Assembly (NCBI GenBank): GCA_035504415.1
Contig: DATJRY010000017.1
Span: 461,263 to 525,262, forward strand
Length of the DNA stretch: 64,000 nucleotides
Source: Candidatus Sulfotelmatobacter sp.
GTDB lineage: Bacteria > Vulcanimicrobiota > Vulcanimicrobiia > Vulcanimicrobiales > Vulcanimicrobiaceae
Direction of reading: 5' to 3'
The notes under the pieces were generated by a model that worked only from the letters and a program-made list of their open reading frames with translations, had not been told where the DNA came from and did no database searches. This document shows, piece after piece, positions 1-64,000 of this stretch (positions are counted from its first letter, which is position 1; each line of letters begins with the position of its first letter). A program made the translations under genes and the position numbers.

Positions 1-209
1 GTCTGCACGAGGCTGCCGCGTGTGACCGGGGCGGTGAAGTAGCCGACGGCGCGGCCGCCGCGCAGCCGCAGGACCAGCGCCAGCGCCGCCAGCGCCAGCA
101 ACAGCGCGAGCCCGGCCCACAGCAGCAACGGGCGCCGGCGCGAGCGCGGCGGCGGTGGCGGCGGAAGCGGTGAGAGCCCGGGCTGCGCGGGCGCGACGGT
201 CAGGTGCAT
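1..209 (-). CDS. Efflux RND/ABC transporter periplasmic adaptor (membrane fusion protein), N-terminal part; runs off the window edge
   Basis: Manual translation from ATG at 209: MHLTVAPAQPGLSPLPPPPPRSRRRPLLLWAGLALLLALAALALVLRLRGGRAVGYFTAPVTRGSLVQ. Single TM anchor followed by a 'Y.TAPVTRG.L.Q' start typical of MacA/HlyD adaptors. Confidence 0.6.
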   Translation of the reverse strand, partial: MHLTVAPAQPGLSPLPPPPPPRSRRRPLLLWAGLALLLALAALALVLRLRGGRAVGYFTAPVTRGSLVQ

Positions 210-327
210 GGCCGCAGCGTAGAGCCTGCGGATGGCGAAGCCGTGAACGTCGTACGAAGGCGCGCGGACCGCGCGTTCACGCGCTCTTCGCGCCGGTGGC
301 CGAACGGCCGCGCGTGCGGGTGAGCGG

Positions 328-1275
328 CTAGCCGGCGCGCAGGGAGGGCATCAGCCTCTCGGCGTTGCCGCGGCCGATCTGCGCCAGCGCCGCAGCATCG
401 AAGCCGCAGCGCTCGAGCGCACCGACGTATTCGCCCGCGCTGCGGAACGGATAGTCCGTCCCGAACAGGATCTGCGCCGGCGGCACGAGCTGGCGCAGCG
501 AGGACATCGCGCCCAAGTTCGACGACTGCGCGGTGTCGTAGAAGAAGCGCACCAGCTCGTGCTGCGCGCCGAACGGCAGCGCGCCGTGCATCGCCGGACT
601 GGCGCCCAGCATCGCGAAGCGCTCGATCATGAACGGCATCGAGCCGCCGGCGTGGCAGAAGATGAAGCGAATGCGGCGGTATCGCGCGGCAGCCCCCCCG
701 AAGAGCAAGCTCGCGATCGTGCGGCTGGTGTCGGTCCCGTACTCGACGACGCTGTCGGGGACGCCCGGCACGAGTCCCGTACAGCACGCGTTGCCGATCG
801 GGTGCACGAACGCCACGACTCCGCGCCGGTCCAGTTCCGCCAGCACCGGTGCGAAGGACGCATCGCCGAGCCAGCGCCGCCCGTAGCTGGTGAACAGCGC
901 GATCCCGTCGGCATGGAGCGCGTCGAGCGCGTAGGCGATCTCGGCCAGCGTTCCCTCGACGTCGGGCATCGGAACGGCGGCGAACAGCCCCAGCACGCCC
1001 GGGTGCGAGCGGGTCAGCGCGGCACCGGCCTCGTTGCAGGTGCGGACCAGCGCGCCCGCCGCGGATGCGTCGCCGAAGAAGAAGCCGGGTGCCGTGATCG
1101 AGAGGACCGCCGACGTGACGCCGCCGCGCGCCATGTCGGCGAGCGAGCGGTCCACGGTCCAGTTCCGCAGCACCGGCTGGAGCGGCACGTTGCGTCGCTC
1201 CATCTCCTCGACGTACGGAGGCGGAGCGAAATGATGGTGAACGTCGAGCCGCCCGCTCGGACCGCCGACCGGCAT
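328..1275 (-). CDS. Amidohydrolase family protein (amidohydro_2, ACMSD/decarboxylase-like)
   Basis: DVHHH metal motif, FVHP, CHAGG, YDTA and FGTDYPF motifs. Confidence 0.9.
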   Translation of the reverse strand: MPVGGPSGRLDVHHHFAPPPYVEEMERRNVPLQPVLRNWTVDRSLADMARGGVTSAVLSITAPGFFFGDASAAGALVRTCNEAGAALTRSHPGVLGLFAAVPMPDVEGTLAEIAYALDALHADGIALFTSYGRRWLGDASFAPVLAELDRRGVVAFVHPIGNACCTGLVPGVPDSVVEYGTDTSRTIASLLFGGAAARYRRIRFIFCHAGGSMPFMIERFAMLGASPAMHGALPFGAQHELVRFFYDTAQSSNLGAMSSLRQLVPPAQILFGTDYPFRSAGEYVGALERCGFDAAALAQIGRGNAERLMPSLRAG

Positions 1276-1332
1276 GTCCGCGAGACTCCGTGGCTGCGTC
1301 GATGAACTCCTGGCCCGAGCGGGGAAGCGGCG

Positions 1333-2217
1333 CTACCGCGTGCGCGTCACCTCGCCGGTCGCGCCGCCCGCGTGGACGCCGAGCGGCGCCCGCACCACCA
1401 CCACCGGGACGTGCGCGCGCTGGAGCAGATCGGCCGCCACACTGCCCAAGAAAAAGCGCGGCATCGCCGCCCGTCCGTTGGTGCCGGTGACGATCAGCGA
1501 CGCATCGCAGCTCCGGCTCTCGGCGACGATCTGCTCACCCGGATCGCCGCTGCGCACGATGGTCGTGCACGGGACGCCGTCGTCGTAGACGTGGCGCTTC
1601 GCGACGGCCAGGGTCTCGCTGCCGATGCCGGGCGGCAGCCCCGGTTCGACGACCATGATCAGTCGCAGCGCGACGTTCCGTGCGCGCGCAATCGCGATCG
1701 CGGTTTCGAGTGCCGCGCGCGCCGGCAGTGAGCCGTCGATCGCGACGACGACCGGTCCGCGTCCCGACGCATCGCCGACGTGGCAGGCGATGACGGGGAC
1801 GTCGCTGCGCCGCATCAGCCCTTCGGCAAAGCTGCCCAGCAGCGTGTGCGCGAGACCCGTGCGCGCGTGCGTCCCGATGACGATCGCCTCGCTCCGCGTG
1901 CCGCGCACGACGTCCTCGACCACGCGTTCGCGCGATCCGACCACGACGTATGCCTCGGCGCCGATACCGCGCTTGCGCGCCATCGCGCAAGCGGCGTCGC
2001 AGTAGAATTGCCCCTCCTCGCGCAGCGTTTCGACCAGCGGGTCGAAGCCGGCGCCGGCGCCCTCGGCGAGCGGCAACAGGCTCTCGGACGGGTCGACGGC
2101 GTGACAGAAGGTCACCGAACCGCCGCCTGCGGCAAGCTCGAGAGCGAAGCGCACTCCTTCGCCCGACGAGGCCGTCCCGTCGACGGGGACGGTGAGGCGC
2201 GAAAATGCAGGCCTCAT
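1333..2217 (-). CDS. Universal stress protein with two USP domains
   Basis: Two USP repeats: VPVDG...IVIGTHARTG...GSFAE and VAIDGS...IVTGTNGR...GSVAADLL. ATG overlaps the stop of the upstream BON gene. Confidence 0.9.
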   Translation of the reverse strand: MRPAFSRLTVPVDGTASSGEGVRFALELAAGGGSVTFCHAVDPSESLLPLAEGAGAGFDPLVETLREEGQFYCDAACAMARKRGIGAEAYVVVGSRERVVEDVVRGTRSEAIVIGTHARTGLAHTLLGSFAEGLMRRSDVPVIACHVGDASGRGPVVVAIDGSLPARAALETAIAIARARNVALRLIMVVEPGLPPGIGSETLAVAKRHVYDDGVPCTTIVRSGDPGEQIVAESRSCDASLIVTGTNGRAAMPRFFLGSVAADLLQRAHVPVVVVRAPLGVHAGGATGEVTRTR

Positions 2218-2735
2218 GGCGTCACGCGAGACCCGGCGCCGGAACGGTTCGCGAAGGCGCCTCGAAGGTCGTCACGCAGCCGCGGGGTGGACCGGTCTTC
2301 CTGGACCAGAATCTCGTTGGCGACGCCGCGCACGCCCACCATCCGCCGCACGTCGTGCGCGGCGTTGTCCTTCTGGTAGTGCCAGTCGACCACGCCCGAG
2401 AGCGTCAGCCAGCCATTGGTAACGGTGACGACGACGCTGTCGGCGGGGATCGTGACGTCGTAGGCCAGCGCGTCGGCGGCGCTGCGCGCGATGTCGGCGT
2501 CGGAGCGCCGGTGCAGTACGGGAAGGTCGACCGTCAGCTCATCGGCGATGCCGTCCAGGCCGCTGACGCGCCGGCACGCCGCCTCCGCGGCGAGCTTTTG
2601 CGCGTAGCTGGCGACGGTCCCGGTCAGGGTCACGATCCCGTTCTTGGCGATGACGCCGATACGGGCGGCGTCGATGCTGGGATCGAGCGCCAGCGCGTCG
2701 ATCACGTCTCGCTGCAACGTGGTGTCGCTGTCCAT
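2214..2735 (-). CDS. BON-domain (OsmY-like) protein
   Basis: Start MDSDTTLQRDV follows an AGGAGG RBS. Two BON domains (GIVTLTGTV..YAQK.AAE; GWLTLSGVVDWHYQK). Confidence 0.85.
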   Translation of the reverse strand: MDSDTTLQRDVIDALALDPSIDAARIGVIAKNGIVTLTGTVASYAQKLAAEAACRRVSGLDGIADELTVDLPVLHRRSDADIARSAADALAYDVTIPADSVVVTVTNGWLTLSGVVDWHYQKDNAAHDVRRMVGVRGVANEILVQEDRSTPRLRDDLRGAFANRSGAGSRVTP

Positions 2736-2937
2736 CGTCGAAACATCCTCCTCGTCGAGAGCTCGAGCTGTGCCACGATGCTCTCGCTCCGCTTGGAAGA
2801 GCCGATGAACGCGGCGTGAAGGCCGGTGCGCGGGCGGGCGGACGAAACGGAACGACGACCTTCGCGCGGCCTTCACGCCGGCTTCTCGTCGATCGGCTTC
2901 GCTGTGTCCAAGCACCCGTCAGGAGGGAGCGTCGTCG

Positions 2938-3447
2938 ATGGCCAGCAGCGCGCGCATTCGTACCGTGATCCGCGATTGGGTCGCCGCCTCCGGCGGCGTC
3001 CTCGCGCGGCTGCTCCCGGCCGCTGCACCGACGCGGGACGGCGTGCCGCACATGCTGCGCGACCCGTCGGCGAGCGCCGTCGTGGTGAGCTGCGAGCTCC
3101 CGCTCACCGCGCCCGCCGTGGTGGCGCTGGTCGAACGCGAAGCCGGACGGCTGCAAGCCGAGGTGAGCCCGAACCGCGTCGTGCTGACGTGTACGCGGAC
3201 CGGCCCGGACAGCTTCGCCGTCGCCCTGGACGGGCAGCACGAAGGCCGCTGCGAGCCGATGTTCGAGGGAACGATTCGCGCCGACGGGATCGACGCCGGG
3301 CGGACGCGCCTGGTCATCAGTGGGCGCGCCGTGCGCAACGCGTCCGCCGCGGTTGAGCTCGACCTCGCCTACGTCGAAGGGCGGCTCCGCCGCATTCTCG
3401 AGCTGCTGGTTCGCCGCGCGGAACCGCGGCTCACGAGCCGCGCTTGA
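2938..3447 (+). CDS. Hypothetical protein
   Basis: 169-aa ORF with AGGAGG RBS and GC3-biased codons; no recognised motif. Confidence 0.5.
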   Translation: MASSARIRTVIRDWVAASGGVLARLLPAAAPTRDGVPHMLRDPSASAVVVSCELPLTAPAVVALVEREAGRLQAEVSPNRVVLTCTRTGPDSFAVALDGQHEGRCEPMFEGTIRADGIDAGRTRLVISGRAVRNASAAVELDLAYVEGRLRRILELLVRRAEPRLTSRA

Positions 3448-4333
3448 CCGTCTCGAGCTCGTCCAGCGTGCGCGGCCAGTCGCGGCCGAGCAGACGCGAG
3501 AGGCTGCGATCGGCCAGCACGCGCCGGCCGGTCTGGCAGTTGGCACAGTAGTTGGTCTCGTTGTCCGCGTAGCGGATGCGCTGGATCGGCTCGCCGCAAA
3601 CCGGGCACGGCCGGCCGTAGCGGCCGTGCACGGCCATGTCGTCGCGAAACGCCGTCACCTTCTCGGGGAAACCGTCCCGCGCTTCGGCCTTGAACTTCTC
3701 GGTCCACGCGCGCAGCGTCGCGCGCGTCGCGTCGTAGAGGCGCTGCCACTCCGGATCGCTCAACGCGCGCGTGAGCGCGATCGGCGAGAGGCGCGCGGCG
3801 TGCAGGATCTCGTCGGAGTACGCGTTGCCGATCCCGCTCAGGAAGCGCGGATCGGTGAGCGCGCGCTTGAGGGTGCGGTTCTCGCGTGTGAGCGCGGCGC
3901 GAAAGGCGGGCAAGTCGGCGGCGAAGACGTCGATCCCGCCCGGATCGAGCGCTTCGAGCGCCTCCACGCCGCGCACCAGGTACAGCGAGGCGCGGCGCTT
4001 CGTCCCGGCTTCGGTCAGCACCAGCGAGCCGTCGGGAAAGTCGAACGCCGCCAACGCGTTGCGGCCGGCCAGCTTCGCGCCCGCCGCGCGCCAGTGCAGC
4101 CGGCCTGCGATCATGAGGTGGAGCACCAGCCACAGGTCGCCCTCCAAACCGATCGCGATGCGCTTGCCGACCCGGCGCAGCGCGCGCACGGTGCGGCCGT
4201 CGACGGCGCCGATCGGCGGATCGGCGGTGCGCAGCAGAAACGGGTTGGCCAGCCGGACGCGCTCGAGCGGCCGGCCGACGATGCGCGGCTCCAGCGCGCT
4301 GATGTACGCCTCGACGTCGGGCAGCTCCGGCAT
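3431..4333 (-). CDS. Fpg/Nei family DNA glycosylase/AP lyase
   Basis: N-terminal MPELPDV, RRVGKR (catalytic Lys), H2TH 'GIGNAYSDEIL', zinc finger CPVC...CANCQ. Confidence 0.92.
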   Translation of the reverse strand: MPELPDVEAYISALEPRIVGRPLERVRLANPFLLRTADPPIGAVDGRTVRALRRVGKRIAIGLEGDLWLVLHLMIAGRLHWRAAGAKLAGRNALAAFDFPDGSLVLTEAGTKRRASLYLVRGVEALEALDPGGIDVFAADLPAFRAALTRENRTLKRALTDPRFLSGIGNAYSDEILHAARLSPIALTRALSDPEWQRLYDATRATLRAWTEKFKAEARDGFPEKVTAFRDDMAVHGRYGRPCPVCGEPIQRIRYADNETNYCANCQTGRRVLADRSLSRLLGRDWPRTLDELETVKRGS

Positions 4334-4404
4334 CGCTCGACGACCTTGGCAGGCGAAACGCGCGGCTCCTGGGGGCCGGCGCGGTCGACGGGGAAGGAGG
4401 CGGC

Positions 4405-4626
4405 ATGGACGAGGACGCGCGCGACGAGGCCACCTCGACGCTGCCGAAGTACCGGCAGCCCGGCTTCATGGAGAAAGAGCTCTCGCTCTACCAGGCCGCG
4501 CGGGCGGCGACGATCTCGGTTCGGCGCTATGGCGACAACACGATTCCCATCACGGCGGTGACGCCGGTCGACGCTCCGAACGCGATCGCGCCGGTCGAAG
4601 ACTTCAACGACCCGAACGACCGTTGA
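4405..4626 (+). CDS. Small hypothetical protein (73 aa)
   Basis: Strong AAGGAGG RBS; its stop overlaps the TTG start of the helicase (TTGA). Confidence 0.6.
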   Translation: MDEDARDEATSTLPKYRQPGFMEKELSLYQAARAATISVRRYGDNTIPITAVTPVDAPNAIAPVEDFNDPNDR

Positions 4627-6569
4627 GCGTCGACGAGCACGATCCGCATCGCGCGGCCGCTGCGGCGCGCGCGTCGCTCAAGCGCGCCGTCAAACGGTTG
4701 GGCTGGGTGCTGGTCGACGCGGCGACGGTCGAGGTGCGCGTCGAGCGCGCGGTCACGGTCGGCTCGCGCACGATCGTCGTTCGCGGCCGCGTGCCGATCG
4801 ACGTCCCGGCCGAGTTGACGCCGGAGGCCGCCGCGGCCGCCGTCGCACCCCTGGTCGACCCGACGGTCGCGCAGTTCGCGCACGCGATGCGGCGTGCGGT
4901 CGGTACGATCCTCACCGACCCCGACGACGTTACGCAGACGCGCACGTTCGATCGGCCCTCGTTCTTCTCGGCGCTCGAAGAGGCGCGGCGTTTTCTGCTC
5001 GACGCCTGGCGCGCGCTCGAGAACCGGCGCGTCGACGAGCGCGTCGAGGCCGAGCTCGGGCTGCGCTTCTACCTCGAGGGCCTGGGCGGCGCGGAACGCA
5101 CGCTCGAGTATTTCGTCGGCCCGACCAACTCGGGCAAGACGCACGCCGCGCTCGAGCTGCTGGCGGCCGCTGAGAGCGGGATGTATCTGGCTCCCTTGCG
5201 ACTGTTGGCACTCGAGGTCTACGAGCGCCTGATCGAGTGGGGCGGGCGCGCGTCCCTCGTCACCGGTGAGGAGCGCATCCTCGAAGCCGGCGCGCGCCAC
5301 GTCAGCTCGACGGTCGAGATGGTCGATCTGACGCGCGAGGTCGAGGTCGCGGTCGTCGACGAGGTCCAGCTGCTGGCGGACGAGCAGCGCGGCTGGGCTT
5401 GGACGCTCGCGATCGCCGCGGTCCGCGCCAAGCACGTCATCCTGTGCGGCTCGGAAGACGGGCTGCGCGCCGCGACGCGTTTGGCCGAGCGGCTCGGTAC
5501 GACGATCGCGGTGCGGCGCTTCGAACGCAAGAACCCGCTACGCGTCGTGCCGGCGGCGGGGGTGAGCGGCTTGCAGCCGGGCGACGCCGTGATCGCGTTC
5601 TCGCGGCGCGCCGTCATCGAGTATCAGCAGCAGGTCGTGCGCGCGGGCCTGGGGTCGGCGGTGATCTACGGCTCGCTCTCGCCCGGTGTGCGCCGTCGCG
5701 AAGCGGAGCGGTTTCGCACCGGCGCAGCGCAGGTCGTCGTCGCGACCGATGCGATCGGCCTGGGCCTGAACCTGCCGATTCGGCGCGTCGTCTTCGCGGC
5801 GGTGCGCAAGTTCGACGGCGTCGCGACGCGGAACCTCACCGCCGCCGAGATCCGCCAGATCGCCGGCCGCGCCGGCCGCTACGGGTTGCACGAGGAAGGG
5901 CTGGTGACCGCGCTCGACGCGCGCGACGTCGGCCTGATTCGCCGCGCGGTCGAAGGACGTGCGCCGGAGGCGCCGGACGGTCCGCTCTGGATCTCGCCGA
6001 CCGACGAGCACCTGCGGCGACTCGGAGCGATCATCGGCACGACGCGGGTCAGCCGCCTGCTGGACTTCTTTCGCACCCGCGTCCTCGCGAACGATGCGCA
6101 GCTGCGGATCGCCGACGTGAGCGCGCAGATCGACGTGGCGCTGGCGCTCGAGCTCGCTGACGGCTTCCTCGCGCTGCCGTTTGAGACGCGCGCGGTGTAC
6201 AGCCGGGCGCCGGTGTCGACGCGCGGCCCGAGCCTGGACGTGCTGGCCCGCTGGGGCGCGGCGCACGCGCGCGAGGGCGTCGTGGCCGGCGACGAGCTGG
6301 CGCGCTTGGGCGGACGCGACCGGCTCATGATCGACGAGGACCGCTCGCGCTTGGCGACGTTGTATCTCTGGTTAGCGCAGCGCTTCCCCGACGTGTACGT
6401 GAACGCCCACTTCATCGCGGAGCTGCGGGACGAAGCCGACGCGGGGATTCAAGCGACGCTGCGCGCACGGGGCTCGCACGCGCCGCACGCGACGGTTCCA
6501 CCGCCGCGCCGCACAATCGTGCGCCGGCCGCCACGCCCGTCGTATCCGAAGCCGCGTCGCCGGCACTGA
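4623..6569 (+). CDS. SUV3-like ATP-dependent RNA/DNA helicase (SF2)
   Basis: GPTNSGKT, YLAPLRLLA, VDEVQ, ATDAIGLGLNLP and QIAGRAGR motifs are characteristic of Suv3. Start inferred at TTG 4623, not 3771. Confidence 0.9.
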   Translation: MSVDEHDPHRAAAAARASLKRAVKRLGWVLVDAATVEVRVERAVTVGSRTIVVRGRVPIDVPAELTPEAAAAAVAPLVDPTVAQFAHAMRRAVGTILTDPDDVTQTRTFDRPSFFSALEEARRFLLDAWRALENRRVDERVEAELGLRFYLEGLGGAERTLEYFVGPTNSGKTHAALELLAAAESGMYLAPLRLLALEVYERLIEWGGRASLVTGEERILEAGARHVSSTVEMVDLTREVEVAVVDEVQLLADEQRGWAWTLAIAAVRAKHVILCGSEDGLRAATRLAERLGTTIAVRRFERKNPLRVVPAAGVSGLQPGDAVIAFSRRAVIEYQQQVVRAGLGSAVIYGSLSPGVRRREAERFRTGAAQVVVATDAIGLGLNLPIRRVVFAAVRKFDGVATRNLTAAEIRQIAGRAGRYGLHEEGLVTALDARDVGLIRRAVEGRAPEAPDGPLWISPTDEHLRRLGAIIGTTRVSRLLDFFRTRVLANDAQLRIADVSAQIDVALALELADGFLALPFETRAVYSRAPVSTRGPSLDVLARWGAAHAREGVVAGDELARLGGRDRLMIDEDRSRLATLYLWLAQRFPDVYVNAHFIAELRDEADAGIQATLRARGSHAPHATVPPPRRTIVRRPPRPSYPKPRRRH

Positions 6570-6610
6570 CGGGAAGGCCGTGCTCGCGCGCGCTGCGAAT
6601 GCGCGCCGGG

Positions 6611-7525
6611 ATGAAGCTACGCGCCGCGAGTTTCGCTCTGTGCTTGAGCGTTACCGCAATCGCCGCTGCGCCCGCGCGCACGCCGGCAGTCAGGCCGGCG
6701 ACGACCACCTCGCCGTCGCCGAAGCCAAAGCCGACGCCGCATCTGAGCAAGTGGCAACAGCACGAGCTGGAGATGTATCGCGCTTCCGCGCCGGCCGACG
6801 AGTATTTCGGCCGGATGAAGATGAGCTTTCTCGGCATGAACAACACGTTTCATGACGCCGCAATCACGGCGGGCGACCACACGACCAATCCCGCGATCAT
6901 CGCCAAGGTCGCGTTCGCCGAAGAAGCGCTCGACGCGTGGGGTCGCAAATATCCGCACGATCCACAGTTGGCGCGCACGTACTTCTTGGCAACGGTCGTC
7001 GACCGCAAGATCTGGGTAAAAGCGAACCAAGATCGCGCCTGGGTCTACCTCAACCGGCTCGTGCAGCTGTTCCCGGACTCGTATTTCGGCAAGCTGGTCA
7101 AGCGCGATCTCGTCGTCGGCTTCACCGAGCATTACTACGCCGATCCCGTGCCGTGCCCGGCGCCGACCGATACGCCGACGCCGACCCCCGAACCCACCGT
7201 GTCGCCCTCGCCGACACCGGAGCCGCGTCGCGGGCATCGTGAGCCGCCGCCGACGCCCACGCCGACCCCCACCGCGACGCCGACCCTCGAGCCCACGCCG
7301 AGCCCGACGCCGACGCCGACCGTCACCACGCCGGCACCGCATCTGACGATCGTCGTGCTGCCGCAAGCCTGCGTGCCGCCCGCCACGCCGAAGCCCACGC
7401 CCTCGCCGTCCGCCATGCCGACGCTGACGGCCGCACCGGCGGCACCCGTCGAGACGCCGAGCGGCACGCCGCTACCGGCTCCCCCGGCACCGACGCCGGG
7501 GCCGACGATTTCGCCACACCCCTAG
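6611..7525 (+). CDS. Secreted protein with helical N-domain and long Pro/Thr-rich tail
   Basis: Signal peptide, APADEYFGRMKMSFLG motif, then extensive PT/PS repeats. Start could be 6599. Confidence 0.75.
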   Translation: MKLRAASFALCLSVTAIAAAPARTPAVRPATTTSPSPKPKPTPHLSKWQQHELEMYRASAPADEYFGRMKMSFLGMNNTFHDAAITAGDHTTNPAIIAKVAFAEEALDAWGRKYPHDPQLARTYFLATVVDRKIWVKANQDRAWVYLNRLVQLFPDSYFGKLVKRDLVVGFTEHYYADPVPCPAPTDTPTPTPEPTVSPSPTPEPRRGHREPPPTPTPTPTATPTLEPTPSPTPTPTVTTPAPHLTIVVLPQACVPPATPKPTPSPSAMPTLTAAPAAPVETPSGTPLPAPPAPTPGPTISPHP

Positions 7526-7557
7526 TCGGGCCGCCTCAGCGGGAGTACCATCAGCGC

Positions 7558-7995
7558 ATGCGTTGGCTTTCGATCATCGGCGTGCTCGCCGCAGTCGCGC
7601 CGCGCGCCGTGGGCGCGCAGGCGCCCGCACCAATCGCCGTCACCTCCTGCACGGTACTGCAATATCAACCAGTGCGCGCGCATCCGTTCTGGAACCCGTG
7701 GTTCGTTCCGCCGAACGGCAGCCCGTACACCGACGGCCTGCAGATTACGTACGTCAATCGCAGCAGCCAACCGGCGACCCGCGTCGCGTTCTTGGTGAAC
7801 TACCGCGGCGCCGTCGAGCACGTCGTCGACGAGGGAACGTTCTCGCCCGGCGTGTCGATCACGCACACGTTCGGCCAGTTCAACGGCTATGCATATCTCG
7901 GCCCGCGGCCCAACGTGTGCCGGCCGGTCGCGGTTCGCTTCGCGGACGGCTCGATCTGGCGCGCGCCCGGCATCACCCGCTCCTCGACGCGCTGA
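7558..7995 (+). CDS. Secreted hypothetical protein (beta-rich, two Cys)
   Basis: Signal peptide MRWLSIIGVLAAVAPRAVGA, GGAG RBS, typical codon bias. Confidence 0.75.
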   Translation: MRWLSIIGVLAAVAPRAVGAQAPAPIAVTSCTVLQYQPVRAHPFWNPWFVPPNGSPYTDGLQITYVNRSSQPATRVAFLVNYRGAVEHVVDEGTFSPGVSITHTFGQFNGYAYLGPRPNVCRPVAVRFADGSIWRAPGITRSSTR

Positions 7996-8007
7996 GCGCC
8001 GCTCGTC

Positions 8008-8859
8008 TCAGGCGCTGCTCCCCCCGAGGAGTGCGATCTTCTCGGCGGTGTCGCTGCCGGTTTGCGGAGAGAACAGAACCAGCTTGAGCCCCGGCTGCTC
8101 GACGACGTCGAATTGCTTGAACCGCAGCAGCAGCTCGCCGGCGCGGTCGTGCTCGACCGGCTGCAGCACTTCGTGGATCTCGTCGACCGCATACTCCGCC
8201 CACCACTTCACGAACAGCGGGCTGATCGCGTTGAGCTGCTCGGCCAGCGCGGCGAATGACGGCGGCGCGCCGCGCCGCGCGTACGTCATGCGAAAGTCCG
8301 CGACGCACGCGCGCGCCAGAGGTTCGAAATTCGCAAGGTGTGCCGGCCCCCATTCCTGGCGCAGCAGCCGCCAGAGGAAGTTGCGCTCGAGGGCCTGCGC
8401 ATTCGGCCGCATCCCGAAGATCGCGGCGAATTCCCGGTTCCAGACCAAGATGTCGTACCGTCCGTTGCGCACGAACGCCGGACAGCGGAACTCGTCGACG
8501 ACGTCGCGCAGCGACGGTTGCTCGCCGACGTCGTCGGCGACGTCCGGATGTTGCGGCGGGCGGCCCGCCAGCTCGAAGAGATACTGCGTCTCCACCGTGT
8601 TGAGTTGAAGGACCGCGGCGATGTTGCTGAGGACGCGCACCGACGGGCGAATGTCGCGGCCCTGTTCGAGCCAGGTGTACCAGGTCGAGCCGACGTTGGC
8701 GAGCTCGGCCACTTCCTCGCGGCGCAGGCCGACGGTGCGACGCTTCCCGTTTGCCATGAACCCGTACGTACTCGGTGTGATTTGCTTGCGTTTGGTTCGC
8801 AAGAACGTCGCCAACTCTGATCGCGCGTTACCCGTGTTCGCGTCCGTTGAGCAACTCAT
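8008..8859 (-). CDS. XRE-family HTH regulator with MmyB-like ligand-binding domain
   Basis: ELATFLRTKR...RRTVGLRREEVAELANVGSTWYTWLEQGR and PAFVRNGRYDILVWN. Confidence 0.92.
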   Translation of the reverse strand: MSCSTDANTGNARSELATFLRTKRKQITPSTYGFMANGKRRTVGLRREEVAELANVGSTWYTWLEQGRDIRPSVRVLSNIAAVLQLNTVETQYLFELAGRPPQHPDVADDVGEQPSLRDVVDEFRCPAFVRNGRYDILVWNREFAAIFGMRPNAQALERNFLWRLLRQEWGPAHLANFEPLARACVADFRMTYARRGAPPSFAALAEQLNAISPLFVKWWAEYAVDEIHEVLQPVEHDRAGELLLRFKQFDVVEQPGLKLVLFSPQTGSDTAEKIALLGGSSA

Positions 8860-9032
8860 GTCCGCTCCCCACGCTGGACATCCGACAGCTACCGTATCAG
8901 GCTACCACTAGCATTGGGTAGGGACAAGTATAGAGCGCCGGTCACCGTGCAATCGGGACACGTGTAGTGTTGCTCGACGCTACGGGACCTCGCGCCCACG
9001 CTGGTCTTGGCCCAGTGACCGAGCGCGAATGT

Positions 9033-9090
9033 ACTAAGGCCTTAGTTGACAAGTCGCGGCTGAGGCGCTAGGGTGTACTAAAGCCTTAGT
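9033..9090 (+). promoter_or_regulatory. Sigma70 promoter flanked by two BlaI/CopY-type operator palindromes
   Basis: -35 TTGACA (9046-9051), 17-bp spacer, -10 TAGGGT (9069-9074). Palindromes ACTAAGGCCTTAGT (9033-9046, perfect) and ACTAAAGCCTTAGT (9077-9090). Confidence 0.8.
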
Positions 9091-9111
9091 AGTCTCGCCG
9101 TGAGGTGTCCG

Positions 9112-9495
9112 TTGGGCCGCGAGAAGCGCAAACCCCTGACCAAAGCCGAGCTGCGCGTGATGGAGGTCCTGTGGACCCTGCGCAGCGCCACCGTCGCCGA
9201 CGTCCAGGCGGCGATTTCCGAGCCGCTCGCCTACACGACGGTGCTCACCATGCTGCGCATCCTCGAGCAGAAGGGCTTCGTGCAGCGCCAGGCCGACGCG
9301 CGTGCCCACAGCTACTTCCCGGTCGTCGAGCGCGACGACGCCGTCGGTTCGGCGGTCGGCGATTTGGTGCAGTCGTTCTTCGCCAACAGCAAGGGCGAGC
9401 TGGCGGTGCGGCTGGTCGCGGAGTCGCGGCCTTCCGACGCCGAGCTGGCCAAGCTCAAAGAGCTGATCTCGCGCTATGAAGAGGAGAACCCATGA
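9112..9495 (+). CDS. BlaI/MecI/CopY family transcriptional repressor
   Basis: LTKAELRVMEVLW...LAYTTVLTMLRILEQKGFV. Start placed at TTG 9112 after a GAGG RBS (ORF caller gives 9100). Confidence 0.93.
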   Translation: MGREKRKPLTKAELRVMEVLWTLRSATVADVQAAISEPLAYTTVLTMLRILEQKGFVQRQADARAHSYFPVVERDDAVGSAVGDLVQSFFANSKGELAVRLVAESRPSDAELAKLKELISRYEEENP

Positions 9496-11678
9496 TCGCG
9501 CCGCTCGCGCACGTCCTCTTCGTGTACTTGCTCGACGGCGTGTGGGAAGGCGCGCTGTTCGCCTTGGCGGCCGCGCTCGTGCTGCGCTCGATGCCGCGCG
9601 GCAACGCGACGACCCGCTACGCGGTGCTGGTGCTCGCGCTGTGCGCGGTGGTCGTCGTCCCGCTCTTGACCGCGTGGCTGACGCTGCGCAGCGCGCCCGC
9701 GACCGTCGCGACGACCCCGGCGACGATCGTCTTGCGCACGAACGCCGACGATCGGTTGCGCGTGCGGGTGCTGCGCGAAGACCTGCCCGCACTGGTGACG
9801 CCGCCGAGCGAGCCGCGGCTGCCGGCGTTCCAGCGCTGGAACCTGCCGATCCCGCGTCTGCTGGCGCTCGGCGTCGTCGGCGCGTGGCTGCTGGGAATGC
9901 TCTACGTCGGCCTGCGCCTGGTCATCAGCCTCGCGCACCTCGAAGGCCTCAAGCGCAACGCGCTGCCGTTGCCGCTCGCCTATCGCGACCGCCTCGTCGC
10001 GTGGACGAACGCGGTCAAGGGATCGCGCGGCGTACGCCTCTGCCGCTCGGCCGAGGTGACGATCCCGATCGCGGTCGGCCTGTTCGACGCCATGATCCTG
10101 GTCCCCGAGGCGCTGCTCGACGCGCTTTCGAGCGAGGACATCGATCGCATCATCCTGCACGAGCTCGCGCACTTGCGCCGGAACGACGACTGGCTCAACG
10201 CGTTCGAGCGCGTGGTGAGCGCGGTGCTGTTCTTCAACCCGGCCGTGCTCTGGCTGGTCGCCCGGCTCGATCTCGAGCGCGAGGTCGCGTGCGACGATTG
10301 GGTCGTGACGCAGACCGCGCAGCCGCTGCCGTACGCGCATTGCCTGGTGCGGGTGGTCGAATCGGCCAGCTGGCCGTACCGCGCGATGGCCGCGCCCGGC
10401 GTGTTCGTCACCCGGCGCAGCATGTCGATCCGCATCGAGCGGCTGCTCTCGGCGCACCGCGACGTGCGCTCGCGGGTCGCGCTCGGACCGGCCTCGCTGG
10501 CGGTGGCGTCGATCGCGGCGCTGGGCGTCCTGGCGGCCTACGTCTCGCCGTCGATCGCCGACGAACCGCCCGCGACAGCGGCGGCGCCGCCGGCGATCGC
10601 GACGCCGCACGTCGTGCATACCCTCTCGCCGGAACAACGGCTGGTCGAGTGGGCGGTCGTCCCGGCCGCCGCCGCGCCCCACGCGAGCGCGGTGGCCCTC
10701 GCGAGCGCCGTGCCCAAGCGCGCGCCGGCCGTCGCTTCGCTCGCGCCGCTGCGGCCCGTCCCCGCAGCCGCGGTGAAAGCGCGGCCCGCGGACGGAAGGC
10801 GTACGTACGGCCCGTACGCGTACGCCTACGCCGCCCGTCCCGAGCCGGTGCCGAGCCCGGCGCCGGCGCGAATCGGTGACCCGACGCAGGTCGCGAACGA
10901 CGACTACATCAGCGAGCTCGCCGCCGCCGGCTACACGCACCTCACGCTCGATCAGCTGATTCGGATGCGTAGCGTCGGCGTCACGCCGGCGCTGATCCGG
11001 GACCTATCGGCGGCCGGCTTCACGCACCTCTCGCCCGACGAGCTGGTCCATCTGGCCGCGGTGGGAGTCGACGGTCCGTACGTGCGCAGCATGCGTTCGC
11101 TGTTCGGCAATACCCTGAGCGTCGAGGACGTCGTTCAGCTGCGCGCGGTCGGCGTGACGCCGGAGTACGTGCAGACGCTCAAAGCCGACGGCCTCGCCTC
11201 GCCGAGCGTCTCCGACGCCGTCAGCGCGCGCGCCGTCGGACTCGACGGAGACTACATCCGCACGATGCGCGCGCGCTTCGGCAACGCGAGCGTGCGCGAG
11301 CTGCGCAACGCGCAGGCGGTCGGCGTGACGCCGGAGTACGCCGACCAAATGCGCGTCGCCGGACTCGGGAACCTCGATCTGCGGCAGCTGCAGCAGGTGC
11401 GCGCGCTCGGGCTCGACGCCGACTACGTGCGCTCGATGCGAACGCGGTTCGGGAACCTGAGCGCGGGACAACTCACCAACGCGCGGGCCGTCGGGCTGAC
11501 GCCCGAGTACGCCGACCAGATGCGCGCGGCCGGTCTGCCGAACCTGAGCTTCGACGACCTGCGCCGCCTGCGCGAGTTCGGCATCGATCCCGACTTCATC
11601 AAGAGCTGCAAAGCGCACGGGTTCACGAACTTGTCGGTCGATCAGCTCGTGCGGATCCGCGCCAGCGGGTTGCTGTGA
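9492..11678 (+). CDS. M56 family (BlaR1-like) membrane metallopeptidase with C-terminal helical repeat array
   Basis: Four TM segments, ILHELAH zinc motif, EREVACD, then about 9 repeats of 28-29 aa. ATGA overlap with the BlaI-family gene. Confidence 0.92.
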   Translation: MIAPLAHVLFVYLLDGVWEGALFALAAALVLRSMPRGNATTRYAVLVLALCAVVVVPLLTAWLTLRSAPATVATTPATIVLRTNADDRLRVRVLREDLPALVTPPSEPRLPAFQRWNLPIPRLLALGVVGAWLLGMLYVGLRLVISLAHLEGLKRNALPLPLAYRDRLVAWTNAVKGSRGVRLCRSAEVTIPIAVGLFDAMILVPEALLDALSSEDIDRIILHELAHLRRNDDWLNAFERVVSAVLFFNPAVLWLVARLDLEREVACDDWVVTQTAQPLPYAHCLVRVVESASWPYRAMAAPGVFVTRRSMSIRIERLLSAHRDVRSRVALGPASLAVASIAALGVLAAYVSPSIADEPPATAAAPPAIATPHVVHTLSPEQRLVEWAVVPAAAAPHASAVALASAVPKRAPAVASLAPLRPVPAAAVKARPADGRRTYGPYAYAYAARPEPVPSPAPARIGDPTQVANDDYISELAAAGYTHLTLDQLIRMRSVGVTPALIRDLSAAGFTHLSPDELVHLAAVGVDGPYVRSMRSLFGNTLSVEDVVQLRAVGVTPEYVQTLKADGLASPSVSDAVSARAVGLDGDYIRTMRARFGNASVRELRNAQAVGVTPEYADQMRVAGLGNLDLRQLQQVRALGLDADYVRSMRTRFGNLSAGQLTNARAVGLTPEYADQMRAAGLPNLSFDDLRRLREFGIDPDFIKSCKAHGFTNLSVDQLVRIRASGLL

Positions 11679-12271
11679 GGACGTTTCGATCGCTCGCGCG
11701 GCTGGGCGCGCTCGCGCTGCTGCTGCTGGCGGCGCCGCGCCCCGTGCTCGCCGCGCAGCAGGTCAGCGGCGACTGGAGCGTTCACGAGCGGCCCGGCCCG
11801 CCGGCGCGCCTCGCGCTGCGCCTGGATACCGACGACGCCGACTTCTCGAGCGATCGCTACGCGCCGGCCGATCTGGGCCTTTCGCTGCACGAGCTCGACG
11901 CGCCGGGGCATCACGTCACCTTCACCATCAACCGCGACGCCGGACGCTTCGCCTGCGACGGCTGGGTCGGCGGGGGCTCCGGCGCCGGGACGTTCACGTT
12001 CACGCCGAACCCGGGGTACCTGGACGCGTTGCGGCAACGCGGACTCGCGCCGCCGAGCGACGAGCGGCTGTTCAGCGCGGCGAGCCTCGACCTTTCGCTC
12101 GCCTACGTCGACGCGATGCGCGCGGCGCTGCCGGCGGTCGACTTTCACGACCTGATCACGCTGCGCGCGATGCGGATCGACACCGACTACATTCGTCTCG
12201 CCGAAGCGCACGGTTTCCACAACCTGAGCGCCGCAGAGTTGATCCGGGCGCGCGCGCTGCGCATCTTCTAG
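11675..12271 (+). CDS. Secreted protein carrying about 3 copies of the same repeat as the M56 C-terminus
   Basis: Signal peptide; repeats PGYLDALRQRGL / LAYVDAMRAAL / TDYIRLAEAHGFHNLS. GTGA overlap with M56. Confidence 0.85.
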   Translation: MRTFRSLARLGALALLLLAAPRPVLAAQQVSGDWSVHERPGPPARLALRLDTDDADFSSDRYAPADLGLSLHELDAPGHHVTFTINRDAGRFACDGWVGGGSGAGTFTFTPNPGYLDALRQRGLAPPSDERLFSAASLDLSLAYVDAMRAALPAVDFHDLITLRAMRIDTDYIRLAEAHGFHNLSAAELIRARALRIF

Positions 12272-12311
12272 GACCAGGTTTCTCCGGCGCCGAGCCGGTG
12301 CACAAGGGAGC

Positions 12312-13404
12312 ATGGCCTCCCGTGCCCGGTCGGTAGCGTGGCTGCTCGCGCTGAGCCTCGCGCTCGGCGACGCCCTCCGCATCCCCGCCCGGATCGCCCT
12401 CGCCAGCCGCGTCGGTGACGCCGTCGGCGACGATCACCAAGCTCGGCTCGTATCACATCGCGCCGGGGAAGATCTTCGTGGCGGGCATCTCGTCGGGCGG
12501 GTTCTTCGCCGTGCAGATGCATTTCGCGCACGCCGGCGTGGTGCGCGGCGCGGCGATCTATGCCGGCGGCGTCGACTGGTGCGCGCAGGACAACGTCGCG
12601 CTGGCGCTGGTCGACTGCGGCGGCGAGACGGTGAACGGTCAGGCGCTCTACAGCAGTACGCTCGCGCAATCGGAGTCGTACGTCGACCAGCAGTCGGCGG
12701 CGCAGACGATCGATCCGGAAGCGGACATCGCCGGTCAGCCCGTCTACCTGTGGTCGGGGACGCAAGACCAGGTCGTCAACCCGAAAGAGATGGCCGATCT
12801 GGCCGCCGAGTACGAGCATTACGGTGCTCGCGTCACGTTCGACAACGGCTATCCGGCCAACCACGGTTGGGAGTCACCCAACGGGCAGGTCGCGTGCGGC
12901 ACGGCGGCCGAGCCGTACATGATCGCCTGCGAGGGCGCGAACGGACAGCCGTACGACTCCGAGCAGACCTGGCTGACGCTGTTCCTCGGCACGCTGCAGC
13001 CTCGTAACGACGGGACGCTGCGCGGAGCGCTGTTGCGCTTCGACCAGACCGAGTTCGGCGCGTCGGCGGCGAACTCGATGGATACCAACGGCACGGTCTT
13101 CGTTCCGCAGACGTGCGCCGCCGGCGCGAGCTGCGGCCTCGTCGTCGCGCTGCACGGATGCCTGCAAGGCCACGCGCAAATCGGCGACGACTTCGTCACC
13201 GAGGGCGGCATCGATCAGTGGGCCGACGGCAACGGCATCGTCGTCCTCTATCCGTACGCCGTCGAGTCGGCCGGCCCGCAGCCGTACAACCCGCAGGGCT
13301 GCTGGGACTGGTGGGGCTACGACGACCCGAGCTATGCCCTCAAGGCCGGCACGCAGATGCAGATCATCTACGCGATGGTCCAGCGCGTCGCCGGCACCCC
13401 GTAG
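12312..13404 (+). CDS. phaZ: Extracellular PHB depolymerase family esterase; frameshift near 12369 separates the signal peptide from the catalytic domain
   Basis: Catalytic part (12415-13404): GISSGG lipase box, VALHGC, NPQGCWDWWGY. ATG 12312 has an AAGGGAG RBS and encodes a signal peptide in a different frame. Confidence 0.8.
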
Positions 13405-13410
13405 AACGCA

Positions 13411-13617
13411 CTAGAAGTGCATCAGGCTCATGACGATTGCGGTGAGCGAAACCTCCAGACCGCTCAGTGCGAGCAGATCCTGCCGCATGCGCGCGCTACG
13501 CGGCCGTGATGTGAACCATTGCCGCCATTTGATCGCGAGAATGACGCCGAAGCAAATCGTTGGAAGAAAGTAGGCGACGCCTACCCACGCGTTCGGCACT
13601 GGAAGGATCTTGAACAT
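13411..13617 (-). CDS. Small membrane protein (68 aa, two hydrophobic segments)
   Basis: ORF in an AT-richer patch with two predicted TM stretches; no homolog recognised. Confidence 0.4.
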   Translation of the reverse strand: MFKILPVPNAWVGVAYFLPTICFGVILAIKWRQWFTSRPRSARMRQDLLALSGLEVSLTAIVMSLMHF

Positions 13618-13746
13618 GATGAATGTTGCGCGAGACGACAGTCATCCCCGTCTTCGCAATCGTTCGGTCCCACTCGGCTATGATTATACCAGTCAGTAGT
13701 GGAGCCCGCTATAGCGTACTACAGGGCATGGCTAGATTGTCAAGAC

Positions 13747-15204
13747 TCAGGCGAAGCGGAGGGTGCCGTCGTCGAGGCGGCCGGTGTGCAGGGCCAGGAA
13801 GTCGAGGATGTAGTTGTCGCCGGTGCGCCACGGGAACGGGCCGCGTTGCGGAAGCCGGCCGCGGGCGCGCTGGACGTAGCCCGAGGTGAGCGTGAGCAAC
13901 GGTTCGCGCGCGAGGTCCTCGCGCAGCGGGCGCGGCGTCGCGGTCGTGAAACGGCGGCGGCGCATGTAGCGGATCAACCGGGCGACGTAGCGCGCGTTCA
14001 AGTCGACTTTGAGCGTCCACGACGAGTGCGTGTAGCCGAACGCGAAGGCCAGGTTGGGCACGCCCTCGAGCATCGTGCCTTTGTAGACCAGGCGTTGCGA
14101 GACGTCGACCGGCTCGCCGTCGACGCGCAGCGCGACGCCGCCGAAGAACTGCATCGTCAGCCCGGTCGCGCTGACGATCACGTCGGCCGGCAGCTCGTCG
14201 CCCGACTCCAGCCGCACGCCGTGTTCGGTGAGCTCGGCGATCCGTCCGGTGACGACCGAGGCGTCGCCGCTGCGCAGCGCCTTGAAGAGATCGGCGTCCG
14301 CGGCCAGGCAAAGCCGCTGGTCCCACGGCTGATACGAGGGGTTGAAGTGCACGTCGACGTCGTGTCGTGCCGGATCGTAGGACGCGCCGAACGCGCGCAG
14401 CACGCCGCGCCGGATCAGCTGCCGGAAGCGGTCGGGCCGCTTGCGCGCCAAGCCGTAGACGAACGAGCTGTAGGCGACGTTCTTCCACCGCACGACCGCG
14501 TCGGCCAGCGGGCGCGGCAGCCAGCGGCGGATGCGGTGCGCGAGCTCGTCGCGCGAGGGGAGCGCCGCGATGTACGAGGGCGAGCGCTGCAGCATCGTGA
14601 CGTGCGCGGCGGTTCCGGCCAGCGCCGGCACCAGCGTGACCGCCGTCGCGCCGCTGCCGACGACGACGACGCGCTTGCCGCGCACGTCGAGATCGGCGGG
14701 CCAGAACTGCGGGTAGACGACCGGCCCCGCGAAGCGCGCCATGCCGGGCCACTCCGGCGCGTATCCGCCCGCGTAGTCGTAATAGCCCGCGCACGCCAAC
14801 AGAAAGCCGCAGGTCAACGTCGCGGTCGCGCCGTTCACCGAACAGGTCACGGTCCAGTGCGCTTGCGCGCTCGACCACTCGGCGGCCACGACCGTATGGC
14901 GGTAGCGAATGCGGCGATCGATCCCGTAGTGCGCGGCGGTCTCGGCGACGTAGGCGCGGATCGTCGCGCCGTCGACGATCGACTTCTCACCGCGGTACGG
15001 CCGGAACGGGAAGCCGAGCGTGACGATGTCGGAGTCCGAGCGAATGCCGGGATAGCGGAAGACGTCCCAGGTGCCGCCGAGGGCGGAGCGGCTCTCGAGG
15101 ATCGTATAGGTCAGTTCGGGGTTGCGCTCGTGGAGACGGTACGCGGCGTCGATGCCGGAGATCCCCGCTCCGACGATGACGACGTCATAGTCCACTTGTG
15201 CCAT
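13747..15204 (-). CDS. EthA-like flavin-containing (Baeyer-Villiger type) monooxygenase
   Basis: GAGISG, GGTWDVFRYPGIRSDSD, GSGATAVT and YQPWDQRLC motifs. Confidence 0.92.
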   Translation of the reverse strand: MAQVDYDVVIVGAGISGIDAAYRLHERNPELTYTILESRSALGGTWDVFRYPGIRSDSDIVTLGFPFRPYRGEKSIVDGATIRAYVAETAAHYGIDRRIRYRHTVVAAEWSSAQAHWTVTCSVNGATATLTCGFLLACAGYYDYAGGYAPEWPGMARFAGPVVYPQFWPADLDVRGKRVVVVGSGATAVTLVPALAGTAAHVTMLQRSPSYIAALPSRDELAHRIRRWLPRPLADAVVRWKNVAYSSFVYGLARKRPDRFRQLIRRGVLRAFGASYDPARHDVDVHFNPSYQPWDQRLCLAADADLFKALRSGDASVVTGRIAELTEHGVRLESGDELPADVIVSATGLTMQFFGGVALRVDGEPVDVSQRLVYKGTMLEGVPNLAFAFGYTHSSWTLKVDLNARYVARLIRYMRRRRFTTATPRPLREDLAREPLLTLTSGYVQRARGRLPQRGPFPWRTGDNYILDFLALHTGRLDDGTLRFA

Positions 15205-15316
15205 CGCAGAGGACCTCTCGTCGGCGAATCGTGCGGTCCCTGCGCACCGCCGTAGGAGCTCGCCGACGCCGCACCAAAGGGCGCCCGCGACTCCTCAGCT
15301 CCGTTCGGAGGCCGGC

Positions 15317-15952
15317 GTGCGTTTCCAATCCTTCGGTGCGGTGTTCTTCCTCGCGCTCGCCGTCGGCTGTTCCGGCGGCGGCTCGGGGACACCGGCCGCG
15401 CCGTCCGCGCCGTCGGGATCGCAGTCGGCTCCGAGCGCGACCGCGACGCCGAGCGCGACACCGTCGGCGCGACCGAGCGCGTCGCCGACGCCGACGGCAT
15501 CCCCGACGCCGACCGCCGCGCCGTCATCCACCCCCGGCTCGACGCCGTTCGCCTGCAACGACGCGCAGTTCCTGACCGATCAGAGCGAGTTCGGCGCGGG
15601 CACGCTCAGCGGCGATCAGCTGGTCGACGTGTGCGGCAACGTCACCTCCGTGCTGGCCGAGCAAGACACCAGCAGCGGTCACCACGGCTACTTCTACGTC
15701 ACGATGCCGTCGGGGTATCAGATCGAGATCGTCTCGAACCTCGATGCGATGGCCGAGGCGTCGACCGATCAGCCGCCGGCGTGGCCGTGGGTCGCGACCG
15801 GCCAGTACGTCTACGTGCAGGGCCGGTACTACTACGACAACGCGTCGAGCCAGGGGATCGACTGGACCGAAGACGACACCGGTTCGTGGCCGTACGTCGG
15901 CTGGGTCGCGGTATGCGACGCGAACGGCAACAACTGCGTGAAGTACTGGTAG
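15317..15952 (+). CDS. Lipoprotein with Ser/Pro/Thr linker and DUF3465-like domain
   Basis: Lipobox LAVGC; C-terminal 'G.V..VL....SSGHH..F...P.G..I.I..NLD...G.Y.Y....IDWT' resembles DUF3465. Confidence 0.65.
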   Translation: MRFQSFGAVFFLALAVGCSGGGSGTPAAPSAPSGSQSAPSATATPSATPSARPSASPTPTASPTPTAAPSSTPGSTPFACNDAQFLTDQSEFGAGTLSGDQLVDVCGNVTSVLAEQDTSSGHHGYFYVTMPSGYQIEIVSNLDAMAEASTDQPPAWPWVATGQYVYVQGRYYYDNASSQGIDWTEDDTGSWPYVGWVAVCDANGNNCVKYW

Positions 15953-15964
15953 CGGCGCGGAATC

Positions 15965-17020
15965 TCAGCGCAGGGCGGCCACGATCGCGTCGCCCATCGC
16001 GCTCGTCGTGGCGGTGCCGCCCAGATCCGGCGTGAGCGTCGTTCGCGCGGTCATCACCGCCTCGACCGCGTCGGCGATGCGCTGCGCGGCGTCGCTCGCC
16101 GCGGCGTCGCCGTGCTTGCGGCCCAGCCACGCCAGCAGCATTTGGCCGGAGACGATCATGGCGTAGGGGTTGGCGACGTTGCGGCCTGCGATGTCGGGCG
16201 CCGAGCCGTGCGTCGCTTGCGCCATCGCCTTGTGCGGCCCGGCCGAGAGGCCCGGCGCCAAACCCAATCCGCCGACCAGGCCGGCCGCCTCGTCGGAGAG
16301 GATGTCGCCGAACATGTTGGTGGTGACGACGACGTCGTACCGCTGCGGCGTCATCACCAGGCGCATCGCGAAGGTGTCGACGATCGCCTCGTCGAGCATG
16401 ACGTCGGGAAACTCCCGGCCGACGCGCTTGACCTCCTCGACGAACATCCCGCAGCCGAGCTTGAAGACGGTGTCCTTGTGAACGACGGTGAGGTGCTTGC
16501 CCCGCGTGCGCGCCAGCTCGAACGCCTCGCGCGCGACCTTGGCCGAGCCATTGCGGGTGATGACGCGCACCGAGATGGTGACGTCGTGCGTGGGCCGGAA
16601 CTCGCCGCTGCCGGCCACGACGTTGCGGTCGGGTTGAAAGCCTTCGTTGTTCTCGCGCACGATCACCAGGTCGACGTCCTGGTGGACGGACGGGATGCCG
16701 GGATACGACTTGACCGGCCGGATGTTGGCGAACAGGTCGAAGTGCTTGCGCAAGATCGGGTGCGGGTTGGGCGCTTCGGCGACCTTCGGATAGGCCATGT
16801 GCCCGATCGGGCCCAGCACCCAGCCGTCGAGCTGCGCGAGTCGCTCGAGCGTATCGGCCGGCATCGTCGTGCCGAGCGTCTCGTACGCCCGGCGGCCGAT
16901 CGGAACGTCTTGCCATGCGATCTGCAAGCCGCTCAGCCGCGCCGCGGCCCGCATCACCTTGACGGTCTCGGGCACGACCTCGTGTCCGATGTCGTCGCCT
17001 TCGAGGACACCGATCTTCAT
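15965..17020 (-). CDS. Isocitrate/isopropylmalate/tartrate dehydrogenase family protein
   Basis: GDDIGHEV, IVRENNEG, NMFGDILSDEAAGLVGGLG and HGSAPDIAG motifs. Confidence 0.92.
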   Translation of the reverse strand: MKIGVLEGDDIGHEVVPETVKVMRAAARLSGLQIAWQDVPIGRRAYETLGTTMPADTLERLAQLDGWVLGPIGHMAYPKVAEAPNPHPILRKHFDLFANIRPVKSYPGIPSVHQDVDLVIVRENNEGFQPDRNVVAGSGEFRPTHDVTISVRVITRNGSAKVAREAFELARTRGKHLTVVHKDTVFKLGCGMFVEEVKRVGREFPDVMLDEAIVDTFAMRLVMTPQRYDVVVTTNMFGDILSDEAAGLVGGLGLAPGLSAGPHKAMAQATHGSAPDIAGRNVANPYAMIVSGQMLLAWLGRKHGDAAASDAAQRIADAVEAVMTARTTLTPDLGGTATTSAMGDAIVAALR

Positions 17021-17045
17021 GTCGCGTTTCCCCTCCGCGGGAGGT

Positions 17046-18437
17046 TCAGGGCGAGAGCGCTTCGAGGGCGCGGCCGTTGGTGACCGGGCCGAAGACGCCG
17101 ATACCGATGATGATGGCCAGCATCGCCGCGTCGATCATGGTGAAGACGCCGACCGTGCCGTACGCGGCCAACAGATTCCCGACCCAGTAGCCGACGAAGA
17201 TCGAGCTGATCCGGCTCCACGAGAAGGTGAAGCCGATCGCGCGAGCGCGGATGCGGGTCGGGAACAGCTCGGCCGCGTAGGGGTGAAAGACGCTGATCAT
17301 CCAGTTGTTGCCGAGCGCGATCAAGCCGCCGCAGACCAGGATCAGCGGCACGTTCCGCGCCCCGGCGAAGATCGTCCCGGCGACGCCGATGAGGATCGCG
17401 GTCAGCACCAGCTGCCACTTGCGCTCGACGCGTTCGGCGAAGTAGCTGCCGACCAGCGCGCCGACCGGTGCCAGCAGCACGATGATCGCCGTGTACGTCA
17501 GCGTGTGGATGATCGGGAAGCCCTGTTTGGTCAAGAGCACCGGCACGAACGAGGTGAAGCCGAAGACCGCAATCGTCTGGCAGAACTGGAACACCGAGAT
17601 CATCAGCGTGCGCGGCAGGTAGAAGCGGCTGAACATCTCTTGCCAATGACCTTGCTGCATCCCCAGCTCCGGCGAGCTCGGATCGGGCGGCGGCAGCGAA
17701 CCGCCGCGTTCGGCGATCACGCCCTGCTCGATGCGGGTGACGACGGCGTCGGCCTCGGCGGCACGCCCATGCGCCTCGAGCCAGCGCGGCGATTCCGGCA
17801 GCCCGCGCTGGACGAAGAAGACGACGATTCCGCTGAGCGCGCCGATCAGCACCACCCAGCGCCAGCCTGAGAACCCGAGCGGGTCGTGTGGCACGAGCCA
17901 GGCGGCCAGGAACGCGGCGACCGGGATCGCCGAGAGCACGAAGACGAACGAGGTCGTCATGTACTTGCCGCGTAGGCTGCGCGGCGTCAGCTCGGCCATG
18001 TAGCTGTCGTTGTTCACCAGCTGCATGCCGACCGCGAAGCCCGCGATCAGCCGCGCGGTGTCGATGAGGAGCGGGTCGCTCAGGAACACGATCGCGAGCT
18101 GCGCGAGCGAGTAGACGACCATCGAGGAGACGAAGACGGCGCGCCGGCCGACGCGGTCGGAGACGAACCCGAATACCGCGGTGCTCAGGAACATCCCCAC
18201 GAAGAACGAGGCCAGGAAGCTGGCGAAGCTGTGGTAGTCGAACAGCCCCTTGTTCTCGATGGTGTAGATTCCCGAGCGCACGAAGCCGGGGGCGATGAAG
18301 CCCGGCATGAACAGCTCGTAGAACTCGAACCAGCCGCCGCTCGCGATGCGAGCGATGACGCCGAGCAGATAGCGCGAGGGCGGCAGCCGATCGATGCGCC
18401 CCAGCACGGAGACGCGCGGCGCGGCCGCGGCGGTCAA
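17046..18437 (-). CDS. MFS transporter (aromatic acid/sugar porter-like)
   Basis: SDRVGRR motif A, ELTPRSLRG, ELFPTRIRARA, about 12 TM. Start inferred at TTG 18437 overlapping the PrpD-family stop. Confidence 0.9.
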   Translation of the reverse strand: MTAAAAPRVSVLGRIDRLPPSRYLLGVIARIASGGWFEFYELFMPGFIAPGFVRSGIYTIENKGLFDYHSFASFLASFFVGMFLSTAVFGFVSDRVGRRAVFVSSMVVYSLAQLAIVFLSDPLLIDTARLIAGFAVGMQLVNNDSYMAELTPRSLRGKYMTTSFVFVLSAIPVAAFLAAWLVPHDPLGFSGWRWVVLIGALSGIVVFFVQRGLPESPRWLEAHGRAAEADAVVTRIEQGVIAERGGSLPPPDPSSPELGMQQGHWQEMFSRFYLPRTLMISVFQFCQTIAVFGFTSFVPVLLTKQGFPIIHTLTYTAIIVLLAPVGALVGSYFAERVERKWQLVLTAILIGVAGTIFAGARNVPLILVCGGLIALGNNWMISVFHPYAAELFPTRIRARAIGFTFSWSRISSIFVGYWVGNLLAAYGTVGVFTMIDAAMLAIIIGIGVFGPVTNGRALEALSP

Positions 18438-19819
18438 CGCGTCACCGCCATGGCGGCGTGTCCGTTGGCCACCGGTGCCTCGCGCCGCGCGGCCTGCGCG
18501 AGCTGGGCGACGTCGCCGAGCCCGGCGACGTCCCAGCAGAGCGCGAGCACGCGCCGCGCTTGTTCCGGGCCGAGAATCGGATCGGCCAGGCCGTGGAACT
18601 TCGCCTCGAGGTCGGCATCGGTCATCGGGCGTGCCAGCGAGCCGATCGCGTGCTCGACGTGCAGCTCGTACATGGTGCCGTCGGTGAGCGTGATCGCGAC
18701 GTGGGCTTGGTCCGCGGCCAGCGCCGGATCGATCTCCGCGCGGATGCGATCGCGCAGCGCGACGACCGCCGGATCGGCGACCACCGCGTCGGAGAACTGC
18801 GGCTCGCCGGCGGCACCGGCGATCAGCGCGACGGCGGCCGCGTGATAGACGCTGAACTTCCCTTCGAGCCCCGTCTGCGGCGTTTTCTTGCCGGTCAGCT
18901 CGAGCACCAGCGGGTGCACGCGCAGCGCGACCGACGCGATGTCGCCGGGCACGAGCTGCTCGGCGTTGCGCAACTGGATGCAGCCGTCGATGGTGGGGTG
19001 GATGACGATGCCGCACGCGAACGGCTTGTAGGTATTCGCCAACAGCTCGTAGCGCTCGCCGAGTCCCTGCGTGATCTCGTCGTAGTCGCGCGCCACGCTG
19101 AGCACGTTGGCCCAGCCGCGCGGCGCTTCGATCGCCTGCTCCGAGCAGGTGAAACCGCGCTCCGCGAGGAGCGCCGCGGCCAGACCGTTCTGCGCGGAGC
19201 GGCCGGGATGGAAGCTCTTGGTCATCGTGCCGAACATCTCGCGCAGGCCGACCGGCTGCGTCGCCGCCAGCCCGAGCGCCCACGCCATGTGCTGTTCGTC
19301 CAATCCGAGGACCTTGCCGATCGCCGCGGCGGCGCCGAAGACACCGGTCGTCCCGGTGATGTGCCAGCCGACGTCGTAGTGCTCCGGGTAGACGGCGTTG
19401 CCGATCCGGCACTCGACCTCGACCCCGAGCACGAACGCGTTGACGAAGTCGGTGCCCCTCATCGGCCGCTGCTCCGCCCAGGCCAGGAGCGCGCTCGCGA
19501 CCGGGCCGGCGGGGTGGATGACCGTACGCAAGTGCGTGTCGTCGAAGTCGAACACGTGCGAGCTGATGCCGTTCATCAGCGCCGCGTGGAGCGGGTCGAG
19601 CCGTTCGGAACGCCCGAGGACGCTCGCGGTCGCCGGCCCCGAGAACGGTCCGAGCGCGGCGATCGCGACGTCCAGCGTCTCGTGGTGCGACCCGCCGATC
19701 GCACAGCCGGCCCAGTTGACGACGGCACGGGCGGCTTCTTTGCGGACCGGCGCGGGCAGCGCGTCGGGGCGCGCCTCGACGACGTAGCGGGCCAGCGTGC
19801 GCGTCACTCCACTCGACAT
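18434..19819 (-). CDS. MmgE/PrpD family protein
   Basis: NGISSHVFDFDDTH, HPAGPV, GWHITGT, TKSFHPG, YKPFACG, GKFS. Start MSSGVT at 19819. Confidence 0.92.
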   Translation of the reverse strand: MSSGVTRTLARYVVEARPDALPAPVRKEAARAVVNWAGCAIGGSHHETLDVAIAALGPFSGPATASVLGRSERLDPLHAALMNGISSHVFDFDDTHLRTVIHPAGPVASALLAWAEQRPMRGTDFVNAFVLGVEVECRIGNAVYPEHYDVGWHITGTTGVFGAAAAIGKVLGLDEQHMAWALGLAATQPVGLREMFGTMTKSFHPGRSAQNGLAAALLAERGFTCSEQAIEAPRGWANVLSVARDYDEITQGLGERYELLANTYKPFACGIVIHPTIDGCIQLRNAEQLVPGDIASVALRVHPLVLELTGKKTPQTGLEGKFSVYHAAAVALIAGAAGEPQFSDAVVADPAVVALRDRIRAEIDPALAADQAHVAITLTDGTMYELHVEHAIGSLARPMTDADLEAKFHGLADPILGPEQARRVLALCWDVAGLGDVAQLAQAARREAPVANGHAAMAVTR

Positions 19820-19908
19820 GGCGCGGTCTACGGTCACGGCGCCAAGGCGACCTTCCACGCCGTTCCGGTCAGCGGAACAGACCGGCGTCGAGCTGAAAGC
19901 GGGGGCCG

Positions 19909-20331
19909 ATGAAGCTCGCACCGGGACTGCGCGTCGGGCCGTCGGCGATTCACGGCCGCGGCTGCTTCGCCACCGCGCGTTTCGCGCGGCGGCGCAAGAT
20001 CGCCGAGTACACCGGCGAGCGGATCACCAACGCCGAGGCCGCGCGCCGCAGCGCCGGCCGGCCGGTGCTGCGCATCAGCGGCCTGGACCAGCGCTGGTCG
20101 ATCGACGGCGGCCGGGGCGGCAACGGCACCCATTACATCAACCACTCGTGCCGACCCAACGCGTTCTTGCAGACGTTCGGAAAACGACTGCTCGTCCTCG
20201 CGCTGCGCGACATCCGGCCCGGCGAGGAGATCACCGTCGACTACGTCGACACGTACCACTCCGACCGCAAGCGCTGCGGCTGCCGCGTTCCGGGCTGTCG
20301 CGGAACGATCAACAAGCCGAAGCGCGCGTAG
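19909..20331 (+). CDS. SET domain protein-lysine methyltransferase with post-SET Cys cluster
   Basis: SAIHGRGCFA, YINHSCRPN, GEEITVDY and CGCRVPGC motifs. Confidence 0.9.
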   Translation: MKLAPGLRVGPSAIHGRGCFATARFARRRKIAEYTGERITNAEAARRSAGRPVLRISGLDQRWSIDGGRGGNGTHYINHSCRPNAFLQTFGKRLLVLALRDIRPGEEITVDYVDTYHSDRKRCGCRVPGCRGTINKPKRA

Positions 20332-20349
20332 CCGGAAGCGGTCGCCGGA

Positions 20350-20688
20350 TCAGGTGCCCCCCGACTTGCAGATCAGACGCTGGATGCGCTCGAGCGTGAC
20401 CAGGCCGTCGGTCAAGACCTCGTCGATCGTGCTCAAGAACCCGCGCAGCCGTTCGATGTCGTCCGTCGCGACCTCGATCAGCATGGGCAGGTCCCCCGGC
20501 GCGTCGGGGTTCCAGTCGACCGAGAGCCGCCGATGGCTTCCGAAACCTTCGATCCCCCGAAAAACGGTCGCGCCACGGAAGCCGTGCTCGAGCAGCCGTT
20601 CGACCAACGCCTGCGTCGTCGAACGTTTGCCGGTGCGCGCGCTCTCCGAGACGTAGATCCGCATGAGCACGGCGTTGTGAGCGATCAT
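20350..20688 (-). CDS. DUF190 (PII-like, COG1993) protein
   Basis: MRIYVSE...GATVFRGIEGFGSH...DLPMLIEV...GLVTLE. Confidence 0.88.
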   Translation of the reverse strand: MIAHNAVLMRIYVSESARTGKRSTTQALVERLLEHGFRGATVFRGIEGFGSHRRLSVDWNPDAPGDLPMLIEVATDDIERLRGFLSTIDEVLTDGLVTLERIQRLICKSGGT

Positions 20689-20759
20689 GGTCCGGTCATC
20701 TCCTCGTCGAAACGGCCCGTCCGACAGGCCCGCCGCCCGCGGTAGCGTATCACTCGGCC

Positions 20760-21104
20760 ATGATCGCTGACCCGTCCTTCGTCCAGGGGCAGCTGCTGCG
20801 GATCTTCGTCGGCGAGGATGCCCACTACCATGGGCAGCCGCTCCACCTCGCGATCATCGAACTGCTCAAGCGCGAAGGGGTCGCCGGCGCCAGCGCCTTT
20901 CGGGGCATCGAAGGCTTCGGCTCGCATCACGAGATCCACCTCAACCGCGTCTTCGCGATCGGCGGGAAACTGCCGATCTTGATCGAGGTCGTCGACTCCG
21001 AGGAGCGCATCGCGGCGCTGCTGCCGCAGATCGAGCAGATGATCGACGAAGGCGCGGTGACGCTCGAGCGGGTCGAGTACCGGCGCTTTCTCAACGCGCG
21101 CTGA
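20760..21104 (+). CDS. DUF190 (PII-like, COG1993) protein, second paralog
   Basis: LLRIFVGE...GASAFRGIEGFGSH...KLPILIEVVDS...GAVTLERV. Confidence 0.9.
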   Translation: MIADPSFVQGQLLRIFVGEDAHYHGQPLHLAIIELLKREGVAGASAFRGIEGFGSHHEIHLNRVFAIGGKLPILIEVVDSEERIAALLPQIEQMIDEGAVTLERVEYRRFLNAR

Positions 21105-21110
21105 CACCGG

Positions 21111-21539
21111 TCAGCCCCGCAGCTCGTCGCTCACGACGAGGACCGGTGTTTGCGCCAGCCGGAGGACCGTGTCCGACACGCTGCCCAGGAGCTTGCGCTC
21201 GAGGCTGCCGCTGTGACGGCGCCCGACCACGATGAGGTCGGCGCCGATGCGGTGCGCCGCGTCGACGAGCGCGTGTGCTGCGTCGCCGTCCTCGATCAAT
21301 GCGAACGACGCGGTGACGCCGTGCCGCGCGGCACGCGCCACGGCTTCCTCGCCGTGCAGCCGATGTCCGCGCAGCTCCGCTTGACGCTCGCGTTCGTCCG
21401 GACCGCCGTGCGGGACCGGTTGGACGACGTCGACGATGGCGAGGCGGGCGTCGAACCGGCGCGCGACCTCCGCGGCGACGTCGACCGCGCGATCGGCGAT
21501 CGCGGTCTCGTCCCAACCGACCAGCACGTGCGAGAACAT
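21111..21539 (-). CDS. Universal stress protein, last gene of the riboswitch-led operon
   Basis: FSHVLVGWD...ADLIVVGRR...LLGSVSDTVL; starts 7 bp after the hyfB-like stop. Confidence 0.9.
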   Translation of the reverse strand: MFSHVLVGWDETAIADRAVDVAAEVARRFDARLAIVDVVQPVPHGGPDERERQAELRGHRLHGEEAVARAARHGVTASFALIEDGDAAHALVDAAHRIGADLIVVGRRHSGSLERKLLGSVSDTVLRLAQTPVLVVSDELRG

Positions 21540-21546
21540 AGACTGC

Positions 21547-23478
21547 CTACCAGTGGCGAACGGCCGGGAAAAGGAGCAGCATGACGATCGTGAACACCAG
21601 AATGTACGAGAGATAGAGCGCGATCACGCCCGACTGCGTCTCGCGCACGACGTCGGCGGCGCGCAAGAAGGCCGCGCCGATCCGGTTCCAGACGGCGACG
21701 CCGACCCAGGCGCGCGCGCGGACCGCGAGGTCGAGGATGACGCGGGTCGGGTTCGCGTAGCCGACGCCGGTGTATTGCGTCCACGGCCGGTACGCTTCGC
21801 CGGACGTCCACACCGGCACACGCGCGGAGCGCGGGCGGCGGATCAGCGCCACCAGCACGGCGAACGCCGCGGCGAAGCCGCCCACCACCAAGCCGAGTCC
21901 GAGCGGCCACGCCGACGAGAAGCCGGCGAAGGCCGGCTCGATGACCGGCGCGTCGGCCAGGATGCGCGCCGTCGCCGGGACGCCGGCCAAGCCGTCGATC
22001 GTGGGCCCCAGGGCGCTGATGAGCTGCGGCGCGAGGATGCCGACGCCGAGCGCACCGACCGCGCCCAGGACCAGCGCGGCGCCGCGAAAGGGATCGCGGC
22101 CGGCGCTCGCGCGTTCGGCCGCGGGCGTGCGCGGGGCCCCCAAGAAACCGATCCCGACGAGCTTCACGAACGCGACGATCGCGACGCCGGCGGCGATGCC
22201 GATCGTGGCGCCGCTCAACGCGAAGGTGATCGTCGCCGTGACGTTGCCGGTGCGGAACGCCTGCAGCAACGCTTCGAGCGTCATCCATTCGCCGGCGAAG
22301 CCGCCGCTCGGCGGCAGCGCGACGAGCGAGCCGGCTGCCGCCAGCACGACGACCGTCACCAGCGGGAGCGAACGCCACAGGCCGCCGAGCTCTTGGAACG
22401 AGGTCGTGCCGGCGTCGGCGCGCACTGCGGCGCAGGCCAGAAAGAGCGTGCACTTCGCGAGCGCATGCGCGGTCGCGTGCGCGAGCGCCGCGGCCACCCC
22501 GATGCCGCACAGGAACGGCAAGTCCAACGCGCGCGCCGCGATCGCGACGCCGAGCCCGACCAGCACGATCCCGGCGTTCTCGACGCTCGAGTAGGCCGCC
22601 AGCGTGCGCGCGTCGCGTTGCACCGCGGCCCAGGCGATGCCGAAGAACGCCGCCAGCGCGCCGCACGCCATCACCAGCAACCCCCACCACAGCGGCGTCG
22701 CTCCGCTCATCCCCAGGCCGACGCGGGCGATGCCGTAGAAGCCGACGTTGAGCGCGCCGCCCGCCATCATCGCGGCGACCAGCGAGGGTGCGGCGGTGTA
22801 GCCGCGCGCCATCCAGATCGGAAACGGCAAGATGCCGACCTTGGCGCCGAACGCGCACAGGAACAGCGCGAACGCGACACCGCGCACCAGCGGCGTCGCG
22901 CTCGCGCCGGCCGCCAAGAGCGTCGGCAATCCGAACGTGCCGTGGCCGACGACGACGAACGCGGCCAGCAGGCCCGCCGCGGCGCCGTGGGTGAGCAGCA
23001 GCGTGAGGTAGGCGGCGGACGGCCCGCGCGGGTCGGTGCCGGCGTAGGCGATGGCCTGATAGAAGGCCAGCGCCAGCAGCTCCCAGCCGAACACGAAGAG
23101 CAGCGCGTCGTCGGCCGTGCAGACGAGCAGCGAGGCGAACAGGACGCCGGCGGTGGCGCACGCGGCGGCGCGGCCGTCGCCGCGTTCGTCGGCGGTGCGC
23201 GCGCCCAGACCGTAGATGCCGACGACGACGCCGACCGCGCCGACGATGCCGAGGAACGCGGCGGCGAGCGGGTCGACGCGCAGCGCGAGATGCAAGGCGG
23301 GAGCCGCACGCCAACTGCGCGCGCCGTGCGCGAGCACGTCGCCCGCGGCGAGGAGTGCCGCGGCTCCGCCCAGCGCCGTGGCGAGAAAACCGGCCGCGCG
23401 GCCGACCGGCCCCTGCACCAGCGCCGCCAGCGCGAAGCCCGCGACGAGCAGCGCGAAGGCGATCAGCAGCGCGCTCAT
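21547..23478 (-). CDS. hyfB: HyfB-like (NuoL/M/N, Mrp-type) proton-translocating membrane subunit
   Basis: LRVDPLAAAF, FGWELL, GAKVGILPFPIW, AYSSVEN, AHALAKCTLF, LPPSGGFAGEW. Start 23478 by ATGA overlap. Confidence 0.88.
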   Translation of the reverse strand: MSALLIAFALLVAGFALAALVQGPVGRAAGFLATALGGAAALLAAGDVLAHGARSWRAAPALHLALRVDPLAAAFLGIVGAVGVVVGIYGLGARTADERGDGRAAACATAGVLFASLLVCTADDALLFVFGWELLALAFYQAIAYAGTDPRGPSAAYLTLLLTHGAAAGLLAAFVVVGHGTFGLPTLLAAGASATPLVRGVAFALFLCAFGAKVGILPFPIWMARGYTAAPSLVAAMMAGGALNVGFYGIARVGLGMSGATPLWWGLLVMACGALAAFFGIAWAAVQRDARTLAAYSSVENAGIVLVGLGVAIAARALDLPFLCGIGVAAALAHATAHALAKCTLFLACAAVRADAGTTSFQELGGLWRSLPLVTVVVLAAAGSLVALPPSGGFAGEWMTLEALLQAFRTGNVTATITFALSGATIGIAAGVAIVAFVKLVGIGFLGAPRTPAAERASAGRDPFRGAALVLGAVGALGVGILAPQLISALGPTIDGLAGVPATARILADAPVIEPAFAGFSSAWPLGLGLVVGGFAAAFAVLVALIRRPRSARVPVWTSGEAYRPWTQYTGVGYANPTRVILDLAVRARAWVGVAVWNRIGAAFLRAADVVRETQSGVIALYLSYILVFTIVMLLLFPAVRHW

Positions 23479-24224
23479 TCGGGTGCCTCGCGGGCGTGCG
23501 CGGCGACGCGGCCCAGTGCGACCCACAAGCCGTGCAGGATGCTCAGCGGCGCCGGCGGCGCGCCCGGGACCTTGACGTCGACCGGCACGACGCGGTCGAC
23601 CGGGCCGAGCACGTCCTGCGGAGCGTAGATGCTGCCCGAGCTGGCCGCACTGCCCACCGCGACCACCAGCTTGGGATCGGGCATCGCCTCGTACGTCCGG
23701 CGCAACGGCTCGGCCATGGCGCGGGTGACCACTCCGGTGACGACCAGCAGGTCGGCATGGCGCGGCGTCGCGGTGAGAAAGATCCCTAGCCGGTTGAGAT
23801 CGTAGAACGGGTTGAAGAGCGCTTGCACCTCCTGATCGCACGACGCGTCGCTGCCGCCGTCGACGTGCCGCACGAAGACCGAGCGCCCGAGCGACGAAGC
23901 GCGGCGCGCCAGGCGCGCCTGCGTGGTGGCGAGATCGGTCGGGATGAGCGAGAGTTCGTACTCGTTGCGCATCGCGTACGCATCGGGCGCGACACGCGCG
24001 CACCAGCCGCACTGGAAACAGCGTTGGCGCAGCACGACCGGCGGCGCGTGCGTGAGATCGATCGCGTTCGACAGACAAGCGCGTGCGCCGCGTTCGTAGG
24101 CCTCCGGCGGAGCGCCGGGCAGAACGGCGGCCGTTCCCCGCCAGTCGGCCGGCATCTCTTCGCGACCGCCGGGATAGCGGGTTGTCAGAATGCCGCGTGA
24201 GAGGCCGCGCAGAAACCAATTCAT
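23475..24224 (-). CDS. Fused ferredoxin-like (HyfH/HycF) plus NuoB-like small subunit (HyfI/HycG) with degenerate Fe-S ligands
   Basis: TTRYP, CFQCGWC, RHVDGGSDASC.QE, FYDLNRLGI..TATPRHADLLVVTG, DPKLVVAVG, DVKVPGAPP. Start 24224 by ATGA overlap. Confidence 0.9.
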   Translation of the reverse strand: MNWFLRGLSRGILTTRYPGGREEMPADWRGTAAVLPGAPPEAYERGARACLSNAIDLTHAPPVVLRQRCFQCGWCARVAPDAYAMRNEYELSLIPTDLATTQARLARRASSLGRSVFVRHVDGGSDASCDQEVQALFNPFYDLNRLGIFLTATPRHADLLVVTGVVTRAMAEPLRRTYEAMPDPKLVVAVGSAASSGSIYAPQDVLGPVDRVVPVDVKVPGAPPAPLSILHGLWVALGRVAAHAREAPE

Positions 24225-25615
24225 CGGTCGGTCTCCGCCACGATCAGCCCGAACGAGTGCTCGATGAACGAGAAGTCGGTGAAGATGTTGCCCGGTAATG
24301 CGGGGACGAACAACGGCCAGTTCTGGAACGACGCGCTGCGGATCGCGACCCGTCGCAGCTGTCCGTCGAAGCGGACCGCGTAGAGCAGCTCGCCCTGCGG
24401 TGATTCCACCCGCGCCATCCCCTCGGCGGCGCCGAACGACGGTACGGCGGCGCACGACGGACCGGGTGGCGCGGCGTCGAGCGCGTTGCGTACCAGCAAG
24501 AACGAGCGATGGATCTCTTCGCGTCGCACCTGCGCGCGGGCGAGCGCGTCGCCGCCGGCGGCCAACGCCTCGTCGGCCTCCTGCGACGTGAAGTTCCAGC
24601 CGTCGCGCGTTCGCGCGTCGCACGGCACGCCGCTGCCGCGTGCGACCGGGCCAACCGCGCCGAACGCGCCGATCGTCGCCGCGTCGAGGTGTCCGGTGCC
24701 GACCAGCCGGTCGATCAGCGAGGGCGTCGCGAAAAGCGCTTCGAGGGCGGCCAGCGTCTCGTGCTCGACCAGCTCGAGGTCGGTGCGGCAGGCCGCGTGC
24801 AGTGCCTCGAAGGCGTCGAATCGCGTCCCGCCGACGCACACGACGCCGCGACCGAAGCGGTTCTCGACCGCGCGCGCCAGCAGCCGGTGAACACGTTCCT
24901 TCGCGGCGTAGGTGTGCGCGGCACCGACGCTCAGCGAGCCGTCGTCGGCCAGTTTGGCCAGCGCGTCCAGGTGTTGGTGGATGCGTTCCAGCTCGCTCAG
25001 GATCGCGCGAGCGGCGCGCGCGCGCGGTGGGACCTCGACGTTCAGCGCTGCTTCGGCGGCGCGCGCAAAAGCCGTCGCGTGGCTGACCGCGGTGGCACCG
25101 GAAACGTGCTCCGCGACGAACGGCGCCTGGTCGAGCGGAACGCCCGCGAAACGCGCTTCCAGCCCACGGTACTTGAATCCGAACGAGGGCGTGACGTGCG
25201 CGAAGTCCTCGCCGCGCGTCTCGATGATCCAGCGGGCCGATTCGCCGATCCCCGAGCGCACGGGGCCGTACAAGACCGTCGACGCGTCAGGCGAGTCGAC
25301 GTGACGATAGCCTTCGGCGGCGGAAGGAATCAGCGGTGAGGGTTCGCCCGGCGCGGCATCGAGCTGCACGCCCCAGCGCTCGACCAGCTCGCGCTCGTGC
25401 CAGCCTGCCGCCGGCAGGCCGAGCGACTCGAGCGCGTTCTGCAGATAGCCGTCGAACGAGCGCAGCGCGCCGTTCTCGTCGACGACATAACGCACGAACG
25501 TGCCGTGCTCGTCGCGATCGGCGTAGCACCATACGAAGCGCGCGCCGCCGTCCACTCGTGCGCGCGCCGCCGCCCGCGCTTGCCGCGCCGTGGCATCGGC
25601 GCGTTGCACGATCAC
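24221..25615 (-). CDS. HyfG/HycE-like (NuoC+NuoD) large subunit lacking NiFe-binding motifs (Ehr type)
   Basis: WHEREL, YGPVRSGIGES, FKYRGLE, ELERIHQHL, GPVARGSG, ARAQVRREE, VESPQGE, RSASFQNW. RxCGxC and DPCxxC are absent. Start GTG 25615 by GTGA overlap. Confidence 0.9.
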   Translation of the reverse strand: MIVQRADATARQARAAARARVDGGARFVWCYADRDEHGTFVRYVVDENGALRSFDGYLQNALESLGLPAAGWHERELVERWGVQLDAAPGEPSPLIPSAAEGYRHVDSPDASTVLYGPVRSGIGESARWIIETRGEDFAHVTPSFGFKYRGLEARFAGVPLDQAPFVAEHVSGATAVSHATAFARAAEAALNVEVPPRARAARAILSELERIHQHLDALAKLADDGSLSVGAAHTYAAKERVHRLLARAVENRFGRGVVCVGGTRFDAFEALHAACRTDLELVEHETLAALEALFATPSLIDRLVGTGHLDAATIGAFGAVGPVARGSGVPCDARTRDGWNFTSQEADEALAAGGDALARAQVRREEIHRSFLLVRNALDAAPPGPSCAAVPSFGAAEGMARVESPQGELLYAVRFDGQLRRVAIRSASFQNWPLFVPALPGNIFTDFSFIEHSFGLIVAETDR

Positions 25616-27048
25616 GGCGAGCCCTCGAACAGCGCTTGCGCGCGGGCGATCAGCGCGACCAGCGGCTCCGGTACGACCAGGCCCAGGCCGATCACGACGA
25701 TCAGCCCGATGCACATCCCGGCGATCGGCACGAGCGCGCGCTCGCCGCGCCGCGTGTGCTCCGGCGGGTCGCCGGTCGTGGTCGCGGTGACCCAGCGCAG
25801 CAGTCCGGCGAACGCGATCGTCAGCAGGACGGCGACGATCGCGGCGAACCAGGGCGTGCGCCCGAAGCCGCCGGCGAGGATCATCAGCTCGCTGCGGAAG
25901 ACGCCGAACGGCGGCAAGCCGGCCAGCGAGAGACCCGCCAACGCGAACAGCACGCCCGAAACCGGCAGGCTGCGGATGCCGCCCCGGATGCCGGCGATCT
26001 CGCGCGTCTCGTAGCGCTCGGCGAGGCGTCCCGCGGAGAGGAAGGCCAGCGACTTGGAGGCGGCGTGGTTGATGGTGTGCAGCAGCGCGCCGGCGATCGC
26101 CAGCGGCGCGCCGAAGGCCAGCCCGACCGCGACGACGCCCATGTGCTCGATGCTCGAGTACGCCAGCATGCGTTTGATGTCGCGCTGCTGCAGCAAGAAA
26201 AAGGCCGCGAGCGCGAGCGAGATGATGCCGACGATGCCGAACAGCCGGTGGGTCATGGTGTCGCCGACGCTGGCATTGGTGATGCCGGCGAAGCGGAGGA
26301 TGACGTAGAGCGCGTCGGAGAGCAAGACGCCGGAGAGCATTGCGCTGGTCGGCGTGGGGCCCGCGCCGTGCGCGTCGGGCAGCCAGGTGTGCATCGGCGC
26401 GAGGCCCATCTTGGTGCCGAAGCCGATCAACGCCAACAAGAACGCCAGCCGCACGGCGTTCGGGTCGAGACCCTTGGCGGCGTGCACGTACGCGCTCCAC
26501 TCCGGCGCGTAGTGCGCGCCGAGCACGCTGGTGCCGGCGTCGTAGAGCACGACCACGCCGACCAGGCCGATCGCCAGACCGCAGGAGGCGATCAGGATGT
26601 ACTTCCAGGCCGCCTCCAACGCGCCGTCGGTGCCCTGCAGGCGAACGAGCAGCGCCGCCAGGATCGTGGTGACCTCCATCGCGACCCACAAGCCGGCCAT
26701 GTTCGAGAGCAGCGGCACGACGGCTTCGGCGCAGGCGAAGGCGTTGGTGAGCGCGAGGAATTGCCGCCGGTAGCGCTCGCCGGCCGCGTCGTCGCGGCTC
26801 TCGGCCGCGACGTACCAGGCCGCGTAGAGGCCGACCCCGCCGTACACCACCGCGACCGGGATCAGGAAGAGCCCGGAGAGCGCGTCGAGCGCCGGACGTC
26901 CGGCGCCGAACGCGTCGAGCAGCATCAGCGCGGCGGCGACCAGGCCGCCGGCGGCCGTCAGCGGCCGCCCGGCGCGCGAGGGAAGCAGCGCCGTCGCGAC
27001 GGCCAGCGCCCCGGGCACGATGACGACGAGCCACGAGAGCGTGCTCAT
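25612..27048 (-). CDS. hyfF: HyfF-like proton-translocating membrane subunit
   Basis: WVAMEVTT, LEAAWKY, GFGTKMGLAPMHTWLPDAH, KRMLAYSSIEH, NHAASKSLAF, GLPPFGVFRSE. Confidence 0.92.
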   Translation of the reverse strand: MSTLSWLVVIVPGALAVATALLPSRAGRPLTAAGGLVAAALMLLDAFGAGRPALDALSGLFLIPVAVVYGGVGLYAAWYVAAESRDDAAGERYRRQFLALTNAFACAEAVVPLLSNMAGLWVAMEVTTILAALLVRLQGTDGALEAAWKYILIASCGLAIGLVGVVVLYDAGTSVLGAHYAPEWSAYVHAAKGLDPNAVRLAFLLALIGFGTKMGLAPMHTWLPDAHGAGPTPTSAMLSGVLLSDALYVILRFAGITNASVGDTMTHRLFGIVGIISLALAAFFLLQQRDIKRMLAYSSIEHMGVVAVGLAFGAPLAIAGALLHTINHAASKSLAFLSAGRLAERYETREIAGIRGGIRSLPVSGVLFALAGLSLAGLPPFGVFRSELMILAGGFGRTPWFAAIVAVLLTIAFAGLLRWVTATTTGDPPEHTRRGERALVPIAGMCIGLIVVIGLGLVVPEPLVALIARAQALFEGSP

Positions 27049-27719
27049 CCGCGCAGCTCCGAGAGGCTGCGGATCGAAGCCGAGTTGCGGCGCGCGATCA
27101 TGATGCGGGCGAGCACCGCGAAGACGACGACCGCCACCAGGACGTCGATCAGCAGCAGGACGCCGACGACGAACGGCAGCCCCGGCGCGAGCGTCACCGT
27201 GCCGAAGAACAGCCCGTTTTCGAGGGTCAGGAACGCGATCAGCTGCGCGAGAGCATTCGGCCGCAGTATGGCGAGCAGGAAGCCGATGAAGACGATCGCC
27301 ATCGTCGCGGCCAGGTCCGCGCGCGGCAGCAGCGCGCCGAACGGCAGCGGCAGGCGCGCGGCGGTCAGCAGCGCGAGGGCGGTCAACGCGGCGGCCAGCA
27401 GGATCGAGAGCGTGACGTTGACGTGAATCGGCAGCTCGATGCGCACCGCGATCGAACGCGCCAAGCCGCGCATGTATGCCGGCAGGACGACGACCTTGAA
27501 GACCAGCGTGAGGACGGCCAGCACGATCAGGTCCCAGCCGTGCTCTTCGATGCCGACGATGAGCGCGACCGCCGCGACGAACAGCGATTGCACCGCGTAG
27601 AGCGAGATCAGCTCGCCGAGGATGACCGAGCGGAACATGGCCAGTTGGGTCAGGATGAGCGCGACGACGATCGTGCCCGCGAGCGCGTCGGCCGCGGTGA
27701 GCGGGTGGGGCGTCATCAT
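27045..27719 (-). CDS. hyfE: HyfE-like membrane subunit
   Basis: YAVQS, FKVVVLP, QLIAFLTLENGLFF, LLIDV; overlaps both neighbours. Confidence 0.88.
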   Translation of the reverse strand: MMTPHPLTAADALAGTIVVALILTQLAMFRSVILGELISLYAVQSLFVAAVALIVGIEEHGWDLIVLAVLTLVFKVVVLPAYMRGLARSIAVRIELPIHVNVTLSILLAAALTALALLTAARLPLPFGALLPRADLAATMAIVFIGFLLAILRPNALAQLIAFLTLENGLFFGTVTLAPGLPFVVGVLLLIDVLVAVVVFAVLARIMIARRNSASIRSLSELRG

Positions 27720-28672
27720 CCCACCCGCGCCGCCCAGGTGACGACGGCCAGCACCGCCAGCAGCAGGCCGGTCGCGATGAACTCGGTGATCTTGTAGAGG
27801 CGCAGCTTAGCGAACGACGTGTCGATGACGACGACGACCGCCCCGACGATCAGCATCTTGCCGAAGACGGTGACGAGCGCCAGCGCGACGGCGCCCACGC
27901 TGCCGGTCGCGGCCAGGCCGGGCGGCAAGAAGAGCACGTTGCAGAAGATCGTGTAGAGCACGAACTGCTTCATCGAGGCGCCCCACTTGAACAGGCCCAT
28001 CTCGGGGCCGGCGTGCTCGAACAGCCGCGCGTCGTCGATCATGCCGAACTCGATCGTCGCGCTCGAGCTTTCGATCGGGATGCGGCCCGTGTCGACCAGG
28101 AGCATCAAGAAGAAGGCCGCCATCGCGAACAGGTGCGCCGGGCGCACGACCGCCGCGACCGAGTGGCTGAGCAGCGCGTTCATCGCGTACGGGAGGTCGG
28201 TTCCGGTGATGAACGCGACCGAGAAGAAGACGAAGATCAGCGTCGGCTCGACCAGGATGCCGACCATCGTCGCGCGGCTGGCGCCGATCGAGGTGTACTG
28301 CGAGCCGCCGTCGAGAGCGGCGAGCGCGGTGACGAAGCCCGCCAGCGCGAGGACGAACGCGCCGCCGAGGATGTCGCCATAGGTGGCGCCGGGCAACGGA
28401 TACGTCGTCAGGACCGGGATCAGCGTCGCGACGGTCGCGTAGCAGCCGCATGCCACGTAGGGCGCGATGCGAAAGACGGGCGAGGCGACGTCGGGCGTGA
28501 CGCGCTGCTTGCGCAGCAGCTTCACGATGTCGCGATAGACCTGCCAGATCGACGGCCCGCGTTTGCCCTGCACGATCGCGGAGGCGCGGGCGATGAGTCC
28601 GGTGAGCAGCGGAGAGACGAACAGCGTCGCTCCGACCTGACACGCCTGGACGGCCAAGGGCGTCAAGGTCAC
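27716..28672 (-). CDS. hyfC: HyfC/HycD-like (NuoH family) membrane subunit, first gene after the riboswitch
   Basis: GKRGPSIWQVYRDIVKLLRK, GASR...LVEP, DTGRIPIE, AKLRL. Confidence 0.9.
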   Translation of the reverse strand: MTLTPLAVQACQVGATLFVSPLLTGLIARASAIVQGKRGPSIWQVYRDIVKLLRKQRVTPDVASPVFRIAPYVACGCYATVATLIPVLTTYPLPGATYGDILGGAFVLALAGFVTALAALDGGSQYTSIGASRATMVGILVEPTLIFVFFSVAFITGTDLPYAMNALLSHSVAAVVRPAHLFAMAAFFLMLLVDTGRIPIESSSATIEFGMIDDARLFEHAGPEMGLFKWGASMKQFVLYTIFCNVLFLPPGLAATGSVGAVALALVTVFGKMLIVGAVVVVIDTSFAKLRLYKITEFIATGLLLAVLAVVTWAARVG

Positions 28673-28742
28673 CGTTGCCTACCCCGGGAATCACCATTGC
28701 GCAGCACTGAACTTCCTCCGACGCGTCGAGTGGAGACGGGTC

Positions 28743-28804
28743 GTAGGAGTCATTGGCCACGCGGGCGGTTTGCGGCGACTGCCGACGGGCGGACCCCACC
28801 GCCC
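28743..28804 (-). ncRNA. Fluoride riboswitch (crcB RNA motif)
   Basis: Minus strand reads GGGCGG-UGGGGU-CCGCCC...AAACC-GCC-CGCGU-GGC-CAAUGACUCCUAC. P1 is 6 bp, P2 is present, and the pseudoknot GGGGU/ACUCC can form. Matches the GGCGAUGGNGUUCGCC...AAAC...UAAUGACNCCUAC consensus with a compensatory A-U to G-C change. Confidence 0.87.
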
Positions 28805-28854
28805 GGGGACGTTGCGACTCGGGTTCGGCCAGAGCCCGGAGGCGGCCTTCCGCG

Positions 28855-30534
28855 TTACGCGAGCGCCGGGGCAGCGGGTTCGACGCGGTCGCGGCCGCCG
28901 TGCTTGGCGGCGTACAGCGCCGCGTCGGCGCGTTCGAGCAGCGCTTCACCGGGCTCGTCACCCAGCGCGCAGGCGGCGCCGATGCTGACCGTCAGCACGC
29001 CGTCCACCCCGTCGGCGTGCGGGATCGCCTTCGCCCGAACCGCACGGCGGACGCGTTCGCCGAGTGCCACGGCGCCCTCGATGTCGGTCCCCGGCAAGAG
29101 CGCGACGAACTCTTCGCCGCCGAAGCGCGCGGCGCAATCGACCGCACGCAGCGCTCCGCCGAACGCGGTTGCCACCGCGCTCAGCGCTTGGTCGCCGGCG
29201 AGGTGTCCGTAGCGGTCGTTGTAGCTCTTGAACTTGTCGACGTCGAGGACCAGCACGGAATACGGAGCGTGCGTGCGCTGCGCGTGCGCGCGTTCCTCGG
29301 CCATCGCACGCTCCAGGCCGCGGCGGTTCGTCAGCCGGGTCAAGGGATCGAAGAACGCGTCGTGCTCGAAGGTGCGCAGGCGCTCCGCCAGCGCGATCGA
29401 GAGGAGCAGCGCCTCCCAGGCGAAGCCGAGCGTCGGCGCGACGTGCAGCAGCGCCGTGTACTGCACCAGCAGGTTGATGCCCGCGCCCCCGATCACGTTG
29501 CCCAGCATCACGCCGACGACCGCCAACGCGTAGAGCACCGCTTCACGGTCGCCGCGCGACGCGGCGACGATCCCGCACAGCGCGAGCGGCGCGAGAACGA
29601 GCGCGGTGGTGACGATCTCCGCCCAATCCCAGACGCCTGCGCCGATCAGCAGCTCCGGGGCGACGACGAGCAGCACGTTCGTGAGCACGAAGAGCCCGAG
29701 CAGCGCGAGGATCAGCGCGTCGGTGCGCGGGAACGTCGAGCGCGTGCGCAGGAACGCGCGGCCGAAGACGACGGCGGAGCCGATCGCGAGCGCGTAGGTC
29801 GTGTTGTCGGCCAGATCGTAGTCGATCCCGACACCGGGCCACAGCCAGCGCCACGCGTCGCCGCTGAGCACGAGCACGTGGAGCGCCGCCGCGACGACGG
29901 CGGCGGCGTAGTAGGCGTACGTCGACCGTCGCAGGCGCAGCGCCAGCAGGACGTTGAGCACGCCGAAGGCGGCGACGAACCCGGCGGAGAGGAGCTGCAG
30001 TCCGCGCGTCCCCGCGCCTTCGACCAGCCAGCCGAACCACGCGCGCTCGCTCATCAGGCGGAAGACGGAGGCGTGCGCGAAGGACGAGCGGACGCGCAGA
30101 TAGATCGGCCGGCCGTCGAGCGCGTCGCGCGGCAGCGGGATCAAATTTTGGGCGTGCGGGAACGGCTTGTCGGCCGTCGGGACGTCGCCGCCGGTGTGCA
30201 CGGTCTCCACGCCGCCGTCGGCGCGCGGGACGAACAGCTCGGCGTCGAGCGTGTGCCAGGAGACGAGCAGATCGTAGGCGCCGGGCTCGCGCGGTCGGAT
30301 GCGCAGCCGAAACCAGGTGATCGCGGGATGCGCTCGCGTCGCCGTGTGGCGGTCGACGAGCGTGGGAGCCGAACGCCACGGCGCGTCGGGCGCGCGCACC
30401 TCGGCGAGCGTGAGGCGGCCGCCGTCGTCCGCGATCGCATCGGCGCGCGTCCAGAGATCGACGTCCGTATCGGCGGCGGGTCGCAGCGGAGCGACCACGG
30501 CTAGCACTAGCGCCGCCAGAACCGCCTGGTACAC
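28855..30534 (-). CDS. Diguanylate cyclase with 7TM-DISM extracellular and 7TM sensor domains
   Basis: Signal peptide, 'WFRLRI' DISM-ED, 7 TM segments, DPLTRLTNRR, DVDKFKSYNDRYGHLAGD, RAVD I-site, GGEEF. Confidence 0.92.
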   Translation of the reverse strand: MYQAVLAALVLAVVAPLRPAADTDVDLWTRADAIADDGGRLTLAEVRAPDAPWRSAPTLVDRHTATRAHPAITWFRLRIRPREPGAYDLLVSWHTLDAELFVPRADGGVETVHTGGDVPTADKPFPHAQNLIPLPRDALDGRPIYLRVRSSFAHASVFRLMSERAWFGWLVEGAGTRGLQLLSAGFVAAFGVLNVLLALRLRRSTYAYYAAAVVAAALHVLVLSGDAWRWLWPGVGIDYDLADNTTYALAIGSAVVFGRAFLRTRSTFPRTDALILALLGLFVLTNVLLVVAPELLIGAGVWDWAEIVTTALVLAPLALCGIVAASRGDREAVLYALAVVGVMLGNVIGGAGINLLVQYTALLHVAPTLGFAWEALLLSIALAERLRTFEHDAFFDPLTRLTNRRGLERAMAEERAHAQRTHAPYSVLVLDVDKFKSYNDRYGHLAGDQALSAVATAFGGALRAVDCAARFGGEEFVALLPGTDIEGAVALGERVRRAVRAKAIPHADGVDGVLTVSIGAACALGDEPGEALLERADAALYAAKHGGRDRVEPAAPALA

Positions 30535-30620
30535 GCAGTCCTGATTTGACGAGCGAGCGCTTGCGTCCCGGGCCGCCGCCCAGCGGGTCAGCGCGTCCCG
30601 GCCGGCGCCGCCCTCCGGAC

Positions 30621-30649
30621 AAAGAAAAGCCCCCGCGCGGGCGGGGGCT
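30621..30649 (-). terminator. Rho-independent terminator
   Basis: 9-bp stem AGCCCCCGC/GCGGGGGCT (30628-30649), 4-nt loop, followed by TTTCTTT on the minus strand just after the 30662 stop. Confidence 0.8.
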
Positions 30650-30661
30650 CGACGGTGCCTC

Positions 30662-30952
30662 TCAGGAGCGCGGCGGCTCCCAGCACGTCACGTTTTTCTT
30701 GTCGCACTGCGAGACGCCGTACGTGTTGACGGAGCGGCGCGCGGGAATGCTGAAGTGCTCGACCGCCTTCGCGACCCAGTCTGCCTGTGCCACGTGGCCG
30801 TTCTTTTTCTTCTCGCTGCAGTAGTTGTGGCGTGTGTCGAGGTTTTGCACGCACGTGAAGAGGTTGTCGGCCTTCGCCGGCAACGGCAAGCTGATGAGAA
30901 CGCCCAGTGCTCCGAGCACGGCGATCCCCTTGATTGACATATGCATATACAC
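30662..30952 (-). CDS. Small secreted protein with four Cys
   Basis: Signal peptide ending AKA-D, AAAAGGG RBS, own terminator. Confidence 0.65.
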   Translation of the reverse strand: MYMHMSIKGIAVLGALGVLISLPLPAKADNLFTCVQNLDTRHNYCSEKKKNGHVAQADWVAKAVEHFSIPARRSVNTYGVSQCDKKNVTCWEPPRS

Positions 30953-31044
30953 CCTTTTCGCAATGACGGCCGCAAGAGGAGCGGCGAGGTCTGGAGTTGC
31001 AGACCGAGTGCTCGACCCCCTTGCCGGGGGGCGTCGAGGGACTG

Positions 31045-31236
31045 ATGCCGATCGAGAACGACGCCGAGTACACCTGTCCGAGCTGTGGCGAGACCAACGC
31101 GGTCGGGGTCGATCCGACGCAAGGACGGCGCCAGCAGTTCGTCGAGGATTGTCCCGTCTGTTGCCGTCCGCTGGTGTTCACCGTGGTCGTCGATCGCGAC
31201 GGCGACGCGCTGATCGAGCGTGTCGAGCGCGAGTAG
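31045..31236 (+). CDS. CPXCG-motif cysteine-rich protein
   Basis: CPSCGE...QQFVEDCPVCCRP; GAGG RBS before ATG 31045. Confidence 0.88.
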   Translation: MPIENDAEYTCPSCGETNAVGVDPTQGRRQQFVEDCPVCCRPLVFTVVVDRDGDALIERVERE

Positions 31237-31257
31237 CACGAATGGAAAGCGCCGCGA

Positions 31258-33471
31258 TCAGGTGTCGAAATCCGGCAGCTGGTCGAGGAATTTGTCCAAC
31301 GTGATCGGATAGTCGCGCACGCGGACGCCGGTCGCGTTGTAGACGGCGTTCGCGACCGCGGCGCCCACGCCGCAGATGCCGAGCTCGCCGACGCCCTTCG
31401 CCTTCATCGGCGACGAGATCGGGTCGACCTCGTCGAGAAAGATCACGTCTTGGTGCGGGATGTCGGCATGGACCGGCACCTCGTAGCCGGCCAGGTCGTG
31501 GTTGACGAAGAAGCCGCGCCGCTTGTCGACCGCCAGCGCCTCCATCAGTGCGGCGCCCACGCCCATCGTCATCGCGCCGATGAGCTGGCTGCGGGCCGTC
31601 TTCGGATTCAGAATGCGGCCGGCGGAGCACACCGCCAGCATGCGGCGAACGCGGATCTCGCCGGTCGCGGCGTCGACGCCCACCTCGACGAAGTGTGCGG
31701 CGAACGTCGACTGTTGGTAGCGCTCGTCGAGGTCGCCGTATTCGATGCTGTCCTCGGCCCACAGACCTGCGTCGCCGGCCGCGGTTCCGAGCGGGACGCT
31801 CCGGCCGGCGCCGTGCACGCTGCCGCCGGCGAACTCGGCCTGCTCCGCGTCGAGTCCGAGCTTCTGCGCGATGAGCGATCGCAGCTTCATGCAAGCCGCG
31901 TACACCCCTGAGGTGGAGTTGTTGGCGCCGAACTGCCCGCCGGACCCGGCCGCGGCGGGTGAGTTGGAATCGCCCAGCAGCACGACCACCCGGTCCAAGT
32001 CGACCCCCATCGTCTCCGCTGCGGTCTGTGCGATGATCGTGTAGCTGCCCGTGCCGATGTCGGTCATGTCGGTCGCCACGGTCACGACACCGTGCTTGTC
32101 GACGCTCACCCGCGCGCCGGATTTCATCAACAGACTGTTGCGGATGCCGGCGGCGACACCCATTCCGACCAGCCACCGGCCGTCGCGCACCTGGGCCGGC
32201 TTCGGGTTCCGTGCGCTCCAGCCGAACTTCTCCGCGCCCAGGCGCAGGCACCCGTTCAGATTCCGGTACGAGAAGCGGCGCTCCGGTTTTGCCGGATCGA
32301 CCTGCGTGTCGTTGCGGACGCGGAAGTCGACCGGATCGATGCCGAGCTTCTCGGCCGTCTCGTCCATCGCGATCTCGAGTGCCAAGTGCCCCGGCGCATC
32401 GCCCGGCGCGCGCATCGAGTTCCCCTCGGGCAGATCCAGGGTCGCGAGGCGCATCTCGGTGAGACGGTTCGCCCCGGCATACAGCAGTCGTGTCGGCGCG
32501 ACGGCGCCCTCGGGAAATCCGTCGGGCACATTGCCGGAGGTGCTCGCGTGAGCGATCGCCGTGATCGTTCCGTCGCGGTCGGCCCCGATCCGGATACGCT
32601 GGATGGTTGCCGCGCGATGGGTGGTATTGTTCATGACGAAGGGGCGGGTGAAGGCGACTTTCACCGGCCTGCCGGCGGCTTTCGCCCCGAGCGCGGCTAA
32701 CACGGCGTCGGCTCGCACCCACAGCTTTGCGCCGAAGCCTCCGCCGATGTACGGCGACTCCAGCCGCACCTCGTCGGCGGCGATGCCGAGGATCTTGGCC
32801 AGATCTTCGTGGCTCCAGTTGATCATCTGGTTCGACGTCCAGACCGTGAGGTGGCCGTCGTCCCACGCCGCGATCGAGGCGTGCGGCTCCATCATGGCGT
32901 GGCTCTGATCCGGTGTCGTGTAGACTTCGTCGATCGTGACCGGCGCGGCCGCGAAGGCGCTCGCGAAGTCGCCGACGCGCTGAAACGCCAGCACGTGCTC
33001 GGCGACGTTGTCCACCAGCGGCGCATCCGGTGCCCCGGCGGCGAGATCGAAGCGTCCGGCATCTTCGAGATACTCGACGCGCACCAAGTGCGCCGCGGCC
33101 CGCGCCTGTTCGAACGTCTCGGCAACGACGATGGCGATGGCTTGATGATAGTGCTGAATCTCTGGCCCGCCGAACAGGGAGGCGTAATTGGAACGCCCGC
33201 GGGGCAGGCGGGGCACGTCCAGCGTGGTCACGATGGCTAGGACGCCCGGCGCCGCGTTGGCCGCGGCGAGGTCCATCGAGGCGATTCGTCCCTTCCCGAT
33301 GGCTGCGCCGACGATGAATCCGTAGGCTTGATTCGCGACCACGTCGTGCCGCTCGTAGGCGTACGGCGCGGTCCCGGTGGTCTTGAGTTTGCCGTCGATG
33401 CGGTCGGTCGGCTTCCCGATCACCTTCATCTGGTCGATCGGATTGATCGTCGCCGGCGTGTCGAACTTCAT
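31258..33471 (-). CDS. paoC: Aldehyde oxidoreductase molybdenum-binding subunit (xanthine dehydrogenase family)
   Basis: [59 protein letters not shown] overlap with paoB. Confidence 0.93.
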
Positions 33472-34422
33472 ACGGACGCCTTGGCCTGGGCGATGACCGC
33501 GGCCAGCGTGCGCTGCACGAGCCGAAGCTTGAACGCGTTCTCGCTGGTCGGCTTCGCGCCGGCCAGCAGTTGCGTCGCGACGGCTTGCGAGCCGCGCGGC
33601 AGCTCCGCGTCCGCCGCCGCCACCCGCCACGGCTTCGGCGCGATGCCGCCGACCGCGACGCGGCCGGAGCCGTCGGGCTGAACGATCGCCGCGATCGAGA
33701 CGAGCGCGAACGCGTACGACGCCCGATCGCGCACCTTGTGGTAGAGGTGCTTTCCGCCGACGGGCTTGGGCAGCGTCACATGGGTGATCAGCTCGCCCGG
33801 ATCCAGGCTCGTCTCGACGTGGGGTGTCGCACCCGGCAGACGGTGGAAGTCGGCGATCGGGATGGCTCGCGTCGAGCCGTCGGGCCGGACGGTCTCCACC
33901 GTCGCGTCGAGCGCGCGCATGGCGACGGCCATGTCACTCGGGTGCGTGGCGATGCAGGCGTCGCTGCCGCCGATGACGGCCAGCTGGCGGCTCACGCCGC
34001 CGATCGCCGCGCAGCCCGTGCCGGGCCGGCGCTTGTTGCACGGCTGATTGGTATCGGAAGTAGGGGCAACGCGTGCGTTGCAGCAGGTTCCCGCCCGTCG
34101 TCGCCTTGTTCCGCAGCTGCCCGCTCGCGCCGGCGACGATCGCGCGCGAGAGGACCCCGTACTCCCGCCGCACGCGCCCGTTCGCGGCCAGGGCCGTGTT
34201 CGTGACCAGCGCGCCGACCCGTATACCGCCGTCGGGCGTGTCGTCGATGCGGTCGAGATCGAGCCGAGTCAGGTCGATGAGGTGGGCCGGCGTTTCGACT
34301 TGCAGCTTCATGAGATCGAGCAAGTTCGTGCCGCCCGCGATGAACTTCGCGTTCGGCGTGCCCGCGGCGGTCGCGGCAGCCGCGGCCGGCGTCGCGGCAC
34401 GCTCGTAGGTGAAGGGTTTCAT
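33468..34422 (-). pseudogene. paoB: Aldehyde oxidoreductase FAD-binding subunit, frameshifted at 34056/34057 (real lesion or sequencing error)
   Basis: N-half ([11 protein letters not shown]...[12 protein letters not shown]) and C-half ([15 protein letters not shown]...HPSDMAVAM...[12 protein letters not shown]) lie in different frames. Inserting TA restores ...[13 protein letters not shown]. Confidence 0.88.
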
Positions 34423-34967
34423 ACGCGCTCCTCGACGACGTCGCGCATCGCCGCGAGGATGTTCGCATACGCGCCGCAGCGGCAAATGTTGCCGCTCATG
34501 CGCTCGCGCAGCTCGGCGTCGGTCGCGGACGGCCGAACCGTGAGGTCGGGCGTCACGTGACTCGGAACGTCGGCCTCGATCTCGCGCAGCACCGCCGCCG
34601 CCGAGCAGATCTGGCCGGGCGTGCAATATCCGCACTGGAAGCCGTCGTGCGCGATGAAGGCGGCCTGCATCGGATGCAGGGCGGCCGGGGTACCGAGCCC
34701 CTCGACGGTGGTGATCTCGTCGTCTGCGTGCATGACGGCGAGACTCAGGCACGAATTGATGCGCACGCCGTTGACCAGCACGGTGCACGCGCCGCACTGG
34801 CCGTGATCGCAGCCCTTCTTCGTGCCCGTCAACCGCAGATGTTCCCGCAGGGCGTCGAGCAGCGTCGTGCGCGTGTCCAGCACGAGCTCGGCGCGCTCGC
34901 CGTTCACGTTGAACGATACGTTCGCCGTGCGGGGTAGGTTGGACGCATCGATTGTTTGCATATCCAT
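34419..34967 (-). CDS. paoA: Aldehyde oxidoreductase 2Fe-2S subunit
   Basis: [27 protein letters not shown] and GNICRCGAY motifs. Confidence 0.93.
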
Positions 34968-35017
34968 CGATCGCCTTCGCCCTATTCCCGACGCCGAGCG
35001 AAATTACCGCACGAGGA

Positions 35018-35042
35018 GCCGCAGGCCGGCTAGGCCTGCGGC
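35018..35042 (-). terminator. GC-rich hairpin after the epoxide hydrolase stop; possible terminator
   Basis: 10-bp stem GCCGCAGGCC/GGCCTGCGGC with 5-nt loop; U-tail weak. Confidence 0.45.
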
Positions 35043-35058
35043 CAAGAGCCCACAGCGC

Positions 35059-36411
35059 TCAGGATCGCAGCGATCGGAACGTCGCGCGAACGTCTTCACT
35101 GAAGAGTTGCGGCTGTTCCCAGGCGGCGAAGTGGCCGCCCACCTCGTGCTTCTTGTAGTAGACGAGCTTGGGAAAAGCTTGCTGCGACCAGCTCAGCGGC
35201 GCGGTATAGATCTCGTGCGGAAACGCACTCACGCCGGTCGGAATGGTGACGCCTTTGACGTCGAAGAAGCCGGCCTTGTTCTCCCAGTAAAGGCGTGCCG
35301 ACGATACACCGGTATTGGTGAACCAGTACATCGTGATGTTGTCGAGGATGTCGTCGCGCGTCAGGCCGCCGGGGTGCCCGAAGAACGCCGGCGCGATGAG
35401 CTCGTAGCTGTCCTTGTCGTGATCGAGGATCCAGGACGCCAGCCCGATCGGTGAATCGGCCAGGCCGTAGAGCGTCTGCGGCCGGTTCGACATTTCGACC
35501 GCGTAGCCCAGATGCTTGGTGTAGAAGTCGCTCAGCTGCTGGTACGCGTGGAGCTCATCGCCCGCGAGACCGGCCGGCGGCGGCGCGCCGGTGGTCGCGC
35601 CGACGTAGAGAGAAGGCGGAACCGTGCCCGGCATGTTCGAGTGGATGCCCACCAGGTGCACCTGATCGAGCAGCGCCAACTCTTGCGTGATGGCCGCACC
35701 CCAGTCGCCGCCCTGCGCCCCGAATCGGTCGTAGCCGAGCCGTTGCATCAACACGAGCCACGCCTTCGCGATGCGCGTCGGGTCCCAGCCGAGCGTGGTC
35801 GGTTCGGGCGAGAAGCCGTAGCCCGGGATCGACGGAATCACGACGTGAAACGCATCCGATGCGCTCGCTCCGTGCGCCGTCGGATCGGTCAGCGGCGCGA
35901 TGATCTTCAGCTGCTCGATGTAGGAGCCGGGCCAGCCGTGCGTGACGATGAGCGGCAGGGCGTTCTCGTGCTTCGACCGCACGTGGATGAAGTGGATGTC
36001 CTGCCCGTCGATCTGGGTCAGGAACTGCGGAATCGCGTTGAGTTGCGCCTCGCATCGGCGCCAGTCGTAGTCGCTCCCCCAGTATTTTGCCAGCGCCTGT
36101 GTCGTCGCCAGCTGTACGCCCTGGGTGTCGTCCGGGACCAACTCGCGCGTCGGCCACCGCGTCGCGGTGACGCGCCGGCGCAAGTCGGCAAGGTCCGCAT
36201 CGGGAACGTGCAGTTGCGGAAACGGTCGAACGGCACTCGCACCGCTGCCCGTCTGTTCGAGGACCTGAGTCATGGCTGACCTTCCTCCCGAGAAGTTTTC
36301 CGTCGTTCTGTTGCCTCGCGCGGTGCCGAGCAAGCCGAATGGGGCGGCGGCGATCGTCAAACCGGCGCCGAGAACGAAGCGTCGATGATCGAGCTCGAGC
36401 TTTTCCGACAT
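35059..36411 (-). CDS. Epoxide hydrolase (EHN domain plus alpha/beta hydrolase)
   Basis: DLRRRVTATRWP, HGWPGS, QGGDWG (nucleophile Asp), GGHFAAWEQP. Confidence 0.93.
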   Translation of the reverse strand: MSEKLELDHRRFVLGAGLTIAAAPFGLLGTARGNRTTENFSGGRSAMTQVLEQTGSGASAVRPFPQLHVPDADLADLRRRVTATRWPTRELVPDDTQGVQLATTQALAKYWGSDYDWRRCEAQLNAIPQFLTQIDGQDIHFIHVRSKHENALPLIVTHGWPGSYIEQLKIIAPLTDPTAHGASASDAFHVVIPSIPGYGFSPEPTTLGWDPTRIAKAWLVLMQRLGYDRFGAQGGDWGAAITQELALLDQVHLVGIHSNMPGTVPPSLYVGATTGAPPPAGLAGDELHAYQQLSDFYTKHLGYAVEMSNRPQTLYGLADSPIGLASWILDHDKDSYELIAPAFFGHPGGLTRDDILDNITMYWFTNTGVSSARLYWENKAGFFDVKGVTIPTGVSAFPHEIYTAPLSWSQQAFPKLVYYKKHEVGGHFAAWEQPQLFSEDVRATFRSLRS

Positions 36412-36514
36412 GAGTACACGGTACGAGCAGACGCCTCACCGGTGGAGGTAGCGCGTCTTCCTCCCTAACCATACGTGAAGCAGCGTCTCGGGCGCCACGC
36501 AGGCTCGAGCTACG

Positions 36515-38116
36515 CTAGTGCGCGGTGGTCGTCGCGTGCAGCGGCCGCAGTTGCGGGCGGTACTTGTCCGTGAGCGTCTTGAGCGCGGTGTTGAGGCGCT
36601 GCTTGGCGGGATCGGGTGCCGCCTTCGCGGGCGTGAGCTGTTCGTTGCTGGCGGCCGTTCGGGACGGTCGCGGTTCGATCGCGCTCGCCAACCGCTGGGC
36701 CGTCACCGTCTTGGACGTCGGCCGCGCGACCAGAGGCCCCAGTGCCGCCTTCGCGTCCGCCTGGAACGCGCTGCGCGTGGCCGCGTCCGGGATCCACGAG
36801 TCGATGTCGGTGACCTTGAACTCGTCCTCGCGGAACTTTTCGGGTTCGGTCTTCGGCGCCGGCGCGTGCGGCGTCGCCTTCTTCTGGGAGGACGTGGACG
36901 ACACCGTGTATTCCAGCGTTACCTGACCGTCGAGGCCGCCGACGTAGTTTTGCGCCTTGTCGTAGAAGACGACGTCGACTTCGGTCCAGCCTTTCTTGCC
37001 CGACGCGCCGACCCAGGAGCCGGCCACGGGCTGTTCACCCTGCCAGCTGAATCCGTTGCTCTGCAGCACCTTGACGGCGGTCGCATTTTGCGGCCACGGC
37101 AGGCCGATGAAGAACCGCGCGTCGCGAGAATCGTCGAATTGCGGAGCTTCCCAATAGAGGGTGCTCGAGCTGCATCCACCGCCGCTCCCCGAGTCGCGCA
37201 AGAAGTAGCTCCAGGTCTCGGTGACTTTGCCCTTGGACGAGCTCGAGCTGGTCCGTACGGCGAGCGCGAAGACGGGATGCACCTCGGCGTAGTCGCCGTG
37301 AACGCCGTCGATGCCGACGACGCCGGTGACGACGGCCGACAACGCGCCGAGCGGGTCATCCGAAGACCGAGGGCCGGACATGAACAGCTGCCCAGGACTG
37401 GGCTGCCCGCCGTTCTCGACGCTGTTGACCAGCTGCTTCCACCACGCGCTGCCGGCGTTGTCGACCGTCTCGCCGTCGTTGAACTCCAAGCCGATGCCGT
37501 ATTCGCCGCTCTTGGAGTCGTTCAAGGACGTGAAGCCGGCGTTGTCGTCGGGCGGGTACTGGCTCGGGAACAAGTCGAGGTTGTAGTCGCCGTCGGCCAG
37601 ATCGAAATTCGAAAAGAAGCTCGGGTTGCCCGACCAATCGCTCCACAGCACCGTGCCGGTGTACGTCGCGACCGTCCACGTGAGATGGCCATTGAACCCG
37701 CCCGCTCCGCTCGTGCAGTAGGCGGACGACATCCCGCCCAGGTGCGCCAACGCCCAATCACCGACGTACGACGACGTGCTGACGTCGAGGGACGTGTGCT
37801 GCGAGGTGCAGGTTCTGGCAAGGATCGCATTATTGACGGCGTTGTTGCCGCTGCCGGACGTCGACGACGCCGGCATTCCTTGCGCGTTGTAAAACGCACC
37901 GCCGCAGATCGACTGGAAATTCGGCAGCTTGCCGGGATTGTCGAGCTGATATCCCCACTGCGGGTTCAAAGGCAGACCGTTCAGATCTTCGTTGTTGCGA
38001 TCCCAAACCAGATCGAACGGCTTGGAATGATGCGACCAATTGGGCTTGCCCAACGCGGAGCCGCCGAGTGCGACAAGCATCGACAACACCAGAACGGACG
38101 TGAAGCAAAAGCGCAT
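36515..38116 (-). CDS. Large secreted hypothetical protein
   Basis: Signal peptide, Gly/Ser/Trp-rich beta-type sequence, strong GC3 bias, AAAGGAG RBS. Confidence 0.8.
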   Translation of the reverse strand: MRFCFTSVLVLSMLVALGGSALGKPNWSHHSKPFDLVWDRNNEDLNGLPLNPQWGYQLDNPGKLPNFQSICGGAFYNAQGMPASSTSGSGNNAVNNAILARTCTSQHTSLDVSTSSYVGDWALAHLGGMSSAYCTSGAGGFNGHLTWTVATYTGTVLWSDWSGNPSFFSNFDLADGDYNLDLFPSQYPPDDNAGFTSLNDSKSGEYGIGLEFNDGETVDNAGSAWWKQLVNSVENGGQPSPGQLFMSGPRSSDDPLGALSAVVTGVVGIDGVHGDYAEVHPVFALAVRTSSSSSKGKVTETWSYFLRDSGSGGGCSSSTLYWEAPQFDDSRDARFFIGLPWPQNATAVKVLQSNGFSWQGEQPVAGSWVGASGKKGWTEVDVVFYDKAQNYVGGLDGQVTLEYTVSSTSSQKKATPHAPAPKTEPEKFREDEFKVTDIDSWIPDAATRSAFQADAKAALGPLVARPTSKTVTAQRLASAIEPRPSRTAASNEQLTPAKAAPDPAKQRLNTALKTLTDKYRPQLRPLHATTTAH

Positions 38117-38177
38117 CTGGCCGGCGCGCTCCTTTTACCTATTCGTCGAGGATCTCACGGATCGGCGCTCGCCGAGC

Positions 38178-39203
38178 TCACGCGAGGACGAGGTACGGAA
38201 ATGTGCTGGACCGCTGCTTCGCGGCAATGGAGGGATTCAGGCCTGACGGCACGGCCATCCCGGAGACGAGCGATAGCATTACTTCCGGAGCGTTGTCCGT
38301 CAGCGTTCTGCCGTTGCGGCCCGCGAAGCCGTACAAGGCGGGTGTCCCGACCACGTAGTTGAGGTAGTCGGGGAAGAGTTCGTGCATCACGGCTTGACCG
38401 TAGGCCTGCGGCGCGCCCGAGGTGCCGTTGGCCGCGACGACGGCGGATATCTTGTCGGCAAGCTGCTTGCCTTCTTGCGGATAGTCTTGGGAGGGGTGCC
38501 GGGTATCCGCCGGGATGTTGAAATGGACGTCGTCCGGCCAAAAGATCGGCCACATCATCGGATGCCCGGCGCGGTTGATCTGTCGCCAGCCGCCGCTATC
38601 CGTGGCAAGTTTGGTGGCAGCCCAGACACCGATGCGGGCGCCGGGTTTCAGCTGCGCGTCGGTGTGCGGAATCTCCAGCACGATCGATTCGACCGTCGTA
38701 CCGGCGAAGCTGTCCTTCGCATCTTTCGGGTGCCATGCGGAAAGGTCGACCGCAGTGCCGTTCTTTATCGCGCTGTTGACGCGGCCGAGGAGCGACAGGT
38801 CGATGTAGAAGGGATCCTGGATGCGTCCGCCGGCCCACAGTCGGATACCACCCGCGCTCGCCGGCTGGCCCGTCTGTCCTTGCAGCACCACTTGGCCGGT
38901 CGCGGAGTCCTCGCGCGCCTCGCTGCCGGTGAGAAGATGCAGCGTCACAGCCTGGCGACCGGCCGTGTCCGCGTGATCGAAGGACACGCGGTACGTCAGT
39001 CCTTCGTAATCGGCCCCGTCGAAATGCACCTTGAACTCGTAGCGCGCCTCCGGATGAAAGCCCCCTTCTTGGTACACGCCGGTAATGCTCGAGTTGACGT
39101 CCAGGATGAATACCGTTCCACCCTCGCTCGGGAATACGTACAGGTCGTCGATGAACAGCTGCCCATTCATCGCAGCCTCCGGCGTATCGAGATGGTGCGA
39201 CAT
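38178..39203 (-). CDS. DUF4331 family protein
   Basis: MSHHLDTP...IDDLYVF...EARYEFKV...DPFYIDL...RQINRAGHP...FPYL. AGGAAGG RBS. An in-frame signal-like extension from 39317 is possible. Confidence 0.82.
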   Translation of the reverse strand: MSHHLDTPEAAMNGQLFIDDLYVFPSEGGTVFILDVNSSITGVYQEGGFHPEARYEFKVHFDGADYEGLTYRVSFDHADTAGRQAVTLHLLTGSEAREDSATGQVVLQGQTGQPASAGGIRLWAGGRIQDPFYIDLSLLGRVNSAIKNGTAVDLSAWHPKDAKDSFAGTTVESIVLEIPHTDAQLKPGARIGVWAATKLATDSGGWRQINRAGHPMMWPIFWPDDVHFNIPADTRHPSQDYPQEGKQLADKISAVVAANGTSGAPQAYGQAVMHELFPDYLNYVVGTPALYGFAGRNGRTLTDNAPEVMLSLVSGMAVPSGLNPSIAAKQRSSTFPYLVLA

Positions 39204-39587
39204 TGCACTTCCTTCCTGACGATGATGGAGAAGGCCGGCGCGCGCGGCCGACGGACTGAACACAGAAAGGGCGGTACCGAGCCCGACTCTTAGGGCTGCA
39301 AGGCGTGTCACGTTCATAGGAGTCTGCTCCCGACGTCGTCTCGTCCGCACATGATAAGCCATCGCGCCGTCCGCGAGAACAGTCGAGCGTACGAAATCGC
39401 AGGCGCCGATCGCGCTGAAATCGGCTATTTTGCATGCTTTTGGTGACGGAAGAAGTTGTAGCGGCAGACGCCTTTCGCTTTCGCCGCGTTGTTGCGACGT
39501 TGCGGTACTGCTGAACCGATGACGTGGGGAGAGCGGCCTCGCGAGCGCGAAGACAGCACGCAACGCGAAAGCGGGGAGGGTGCCGCG

Positions 39588-41408
39588 ATGTCGACTGTGC
39601 CACGTCCGAACGTGCTGTTCATCCACGTAGACGAGCTGCGTTATCCCGTCCATTTCCCGGACGGCATCGACTCAGCCGACGCGTTCGTCGCGCGCTTCAT
39701 GCCGCACACGTATCAGCACCTGTGGCAACCCGGTGTCCGATTCTCGCGCTACTACACCGCGGCGGCGGACTGCTCGCCGGCCCGCGGGACGTTCGTGACC
39801 GGGCTCTACGCCCAGCAGACGAACATGCTGCTGGTGCGCGGCGGGCAGCAAACGCCGCCGCTCGATCCCGACTTTCCGACCTACGGCAAGCTCCTGCGCG
39901 AGAGCGGCTACGACACGCCGTACATCGGCAAGTGGCATCTGTCGAATCCGCCGCCGATGCCGGGGCAGCCGGGCTATCTCGACGACTACGGCTTCGTCGG
40001 GCTCACGAATCCGGATCCCAACGGCGTGGTCGGTCAAGGAGTCGGCGCGGCGCATGGATTGATCGACGACGCCGGCATCGCGGGACAGGCGCTGGAATGG
40101 CTTCGAAACCGCGCGGCGAGCGACGCTCGCACGCCGTTTTGCCTGACCGTCGGATTCATCAACCCGCACGACAAGCAGTGGTTCTGGAGCGGCCCGGAGG
40201 CGGTGCGCTTCAGCCGAGCTTTCACGGACGCGGGCACGACCCGCTTCGCCGGTTTGTTGGAGCGCCTCATTTCGTCGCGGCAGCCGGCGCCGCAGGACGT
40301 TCCCGGTGAGGACGATCCGCCGACGTACGGCTACACGCTGCCGGCGAATTGGCAATCCAAAAGCGTCATGCTGCAGCCCGGCATGCCGACCGTCGCCCCG
40401 GTTTTCTCCGCCCTGACCGACTTCACGTGCGGCGGCATCAACGACGAGCCGCGCCTCGGGTTCGCGGTGCAGGCCTCGCCGCTCTGCGCGTCGTGGCGGA
40501 CGGCGGAGGCGGTGTGGAGCTCCGTTTTCGCGCCGCACGGCTATTGGACGCGCGCGCTGGACATGTACACGCAGGCGATGACGAACGTGGACCGTGAGAT
40601 CGGGAGGCTGCTCGCCGGTATCCCTGACGCGATGCGGGAGAATCTGGTGATCGTCTTCACCTCCGATCACGGCGAGTACGCCAGCTCGCACGGCCTGCAG
40701 GGGAAAGGCGTCACCGCCTACGAGGAGACGATGCGCGTCCCGCTCATCGTGCGCGACCACACCGGGCGCTACACGGCGTCGACCGACGTCGAACGCTCAC
40801 AGATCGCCTCGCACGTCGACCTGCTGCGCCTGCTCTTGGATATCGCCCACGATGGCAGCTCGTGGATGGTCGGCGAGTACCGCGAGCTGTACGGCCGTCG
40901 TCTCGACCTGCTCGCCGTGCTGCGCGATCCCCAAGCCCGCGGGCGCGCGTTTGCGGCGTATACCTGCGATGAGCACTTCCTACCGCCCGTGCTGAACGCC
41001 ACGCAGGCGCCGGAACACGTCACCGCGCTGATGTTCCCCCACGGAAAGCAGACCGCGTACTCGCACTGGATCCCGGGGACGGCGACGCCGGTCCCGACGG
41101 AGTTCTTCTACTACGATCGCGAGACGAAAGAAGGAGCGCTCGAGCTGGAGAGCTCGCCGTCGCCGTTCAGTGCCCCCGAGATCATGAAGATGATGTTGGA
41201 CGAAGTCCGCGCGCCGTTACCCGCCCGCTACCGCGGAGCGCAAGCGAAGGCGCTTCACGCCTATTGGAAGGCCGTCATCGGAATCGACCTGGCGGCGGCG
41301 CTCTCCGTCGTCTTGACGAAAATACCGGCCTCGGCTGCGTCCGCGTATCCGGCCGGGCTGCCGGTCTACGAGCCGTACGTCAATGCCCCTTTGTCGTCGA
41401 CAGGGTGA
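39588..41408 (+). CDS. Cys-type sulfatase-like hydrolase
   Basis: RPNVLFIHVDELR, CSPAR (CxPxR), YIGKWHL, FINPHD, FTSDHGE. GGGGAGG RBS. Confidence 0.92.
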   Translation: MSTVPRPNVLFIHVDELRYPVHFPDGIDSADAFVARFMPHTYQHLWQPGVRFSRYYTAAADCSPARGTFVTGLYAQQTNMLLVRGGQQTPPLDPDFPTYGKLLRESGYDTPYIGKWHLSNPPPMPGQPGYLDDYGFVGLTNPDPNGVVGQGVGAAHGLIDDAGIAGQALEWLRNRAASDARTPFCLTVGFINPHDKQWFWSGPEAVRFSRAFTDAGTTRFAGLLERLISSRQPAPQDVPGEDDPPTYGYTLPANWQSKSVMLQPGMPTVAPVFSALTDFTCGGINDEPRLGFAVQASPLCASWRTAEAVWSSVFAPHGYWTRALDMYTQAMTNVDREIGRLLAGIPDAMRENLVIVFTSDHGEYASSHGLQGKGVTAYEETMRVPLIVRDHTGRYTASTDVERSQIASHVDLLRLLLDIAHDGSSWMVGEYRELYGRRLDLLAVLRDPQARGRAFAAYTCDEHFLPPVLNATQAPEHVTALMFPHGKQTAYSHWIPGTATPVPTEFFYYDRETKEGALELESSPSPFSAPEIMKMMLDEVRAPLPARYRGAQAKALHAYWKAVIGIDLAAALSVVLTKIPASAASAYPAGLPVYEPYVNAPLSSTG

Positions 41409-41454
41409 ACCGGCCGCAGGGCGTTGCCGGAGCACCAACGATGACCGAAGGCGT

Positions 41455-41892
41455 CTACCGGGTGGCGCCGACGGCGCGCCTGGATTTTCGGTTCGGCACC
41501 GGGGCATCCGCGCGGCAGGTCGCGCACGATCCGTAGAGCGTCACGTCATGCCCCGTGACGCGGAAGCCGCGCGGAATCTTCGCTCGGATATCCGTTTCAC
41601 AACCCTCGAGCTCGAAAGCCCGCTCGCAGCTGGTGCAGATGAAATGGTGGTGATGTCCCTTGCCGGCACGCTCGTATAGAGGAGCGTAGCCGGGAAGCTC
41701 CACCGGCGTGACAAAGCCGTCCGCGATCAGCGCTCGGATCCCGCGGTACACCGTCGCGATGCCGATCGACCCGATGAGCCGCTCCGCCTCGGCCATGACT
41801 TCCTCTGTCGCGAGGGGGCGTTCGCTTTGCTCGAAGACTTCGCGGATGGCACGCTGCTGGCGGGTGCTACGCTCGGGCAAGCTCTTTCGCAT
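41455..41892 (-). CDS. Fur/Zur family transcriptional regulator
   Basis: STRQQRAI, IGIATVYR, HHHHFICTSC and YGSCATC motifs. Confidence 0.9.
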   Translation of the reverse strand: MRKSLPERSTRQQRAIREVFEQSERPLATEEVMAEAERLIGSIGIATVYRGIRALIADGFVTPVELPGYAPLYERAGKGHHHHFICTSCERAFELEGCETDIRAKIPRGFRVTGHDVTLYGSCATCRADAPVPNRKSRRAVGATR

Positions 41893-41997
41893 CGGGGGAT
41901 CGTTCGACACAGGCGTGGTTCTCCCATCCGCTAATGATAATGAGAGGAGTTTATCAATATCCGGAGTAGCCCTCTGCAACACTCCTGGAGGGATCCC

Positions 41998-42264
41998 ATG
42001 TCCGTCTCGCTTTTCGTCGGCAATCTAAACTATTCGGTCAAGGAAGACGATCTCGTCGAGCTCTTCCGCCCGTACGGAACCGTCGTCCGCGTCCGTATCC
42101 CAACCGACCACCAAACGCACCGCCCGCGCGGCTTCGGCTTCGTAGAGATGGACGGCGCCGATGCCGACCGTGCGGTGCGGGAGCTCAACGGCGCCCATTT
42201 CTTCGGTCGGTCACTCGCAGTGAATCCGGCGCGGCCGCGTGAAGAGCCGGCGAGGCGGGCGTGA
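41998..42264 (+). CDS. RRM (RNP-1) RNA-binding protein
   Basis: LFVGNLNY (RNP2), RGFGFVEM (RNP1), GRSLAVN.AR. Confidence 0.95.
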   Translation: MSVSLFVGNLNYSVKEDDLVELFRPYGTVVRVRIPTDHQTHRPRGFGFVEMDGADADRAVRELNGAHFFGRSLAVNPARPREEPARRA

Positions 42265-42605
42265 GAGAATTCCGCCTCCTCATCGGTCTGCGGCTCGATA
42301 GGCCGGAGTACTACCTGGGATTCGATCCGGTGTCCGTCGAGAGTCCGGACTACCGCAGTGTCCGCGGCATGTTGACGGACCACTTAGACGAGTTGGAAGG
42401 TCACGTTTCGGCATTACGTGCGGTGCTTGCCACGCGAGATCCGGAAGATGCCGAGCACCTCTTGCAAGACGGCGTACGTATGCAAGTCTCGGAAGTCATC
42501 CTGCGCCCGAAAGTCTCTGCAGCCGAATATCTGCCCCGCCTACGCGAAGCGAGCCCCGACGCATTGTTGGAGGACTTTCACCGATTGGTTGACGGCGCAT
42601 CTTGA
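42261..42605 (+). CDS. Hypothetical protein (114 aa)
   Basis: GTGA overlap with the RRM gene; no recognised motif. Confidence 0.55.
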   Translation: MREFRLLIGLRLDRPEYYLGFDPVSVESPDYRSVRGMLTDHLDELEGHVSALRAVLATRDPEDAEHLLQDGVRMQVSEVILRPKVSAAEYLPRLREASPDALLEDFHRLVDGAS

Positions 42606-42618
42606 GCATCCGGTGGCA

Positions 42619-43875
42619 ATGGGCCGCCGTGGTCGCGATTCACGCCATGAACTCACCTTGACAACGTGGATAGCCACCGTGTGCCGCTCCGTCGGCAGCT
42701 CGCGGCGCGCGGCGCTGATCGTGGCGCTCGGCACCTTGCTGGCGCCGGCGCCGGTGGGTGCGAGCAGCTTCGCCGACGCGATCAATCGGCAACGCGCCCA
42801 GATCTCCGCGAACCGGCATCGCCTCGAGCTGAAACGGCAACAGTTGAATTTCGAAGAACTCCGGGAGCGTGATCTGCAGCGTCAACTTGGCGAGACGGCG
42901 GCGTCGATCGCGCTCGTCCAAGGGCGCATCGGGACATTGGACCAGCAAATTGCGAACACGACCGATGCAGAAGAACAGGCGCGTCGCCGACTGGACGCGG
43001 CTCAGGATGCGCTTCGCCGTCAACGACGCGCATCGGATCACCGGCTCGTGCAAATGTACGAGCGTCCGTCCGACCGGCTGCTGGCCGTCCTCTTCGGCGC
43101 GACGTCGTTCATCGACCTGACGGAGCGTTGGCACGATCTCGCACTCGTCGCACACGAGGACCAGCGAGAAATCGTCGATCGAACGGCGGCGGTTCGTCGC
43201 GTCACGCGCGCGCAAGAAGTGCTCCTCGCGACTAGTCAACGTTTGCAGTCGGAGCGCGCTGCAAAATCGCAAGAGCAAAGTCAGCTCAGTGCGCTCGGGC
43301 GGCAGCGCTCCGATCTCGTCTCACTGGCTGATGCGCACCGCATGTCTGTCGCGCGGGAGGTGCACGTGCTCGAGGACCTCACCGCGCAAGAAGAAGCGCA
43401 GCTCGAGGCGCTCATTCGCGAACAAGAAGCGGAGATTGCTCGGCAGCGACGTGCTGGTCGGATCCCGACGCCGCCGGCGCCGCGGATCGGCGGCATGCAG
43501 TGGCCGCTGCGAGGACCGATTACCTCGCCATTCGGTATGCGGCTCAATCCGTTCACGCACGCGAACACCGAATTCCATCCGGGCATCGACATCGCGGTTG
43601 ACGTAGGTACGACGGTCGCCGCGGCGGCAGCTGGACGCGTCATCATCGCCGGATGGGTCAGCGGCTATGGAAACTACATCGCGATCGACCACGGGAACGG
43701 TCTCTCGACGGGCTACGGTCATCTGTCGACGTTCTATGTGACCGTCGGCCAAGACGTGCAAGCTGGGCAGGCCATCGGCGCCTCGGGGAACACGGGCCGA
43801 TCGACCGGCCCCCATCTCATTTTCGAGGTGCGTCGTGGCGGAATGCCGATCGACCCGACGCCATATTTACCCTAG
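42619..43875 (+). CDS. M23 family peptidase with coiled-coil (EnvC/MepM-like)
   Basis: Signal-like segment, long coiled coil, WPLRGPITSPFG, HPGIDI, YGHLS, STGPHLIFEVR. Start uncertain. Confidence 0.88.
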   Translation: MGRRGRDSRHELTLTTWIATVCRSVGSSRRAALIVALGTLLAPAPVGASSFADAINRQRAQISANRHRLELKRQQLNFEELRERDLQRQLGETAASIALVQGRIGTLDQQIANTTDAEEQARRRLDAAQDALRRQRRASDHRLVQMYERPSDRLLAVLFGATSFIDLTERWHDLALVAHEDQREIVDRTAAVRRVTRAQEVLLATSQRLQSERAAKSQEQSQLSALGRQRSDLVSLADAHRMSVAREVHVLEDLTAQEEAQLEALIREQEAEIARQRRAGRIPTPPAPRIGGMQWPLRGPITSPFGMRLNPFTHANTEFHPGIDIAVDVGTTVAAAAAGRVIIAGWVSGYGNYIAIDHGNGLSTGYGHLSTFYVTVGQDVQAGQAIGASGNTGRSTGPHLIFEVRRGGMPIDPTPYLP

Positions 43876-43925
43876 CGCTGCAGCTCGTTGTGCCAGGGCC
43901 GACGCTTTCTTCGAACGACGAAAGA

Positions 43926-43965
43926 GAAGAGCCAGAATCCACTTTATACGGATGTCTGGCTCTTC
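43926..43965 (-). terminator. Hairpin terminator of the original tRNA operon, now distal to the island
   Basis: 11-bp stem GAAGAGCCAGA/TCTGGCTCTTC plus an inner ATCC/GGAT stem, followed by TCTTT on minus, 4 bp after the displaced tRNA 3' end. Confidence 0.7.
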
Positions 43966-43969
43966 ATTA

Positions 43970-43992
43970 TGGTAGCCCCAACGGGATTCGAA
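43970..43992 (-). repeat. att site: displaced 3' fragment of tRNA-Glu including CCA
   Basis: TAGCCCCAACGGGATTCGAA at 43973-43992 is identical to 50730-50749; this copy continues into CCA. Confidence 0.92.
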
Positions 43993-44223
43993 ACTGTTGG
44001 CTCTGTCCGCTTGAAACCGCTGGAGTCGAAAAACCGGCATTTTCCCGCGTGCGACGCCGACTGAGACCGCGGGAAAACGGCAGGCACCGGCAGAGTCGGT
44101 GACAACACGCGACCGACGACATCGCCGTCATTGTATCGGCTACCCGAGGCTTGCGACCTACGCGATGGTGCCGGCCAATGCCCTTCCCTTCGCCGATCCG
44201 CCACTCCGTGTGTCGTTCAGTGC

Positions 44224-44549
44224 ATGCTGCGCGAGATCGTCTTTACGCTCAGCGTCACCGGCCGCATCGTCCGCGAGGCCGAAGTCCAGACCGCAGGCAA
44301 CGTCACGCTCGCGCGAACGACCATCGCCAGCGACCGCTCGCGCAAGAAGACCGCCAAGGCCGATTTACTCGACGCCGTCGGCTTCGGCAACGTGGCGGGG
44401 CAACTCACCGCCCTTGCGAAGGGCGAGTTCGTCCGCATCACCAGAACGGTCCGTACCTGGTCGTATGACGACACGTCGGGCACCCGGCGCAAGAGTGCGC
44501 AAATCGTTCCCGCAAGGTCGAGCGCTACGCGCAGGAGGCAGCCGCGTAA
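44224..44549 (+). pseudogene. ssb: Single-stranded DNA-binding protein (OB fold), probably frameshifted near 44509
   Basis: TGRIVREAE...ADLLDAVGFG..A..L..LAKGEFV.I...V.TWSYDD.SG.RR...QIV. A one-base shift gives ..RKVERYAQEAAA* ending at 44549. Confidence 0.6.
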
Positions 44550-44696
44550 GCAGCGCCTCCGGCCCGTGGATTCGCGAAGTGTTCGTGTCGCTGGTTCGCT
44601 ACCTCGTCATCCGCACTGTCGCGCGGATGCTGCTCCGCCGGCGCCGCGATGATCACCGCGTGGCGGAGGTCCGGATTCGCTCGTCGCCGAGTTTGT

Positions 44697-45359
44697 CTAA
44701 GGTCGCTGCGTCCTCGGTACACTTCTGCGGAGAACGCTAAGGTTTGCCCGGATGCTCACGGCTCGAAGCCGGGCGCGCTCTCGGTGGAAGGTCCGCCACC
44801 GCTCCGCAATCGCCTCGTCTACGAACCGCCGTCCGATGCCACCGTCGTCGGACACCGTCTCGATTTTGTCGTAGCCGCCCACGGACCGGGCAAAGGCGTC
44901 CGCGATCTCGATGAACGTCGGTTCGTCGTGGTCCATGTGGCAGCCTTGGCGTCCTATGACTTCGCCCGTGACCGGGCAGATCAACGTTTCTGCGTCACCG
45001 AAGGCGCGATCACGAGCGGCAAGTTTCTGATCGAGCACGGCGTATCGCATGGCGCTTTGCACCTTTGCGCTTTGCGACGTCCCATAGAGGCACTGCATAA
45101 ACGAGAAGTCCGTCTCGCTTCCGTCGCTCCGCACGATCCAGAATCCGTCATTGTTGATGTTCCGGCGGACGTCGAAGTGATCAACCCCGTTCCCGACCTT
45201 CGTCTCGGCTTGCGGATGGAGAGCTAGAAGGTCTCGAAGAAACTCGTCGTCGCCGCCTAACGCTCGGCCCGCGACTTTGGTGCGCTCACGAACTTCGTAG
45301 ATCGTGGCCAGCGCCTCTTTCTTTGTGCGGAAGGCCCGTCCGCCGATTATGATCTCCAC
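44697..45359 (-). CDS. DUF3223 (DCL-like) domain protein with C-terminal HNH-like region
   Basis: FRTKKEA...DEFLRDLLALHP...KVGNGVDHF...FWIVRSDGSETDFSFMQCL, then CPVTG...HMDH..P...RANLS. Confidence 0.7.
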   Translation of the reverse strand: MEIIIGGRAFRTKKEALATIYEVRERTKVAGRALGGDDEFLRDLLALHPQAETKVGNGVDHFDVRRNINNDGFWIVRSDGSETDFSFMQCLYGTSQSAKVQSAMRYAVLDQKLAARDRAFGDAETLICPVTGEVIGRQGCHMDHDEPTFIEIADAFARSVGGYDKIETVSDDGGIGRRFVDEAIAERWRTFHRERARLRAVSIRANLSVLRRSVPRTQRP

Positions 45360-45365
45360 CGTTGG

Positions 45366-45929
45366 CTACCGCAAATTCGCATCGAGGTAGTGCGGGAGTG
45401 TTCTGACGGAGTTGATGACGAGCATCGCCTCCGCCGGTGCAAGAAGTGACACGTTGGGATGCGCCATACTCTGCTGGTTCCGGAGGGGATTCAGCGCGTC
45501 GACGATGGTAGCGAACGCCCGTCCGATCTTGTTCGTCTGCTCGCTGCTCTGCGCGACCGCGGGATGCCCTTTCAGTAGAACTTTCATGAGCGCGGTGATG
45601 TCGGCATCCGGCGCATACGCCAGATTGTGCTTGTCGGCTGCGACGCGCAGGTATGCATGCAGCGCGGTGTGGACGCGGTCGACGCCGCTCGTGGCGCAGG
45701 TGCAGGCAATCAGCGCCTCTGCGTCGGCGAGGGCGCGTTCGACCACGTCGCTGGTGATCGCAAGGTTCGGGGACTGGACATTCGTGAGGCCTTCGCTCGG
45801 ATCGAGTCCAATGGCGACGAAGCGCACGTAGCCGTCAGGAACGATTTCCGACACGGCCTTGGCGATCTGCTCGTACACCGCGAGCCGCGAAGGATTAACC
45901 TGCTCGCCCAGTTCGACGTACGTGTCCAT
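45366..45929 (-). CDS. Abortive-infection family protein (Abi_C domain), probably 5'-truncated
   Basis: SGVDRVHTALHAYL...LNPLRNQQSMAHPN..LL...EAMLVINSVRT (HEPN-like RxxxxxxH). In-frame DEFNVLYWRAP precedes the ATG, then the reading degenerates. Confidence 0.75.
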   Translation of the reverse strand: MDTYVELGEQVNPSRLAVYEQIAKAVSEIVPDGYVRFVAIGLDPSEGLTNVQSPNLAITSDVVERALADAEALIACTCATSGVDRVHTALHAYLRVAADKHNLAYAPDADITALMKVLLKGHPAVAQSSEQTNKIGRAFATIVDALNPLRNQQSMAHPNVSLLAPAEAMLVINSVRTLPHYLDANLR

Positions 45930-45960
45930 TGGCGCTCGCCAATACAGAACGTTGAACTCG

Positions 45961-46257
45961 TCACCTGACGTCGCCGGCCCTTCTCGAAGCCGTTTTCGTT
46001 CGCAGCAACGATCTCGTGCCGCGCGATGGCGCTTTCCAGTACGGCGCCGTCACGCCCGCTGCGAAAGTATGCCACACGATCTCCTTCGCGGGTTCGGGAA
46101 GGATCTTCCGGGCCTTGTCTTCTTTCGGGAAGGCGTAGCCCTCGACGACCTTGCGAGCGGCGTACGGTGAGGCGAGCATGAACTTGACCACGCCGCGAGC
46201 GCTCATCGAGAACGGTTTCGGGTCGCGCGCGCCGGGAAGGACCGTGAGGGTTGCCAT
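45961..46257 (-). pseudogene. Remnant of a hypothetical gene with an apparent 2-bp insertion
   Basis: GAGGG RBS plus MATLTVLPG...SARGVVKFM..SP.AARKVV..Y.FP. Protein-like reading continues in another frame after a GTGTG duplication. Confidence 0.35.
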
Positions 46258-46758
46258 CGCGCTCGCCCTCAGCGTTTCTAGGTCTGCCGGTCCGAGAGGA
46301 CCGATGCGGCGACCGCACTGCCGGGCTCTTGCCGGTGGCCAGCAACGACCCGGCGGTCGAAGCGACCTTGGCGCTCGTGTGAGCCACGGGGTTAAGCGCT
46401 CGCGGGCTCGTCCGGGTGTCTGACAGGGCTGCCCCGGCGATGCTGCGGACGTCGGGGTTCTTGCTCGTTTGGAGCAGCCGGCTCGCGATGCGGTCGATTC
46501 CCTGGTGGGTGTCCCCTCGGCAGCGCCTCTTGCCACGATAGCCTCCGGGAATAGACGTTCGGGGGAACGTGTGTTCAATAAACTAGCCGGTATGGCACGC
46601 CGTACAGCCGGTCAACAGGACCCGCCTAGAATATGGGCGGGCTGAGCGCCACCGTCCTGACACTCCTTCGCGGAAGTCAAGCGTGGGCGCTTTGGCGAAC
46701 GGCGCTGTGATGCGGGTGGCTCTGGCCTCGAGGCAGCGGCGCGGGAGGCGGCGACCGA

Positions 46759-48048
46759 ATGCTAATTACGCCGTTCTCTGATCAGCCGACCGATGCGCTG
46801 CGTACCGCGGTGAACAGCCTTCGTGCGGACCGCGAGAACGTGCAGCGCATTTGGATCTTCGATCCGGAACAGCGCCGGGACGACGATCCGTCGCCGCCTG
46901 CGATCTCGTTCGGCTCTGACTCCGGCCTGCGCTTCGTCGCGCCATTTGCGCCGGGCCGGCTGATGTATTTCGACGCGGTGACGCAAAAATATCGGCCTGC
47001 GAAGCGTCGTACTATCCTCGGGCTCGACTCGAACCTGTGTTCATTGCTCCGTGAAGTCTTCGTTCACGGTTCCGATGATCCGACGCGGACGCGGAGGGTC
47101 ATCGACCTTGCAAAGCACGCGCGCATTTGGCGCGCGGAAGTTCAGCCCATGCTATATCTGCGTGAACTCGTCCTCCGCCTACCCATAGCCGACCTGCGAA
47201 ACGACGCCGAAAAGGCAGTCGTGTCGATGTTCAAGATGCAGGCATTGCGGCCGCAATCGAGCGAGGGGGCGGGGCGGCTGATCTTCGATGAAGCCATACT
47301 CGACCACTTCGAAGAGCGCTTTGGTGTACGAACGTTCGAAGAGGCTGCGTCCAAGCAGGTCGACCTTATGCTGCAAAAAGGGGACGTCGGACACGCGCAC
47401 GATCACATCGTGATATATGCAGCGTTGCTCAAGATGATCGACGTCGGCCTTGCTATGAAACAGCGGCCGCTGGATGAGAGGCTCGCTGAAGTCGATGCGT
47501 TTATCGTGCGCGACTTGGCTTCTGTTCAACCGCGTCTCCATGTGCTGGCGCGTCTGTTCTTTTCTGGAACGCTGGCACGGCTATTAAAAATCACCGCGGG
47601 TAACCCGAATTTCGGCCGCAAGCACCTAATCGGCTCCTCGTACGACCTTTACTTGACGATCATTCATGAGAACTTCTTGGGTACTAGCGATGAACCGCCC
47701 GAGGCGTGGCTCTCGATCCTCTGCACGCTGGACGAAGGGCTGTCCAACTACGCAGGCCGCTTTCCGCTGGTGAGTCTCGCGGTCATGAACGATTACTCGT
47801 TCCGGATTGCCCATCAGTGGGATGATGCGTGGCTGAAGAATACGCTCGGCGTCGGGCGCTACGACGAGCTTGTGCGCTCAGTGAATGAACGCGTGCCATC
47901 GGTCAAGACCAGTTGGCTGACGGAGCGGACGATAGCAATGATTCGTGATATCGAAGCGCGGCTTGGCGTTACGGCTGAGCAGTCGCTTCTCGGCGACGCC
48001 ACGGCGCAATATATTATCGCCGGGACATCGTTCGGACGTCCAGCATAG
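46759..48048 (+). CDS. Hypothetical island protein (429 aa), weak PIN-like LDSN motif
   Basis: GGGAGG RBS, atypical codon usage, ILGLDSNLCS...YLRE...D acidic pattern. Confidence 0.75.
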   Translation: MLITPFSDQPTDALRTAVNSLRADRENVQRIWIFDPEQRRDDDPSPPAISFGSDSGLRFVAPFAPGRLMYFDAVTQKYRPAKRRTILGLDSNLCSLLREVFVHGSDDPTRTRRVIDLAKHARIWRAEVQPMLYLRELVLRLPIADLRNDAEKAVVSMFKMQALRPQSSEGAGRLIFDEAILDHFEERFGVRTFEEAASKQVDLMLQKGDVGHAHDHIVIYAALLKMIDVGLAMKQRPLDERLAEVDAFIVRDLASVQPRLHVLARLFFSGTLARLLKITAGNPNFGRKHLIGSSYDLYLTIIHENFLGTSDEPPEAWLSILCTLDEGLSNYAGRFPLVSLAVMNDYSFRIAHQWDDAWLKNTLGVGRYDELVRSVNERVPSVKTSWLTERTIAMIRDIEARLGVTAEQSLLGDATAQYIIAGTSFGRPA

Positions 48049-48078
48049 TAACCGCAGTACGACAGAGAGTACGAGCAT

Positions 48079-48246
48079 ATGCCCGAAAGCGAACAATCGA
48101 CAGAAGAAGCCCGGCTCAAATGCCCGGCACACTTATCGGATCCCCCGACCGTTCATTTCGAAAAACGCGGTGGGAAGTTGTACTGGGTTTGTGATGCGTT
48201 CGGCATGGTGCCGAAGCACCATGGGATTGTGAATCCAAAGGAGTAG
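48079..48246 (+). CDS. Small ORF (55 aa) with a zinc-ribbon-like CPAH...WVC...HH pattern
   Basis: Manual translation MPESEQSTEEARLKCPAHLSDPPTVHFEKRGGKLYWVCDAFGMVPKHHGIVNPKE*; below the ORF-track cutoff. Confidence 0.4.
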   Translation: MPESEQSTEEARLKCPAHLSDPPTVHFEKRGGKLYWVCDAFGMVPKHHGIVNPKE

Positions 48247-48285
48247 AAGTCCACGGCTTGCCCGCCACTTTAGACACGCATCAGC

Positions 48286-50241
48286 ATGACTGAGCCGAAC
48301 GCTGAAATTCCAGACGGTGTCGCGGTCGCCTTCGAAATATCGGGTGACCGCTCCCGGATAGGAATCACTAAGACGGAGAACGGGCGCTCGTACTGCGTAC
48401 CGATGGCGAAGCATCTCCTACGTGACGTTGCTGTCGAAGTTGATAGGGCGTCTGTCGTCGCGCTTGAAAGACTACAACCGGAGATAGAACCGCGTCAGAG
48501 CACAGCCAGTGATCCCGTGCGGGCCGCATTCGAACCGATCATTGAAGTTGCCGCAGGAACGGTGCTCGCCGAAGCCCTCAAGGATGACCCGACGCGGTAC
48601 CGCTTTTACCAGGTCGTGGAGGACGTCCTCCGCGCGTACAACGACCTCGAACGCGACAAGTCAGCGATAGTCCGCAGGTTCGACGTCCGGCACGGACCCT
48701 ATGGCGACCAGATTTCTCGTCGACATCGTGGGGGACGGCCGGTTCGGTCACTCGCCGGCTTGGCACAGCTCCAATACCGTGCGGTGCCGGACCGTTTTCT
48801 CAGCGTTCTTCGCATACCGATCATCACTGAATGGCAAGTCGAAGATATACCGGCAACCGCCGCCTTTCCGACGAAACGCATGGCGGGACTGGCTTCACTA
48901 GCGATCAGGGACGGGCGTGCGGAAGCGACCGTCAAAGCGCCGGAGCATCCGCTTTTTGTAGACGAGCCGTCAGGAATCGACGTGGCAGTCGTCTACCGCA
49001 AATTGGAGCACGGGGCCATTGCGCCGAGTACTCCTTCGACGCCTCTGTGGTCAGCGACAGATGCGCGCTATGTTGGCGGCTCTTTCGGGGGAAGTGACGC
49101 GGTCTTCCGTTTTATGGTACCCCGTGTCTCGTTAGCGTTTGGGGACGGAGATATTGCCGCAACGCGTGAAACTTTCCGCGGACTCACGCTGAAGGGGTTC
49201 GGGCACCGGATCATGCCCGAATACCCGACCGGGTTTGACCTTATGACGGCCCGGGATGCGTACATCGTGAATATCTACGGACGAGACGCCCGCATCGTTC
49301 AGTCAGGCGCGAACCACGTGTCGCTGATCCACGAAGGTGAGCCGCTGCAAGACAGCCAGGTTGACGATGTCCAGACCCTGATCCAATATCTATGCGGCAA
49401 TCGCGGGCAGCACATCACGACGGAAACGTTCGATGCGACTGGCCGCCTCACATATGAATTTAACGAGCGTAGCGGACCAACGGAGCGTGGACAGCCGCCG
49501 ATCCAACTCGACCACTGGACGACGACAACAAATTTAGTGGCGCCGCAATTCGAGGCGATGCTTTCCGCGATCAGGAGGCTGCGCGATAAGGCTCCCGTTA
49601 AGTTGGATGCAGCGTTTCATCATTATTTCGAAGGCGTGAACTCGTCGTATCCGGTCACGCGCATCTTGATGCTTGCAGTGGCGATTGATACGCTTGTGGC
49701 GCTTCAAATCGGAAATCAACGCCAGGCGAGCATTATTGATAATCGCATCTTCCAGCGGGCGATTAAGCCCATTCGTGCGGCCGTCGAGAGATCGCTCGCG
49801 GCCGAGTCCGTTCCGTCGGACAAAGCAACGAAGATCCTGAACAAGCTACAGTCGTTGAACAACGCGTCCGCAGCGCAGCGACAGAGGGACTTCTGGACGG
49901 ACCTTGGGATCAATCTCACGACGGAGGAAGCCGAGGTCCTGGAATCGCGGCACGAAGTTGTCCATGAAGGGCACGTCGGCTCGGAACGTACATCGGACGC
50001 TCTCTGGGACAACTATCGCCGAAGTGGTGTGCTCGCAAACCTCTTCAATCGCGCTATGCTCGCGCTGCTCGGGTGGAACGGGCCTTATCTGGATGCGACG
50101 GTGACGGACCGGCATGTCGAACTGCCGCTGCACGCGCCGCGTTCTGGCGAAAGCGCCGAGGCCGCGATACCGAGTGCCGATGTAAGCGAGCCTGCACAGT
50201 CCTCCTCCGATTCGAGGTCGCTGCCGGATCTCTGGCGGTGA
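48286..50241 (+). CDS. ApeA-like/HEPN domain protein, putative defence RNase
   Basis: C-terminal helical domain: AAFHHYFEG...RILMLAVAIDTL...SRHEVVHEG (Rx4H)...LFNRAMLALLG. Confidence 0.7.
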   Translation: MTEPNAEIPDGVAVAFEISGDRSRIGITKTENGRSYCVPMAKHLLRDVAVEVDRASVVALERLQPEIEPRQSTASDPVRAAFEPIIEVAAGTVLAEALKDDPTRYRFYQVVEDVLRAYNDLERDKSAIVRRFDVRHGPYGDQISRRHRGGRPVRSLAGLAQLQYRAVPDRFLSVLRIPIITEWQVEDIPATAAFPTKRMAGLASLAIRDGRAEATVKAPEHPLFVDEPSGIDVAVVYRKLEHGAIAPSTPSTPLWSATDARYVGGSFGGSDAVFRFMVPRVSLAFGDGDIAATRETFRGLTLKGFGHRIMPEYPTGFDLMTARDAYIVNIYGRDARIVQSGANHVSLIHEGEPLQDSQVDDVQTLIQYLCGNRGQHITTETFDATGRLTYEFNERSGPTERGQPPIQLDHWTTTTNLVAPQFEAMLSAIRRLRDKAPVKLDAAFHHYFEGVNSSYPVTRILMLAVAIDTLVALQIGNQRQASIIDNRIFQRAIKPIRAAVERSLAAESVPSDKATKILNKLQSLNNASAAQRQRDFWTDLGINLTTEEAEVLESRHEVVHEGHVGSERTSDALWDNYRRSGVLANLFNRAMLALLGWNGPYLDATVTDRHVELPLHAPRSGESAEAAIPSADVSEPAQSSSDSRSLPDLWR

Positions 50242-50638
50242 AGGCTGCTTCGTACGGATTATTGCCGTCGGTCCGATTTGTCGCCAGCAGATTGTTGCTG
50301 CCGTCGTACAGGTCGACGTAAGCGTTGTCGTTCCCGATGGGAGCGACAACCGGCCACGTGCATTCCGTGTCCGCGCCGACGACCGCGCACGGCGGATTCG
50401 TGCCGGTCGTGGTCACCGGGAGCGTGTCGGTTGCGTAGGGCGTCAGCGAGCCGTCGCCGTTGACGACCGAGATGGTCGCGACCGCGTACGAAGTCCAGGG
50501 TGAAATCCACTGCGGGCGACGACTGTGGGCGTTCGCCGCCGTCGCGCGGGGCGGGATGATGACCTGGAGTTTGCCGGCCACGACGGGGCCCGGAAGCGAA
50601 GACGGTTCGGCTTGCCGAGACGCGCCGAGGAGCGTCAA
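50242..50638 (-). pseudogene. Truncated fragment of a secreted/lipoprotein family gene
   Basis: RRPQWISPWTS...PPC....TECTWPVVAPIGNDN.YVDLYDGSNNLLAT. The protein-like reading stops at the HEPN gene's 3' end, and no signal peptide or start is evident. Confidence 0.5.
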
Positions 50639-50661
50639 AATCGCGTAGACCTGCGGGATAG

Positions 50662-50720
50662 GTGACTAAAATGTGACTAAATCGGACCCTGGAAATGGAA
50701 AAACCCTTGTAAAACAAGGA
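50662..50720. repeat. Candidate integrase arm-type sites next to the att site
   Basis: GTGACTAAA direct repeat (50662-50670, 50673-50681) and CCTTGT-AAA-ACAAGG inverted repeat (50705-50719). Confidence 0.5.
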
Positions 50721-50729
50721 TTTCCCAAA

Positions 50730-50802
50730 TAGCCCCAACGGGATTCGAACCCGTGTTACCGCCGTGAGAGGGCGGCGTCCTAGGCCTCTAGACGATAGGG
50801 CC
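50730..50802 (-). tRNA. tRNA-Glu (anticodon CTC), no encoded CCA
   Basis: GGCCCTA acceptor stem, anticodon arm CCGCC-CT-CTC-AC-GGCGG, GGTTCGAATCC T-loop. Confidence 0.96.
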
Positions 50803-50804
50803 GT

Positions 50805-50878
50805 TGGCTCCCGGTCATGGATTCGAACCACGATGACCTCGTCCAGAGCGAGGCATGCTACCGTTGCATCAACCGGGA
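50805..50878 (-). tRNA. tRNA-Gln (anticodon CTG), CCA encoded
   Basis: TCCCGGT/ACCGGGA acceptor stem, CCTCG-CT-CTG-GA-CGAGG anticodon arm, GTTCGAATC T-loop, GCCA end. Confidence 0.96.
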
Positions 50879-51433
50879 TTGCTCGATTGTCGATTTGCGT
50901 CGGCGCGGGTTCCTGCCCGCGAAGGTCTCCGTTTGGATGTGGCAGTTCGGGCAGAGCATCCGGAGATTTTCCAACCGGTGGTCGTCCCGAACGCCGTTTC
51001 GATGATCGATTTGGATGGCCAGGGGCTTCCCCCTCCAGCTGTCCAGGCCGCATTCATCGCAGACGTTCCTGAGTATACCAGCCTGGATCAAGCGCCTTTT
51101 GATGGAGCCCCGGTAGCGGCTCCGGGCCAGGACCTCCTCGACGGTCCAGCTCCGGGGACGCGGCCGCACGCTCCCCCGGCGGACCGCCTTGGTCCAGGCC
51201 ATCAGCGTGAAGCCGAACCGCTGGCAGCAGTCACGGACCGAGTGGCCGGCATCGTAGTACTGCTGCACGGCAGACCAATCGTAGCGTGTCGGCACCGTCG
51301 CGGCGCGAAGGCGCCCCCGCCGGATCGCCTTGTACCAAGCTGCCAGTTGGAATCCGAAGCGCTCGCGGCACGCGTCCCGATCGTGGCCGGCATCGTAGTA
51401 TGCTTGCACGGCAGCCCAATCGTGTGTGCGCAT
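50858..51433 (-). CDS. HNH endonuclease with two N-terminal 47-aa repeats
   Basis: CDECG...IQIDHRNG...RLENLRMLCPNCH; repeat DW.AVQ.YYDAGH...C..RFGF...AW.KA.RRG occurs twice. Start MRTHDW at 51433. Confidence 0.9.
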   Translation of the reverse strand: MRTHDWAAVQAYYDAGHDRDACRERFGFQLAAWYKAIRRGRLRAATVPTRYDWSAVQQYYDAGHSVRDCCQRFGFTLMAWTKAVRRGSVRPRPRSWTVEEVLARSRYRGSIKRRLIQAGILRNVCDECGLDSWRGKPLAIQIDHRNGVRDDHRLENLRMLCPNCHIQTETFAGRNPRRRKSTIEQSRLMQR

Positions 51434-51485
51434 GTTGCCAATGTAGCGGAGGGACGTGCCACCGGGGTGGCACGAACCTAACGTC

Positions 51486-52553
51486 GTGCAAGCAATCGTC
51501 CTCGTCGGCGGTGAGGGAACGCGGCTCCGCCCGCTCACGCTCGAGACCCCGAAGCCCATGGTCCCGGTCATGAACATGCCCTTCCTCGAACGTACGCTGC
51601 GGCGGTTGAAGGACGCGGGCATCGAGGACGTCATCTTGCCGGCCGGCTATCTCCCGGACGCGATCACCTCATTTTTCGGCGACGGCTCGGCGCTCGGACT
51701 GCGCGTCCGCTACGTGATCGAAGAAACGCCGCTCGGCACCGCCGGCGCCCTCAAGAACGTCGCGCAATACATCGACGGCCCGTTCTTCGTCCTCAACGGC
51801 GACGTGCTCACCTCGCTCGACCTGCGCGCGATGATGCAGTATCACCGGCAGAAGGGCGGCGTCGCGACGCTGCATCTGATCCGCGTCGAGGATCCCAGCG
51901 CCTTCGGCTGCGTCGTTCATGACGATCAGGGCCGCATCTCGGCCTTCGTCGAGAAGCCGCCGCGCGACGAAGCGCCGACGAACGAGGTCAACGCCGGCAC
52001 CTACTTGCTCGAACCCGAGGTCCTCGACCGCATCCCCGCCGGTCGCCCGGTCTCGATCGAGCGCGAGACCTTCCCGGCGCTGATCGCCGCCGGTCGCCCC
52101 CTCTACGCCTATACGACCGACGACTATTGGATCGATCTCGGCCGCCCCGAGGCGTATCTCGCGGCCCATCGCCACGTCTTCGACGGGGCGATGCCGCTGG
52201 GCTTGGCGCCCGACGTCGACGGGCCGGGCCGCGAGACCGTTCCCCGCTCGGCGCTGCGCCCGCCGGTCTTCGTCGGCCGCGACTGCCGGGTCGCCGCCGA
52301 CGCGGTGGTCGGGCCCTACGCGGTGCTCGGCGACCGCTGCCAGGTCGGCTCGGGTGCGACGGTCGCCGACTCGCTGTTATGGGACGACGTCATCGTCGAA
52401 GCGGGCGCGCAGATCGATTGGTCGATCGTCGCCAGTCGCGCGCGCATCGGTGCGGGCGCGCGCGTGGAGCGTGGTGCCGTGATCGGCCATGGTGCAACCA
52501 TTGCACCCGGTTCCTTGGTAGAGACGAACGCCCGGGTCGCCGTCGAGCCCTGA
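51486..52553 (+). CDS. NDP-sugar synthase (mannose-1-phosphate guanylyltransferase-like)
   Basis: QAIVLVGGEGTRLRPLT..TPKPM, PLGTAGA, LNGD, FVEKP, C-terminal left-handed beta-helix repeats. Confidence 0.92.
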   Translation: MQAIVLVGGEGTRLRPLTLETPKPMVPVMNMPFLERTLRRLKDAGIEDVILPAGYLPDAITSFFGDGSALGLRVRYVIEETPLGTAGALKNVAQYIDGPFFVLNGDVLTSLDLRAMMQYHRQKGGVATLHLIRVEDPSAFGCVVHDDQGRISAFVEKPPRDEAPTNEVNAGTYLLEPEVLDRIPAGRPVSIERETFPALIAAGRPLYAYTTDDYWIDLGRPEAYLAAHRHVFDGAMPLGLAPDVDGPGRETVPRSALRPPVFVGRDCRVAADAVVGPYAVLGDRCQVGSGATVADSLLWDDVIVEAGAQIDWSIVASRARIGAGARVERGAVIGHGATIAPGSLVETNARVAVEP

Positions 52554-52721
52554 CGTCGAGCCCGCGACCCGCACGGCGTCGCGGTTTGTAGCGCTCCTCG
52601 ACGGGGTACGTCATTGACGGCCCAAGCGAGCGCGTTCGCAGGGGTGGACCTTGGTGTCTGCCGCCGCGCCCCGTGGGCTTTGCCGGATCACCGTTCGGCC
52701 GCCAAAAGGGGAACCCAATAC

Positions 52722-53894
52722 GTGACTGCCGCGCCCCGGATGCTCTTCCTCGGTTCGTTTCCGCCGCGTGAATGCGGCATCGCCACCTTCATGAAGGACG
52801 TGGTCACCAGCTACGATCGCGCCTTCGGGACCCGCAGCGACGTGATCGCGATCGACGAGCCGGGCGGAGAGGGTCGCGTCTATCCGCCGGAAGTGATTGC
52901 TCGGTTGGTGCAGCACGATCGCGGTTCGGCCTTGCGAGTCGCGGACGTGGTCAACGATCATCCGTGCGACGCGCTGAACATCCAACACGAGTACGGTCTC
53001 TTCGGCGGCGAAGAAGGCGAGTGGGTCCTGGATCTGATCGCGCGCGTCCGCAAACCCGTCATCACCTCGCTGCACACCGTCGTGCCGGATCCCTCGCCGC
53101 AGCACTTGCGGGTCGCGCGCGCGCTCTGCGCGTCGTCGGCCGGCATCGTCGTCCTCTCGGAGACCGGTCGCGAGCTGTTGATCGAACGCTACGGCGTCGA
53201 CGCGCGCAAGGTGCGCGTGATCCCGCACGGCGTTCCCGACGTGCCGCTCAGCGACACCGCTGAAGCCAAGGGACATTTCGGCTACGCCGGGCGCACGACG
53301 ATCTCGACGTTCGGTCTCATCAACCGCGGCAAAGGCCTCGAGTACGCGATCGACGCGATGCAGGCCGTCGTCGCCTCGCACCCCGAGACGCTCTACCTGA
53401 TCCTCGGCCAGACCCATCCGGTCGTGCGCCGTCACGAAGGCGAGTCGTATCGCCACGAGCTCGAAGCGAAGATCGCCGACCTCGGCCTGTCCGAGAACGT
53501 CGTGCTCGTCGACAAATACCTGGACTTCGACGAGCTGCTCGACTACCTCGCCGCCAGCGACCTCTACCTGACGCCCTACCTGAACCCGACGCAGATCGTC
53601 AGCGGGACGCTGGCGTACGCGGTCGGCTGCGGCAAGGCCGTCATCTCGACGCCCTATCTCTACGCGCAGGAGCTGCTGGCGCACGGCCGCGGCTTCGTCG
53701 TCCCCTTCCGCGACGCGTCGGCGATCGCGACGACGCTGCTCGCGCTGCTCGACGACCCCGCGCTGCGCGAGAGCACGCAGCGGCGCGCATATCGCTTCGG
53801 CCGCAACATGACCTGGCCGAACGTGGCGCACGCCTACGGTGAGTACTTCGACGCGCTGTTGCCGCGACGCGCGGCATTGGCGACGCCGGCCTGA
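52722..53894 (+). CDS. Glycosyltransferase family 4
   Basis: FPPRECGIATF, IQHEYGLFGG, FGLINRGKGLEY, SGTLAYAVGCGKAVISTPY. Confidence 0.92.
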   Translation: MTAAPRMLFLGSFPPRECGIATFMKDVVTSYDRAFGTRSDVIAIDEPGGEGRVYPPEVIARLVQHDRGSALRVADVVNDHPCDALNIQHEYGLFGGEEGEWVLDLIARVRKPVITSLHTVVPDPSPQHLRVARALCASSAGIVVLSETGRELLIERYGVDARKVRVIPHGVPDVPLSDTAEAKGHFGYAGRTTISTFGLINRGKGLEYAIDAMQAVVASHPETLYLILGQTHPVVRRHEGESYRHELEAKIADLGLSENVVLVDKYLDFDELLDYLAASDLYLTPYLNPTQIVSGTLAYAVGCGKAVISTPYLYAQELLAHGRGFVVPFRDASAIATTLLALLDDPALRESTQRRAYRFGRNMTWPNVAHAYGEYFDALLPRRAALATPA

Positions 53895-53908
53895 AGGCGT
53901 CACGCGCG

Positions 53909-54964
53909 ATGCCCGCGCACCGCTGGCCCGAGCTCGATCACGTGCTGGCGATGACCGACGACGTGGGCATCTTGCAGCACGCCACGCTCGACGTCCCCAA
54001 CCGATCGTTCGGCTATTGCACGGACGACGTCGGACGCGCGCTGATCGTCGCCTGCGACGCCGCCGAGCACGACCCCGAGGATCGCGCCGCGGCCAAGCTC
54101 GTGCGGACCTACCTCTCGTTCTTGCACGACGCGCGCTTGCCCGGCGGCGGATTCCACGGCTTCATGGGCTACGATCGCCGCTGGCAGGACCGGGGCGGGA
54201 CGGGCGACCAGATCGGCCGCGCGCTCTGGGGCCTGGGCTACGCCGAAGGGCGCGCGCCGCGTTCGAGCTGGCGCGCCTTGGCCGCCGCGCTGCGGCGCCA
54301 CGCGAGCGACGCGCTGCCGGGTCTGGTACACCTGCGCTCGCGTGCGTACGCGGTGCTCGGCCTGGCCGCCGCCTTGGCGTCGCGCCCGAGCGACGAGCTG
54401 GCTGTTCGCACCCAGCTCGACGCGCTGGCATCCGCGATCGCCGACGACTACGACCGTCATCGCGCCGACGACTGGATCTGGTGCGAGGACATGATGACCT
54501 ACGACAACGCGCGCATCCCCGAAGCGCTGCTGCGGGCCGGCACGGCGCTGGGCAACGCGCGCTATCGCGAGGCTGGCCTGTCGATGCTCCGCTTCTATGC
54601 CGACGCCGTCATCGTCGACGCGGTGTTCGAGCCGGTCGGGAGCGACGGCTGGTATCCGCGCGGCGGCCCCAAGGCGCGGTTCGCCCAGCAGCCGCTCGAA
54701 GCGGCGGCGCTGGTCGAGGCGGCCTTCGTCGCGCTCGACGCGACCGGCGACGAGCGCTGGCACGAGGTCGCCGCGATCGCGCACGCCTGGTTCTTGGGCG
54801 GAAACGTCCACGGGTTGGTGCTGGCGTCGGACGGCAGCTGCGCCGACGGCCTGGACGCCTTCGGGCTCAACGCCAACCGCGGCGCGGAGTCGACCCTGAG
54901 CTGGATGACCAGCGCGATGACGATGGCCAGACGCTCGGCGATCCCGCTGCGCGCCGTGCGCTGA
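53909..54964 (+). CDS. GT4-associated (alpha/alpha)6 toroid, glycoside-hydrolase-like protein
   Basis: MTDDVGILQHA...GYCTDDVGRAL, YDNARIPEAL, FAQQPLEA, C.DGL..N.N.GAESTLSW. Confidence 0.8.
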   Translation: MPAHRWPELDHVLAMTDDVGILQHATLDVPNRSFGYCTDDVGRALIVACDAAEHDPEDRAAAKLVRTYLSFLHDARLPGGGFHGFMGYDRRWQDRGGTGDQIGRALWGLGYAEGRAPRSSWRALAAALRRHASDALPGLVHLRSRAYAVLGLAAALASRPSDELAVRTQLDALASAIADDYDRHRADDWIWCEDMMTYDNARIPEALLRAGTALGNARYREAGLSMLRFYADAVIVDAVFEPVGSDGWYPRGGPKARFAQQPLEAAALVEAAFVALDATGDERWHEVAAIAHAWFLGGNVHGLVLASDGSCADGLDAFGLNANRGAESTLSWMTSAMTMARRSAIPLRAVR

Positions 54965-55660
54965 TCAGCGCGCGAACGCGACCGGTTGCGCGCTCGGTGC
55001 GGCCAGTCGCGCCGCGATCGCCAGATGCGTGAGCAGCAAGAACGGAACCAGCGCGGTCGGGATCAGCATCCACGGCAGCGCGGTAATCGCCGACGCCGAC
55101 GCACCGAACAGCTGGATCGGCAATCCCGGTTGTGAGACCACCCCGAGCGTCATCGCGACCACCAGGTCGAGTGCGCCGAACGCGTTCCACGCCGCGAGCA
55201 GCCGCGGCGATACGGTGCCCCCACGGCTCGCGTACGCGACGAGCGCGAGCGCGCCGAGCCCGGTGACGATGTCGCCGATGCCGGCCGACTGCGCGAACGG
55301 CGCCGGTAGCCGGTGCTGCGCATAGAGCACGAGGAAGAAGACGCCCGCGACCCGCACCCCGTTGGCCCCGACCAGGGCGACGAGCGGCACGCTGCGCAGC
55401 GCGGCGCGGAAGCGCGGTCCGGTCGTCCACGCGAGCGCGCCGGCGACGACGGCGAGGACGAACGCGAGCGGAACGAACGGGACCGGACCGATCCGCGTCA
55501 CCCCGGCCGAGCCGACCGCGGCGAGGATCGCGAACCACGCCGCGGCGAGCGCGAAGGCGACCAGTTTCGCTTGCCGGCTGATGGCGGCCGAACCGACGAC
55601 GACGGCGACGGCGACGACCATGGCCGCGCTCAACGCGAGCGCACCGACGAGATCCAGCAT
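54965..55660 (-). CDS. Multi-pass membrane hypothetical protein
   Basis: About 7 TM segments; AGIGDIVTG and WNAFGALDLVVA; divergent from TetR. Confidence 0.8.
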   Translation of the reverse strand: MLDLVGALALSAAMVVAVAVVVGSAAISRQAKLVAFALAAAWFAILAAVGSAGVTRIGPVPFVPLAFVLAVVAGALAWTTGPRFRAALRSVPLVALVGANGVRVAGVFFLVLYAQHRLPAPFAQSAGIGDIVTGLGALALVAYASRGGTVSPRLLAAWNAFGALDLVVAMTLGVVSQPGLPIQLFGASASAITALPWMLIPTALVPFLLLTHLAIAARLAAPSAQPVAFAR

Positions 55661-55707
55661 GGTTTGCTCCGCCCTCGCGGCAGGTGCGAGGGTCTCGCGA
55701 ACACAAT

Positions 55708-55721
55708 ATGACGATCATCAT
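55708..55721. promoter_or_regulatory. Candidate TetR operator
   Basis: Near-perfect palindrome ATGACGATCATCAT between the divergent membrane gene and tetR. Confidence 0.6.
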
Positions 55722-55736
55722 GAGGTGTCAAGCCTG

Positions 55737-56321
55737 ATGCCCTGGGCTCCCGAACACAAACCCGAGACGCGCGCGCGCATCCTCGAGGCCGCCGCGGCCG
55801 CCCTGCGCGAGCGCGGCGTCGACGCGGTCGGCGTGGCCGAGATCATGCGCCGGGCGGGGCTGACGCATGGCGGCTTCTACGGCCACTTCCGCTCCAAGGA
55901 CGAGCTGGTCGCCGCCGCCATCCCGGTGGCCGGCGCCGACAGCGAGGCCTCCCTCGAACGCCTGCATGGCGGCACGCCGGCGACCGCGTTGCTCGAGGCC
56001 GTCACGAGCTATCTGAGCCCCGAGCACCTCGCGCACCCCGAGCGCGGCTGTCCGCTGGCGGCGCTCGGAAGCGAGCTCGTGCGCGGTGCGCGTCCGGTGC
56101 GGCAGTCCCTCGCGGCCCAGGTGCGCCGCCGCCTGAGCCGGTTGGCCGAGCTGGCGACGGGGGCGGCGACACCGGCGCGGCGCGAGCAGCGGGCGGCCGG
56201 TGTCCTTGCTTGCATGGTAGGCGGGATGATCCTGGCCCGTGCGCTGCCCGAGGCGGACGGTCGGGCCCTCCTCCAGGACGTGCGCGAGTTCGTCGCAGGC
56301 GCGCTGGCGGAAAGCGGCTGA
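55737..56321 (+). CDS. TetR/AcrR family transcriptional regulator
   Basis: TRARILEAAA..LRERG...GVAEIMRRAGLTHGGFYGHF.SKDEL; GCPLAALGSE. Confidence 0.93.
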   Translation: MPWAPEHKPETRARILEAAAAALRERGVDAVGVAEIMRRAGLTHGGFYGHFRSKDELVAAAIPVAGADSEASLERLHGGTPATALLEAVTSYLSPEHLAHPERGCPLAALGSELVRGARPVRQSLAAQVRRRLSRLAELATGAATPARREQRAAGVLACMVGGMILARALPEADGRALLQDVREFVAGALAESG

Positions 56322-56433
56322 CCTTGCGCGCGCGAACGGAACCCGCGCGCAGCCACCGTGGTTGCATTCGGAGCGTTCTTTCCGCTCCCGCACGCCGTAC
56401 TAGGCTGTAGAGGCCTGCGCGTCGAACGTTATC

Positions 56434-58599
56434 GTGATGCTCGCGCAGACCGAACTTCTCAACGATGTCCAGCGCGCGGCCGTCGAGCATACCGACGGTC
56501 CCGTGCTGATCTTCGCAGGGGCGGGTTCCGGAAAGACCCGTGTCCTGACGAACCGGATTGCTCACCTCCTCGAAGAGAAGCAGGTCTTCCCGGACCGCAT
56601 CCTCGCCGTTACCTTCACCAACAAGGCCGCGGGTGAGATGAAGGCGCGGCTCGAGCGAATGGTCGGGGCGCCGGCCCGCGACCTGTGGGTCGGGACGTTC
56701 CACTCGATGTGCGTGCGCATGCTGCGCCGCGACGGCCGCAAGATCGGGGTCGCCCCGAACTTCGCCATCATGGATGACGCCGACCAGCGCGCGATCGTGC
56801 GCGAGGTGATCGCCGACCTGGACTTCGACGAGCGGCAGATCGCGCCCGGCGCGGCGCTGGCCGAGATCTCGAAGGCCAAGAACAACCTGTGGTCGCCCGA
56901 CCAGTACGAGGAGAAGAACCCCTCGTTCGCCGGTGAGAAGTACGCGCAGGTCTACCGTGAGTACGACCGCCGTCTGGCCGAGTCGAACGGGCTGGATTTC
57001 GACGACCTGATCGGCCGCGCGATCCACCTGCTCGACAGCGACGAAGAAGCGCGCACGCGCTACCAGACGAAGTTCAAGTACGTCCTGGTCGACGAGTACC
57101 AGGACGTCAACTACGCGCAGTACCGGCTCGTCGCGACGCTGGCCAAGGAGCACGGCAACATCACGGTCGTCGGCGACGACGACCAGTCGATCTACTCCTG
57201 GCGCGGCAGCGACTACCGCATGATCCTGCGCTTCGAGGAAGACTTCCCGGGCGCCAAGGTCTTCAAGCTCGAAGAGAACTACCGCTCGACGCAGACCATC
57301 CTCGAGGCCGCCAACGAGCTGGTCGCGCACAACGAGGGCCGCAGCCCCAAGAAGCTGTTCACCCGCCGCGCCGAGGGCGAGAAGGTCACGGCCTTCCAGG
57401 CCGAGTCGGAGCGCGCCGAAGTTCGCTACGTGATGGAGAAGATCAAGGAGCACGTGCGCGGCGGTGCCGCCTACCGTGACTTCCTGGTCCTCTACCGCAC
57501 CAACGCGCAGTCGCGCTACTTCGAAGAGGGCTTCCTCGCCGACGGCATCCCCTACCGGGTCGTCGGCGGCGTCGGCTTCTACGCGCGCACGGAGGTCAAG
57601 GACATGCTGTCCTACCTCCGCTACATCGTCAACCCGTCCGACGCGGTCGCGTTCCGCCGCATCGTCAACGTGCCGCGCCGCTCGATCGGCCAACAGACGC
57701 TGGCCTCGCTGCTCGAGGCGGCGAATCAGGCCAACGTCTCGGTCGGCCAAGCGGTGTTCGACTCGAACCTGCTCAAGCGCGCGGTGCCCAAGAAGCAGCG
57801 CGAGCTCGAGCGCTTCGCCGAGCTGATCGCCGACCTGCGCGAGCGCGCGCAGACGTTCTCGATCTCCGAGCTGCTGATCGCGGTGATGGAGGAGTCGGGC
57901 TACCTGCGCGAGCTGCAGGCCGACGAGACGGCCGAAGGCCGCGCCCGCATCGAGAACCTGCAAGAGCTGGTCGGGGTCGCCCGCGAGTTCGAGCAGAACC
58001 CGGAGACGGGCTCGACGCTCGACGACTTCCTCTCCAACATCGCGCTGATCAGCGACGTCGACTCGCTCGACGCCGACGCCTCGTTCGTCACCTTGATGAC
58101 GATGCACGCGGCCAAGGGCCTCGAGTTCCCGATCGTCTTCCTCACCGGTTTGGAAGAGGGCGTCTTCCCGCACACGCGGGCGCTCACCGACATGACCGAG
58201 CTCGAGGAAGAGCGGCGCCTCGCGTACGTCGGCGTCACCCGCGCGATGGACCGGCTCTACCTATCCTTCGCCGCGCGGCGCACGCTGTTCGGCAACACCT
58301 TCTCGCACCCGCGCTCGCGCTTCATCGAGGAGATGCCCTCGATCGAGGTGATCGGCGGGATCGGGCTCGGACAGCGTCCGGGCGGCGGCCGCTGGCGCGA
58401 GGTCTCGATCCACGAGAACGCCGGTGCCGGCGTCGGCATGGACCTCTCGCCGGGCGACAAGGTCCGTCACCCCAAGTGGGGCGAGGGCGTCGTGGCCGAG
58501 GTCGTCGGTGCGGGCGGCGACGGTTTGCTCACCATCAACTTCCCGAACGTCGGCCAGAAGATGGTCATGCTCAAATACGCGCCGCTGGAGAAGGTATAG
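56434..58599 (+). CDS. pcrA: ATP-dependent DNA helicase PcrA/UvrD
   Basis: AGAGSGKT, TFTNKAA, VDEYQD, GDDDQSIY, ENYRST, HAAKGLEF, EERRLAYVGVTRA, C-terminal KVRHPKWGEG domain. Confidence 0.96.
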   Translation: MMLAQTELLNDVQRAAVEHTDGPVLIFAGAGSGKTRVLTNRIAHLLEEKQVFPDRILAVTFTNKAAGEMKARLERMVGAPARDLWVGTFHSMCVRMLRRDGRKIGVAPNFAIMDDADQRAIVREVIADLDFDERQIAPGAALAEISKAKNNLWSPDQYEEKNPSFAGEKYAQVYREYDRRLAESNGLDFDDLIGRAIHLLDSDEEARTRYQTKFKYVLVDEYQDVNYAQYRLVATLAKEHGNITVVGDDDQSIYSWRGSDYRMILRFEEDFPGAKVFKLEENYRSTQTILEAANELVAHNEGRSPKKLFTRRAEGEKVTAFQAESERAEVRYVMEKIKEHVRGGAAYRDFLVLYRTNAQSRYFEEGFLADGIPYRVVGGVGFYARTEVKDMLSYLRYIVNPSDAVAFRRIVNVPRRSIGQQTLASLLEAANQANVSVGQAVFDSNLLKRAVPKKQRELERFAELIADLRERAQTFSISELLIAVMEESGYLRELQADETAEGRARIENLQELVGVAREFEQNPETGSTLDDFLSNIALISDVDSLDADASFVTLMTMHAAKGLEFPIVFLTGLEEGVFPHTRALTDMTELEEERRLAYVGVTRAMDRLYLSFAARRTLFGNTFSHPRSRFIEEMPSIEVIGGIGLGQRPGGGRWREVSIHENAGAGVGMDLSPGDKVRHPKWGEGVVAEVVGAGGDGLLTINFPNVGQKMVMLKYAPLEKV

Positions 58600-58608
58600 C
58601 CCGACGCC

Positions 58609-59337
58609 ATGCTGCGCGTCGGGGTAGCCGGCGCGCTCGGACGACTAGGGCGCGTCGCGTGTGAGGCAGTGCGGGCTGCGGACGACTTGGAGTTGTCGGC
58701 GGTGCTCGTGCGTTCCGGCGGCGGCGAACCGGCGCTCGCGGCGTGCGGCGACGCGCGCGTCGCCCACACGCTGGCCGATTTTCTCGCCGGGCTCGACGTC
58801 GTCGTCGACTGCACCGTCCATCCGGCGACGGTCGGCGTCGCGCTGGGCGCGGTCGACGCCGGGATCCCGGTCGTCGTCGGCGCGACCGGCTGGACCGACA
58901 CCGAGATCCTGACCCTCTCCGAACGCGCGCAGGCGGCGGGCGTCGGCGCGATGCTGGTGCCGAACTTCTCGCTGGGAGCGAACCTGATGATGCGCTTCGC
59001 CGAACAGGCCGCGCGCGTCTTCGGCCGGGCCGAGATCATCGAGCTGCACCACGATCGCAAGCGCGACGCGCCCAGCGGGACGGCGAAGCTGACCGCGCGC
59101 CGCATCGCCGCCACCGGTGCCCCGGAACCGCCGATCCACAGCGTGCGGTTACCGGGTCTAGTGGCGCACCAAGAAGTGATCTTCGGCGGGATCGGCGAGA
59201 CGTTGAGCGTCCGCCACGACTCGCTCGCGCACACCTCGTTCGCCGCCGGCATCGTCGCCGCGGTGCGTGGCGTGCGTTCGTCCACCGCGCTCGTCGTCGG
59301 CCTCGACGCGCTGCTCGACCGGATGCTGGCACCGTGA
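58609..59337 (+). CDS. dapB: 4-hydroxy-tetrahydrodipicolinate reductase
   Basis: GALGRLG, PNFSLG, EIIELHHDRKRDAPSGTA, IHSVRLPG. Confidence 0.95.
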   Translation: MLRVGVAGALGRLGRVACEAVRAADDLELSAVLVRSGGGEPALAACGDARVAHTLADFLAGLDVVVDCTVHPATVGVALGAVDAGIPVVVGATGWTDTEILTLSERAQAAGVGAMLVPNFSLGANLMMRFAEQAARVFGRAEIIELHHDRKRDAPSGTAKLTARRIAATGAPEPPIHSVRLPGLVAHQEVIFGGIGETLSVRHDSLAHTSFAAGIVAAVRGVRSSTALVVGLDALLDRMLAP

Positions 59338-60335
59338 AGATCGCGGTGATCGGTGCGACCGGGGTGGTCGGCGCGACCATCCTGCGCGTGCTCGACGAAC
59401 GCGCCGTCCCCGTCGACACGCTGCTGGCGTACGCGTCGCGCGACCGCGCGGACGGCGTCGCCTTCCGCGGCGCGACGGTCCCGGTGTACGCGGCGACGCC
59501 GGAGCGCCTCGCCGCCGACCGTCCCGACGTCGCGTTCTTCGCCTCGAGCGACGACGCCAGCGCCGAGCTGGCCCGCAGCTTGGCCGGCGCCGGGACGCTG
59601 GTTATCGACAACACCTCGACCTTCCGGCTCGACCCGCAGGTGCCGCTGGTGATCCCCGAGGTCAACCCGCACGCGATCCACGCGCACCACCGCATCTTCC
59701 CGGTCGCCAACTGCACCGCCATCGTGCTGTGCGTCGCGCTTGCGCCGATCGAGCGCGCGGTCGGATTGCGCTCGGTGCGGGTGGCGACGTATCAGGCGGT
59801 CAGCGGCGCCGGCCGCGCCGGCCTGGAGGCGTTGGCCGCCGAGGAGGACGGGGGCGCGCCCAACGGGACCTTCGCAGCGCCGATCTTCCGCAACGTCGTC
59901 CCGCTGGTCGGCAGCGGCAACGGCGACGGCGACACCGGGGAAGAACAGAAAGTGGCCGCCGAGACCAAGAAGATGCTCGACCGCCCGGACCTCTACGTCG
60001 CCGCGACGACGGTGCGGGTGCCGGTGATGCGCGCGCACAGCGAGGCGGTCTTCTTCGAGACGGAGACGCCGACCGACGCGCGCGAGCTGGCCGACGCCCT
60101 GCGCGGCGCACCCGGCCTGGTCTTCCACGAGCACGGCATCGTGACGCCGCGCGACGTCGAAGACACCGATCTCGTGCACGTCGCGCGGCTGCGCCCCGAA
60201 GCCGACGACGACACCGACACGCGCTTCCAGATGTGGATCGTCGGCGACCAGCTCCGCAAAGGCGCCGCCACCAACGGCGTCCAGATCCTCGAACTGCTGT
60301 TGCAACTAGGGCGTCTGGCCGGAGTAAACGCGTGA
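59334..60335 (+). CDS. asd: Aspartate-semialdehyde dehydrogenase
   Basis: GATGVVG, IDNTSTFR, PEVN, ANCT (catalytic Cys), TYQAVSGAG, RVPVMRAHSE, DQLRKGAATN. Confidence 0.95.
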   Translation: MKIAVIGATGVVGATILRVLDERAVPVDTLLAYASRDRADGVAFRGATVPVYAATPERLAADRPDVAFFASSDDASAELARSLAGAGTLVIDNTSTFRLDPQVPLVIPEVNPHAIHAHHRIFPVANCTAIVLCVALAPIERAVGLRSVRVATYQAVSGAGRAGLEALAAEEDGGAPNGTFAAPIFRNVVPLVGSGNGDGDTGEEQKVAAETKKMLDRPDLYVAATTVRVPVMRAHSEAVFFETETPTDARELADALRGAPGLVFHEHGIVTPRDVEDTDLVHVARLRPEADDDTDTRFQMWIVGDQLRKGAATNGVQILELLLQLGRLAGVNA

Positions 60336-61561
60336 TTAGTCAGACCGCGCAGGTCATCGTGCTCAAGTTCGGCGGCAGTTCGCTGGCGACGAGCGAATTG
60401 CGCGAGATCGCCGCCTCGCGCGTGCTCGACGTCATGCGGCGCGGCGACGCGCCGGTCGTGGTGTGCTCGGCGATCGGACGCGCGCCCGACCCGTATGCGA
60501 CCGATACGCTGGCCGAGCTGGTCGCGCCGGTGCGTGACGGTCCTAACCGCGATCTGCTGATCGCGTGCGGTGAGGCGATCTCGTGCGCGGTCTTCGCCGA
60601 GCTGCTGTGCTCGCTGGGCGCGCTGGCGCAGGCGATGACCGGGTTGCAGGCCGGGATCATCACCGACGACGCCTACTCCGATGCCGAGATCCTCGAGATC
60701 GACCCGGCTCCGATTCGTGCCGTGCTGGCGCGCGGCATCATCCCCGTCGTGACCGGCTTCCAGGGCGGGACGCGCGCGCTGGCGACGACGACGCTCGGCC
60801 GCGGCGGCAGCGACCTGACCGCCGTCGCGCTGGGCGAAGCGCTGGACGCGAAGGACGTCGAGATCTACACCGACGTCTCGGGCGTGATGACGGCCGATCC
60901 ACGGCGGGTCGCCGGCGCGCACCCGATCCCCGAGGTCACCCAGGCCGAGATGGTCGAGCTGGCCGGCAACGGCGCGAAGGTGATGCACCACAAAGCCGCC
61001 GAGTTGGCCCACACGACCCGCACGCCGTACGGCATCAAGGGCTTGCGCAGCGGGGTCGGCACGATCGTCGACGAGGACGCGCCGGTCGATCCGGAACGTC
61101 CCGTCACCGGTCTGGCGGTGCTGCGCGACGTGACGTTCTGCCGCATCATCCAAGGCCTGACCGACGAAGCCGCCCGCTCGGAGCTCGACCGCGACGTGCT
61201 GGCGCGCATCGCCGAACGCGGTATCTCGATCGACATGGTCAACGTCAACGACGCCGGCGTGTTCTTCCTGGTCGACGACGAGCACGCCGATCAGGTGCGT
61301 CCCGCGCTCGCCGACCTGAACCTGGCGCTGCGGATGCGGCCGCACTGCGCGAAGATCTCGATCGTCGGCGCCGGCATGCGGGGGACCTCGGGCGTCATCT
61401 ACCGCGTCGTCAAGGCGATCAGCGACGCGGGGATCGAGATCATCCACTCGACCGACTCGAACATCACCATCTCGATCCTGGTCTCGACCGACCAGGCCGA
61501 CGCCGCGGAGCAGGCACTCCACGACGCCTTCCGGCTGGGCCGGGGAGCAGTAGCACGATGA
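60332..61561 (+). CDS. dapG: Aspartate kinase (DapG/aspartokinase I type)
   Basis: KFGGSS, SAIGRAPDPYATDTL, TTLGRGGSD, YTDVSGVMTADP, two ACT domains. Confidence 0.88.
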   Translation: MISQTAQVIVLKFGGSSLATSELREIAASRVLDVMRRGDAPVVVCSAIGRAPDPYATDTLAELVAPVRDGPNRDLLIACGEAISCAVFAELLCSLGALAQAMTGLQAGIITDDAYSDAEILEIDPAPIRAVLARGIIPVVTGFQGGTRALATTTLGRGGSDLTAVALGEALDAKDVEIYTDVSGVMTADPRRVAGAHPIPEVTQAEMVELAGNGAKVMHHKAAELAHTTRTPYGIKGLRSGVGTIVDEDAPVDPERPVTGLAVLRDVTFCRIIQGLTDEAARSELDRDVLARIAERGISIDMVNVNDAGVFFLVDDEHADQVRPALADLNLALRMRPHCAKISIVGAGMRGTSGVIYRVVKAISDAGIEIIHSTDSNITISILVSTDQADAAEQALHDAFRLGRGAVAR

Positions 61562-62457
61562 AGTCCTTGGGTCGTCTTCTGACCGCGATGATCACGCCGT
61601 TCGATGCGAGCGGCGCGCTCGACCTCGACGAGTCGGTCCGCATCGCCCAGTTCCTGGTCGAACGCGGCAACGACGGCGTCGTGCTGGCCGGTTCGACCGG
61701 CGAGGGCAACGCGCTCGAGAGCGACGAGAAGCTCGCGCTGTTCGACACGGTCAAGCGCGCGCTCGGAAAGCGCGGCACCGTCATCGCGGGCACCGGCGAC
61801 AACAACACGCGCCGCTCGATCGTGCTGACGAAGGCCGCCGAGCAGGTCGGCGTCGACGCCGTGCTGCTCACCGTGCCTGCCTACGTCAAGCCGACGCAAG
61901 AGGGGATGCTGACGCACTTCGGCGCGATCGCCGAGGCGACGTCGTTGCCCTGCATCGTCTACAACATCCCCGGCCGCACCGGTGCCAACATGCTGCCGGC
62001 GACGTTCGTCGAGCTGACCCGCCGTCACCCCAACATCGTGGGCATCAAGGAATCCAGCGGCGACCTCAACCAGTTCACCGCGATCCTGCGTGGCGTCACC
62101 CGCGAGGACGTCACCTTCTGGTGCGGCGATGACTACTTGTTCTTGCCCGCGCTGGCGGTCGGCGGTTACGGTTTGGTCTCGGTCGCCGCGCATCTGGCGG
62201 GCGACGAGCTGCGCACGATGGTCGACGCGTTCATCGCCGGCGACGTGGCGCGAGCCGGCGCGATCCACCGCGAGCTGGCGCCGTTGATCGCCGCGTTGTT
62301 CGCGACCAGCAGCCCGATCCCGGTGAAGTGGGCGATGGGAACGTACGGCTTCGCGGTCGGCGCGTGCCGCTCGCCGCTGAGCGCGTTGCCCGAGCCGCTG
62401 CAGGCGGCACTCGAGCCGCTGATCGCGCCGTACCGGCCGGAGTGGGCGCGATCCTGA
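61558..62457 (+). CDS. dapA: 4-hydroxy-tetrahydrodipicolinate synthase
   Basis: TAMITPF, GSTGE, YNIPGRTG, GIKESSG, SPIPVK. Confidence 0.95.
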   Translation: MKSLGRLLTAMITPFDASGALDLDESVRIAQFLVERGNDGVVLAGSTGEGNALESDEKLALFDTVKRALGKRGTVIAGTGDNNTRRSIVLTKAAEQVGVDAVLLTVPAYVKPTQEGMLTHFGAIAEATSLPCIVYNIPGRTGANMLPATFVELTRRHPNIVGIKESSGDLNQFTAILRGVTREDVTFWCGDDYLFLPALAVGGYGLVSVAAHLAGDELRTMVDAFIAGDVARAGAIHRELAPLIAALFATSSPIPVKWAMGTYGFAVGACRSPLSALPEPLQAALEPLIAPYRPEWARS

Positions 62458-63197
62458 TCCTCGGCTGCCGGGTCGATCCGGTCGGACGCGAAGCGGCGGC
62501 CGAGCGGATCGCGGCGTTGGCGAACGCCGGCGGCGCGGCGCTGGTCGTCACGCTCGGCGTCGAGATGGTGATGGCCGCGCAGCGCGACGCGCCGTTTCGC
62601 GCCGCCGTCAACGGCGCGGCGCTGGTCACCTGCGACACCGTCGGGTTGCTGCTGGCCTCGCGGCTGCGCGGCGGACCGCTGCGCGAGCGGGTGACCGGCG
62701 TCGAGTTGGTCGACGCGCTGGCGGAACGCTCGGCGAGCGCCGGCGACGTGCGCCTGTACCTGCTGGGCAGCAAGGGCGACACCGCGCAGCGTGCCGCCGA
62801 CGCGCTGCGGCGCATCCATCCGGGCGCGCTGATCGTCGGTGCGCGCGACGGGTACTTCCGCGAGGACGAGAGCGGCGCGATCGCGGCCGCGATCGAAGCC
62901 AGCGGCGCGAACGTGCTGCTCGCCGGCTTGGGCTCGCCCAAGCAAGAGCTGTGGCTCACGCAGCACCTCGCGCAGACGGGCTGCGGCGTGGGCATCGGCA
63001 TCGGCGGCTCGCTCGACGTCTACGCGGGCAACGTCGAGCGCGCGCCGCGCCTGGTCCAGCGGCTCGGGCTCGAGTGGGCGTACCGATTGGTCAAGGAGCC
63101 GCGGCGCTGGCGCCGGCAGTTGGCTCTGCCGCGCTTCGCGTTGGCGGCGCTGCACGAGACGGTAACCACGCGCGGCGAAGGGAAGATACGAACCTGA
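62442..63197 (+). CDS. WecB/TagA/CpsF family glycosyltransferase
   Basis: RERVTGVEL, RDGYF, GLGSPKQELW, GIGGSLDV, RAP...GLEW.YRL.KEPRRW. Confidence 0.92.
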   Translation: MGAILILGCRVDPVGREAAAERIAALANAGGAALVVTLGVEMVMAAQRDAPFRAAVNGAALVTCDTVGLLLASRLRGGPLRERVTGVELVDALAERSASAGDVRLYLLGSKGDTAQRAADALRRIHPGALIVGARDGYFREDESGAIAAAIEASGANVLLAGLGSPKQELWLTQHLAQTGCGVGIGIGGSLDVYAGNVERAPRLVQRLGLEWAYRLVKEPRRWRRQLALPRFALAALHETVTTRGEGKIRT

Positions 63198-63198
63198 C

Positions 63199-64000
63199 AT
63201 GCGCGCGATGATTCTCGCGGGCGGGATGAGCACGCGGCTCTACCCGCTCACCAAACAGGTCCCCAAGCCCCTCGTCCCGGTGGCCGGCGAACCGATCAGC
63301 GGGCACGTGATGCGCTGGCTCGCCTCGCACGGATACGACGAGGTCGCGATCAACACGTTCTACCTGGCCGACGCGGTCGAGGAGGCGTTCGGCGACGGCG
63401 GCGGCTACGGCACGCGGCTGCACTACCTGCGCGAGAAAGAGCTGACCGGGAGCGCCGGCGCGCTCAAACAGATGGAGGGCTGGTTCGCGGGCACCTTCGT
63501 CGTCGTCGGCTGCGACGATCTCACCGACGCCGACCTGACCGCGCTGGTGGCGTTCCACCAGCAGCGCGGCGCGTTGGCGACCATCGGCCTGGTCGAAGCG
63601 GAGGAAGTCGATCAGTACGGCGTCGTCATCCTCGACGGCGACGGCCGCATCACGGGCTTCCAGGAGAAGCCCGCGAAGGGGACGGAGCGCTCGAAGCTCG
63701 CCAACACCGGCATCTACGTCTTCGAGCCCGAGATCTTCGCGCGCATCCCCGCCGACACGTTCTACGACTTCGGCAAACAGGTGTTTCCGGAGCTGCTCGC
63801 CGACGGGCTGCCGTTTTACGGAATGCACTTGCGCGACGCATACTGGCGCGACGTCGGCACGCCGGACGAGTACCGGCGCGCCAACGACGACGTGCTCTCG
63901 GGGAAGGTCGTCGTGCGCGGCACGCGCGCGACCGGCGTGCCCGCCGACGTGCACGTGCCGGCCGATGCGCGGATCGAAGGCGACGTCCGCGTCGGCAACG
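63199..64000 (+). CDS. NDP-sugar synthase, second paralog; partial, runs off the window
   Basis: Manual translation: MRAMILAGGMSTRLYPLTKQVPKPLVPV...LTGSAGA...FQEKP...NTGIYVFEP. Confidence 0.92.
   Translation, partial: MRAMILAGGMSTRLYPLTKQVPKPLVPVAGEPISGHVMRWLASHGYDEVAINTFYLADAVEEAFGDGGGYGTRLHYLREKELTGSAGALKQMEGWFAGTFVVVGCDDLTDADLTALVAFHQQRGALATIGLVEAEEVDQYGVVILDGDGRITGFQEKPAKGTERSKLANTGIYVFEPEIFARIPADTFYDFGKQVFPELLADGLPFYGMHLRDAYWRDVGTPDEYRRANDDVLSGKVVVRGTRATGVPADVHVPADARIEGDVRVGN

Follow-up and report, generated by a model that had tools for sequence, protein, structure and literature searches.

A phage-type HNH nuclease gene in the leader of a tRNA-Gln/tRNA-Glu operon of Eremiobacterota, a probable homing-type cassette

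Introduction

Two ways of persistence are commonly accepted for homing endonucleases: they reside in self-splicing introns and inteins, or their genes stand free in the genomes of phages. I-Ssp6803I, a homing enzyme of the PD-(D/E)XK type, belongs to the group I intron of the Synechocystis tRNA-fMet gene, and its natural target is a tRNA gene. Among the free-standing enzymes, SegB of phage T4 is located in a tRNA cluster, recognises T-psi-C-region sequence of a tRNA gene, and is transmitted jointly with adjacent tRNA markers by co-conversion (PMC2330249). No paper on chromosomal nuclease genes that run into or abut tRNA genes in the phylum Eremiobacterota was found in our literature search.

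In this study, we analysed a nuclease gene and two tRNA genes of a soil bacterium from this phylum within a window of 64,000 nucleotides, i.e. the whole stretch of DNA under analysis, together with the corresponding loci of its relatives. Our main reading, to which we assign a probability of about 0.6, is that a free-standing, phage-type HNH gene resembling those of homing endonucleases occupies the 5' leader of the tRNA-Gln/tRNA-Glu operon and forms one cassette with tRNA-Gln.

Results

The tRNA genes and the nuclease gene are all encoded on the minus strand. The genes for tRNA-Gln(CTG) (50805-50878) and tRNA-Glu(CTC) (50730-50802) were identified by ARAGORN and Rfam, and the Rfam search of the locus matched these two tRNAs and nothing else. 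The HNH nuclease gene (50858-51433) encodes a protein of 191 aa in which the zinc-HNH motif is complete; it starts with ATG at 51433-51431 and stops with TAG at 50860-50858. This stop codon occupies positions 19-21 of tRNA-Gln, so that 21 nt are common to the ORF and the tRNA, and the first 21 nt of tRNA-Gln thus read as the last six HNH codons plus the stop. On the other side, 52 bp separate the HNH start from the GTG at 51486 of a divergent nucleotidyl-transferase gene on the plus strand (51486-52553), which is similar to mannose-1-phosphate guanylyltransferase and forms the left flank of the cassette. Both the overlap and the short divergent spacer had been described in an earlier note on this DNA, made from the sequence alone, and both were confirmed. 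A hairpin with a U-rich tail follows tRNA-Glu (50696-50727, minus strand; -14.1 kcal/mol, z = -3.51) and is the likely terminator of the operon. It was missed by a simple consensus scan of positions 50500-51800, which reported no sigma-70 promoters and no terminators; the promoters at this locus have no canonical -35 element.

As judged from its sequence, the HNH gene product is an intact nuclease under purifying selection, with a bipartite HTH region and a zinc-HNH domain. Two three-helix HTH repeats are located at the N-terminus and the zinc-HNH domain at the C-terminus. Little or no variation among 44 relatives is seen at residues C125, C128, D143, H144, N156, C161, C164 and H165, and the catalytic DH, Asn and His together with two CxxC pairs of zinc ligands assign the protein to the HNH (beta-beta-alpha-Me) superfamily. 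Scores against the Pfam models lie just under the cut-offs, with 20.3 bits against 21.4 for HNH and 21.7 against 24.8 for HNH_3. The PADLOC 'HEase' model (PDLC03673) was matched at 3.4e-15, and the PHROG HNH families phrog_10822 and phrog_14736 are among the matches (E = 5e-27 and 1e-20), which bears out the proposal of the earlier note that this is a free-standing nuclease of the homing type. The AlphaFold2 model (pLDDT 87.6) displays the beta-beta-alpha HNH fold, with strands at 141-144 and 157-160 followed by a helix at 162-166, and the two 3-helix HTH repeats. This fold matched the HNH domains of McrA, Cap5, Gme HNH and I-HmuI as well as HTHs of the paired and transposase-like types, and a sequence search of solved structures returned a marginal match to the HNH domain of McrA and nothing more. 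Identity with ZorE of Zorya type II was rejected, as the match reached 24.3 bits against an NCBIfam cut-off of 600 and covered the HNH motif alone.

Upstream of the HNH gene lies a composite promoter/operator. Its upstream half is the 18-bp core, GTGCC-N8-GGCAC (51456-51473, minus strand), of a perfect palindrome, CGTGCCAC-N4-GTGGCACG (51455-51474, minus strand; folding z = -4.65). The -10-like hexamer TACATT (51440-51445, minus strand) follows the core after 10 nt; exactly 6 nt lie between it and the ATG, and a Shine-Dalgarno sequence is absent. The palindrome and the hexamer were likewise read correctly in the earlier note. The layout of 18-bp palindrome, 10 nt, TAnnnT, 6 nt and start codon is kept in relatives, where the hexamer appears as TAAGCT, TACGCT or TAGGCT at a fixed distance of 6 nt from an ATG or GTG start. 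The same spacing as in TACATT-GGCAAC-ATG occurs in three other genes of the genome as well. From the conserved TAnnnT-N6-start arrangement and the missing Shine-Dalgarno sequence, the HNH mRNA is very probably leaderless, as had been suggested.

The composite motif, consisting of the palindrome core, 10 nt and TAnnnT, is found in 8 copies genome-wide, one of them at recA, and is common to recA, phosphoesterase genes and other nuclease genes. It is specific in spacing: the 8 copies all have N8 between the arms, and no copy was found in the genome with N6, N7, N9 or N10. Such spacing specificity, like the conserved promoter layout and the ORF-tRNA junction kept in relatives, goes beyond what chance would give. 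The bare palindrome is not enriched genome-wide, with 11 matches compared with 6-24 for other spacings. These observations suggest that the HNH gene is transcribed from a specialised promoter of its own, controlled by the palindrome, into a leaderless message. Two other assignments were tried for the palindrome and rejected. It is not the LexA box, since the SOS box of this genome is CGAAC-N4-GTTCG, located before recA, lexA and many other promoters; a copy of TGCC-N8-GGCA near lexA falls within a small leader ORF. The right arm reads TGGCAC as in a sigma-54 promoter, but the GC element is absent at the required spacing.

The tRNA genes of alleles without the nuclease have a promoter of a different kind. 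In the empty alleles of four congeneric species, a textbook promoter, TTGTCA-17-TATCAT, lies about 35 nt before tRNA-Gln, and other families have the proximal tRNA promoter TTGCAA-18-TAGTAT. The former is absent from the HNH-bearing allele analysed here. An invariant DNA block, CTTGATCCAGGCTGGTATACT (51072-51092, minus strand), was detected within the HNH coding sequence by codon-level conservation: only five of the 46 amino-acid-invariant columns are also codon-invariant, and four of these five cluster in the block, which uses the rare codons TTG, GCT, GGT and ATA. The extended -10 motif TGGTATACT (51072-51080, minus strand), about 190 nt upstream of tRNA-Gln, is codon-invariant across 13 diverged relatives and is also kept in five decayed HNH copies. 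One clade has TGGTATAAT in its place, at the same codon positions. The internal motif and the proximal tRNA promoter are mutually exclusive (26 versus 28, none with both; Fisher p = 2e-6), where shared ancestry is not fully corrected for in this test, nor in the Mantel and AU tests given below. The internal motif has no -35 element; the same promoter style is seen at other tRNA operons of the genome, for example TGGTACGAT before tRNA-Pro. Alleles of clade B contain no equally clear internal promoter, only the partly conserved TGTACCAT. Taken together, TGGTATACT is probably the promoter of the tRNA-Gln/tRNA-Glu operon, lying inside the HNH coding sequence.

This bears on the account of the locus given in the earlier note, in which the nuclease gene sits behind a strong native tRNA promoter that it colonised, and a single transcript beginning at the HNH ATG supplies the tRNAs without any separate tRNA promoter. 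The conserved TAnnnT-N6-ATG geometry accords with such a transcript, there is neither room for a promoter nor a terminator between the ORF and tRNA-Gln, and the stop codon is transcribed only if the HNH promoter reads through. We nevertheless consider this account unlikely. Neither of the native promoters, TTGTCA-17-TATCAT or the TTGCAA-18-TAGTAT of other families, is present here; the promoter that does precede the HNH gene belongs to the palindrome-dependent class common to recA; and TGGTATACT survives in decayed copies and never occurs with a proximal promoter. The claim of a colonised strong tRNA promoter thus finds no support, and the claim that the tRNA precursor begins with the HNH mRNA gives way to a probable tRNA promoter within the gene, an outcome that the note itself had counted against its model; there, TGGTATACT is strongly constrained as DNA.

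The HNH gene is present in 32 of the 61 relatives. The earlier note had called for a search for empty alleles, and these were found with conserved flanks in four species of the genus (G017, G035, G005 and G004), in addition to at least five copies decayed in place (listed for G007, G012, G013, G025, G027 and G034). Intact, decayed and empty alleles therefore occur at one site, which is the pattern of invasion, decay and loss expected of homing endonucleases. The overlap or abutment of ORF and tRNA is maintained within the genus: among 23 intact relatives with 55-77% identity, the ORF ends at tRNA position 8, 13 or 19, or 2-12 nt short of the tRNA. The tRNA-Gln(CTG) gene, usually followed by tRNA-Glu(CTC), is located no more than 70 nt away, in the same orientation, at 29 of 30 loci of the genus and 72 of 78 loci of the phylum, and a nucleotidyl-transferase homologue lies divergently upstream of the HNH gene at 70 of 76 loci phylum-wide. 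The order of divergent nucleotidyl-transferase, HNH, tRNA-Gln and tRNA-Glu is conserved across Eremiobacterota. A recent colonisation, as implied by the earlier note, does not agree with such an ancient, phylum-wide linkage (72/78 loci), and since the arrangement is ancient and syntenic, much of the history of the HNH gene could be vertical.

Exchange of alleles is indicated by several comparisons. The degree of HNH identity shows no correlation with that of the flank (r = 0.09), and the HNH tree is incongruent with the left-flank tree, in which the flank gene alone stands in for the species tree. The alleles of G034 and G009 are 93-100% identical from the flank through the promoter to nucleotide 40 of the HNH gene and drop to 45-75% thereafter, which places a recombination breakpoint within the 5' end of the gene. 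Monophyly of the HNH alleles of the genus was rejected by the AU test (p = 0.019), for a group that was named after viewing the tree. The incongruent trees and the mosaic alleles point to horizontal spread, while host labels form significant clusters on this tree, with 7 changes versus 18.6 in shuffles of the labels on the HNH tree. An island of about 6.8 kb is located downstream of the operon, bounded by a 22-nt att repeat of the tRNA-Glu 3' end; its distal copy (43973-43994, minus strand) matches at 21 of 22 nt. The sequence downstream of tRNA-Glu is unrelated in every genome pair compared, which marks the site as an island hot-spot, and turnover of islands could therefore produce mosaic alleles without a break made by the HNH nuclease.

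The tRNA-Gln(CTG) at this locus is the only real copy in the genome. Within the genus, 24 distinct tRNA-Gln sequences were found at 31 loci, with a mean identity of 73%, compared with 98% for the essentially invariant tRNA-Glu. Distances between tRNA-Gln sequences correlate with those between HNH genes (Mantel r = 0.48, p = 0.0002), whereas those between flanks show no such correlation (r = -0.17). The tRNA-Gln of HNH-bearing alleles is 66-89% identical to that of the empty allele, and all four empty alleles of the genus have an identical tRNA-Gln. Co-variation with the HNH gene, together with an invariant tRNA-Gln where the gene is missing, is compatible with co-conversion and immunity. In an HNH-less allele from a different family, tRNA-Gln is 83% identical to the empty allele; tRNA-Gln also differs between HNH-less genera, so that part of its variability is independent of the nuclease. 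We infer that tRNA-Gln moves with the HNH gene as one evolutionary cassette, next to an invariant tRNA-Glu, and the gene seems to behave like a selfish cassette carrying its own variant tRNA.

Two further nuclease-tRNA pairs were found in the host genome. The earlier note had proposed counting paralogues next to other tRNAs; the association with other tRNAs was indeed recovered, but the genes involved are from unrelated families, and no paralogue of the same HNH family was found in the host genome. In the first pair, a PD-(D/E)XK gene (PF11645, E = 2.9e-37), preceded by the promoter cassette known from the HNH gene, runs into tRNA-Thr(GGT), overlapping its first 10 nt, and this tRNA-Thr is again the only real copy in the genome. 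The family adjoins tRNA-Thr(GGT) at 27 of 27 loci, with the palindrome at 22 of them, and the adjacent tRNA-Thr is hypervariable (23 distinct sequences at 27 loci); five genomes without the nuclease share an identical canonical tRNA-Thr. The allele of the host genome adjoins a canonical tRNA-Thr as well, which is awkward for a simple rule of resistant variants. In the second pair, a zinc-ribbon HNH gene with the same promoter cassette precedes tRNA-His, and loci of its family are found before tRNA-His or tRNA-Pro. Three unrelated nuclease families therefore adjoin tRNA genes, and the single-copy tRNA-Gln(CTG) and tRNA-Thr(GGT) differ by 10-35% within the genus, with compensated stems, which is unusual. 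These nuclease genes are most likely free-standing homing-type cassettes that target tRNA genes.

That the nucleotidyl-transferase gene and the tRNAs accompany the HNH gene phylum-wide would also be expected of a domesticated repair or recombination nuclease of a damage regulon, inherited vertically and evolving fast, whose position beside the tRNAs is synteny without functional meaning. Such a nuclease would equally fit with the promoter motif common to recA and phosphoesterase genes, the conserved catalytic residues and the clustering of HNH tree labels by host group. It is difficult to reconcile with a gene that many high-quality genomes of the genus lack or carry as a decayed copy, that contains a recombination breakpoint, and whose alleles in the genus are not monophyletic. 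Moreover, all three unrelated nuclease families adjoin tRNA genes, and hypervariability of the adjacent tRNA is confined to loci that have the nuclease. We regard domestication as improbable, to about the same degree as the single transcript discussed above. That the HNH gene is part of the tRNA-Glu mobile island, or a ZorE-like anti-phage nuclease delivered with it, is very improbable, because, even with that island and its 22-nt repeat directly downstream and some weak matches to the ZorE HNH, the gene lies outside the att repeats on the far side of both tRNAs, stays linked to the left flank whereas each genome has its own island content, and scores 24 bits against the cut-off of 600 over the HNH motif alone.

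Discussion

The homing-type cassette that we favour would work as follows. The HNH mRNA would be produced without a leader from its own promoter, composed of the 18-bp palindrome, 10 nt and TACATT. This promoter class is common to recA and two tRNA-abutting nucleases, and HNH expression is therefore probably tied to the state of DNA damage or recombination, which would act through a putative factor. The native proximal tRNA promoter would have been lost, leaving the tRNAs to be transcribed from the embedded TGGTATACT and by read-through from the HNH promoter. With the tRNA promoter embedded in the HNH gene, deletion of the gene would silence the tRNAs, and the cassette would thereby be protected. 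The nuclease is predicted to cut the tRNA-Gln region of alleles unlike its own; repair from the donor would then copy the HNH gene along with its resistant tRNA-Gln variant, a form of intron-less homing or 'cleave and rescue'. Such a process would explain both the diversification of the tRNA and the mosaic alleles. Given the position of the stop codon within the tRNA, an HNH message of full length has to extend into tRNA-Gln, and processing by RNase P would be expected to leave a non-stop HNH message. This non-stop message is probably a by-product of compaction, which would also keep nuclease levels low.

A broader and more tentative reading, to which we give somewhat less than even odds, extends this to a guild of at least three nuclease families at tRNA 5' ends in Eremiobacterota, with a joint recA-linked promoter, embedded tRNA promoters and an arms race over tRNAs. 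Its members would be the double-HTH HNH with tRNA-Gln, the PD-(D/E)XK nuclease with tRNA-Thr, and the zinc-ribbon HNH with tRNA-His or tRNA-Pro. A single type of palindromic promoter, common to them all, would activate them at the same time as recA, and each would hold its tRNA hostage by means of a tRNA promoter in its own coding sequence. The compensated, fast diversification of essential single-copy tRNAs would then reflect a contest between nuclease specificity and target sequence.

The locus points to a third harbour for homing endonucleases, the tRNA operon leader, within a phylum of free-living bacteria. RNase P processing would make insertion into the leader harmless, and the embedded tRNA promoter would hinder loss of the gene. 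If the nuclease does cut tRNA genes, the occurrence of variable single-copy tRNAs beside an invariant tRNA-Glu would be explained. These loci also offer a lead to natural nucleases whose specificities for tRNA genes are apparently fast-evolving and, for a phylum that is almost uncultured, a candidate class of promoters linked to recA. Caution is needed in annotation, where pipelines will shorten such ORFs at the tRNA or flag the overlaps.

Comparison with the described systems shows which features are shared. The nuclease module is homologous to that of phage HNH endonucleases and the PADLOC HEase, with two CxxC ligands and the DH...N...H catalytic residues, whereas the double HTH, in which YDWxAVQxYYDxGH...RFGF...W.KA.RRG occurs twice, is specific to this Eremiobacterota family. 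The PD-(D/E)XK cassette belongs to the same Pfam family as I-Ssp6803I (PF11645, E = 2.9e-37); however, I-Ssp6803I is encoded within an intron of the anticodon loop, and the gene found here is free-standing, upstream of an intron-less tRNA-Thr. A close parallel is provided by the free-standing homing endonucleases of T-even phages (Seg, MobE), known for 'intron-less homing'; here too a free-standing nuclease is situated among tRNA genes. Polymorphism for presence or absence of the gene is common to both, and co-conversion of the flanks and immunity through a polymorphic target site may be so as well, with cleavage a prediction in the present case. SegB is a GIY-YIG enzyme of a phage genome, whereas the nucleases described here are of the HNH and PD-(D/E)XK types and reside in a bacterial chromosome. 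Unlike at SegB, the ORF enters the mature tRNA and a candidate tRNA promoter lies within the nuclease gene, and the association spans a whole phylum.

Organization of the nuclease locus

The HNH ORF of 191 aa was translated on the minus strand from an ATG at 51433-51431 to a TAG at 50860-50858, and is followed on this strand by tRNA-Gln(CTG) at 50805-50878 and tRNA-Glu(CTC) at 50730-50802, both identified by ARAGORN and Rfam. The stop codon occupies positions 19-21 of tRNA-Gln, and the final 21 nt of the ORF are the initial 21 nt of the tRNA. A -10-like TACATT (51445-51440, minus strand) is located exactly 6 nt upstream of the ATG, with no Shine-Dalgarno sequence, and a perfect palindrome, CGTGCCAC-N4-GTGGCACG, lies at 51474-51455 of the minus strand (folding z = -4.65). 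The divergent nucleotidyl-transferase gene starts with a GTG at 51486 on the plus strand, leaving 52 bp between both starts. The overlap, the -10 element without RBS, the palindrome and the 52-bp gap had all been described in an earlier note and were confirmed at the same positions. The geometry gives good support to the prediction that the HNH mRNA is leaderless. Folding analysis places a hairpin and a U-rich tail after tRNA-Glu.

The intergenic region (51434-51485) measures only 52 bp in the genome of the window (G000) and its closest relative (G023). Other species have a TACAAT-type leaderless promoter and a GAAGCCTGCC block ahead of the transferase gene, both missing from these two genomes. 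In G000 the palindrome may work in both directions, transferase gene included.

The C-terminal third of the protein contains all elements of a zinc-HNH signature (CxxC, DH, N, CxxCH), with these residues invariant or nearly so among 44 relatives, and two copies of a three-helix HTH make up the N-terminal half. Scores to Pfam HNH models fall slightly below the cut-offs; clear matches were obtained with the phage HNH family phrog_10822 (5e-27) and with PADLOC's 'homing endonuclease' model (3.4e-15). The AlphaFold2 model (pLDDT 87.6) resembles the HNH domains of McrA, Cap5 and I-HmuI as well as paired-domain or transposase-type double HTHs. The gene is single copy in G000 and is under purifying selection, since synonymous sites are free to vary in many columns whose amino acid is invariant.

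Distribution

Homologues with 55-77% identity were found in 32 of the 61 related genomes, several with stop codons or frameshifts. Among loci not cut by a contig end, the gene immediately precedes tRNA-Gln(CTG)-tRNA-Glu(CTC), in the same orientation, in 29 of 30. In the best 80 loci of the species collection, tRNA-Gln is at most 70 nt from HNH in 72 of 78 judgeable cases and 450-620 nt away, beyond a second tandem HNH copy, in five more; the left neighbour is the divergent transferase gene in 70 of 76. The arrangement is therefore ancient and phylum-wide, which speaks against a recent colonisation. Much of the history of the locus could be vertical.

The named relatives are all MAGs of Eremiobacterota (WPS-2, equivalent to Vulcanimicrobiota), save a few bins with other labels. 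Typical transferase-HNH-tRNA-Gln contigs appear under foreign names at six loci (L066, L083, L085, L101, L106 and L133), labelled Limnocylindrales, 'uncultured proteobacterium', Alphaproteobacteria, Rhodospirillales or Acidiferrales. Faulty binning or labelling probably accounts for these names, although actual transfer may be involved. Tandem double HNH genes precede tRNA-Gln at L096, L109, L120, L126 and L136, a second, decayed copy follows tRNA-Glu in some genomes (L016/L056, G026), and in one MAG (G003) HNH-tRNA-Gln-tRNA-Glu occurs at two separate loci whose alleles differ (L022 and L039). Such multiple copies may denote repeated invasion or strain mixture.

Promoter class of the nuclease

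In relatives, the start codon (ATG or GTG) is preceded by GTGCC-N8-GGCAC, 10 nt, TAnnnT (mostly TAAGCT) and exactly 6 nt; the window palindrome has the same 18-bp core plus one extra pair per side. By itself, the palindrome shows no enrichment in the G000 genome. The composite TGCC-N8-GGCA, 9-11 nt, TAnnnT occurs at eight sites, seven with a 10-nt gap, and at none with N6, N7, N9 or N10. The sites (contig:position) are C3:68866 (recA), C3:48278, C6:160828, C7:261, C7:254345, C12:169713, C15:86893 and C17:512734, the last being window 51456-51473. The genes concerned are recA, a 51-aa zinc-ribbon ORF, several nuclease or phosphoesterase-like genes, the window HNH and a second nuclease gene (PF11645), and sites also lie beside SOS-type cassettes. 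The composite motif may mark a regulon distinct from that of LexA. The palindrome was ruled out as a LexA box, which is the classical CGAAC-N4-GTTCG in G000. We read the palindrome as the putative site of a factor replacing -35 recognition. LexA-independent damage promoters are found in actinobacteria, and by analogy the palindrome promoter may act like them.

Upstream of lexA itself (L159-L176) lie a classical CGAAC-N4-GTTTG SOS box and a short leaderless ORF, MATVTGVAADGSVAERYAYWVAFC... (G000 C11:101270-101400, L154). The DNA of this ORF holds an (A/G)TGCC-N8-GGCA(T/C) palindrome conserved in 15 of 15 genus genomes examined.

Promoters of the tRNAs

A search of relatives for empty alleles, as the earlier note had advised, revealed them in four species of the genus (G017, G035, G005 and G004), with flanks as in the window and 155-200 bp from the transferase start to tRNA-Gln. 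Their promoter is a textbook GGGGGCTTGTCAAC-N17-TATCAT about 35 nt upstream of tRNA-Gln, and in a neighbouring HNH-less family the promoter is TTGACC-17-TATAAT. Distant HNH-bearing families possess a canonical TTGCAA-N18-TAGTAT 14-16 nt upstream of tRNA-Gln, overlapping the 3' end of the ORF, which often takes its stop codon from the TAG of this -10 element. In the genus of the window this proximal promoter is absent and the ORF reaches or enters tRNA-Gln, with stops at tRNA position 8, 13 or 19, or 2-12 nt before the tRNA. The proposal that HNH colonised a strong tRNA promoter is not borne out, the promoter of the empty alleles having been lost here.

Codon constraint was compared among 13 intact window-type alleles with DNA identity of 58-76%. 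Of 46 degenerate columns that are amino-acid-invariant, just five are codon-invariant, and four of these are adjacent: TTG, GCT, GGT and ATA, all disfavoured codons in a genome of 66% G+C. Together they spell CTTGATCnAGGCTGGTATACT, containing an extended -10 motif, TGn-TATACT, which precedes tRNA-Gln by 181-225 nt and is at 51072-51080 in the window. The motif is kept in five copies with decayed reading frame, TGGTATAAT is found at the same codons in another clade, and the tRNA-Pro operon of G000 has a similar promoter, TGGTACGAT. Over all loci, the internal motif is present in 26, the proximal promoter in 28 and both in none (Fisher p = 2e-6, uncorrected for ancestry). These patterns suggest, with a probability of roughly 70%, that the internal motif is the promoter of tRNA-Gln and tRNA-Glu, in which case deleting the HNH gene would silence both tRNAs. 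The earlier note held that the tRNA precursor probably begins with the HNH mRNA; the internal motif, as a probable tRNA promoter inside the HNH gene, speaks against this. A single upstream promoter serving HNH and tRNAs alike is unlikely given the codon-level conservation of the motif.

Further nuclease-tRNA cassettes

The search for nucleases next to other tRNAs, also proposed earlier, yielded two more pairs in G000, from unrelated families. The first is a PD-(D/E)XK nuclease of 162 aa (C15:86892-87483; locus L179:1461-2052) matching PF11645 (E = 2.9e-37), the family of I-Ssp6803I. Its promoter consists of palindrome, 10 nt, TACGCT, 6 nt and ATG, and its TAG stop is positions 8-10 of tRNA-Thr(GGT). 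It was found in 25 of 36 genus genomes and not outside the genus, adjoining tRNA-Thr(GGT) in 27 of 27 loci, 22 of them with the palindrome. The adjoining tRNA-Thr has 23 distinct sequences in the 27 loci, with a compensated anticodon stem differing in almost every species, while five nuclease-less genus genomes share one identical tRNA-Thr that is 82-88% identical to those of other families (Mann-Whitney p = 0.001, uncorrected for ancestry). As a point of caution, the allele of G000 itself adjoins the canonical tRNA-Thr.

The second is a zinc-ribbon HNH of 148 aa (C10:182590-183172; locus L237:690-1272; phrog_2255, 1.6e-25), with the same promoter cassette in the form ATGCC-N8-GGCAT, 10 nt, GACAAT, 5 nt and ATG. 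It ends 19 nt upstream of tRNA-His(GTG) within a Pro-Arg-His-Lys-Lys tRNA cluster, and its final codons include a TTGCGC-N18-TACGAT promoter. Its relatives, patchy and including decayed copies, lie before tRNA-His or tRNA-Pro(TGG) of this cluster. The best evidence that these nucleases adjoin tRNAs for a functional reason, and not by accident, is that three unrelated families converge on one architecture.

Evidence for movement of HNH together with tRNA-Gln

Pairwise HNH identity is unrelated to that of the left-flank transferase gene (r = 0.09); flank pairs at 94-95% identity carry HNH proteins merely 54-59% identical, and the two trees disagree. Between G034 and G009, identity is 93-100% over the flank gene, intergenic region, HNH promoter and initial 40 nt of the ORF, falls to 45-75% over the remaining HNH sequence and the 5' half of tRNA-Gln, then rises again at tRNA-Glu; the same trough is seen in other genome pairs. 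A tree of 66 sequences places genus alleles in at least two strongly separated positions, and the AU test rejects their monophyly (p = 0.019, for a group named after the tree was seen).

Across the genus, tRNA-Glu has a mean identity of 98%, and tRNA-Gln one of 73% (minimum 52%). The 31 loci have 24 distinct tRNA-Gln sequences, which show compensated changes in the stems of the D, anticodon and T arms. Apart from the window copy, G000 has no real tRNA-Gln(CTG) gene. All four empty alleles have one identical tRNA-Gln, to which those of HNH-bearing alleles are 66-89% identical and an HNH-less one of a different family 83%; tRNA-Gln differs between HNH-less genera too. Its distance tracks HNH distance (Mantel r = 0.48, p = 0.0002, uncorrected for ancestry) and not flank distance (r = -0.17). 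Since tRNA-Gln follows HNH and not the flank, the unit of inheritance is promoter, HNH and tRNA-Gln.

Beyond tRNA-Glu, no pair of related genomes that was compared shares related sequence. In the window, an island of lower G+C and about 6.8 kb (43973-50751) extends from a 21/22-nt repeat at 43973-43994 to the 3' end of tRNA-Glu, and in several relatives 25-nt repeats of this 3' end lie kilobases from the gene. Within the genus, tRNA-Glu(CTC) thus appears to be a general integration hot-spot, and recombination driven by islands beyond it could therefore yield mosaics without any nuclease-made break.

Proposed mechanism and comparison with known systems

Intron-less homing is the most likely mechanism of the HNH-tRNA-Gln cassette, by analogy with phage systems. 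The nuclease, expressed from a leaderless promoter of the type linked to recA, would cut tRNA-Gln regions differing from its own, and repair would copy the cassette with its resistant tRNA variant. RNase P would take off the coding leader and leave the tRNA unharmed, and the promoter embedded in HNH would penalise deletion of the gene. In the window allele, this cleavage would also take away the HNH stop codon, which may limit HNH expression. We regard the removal as a tolerated by-product of compaction, because in relatives the ORF may stop short of the tRNA, at its edge or within it. That the gene is solely a domesticated repair nuclease, for which the conserved catalytic residues and the promoter shared with recA could speak, is improbable beside the decayed copies and the variability of tRNA-Gln where HNH is present.

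We found no description in the literature of chromosomal, phylum-wide cassettes with ORFs running into tRNA genes, of a tRNA promoter embedded in a nuclease gene, of a nuclease promoter class common to recA, or of measurable hypervariability of the tRNA adjoining a nuclease. Homing endonucleases encoded by free-standing genes, and their association with tRNA clusters of phages, are already known. SegB of phage T4, encoded within a cluster of tRNAs, recognises the sequence of tRNA genes and carries neighbouring tRNA markers along (PMC2330249), and the pattern of the window cassette matches this intron-less homing of T-even phages.
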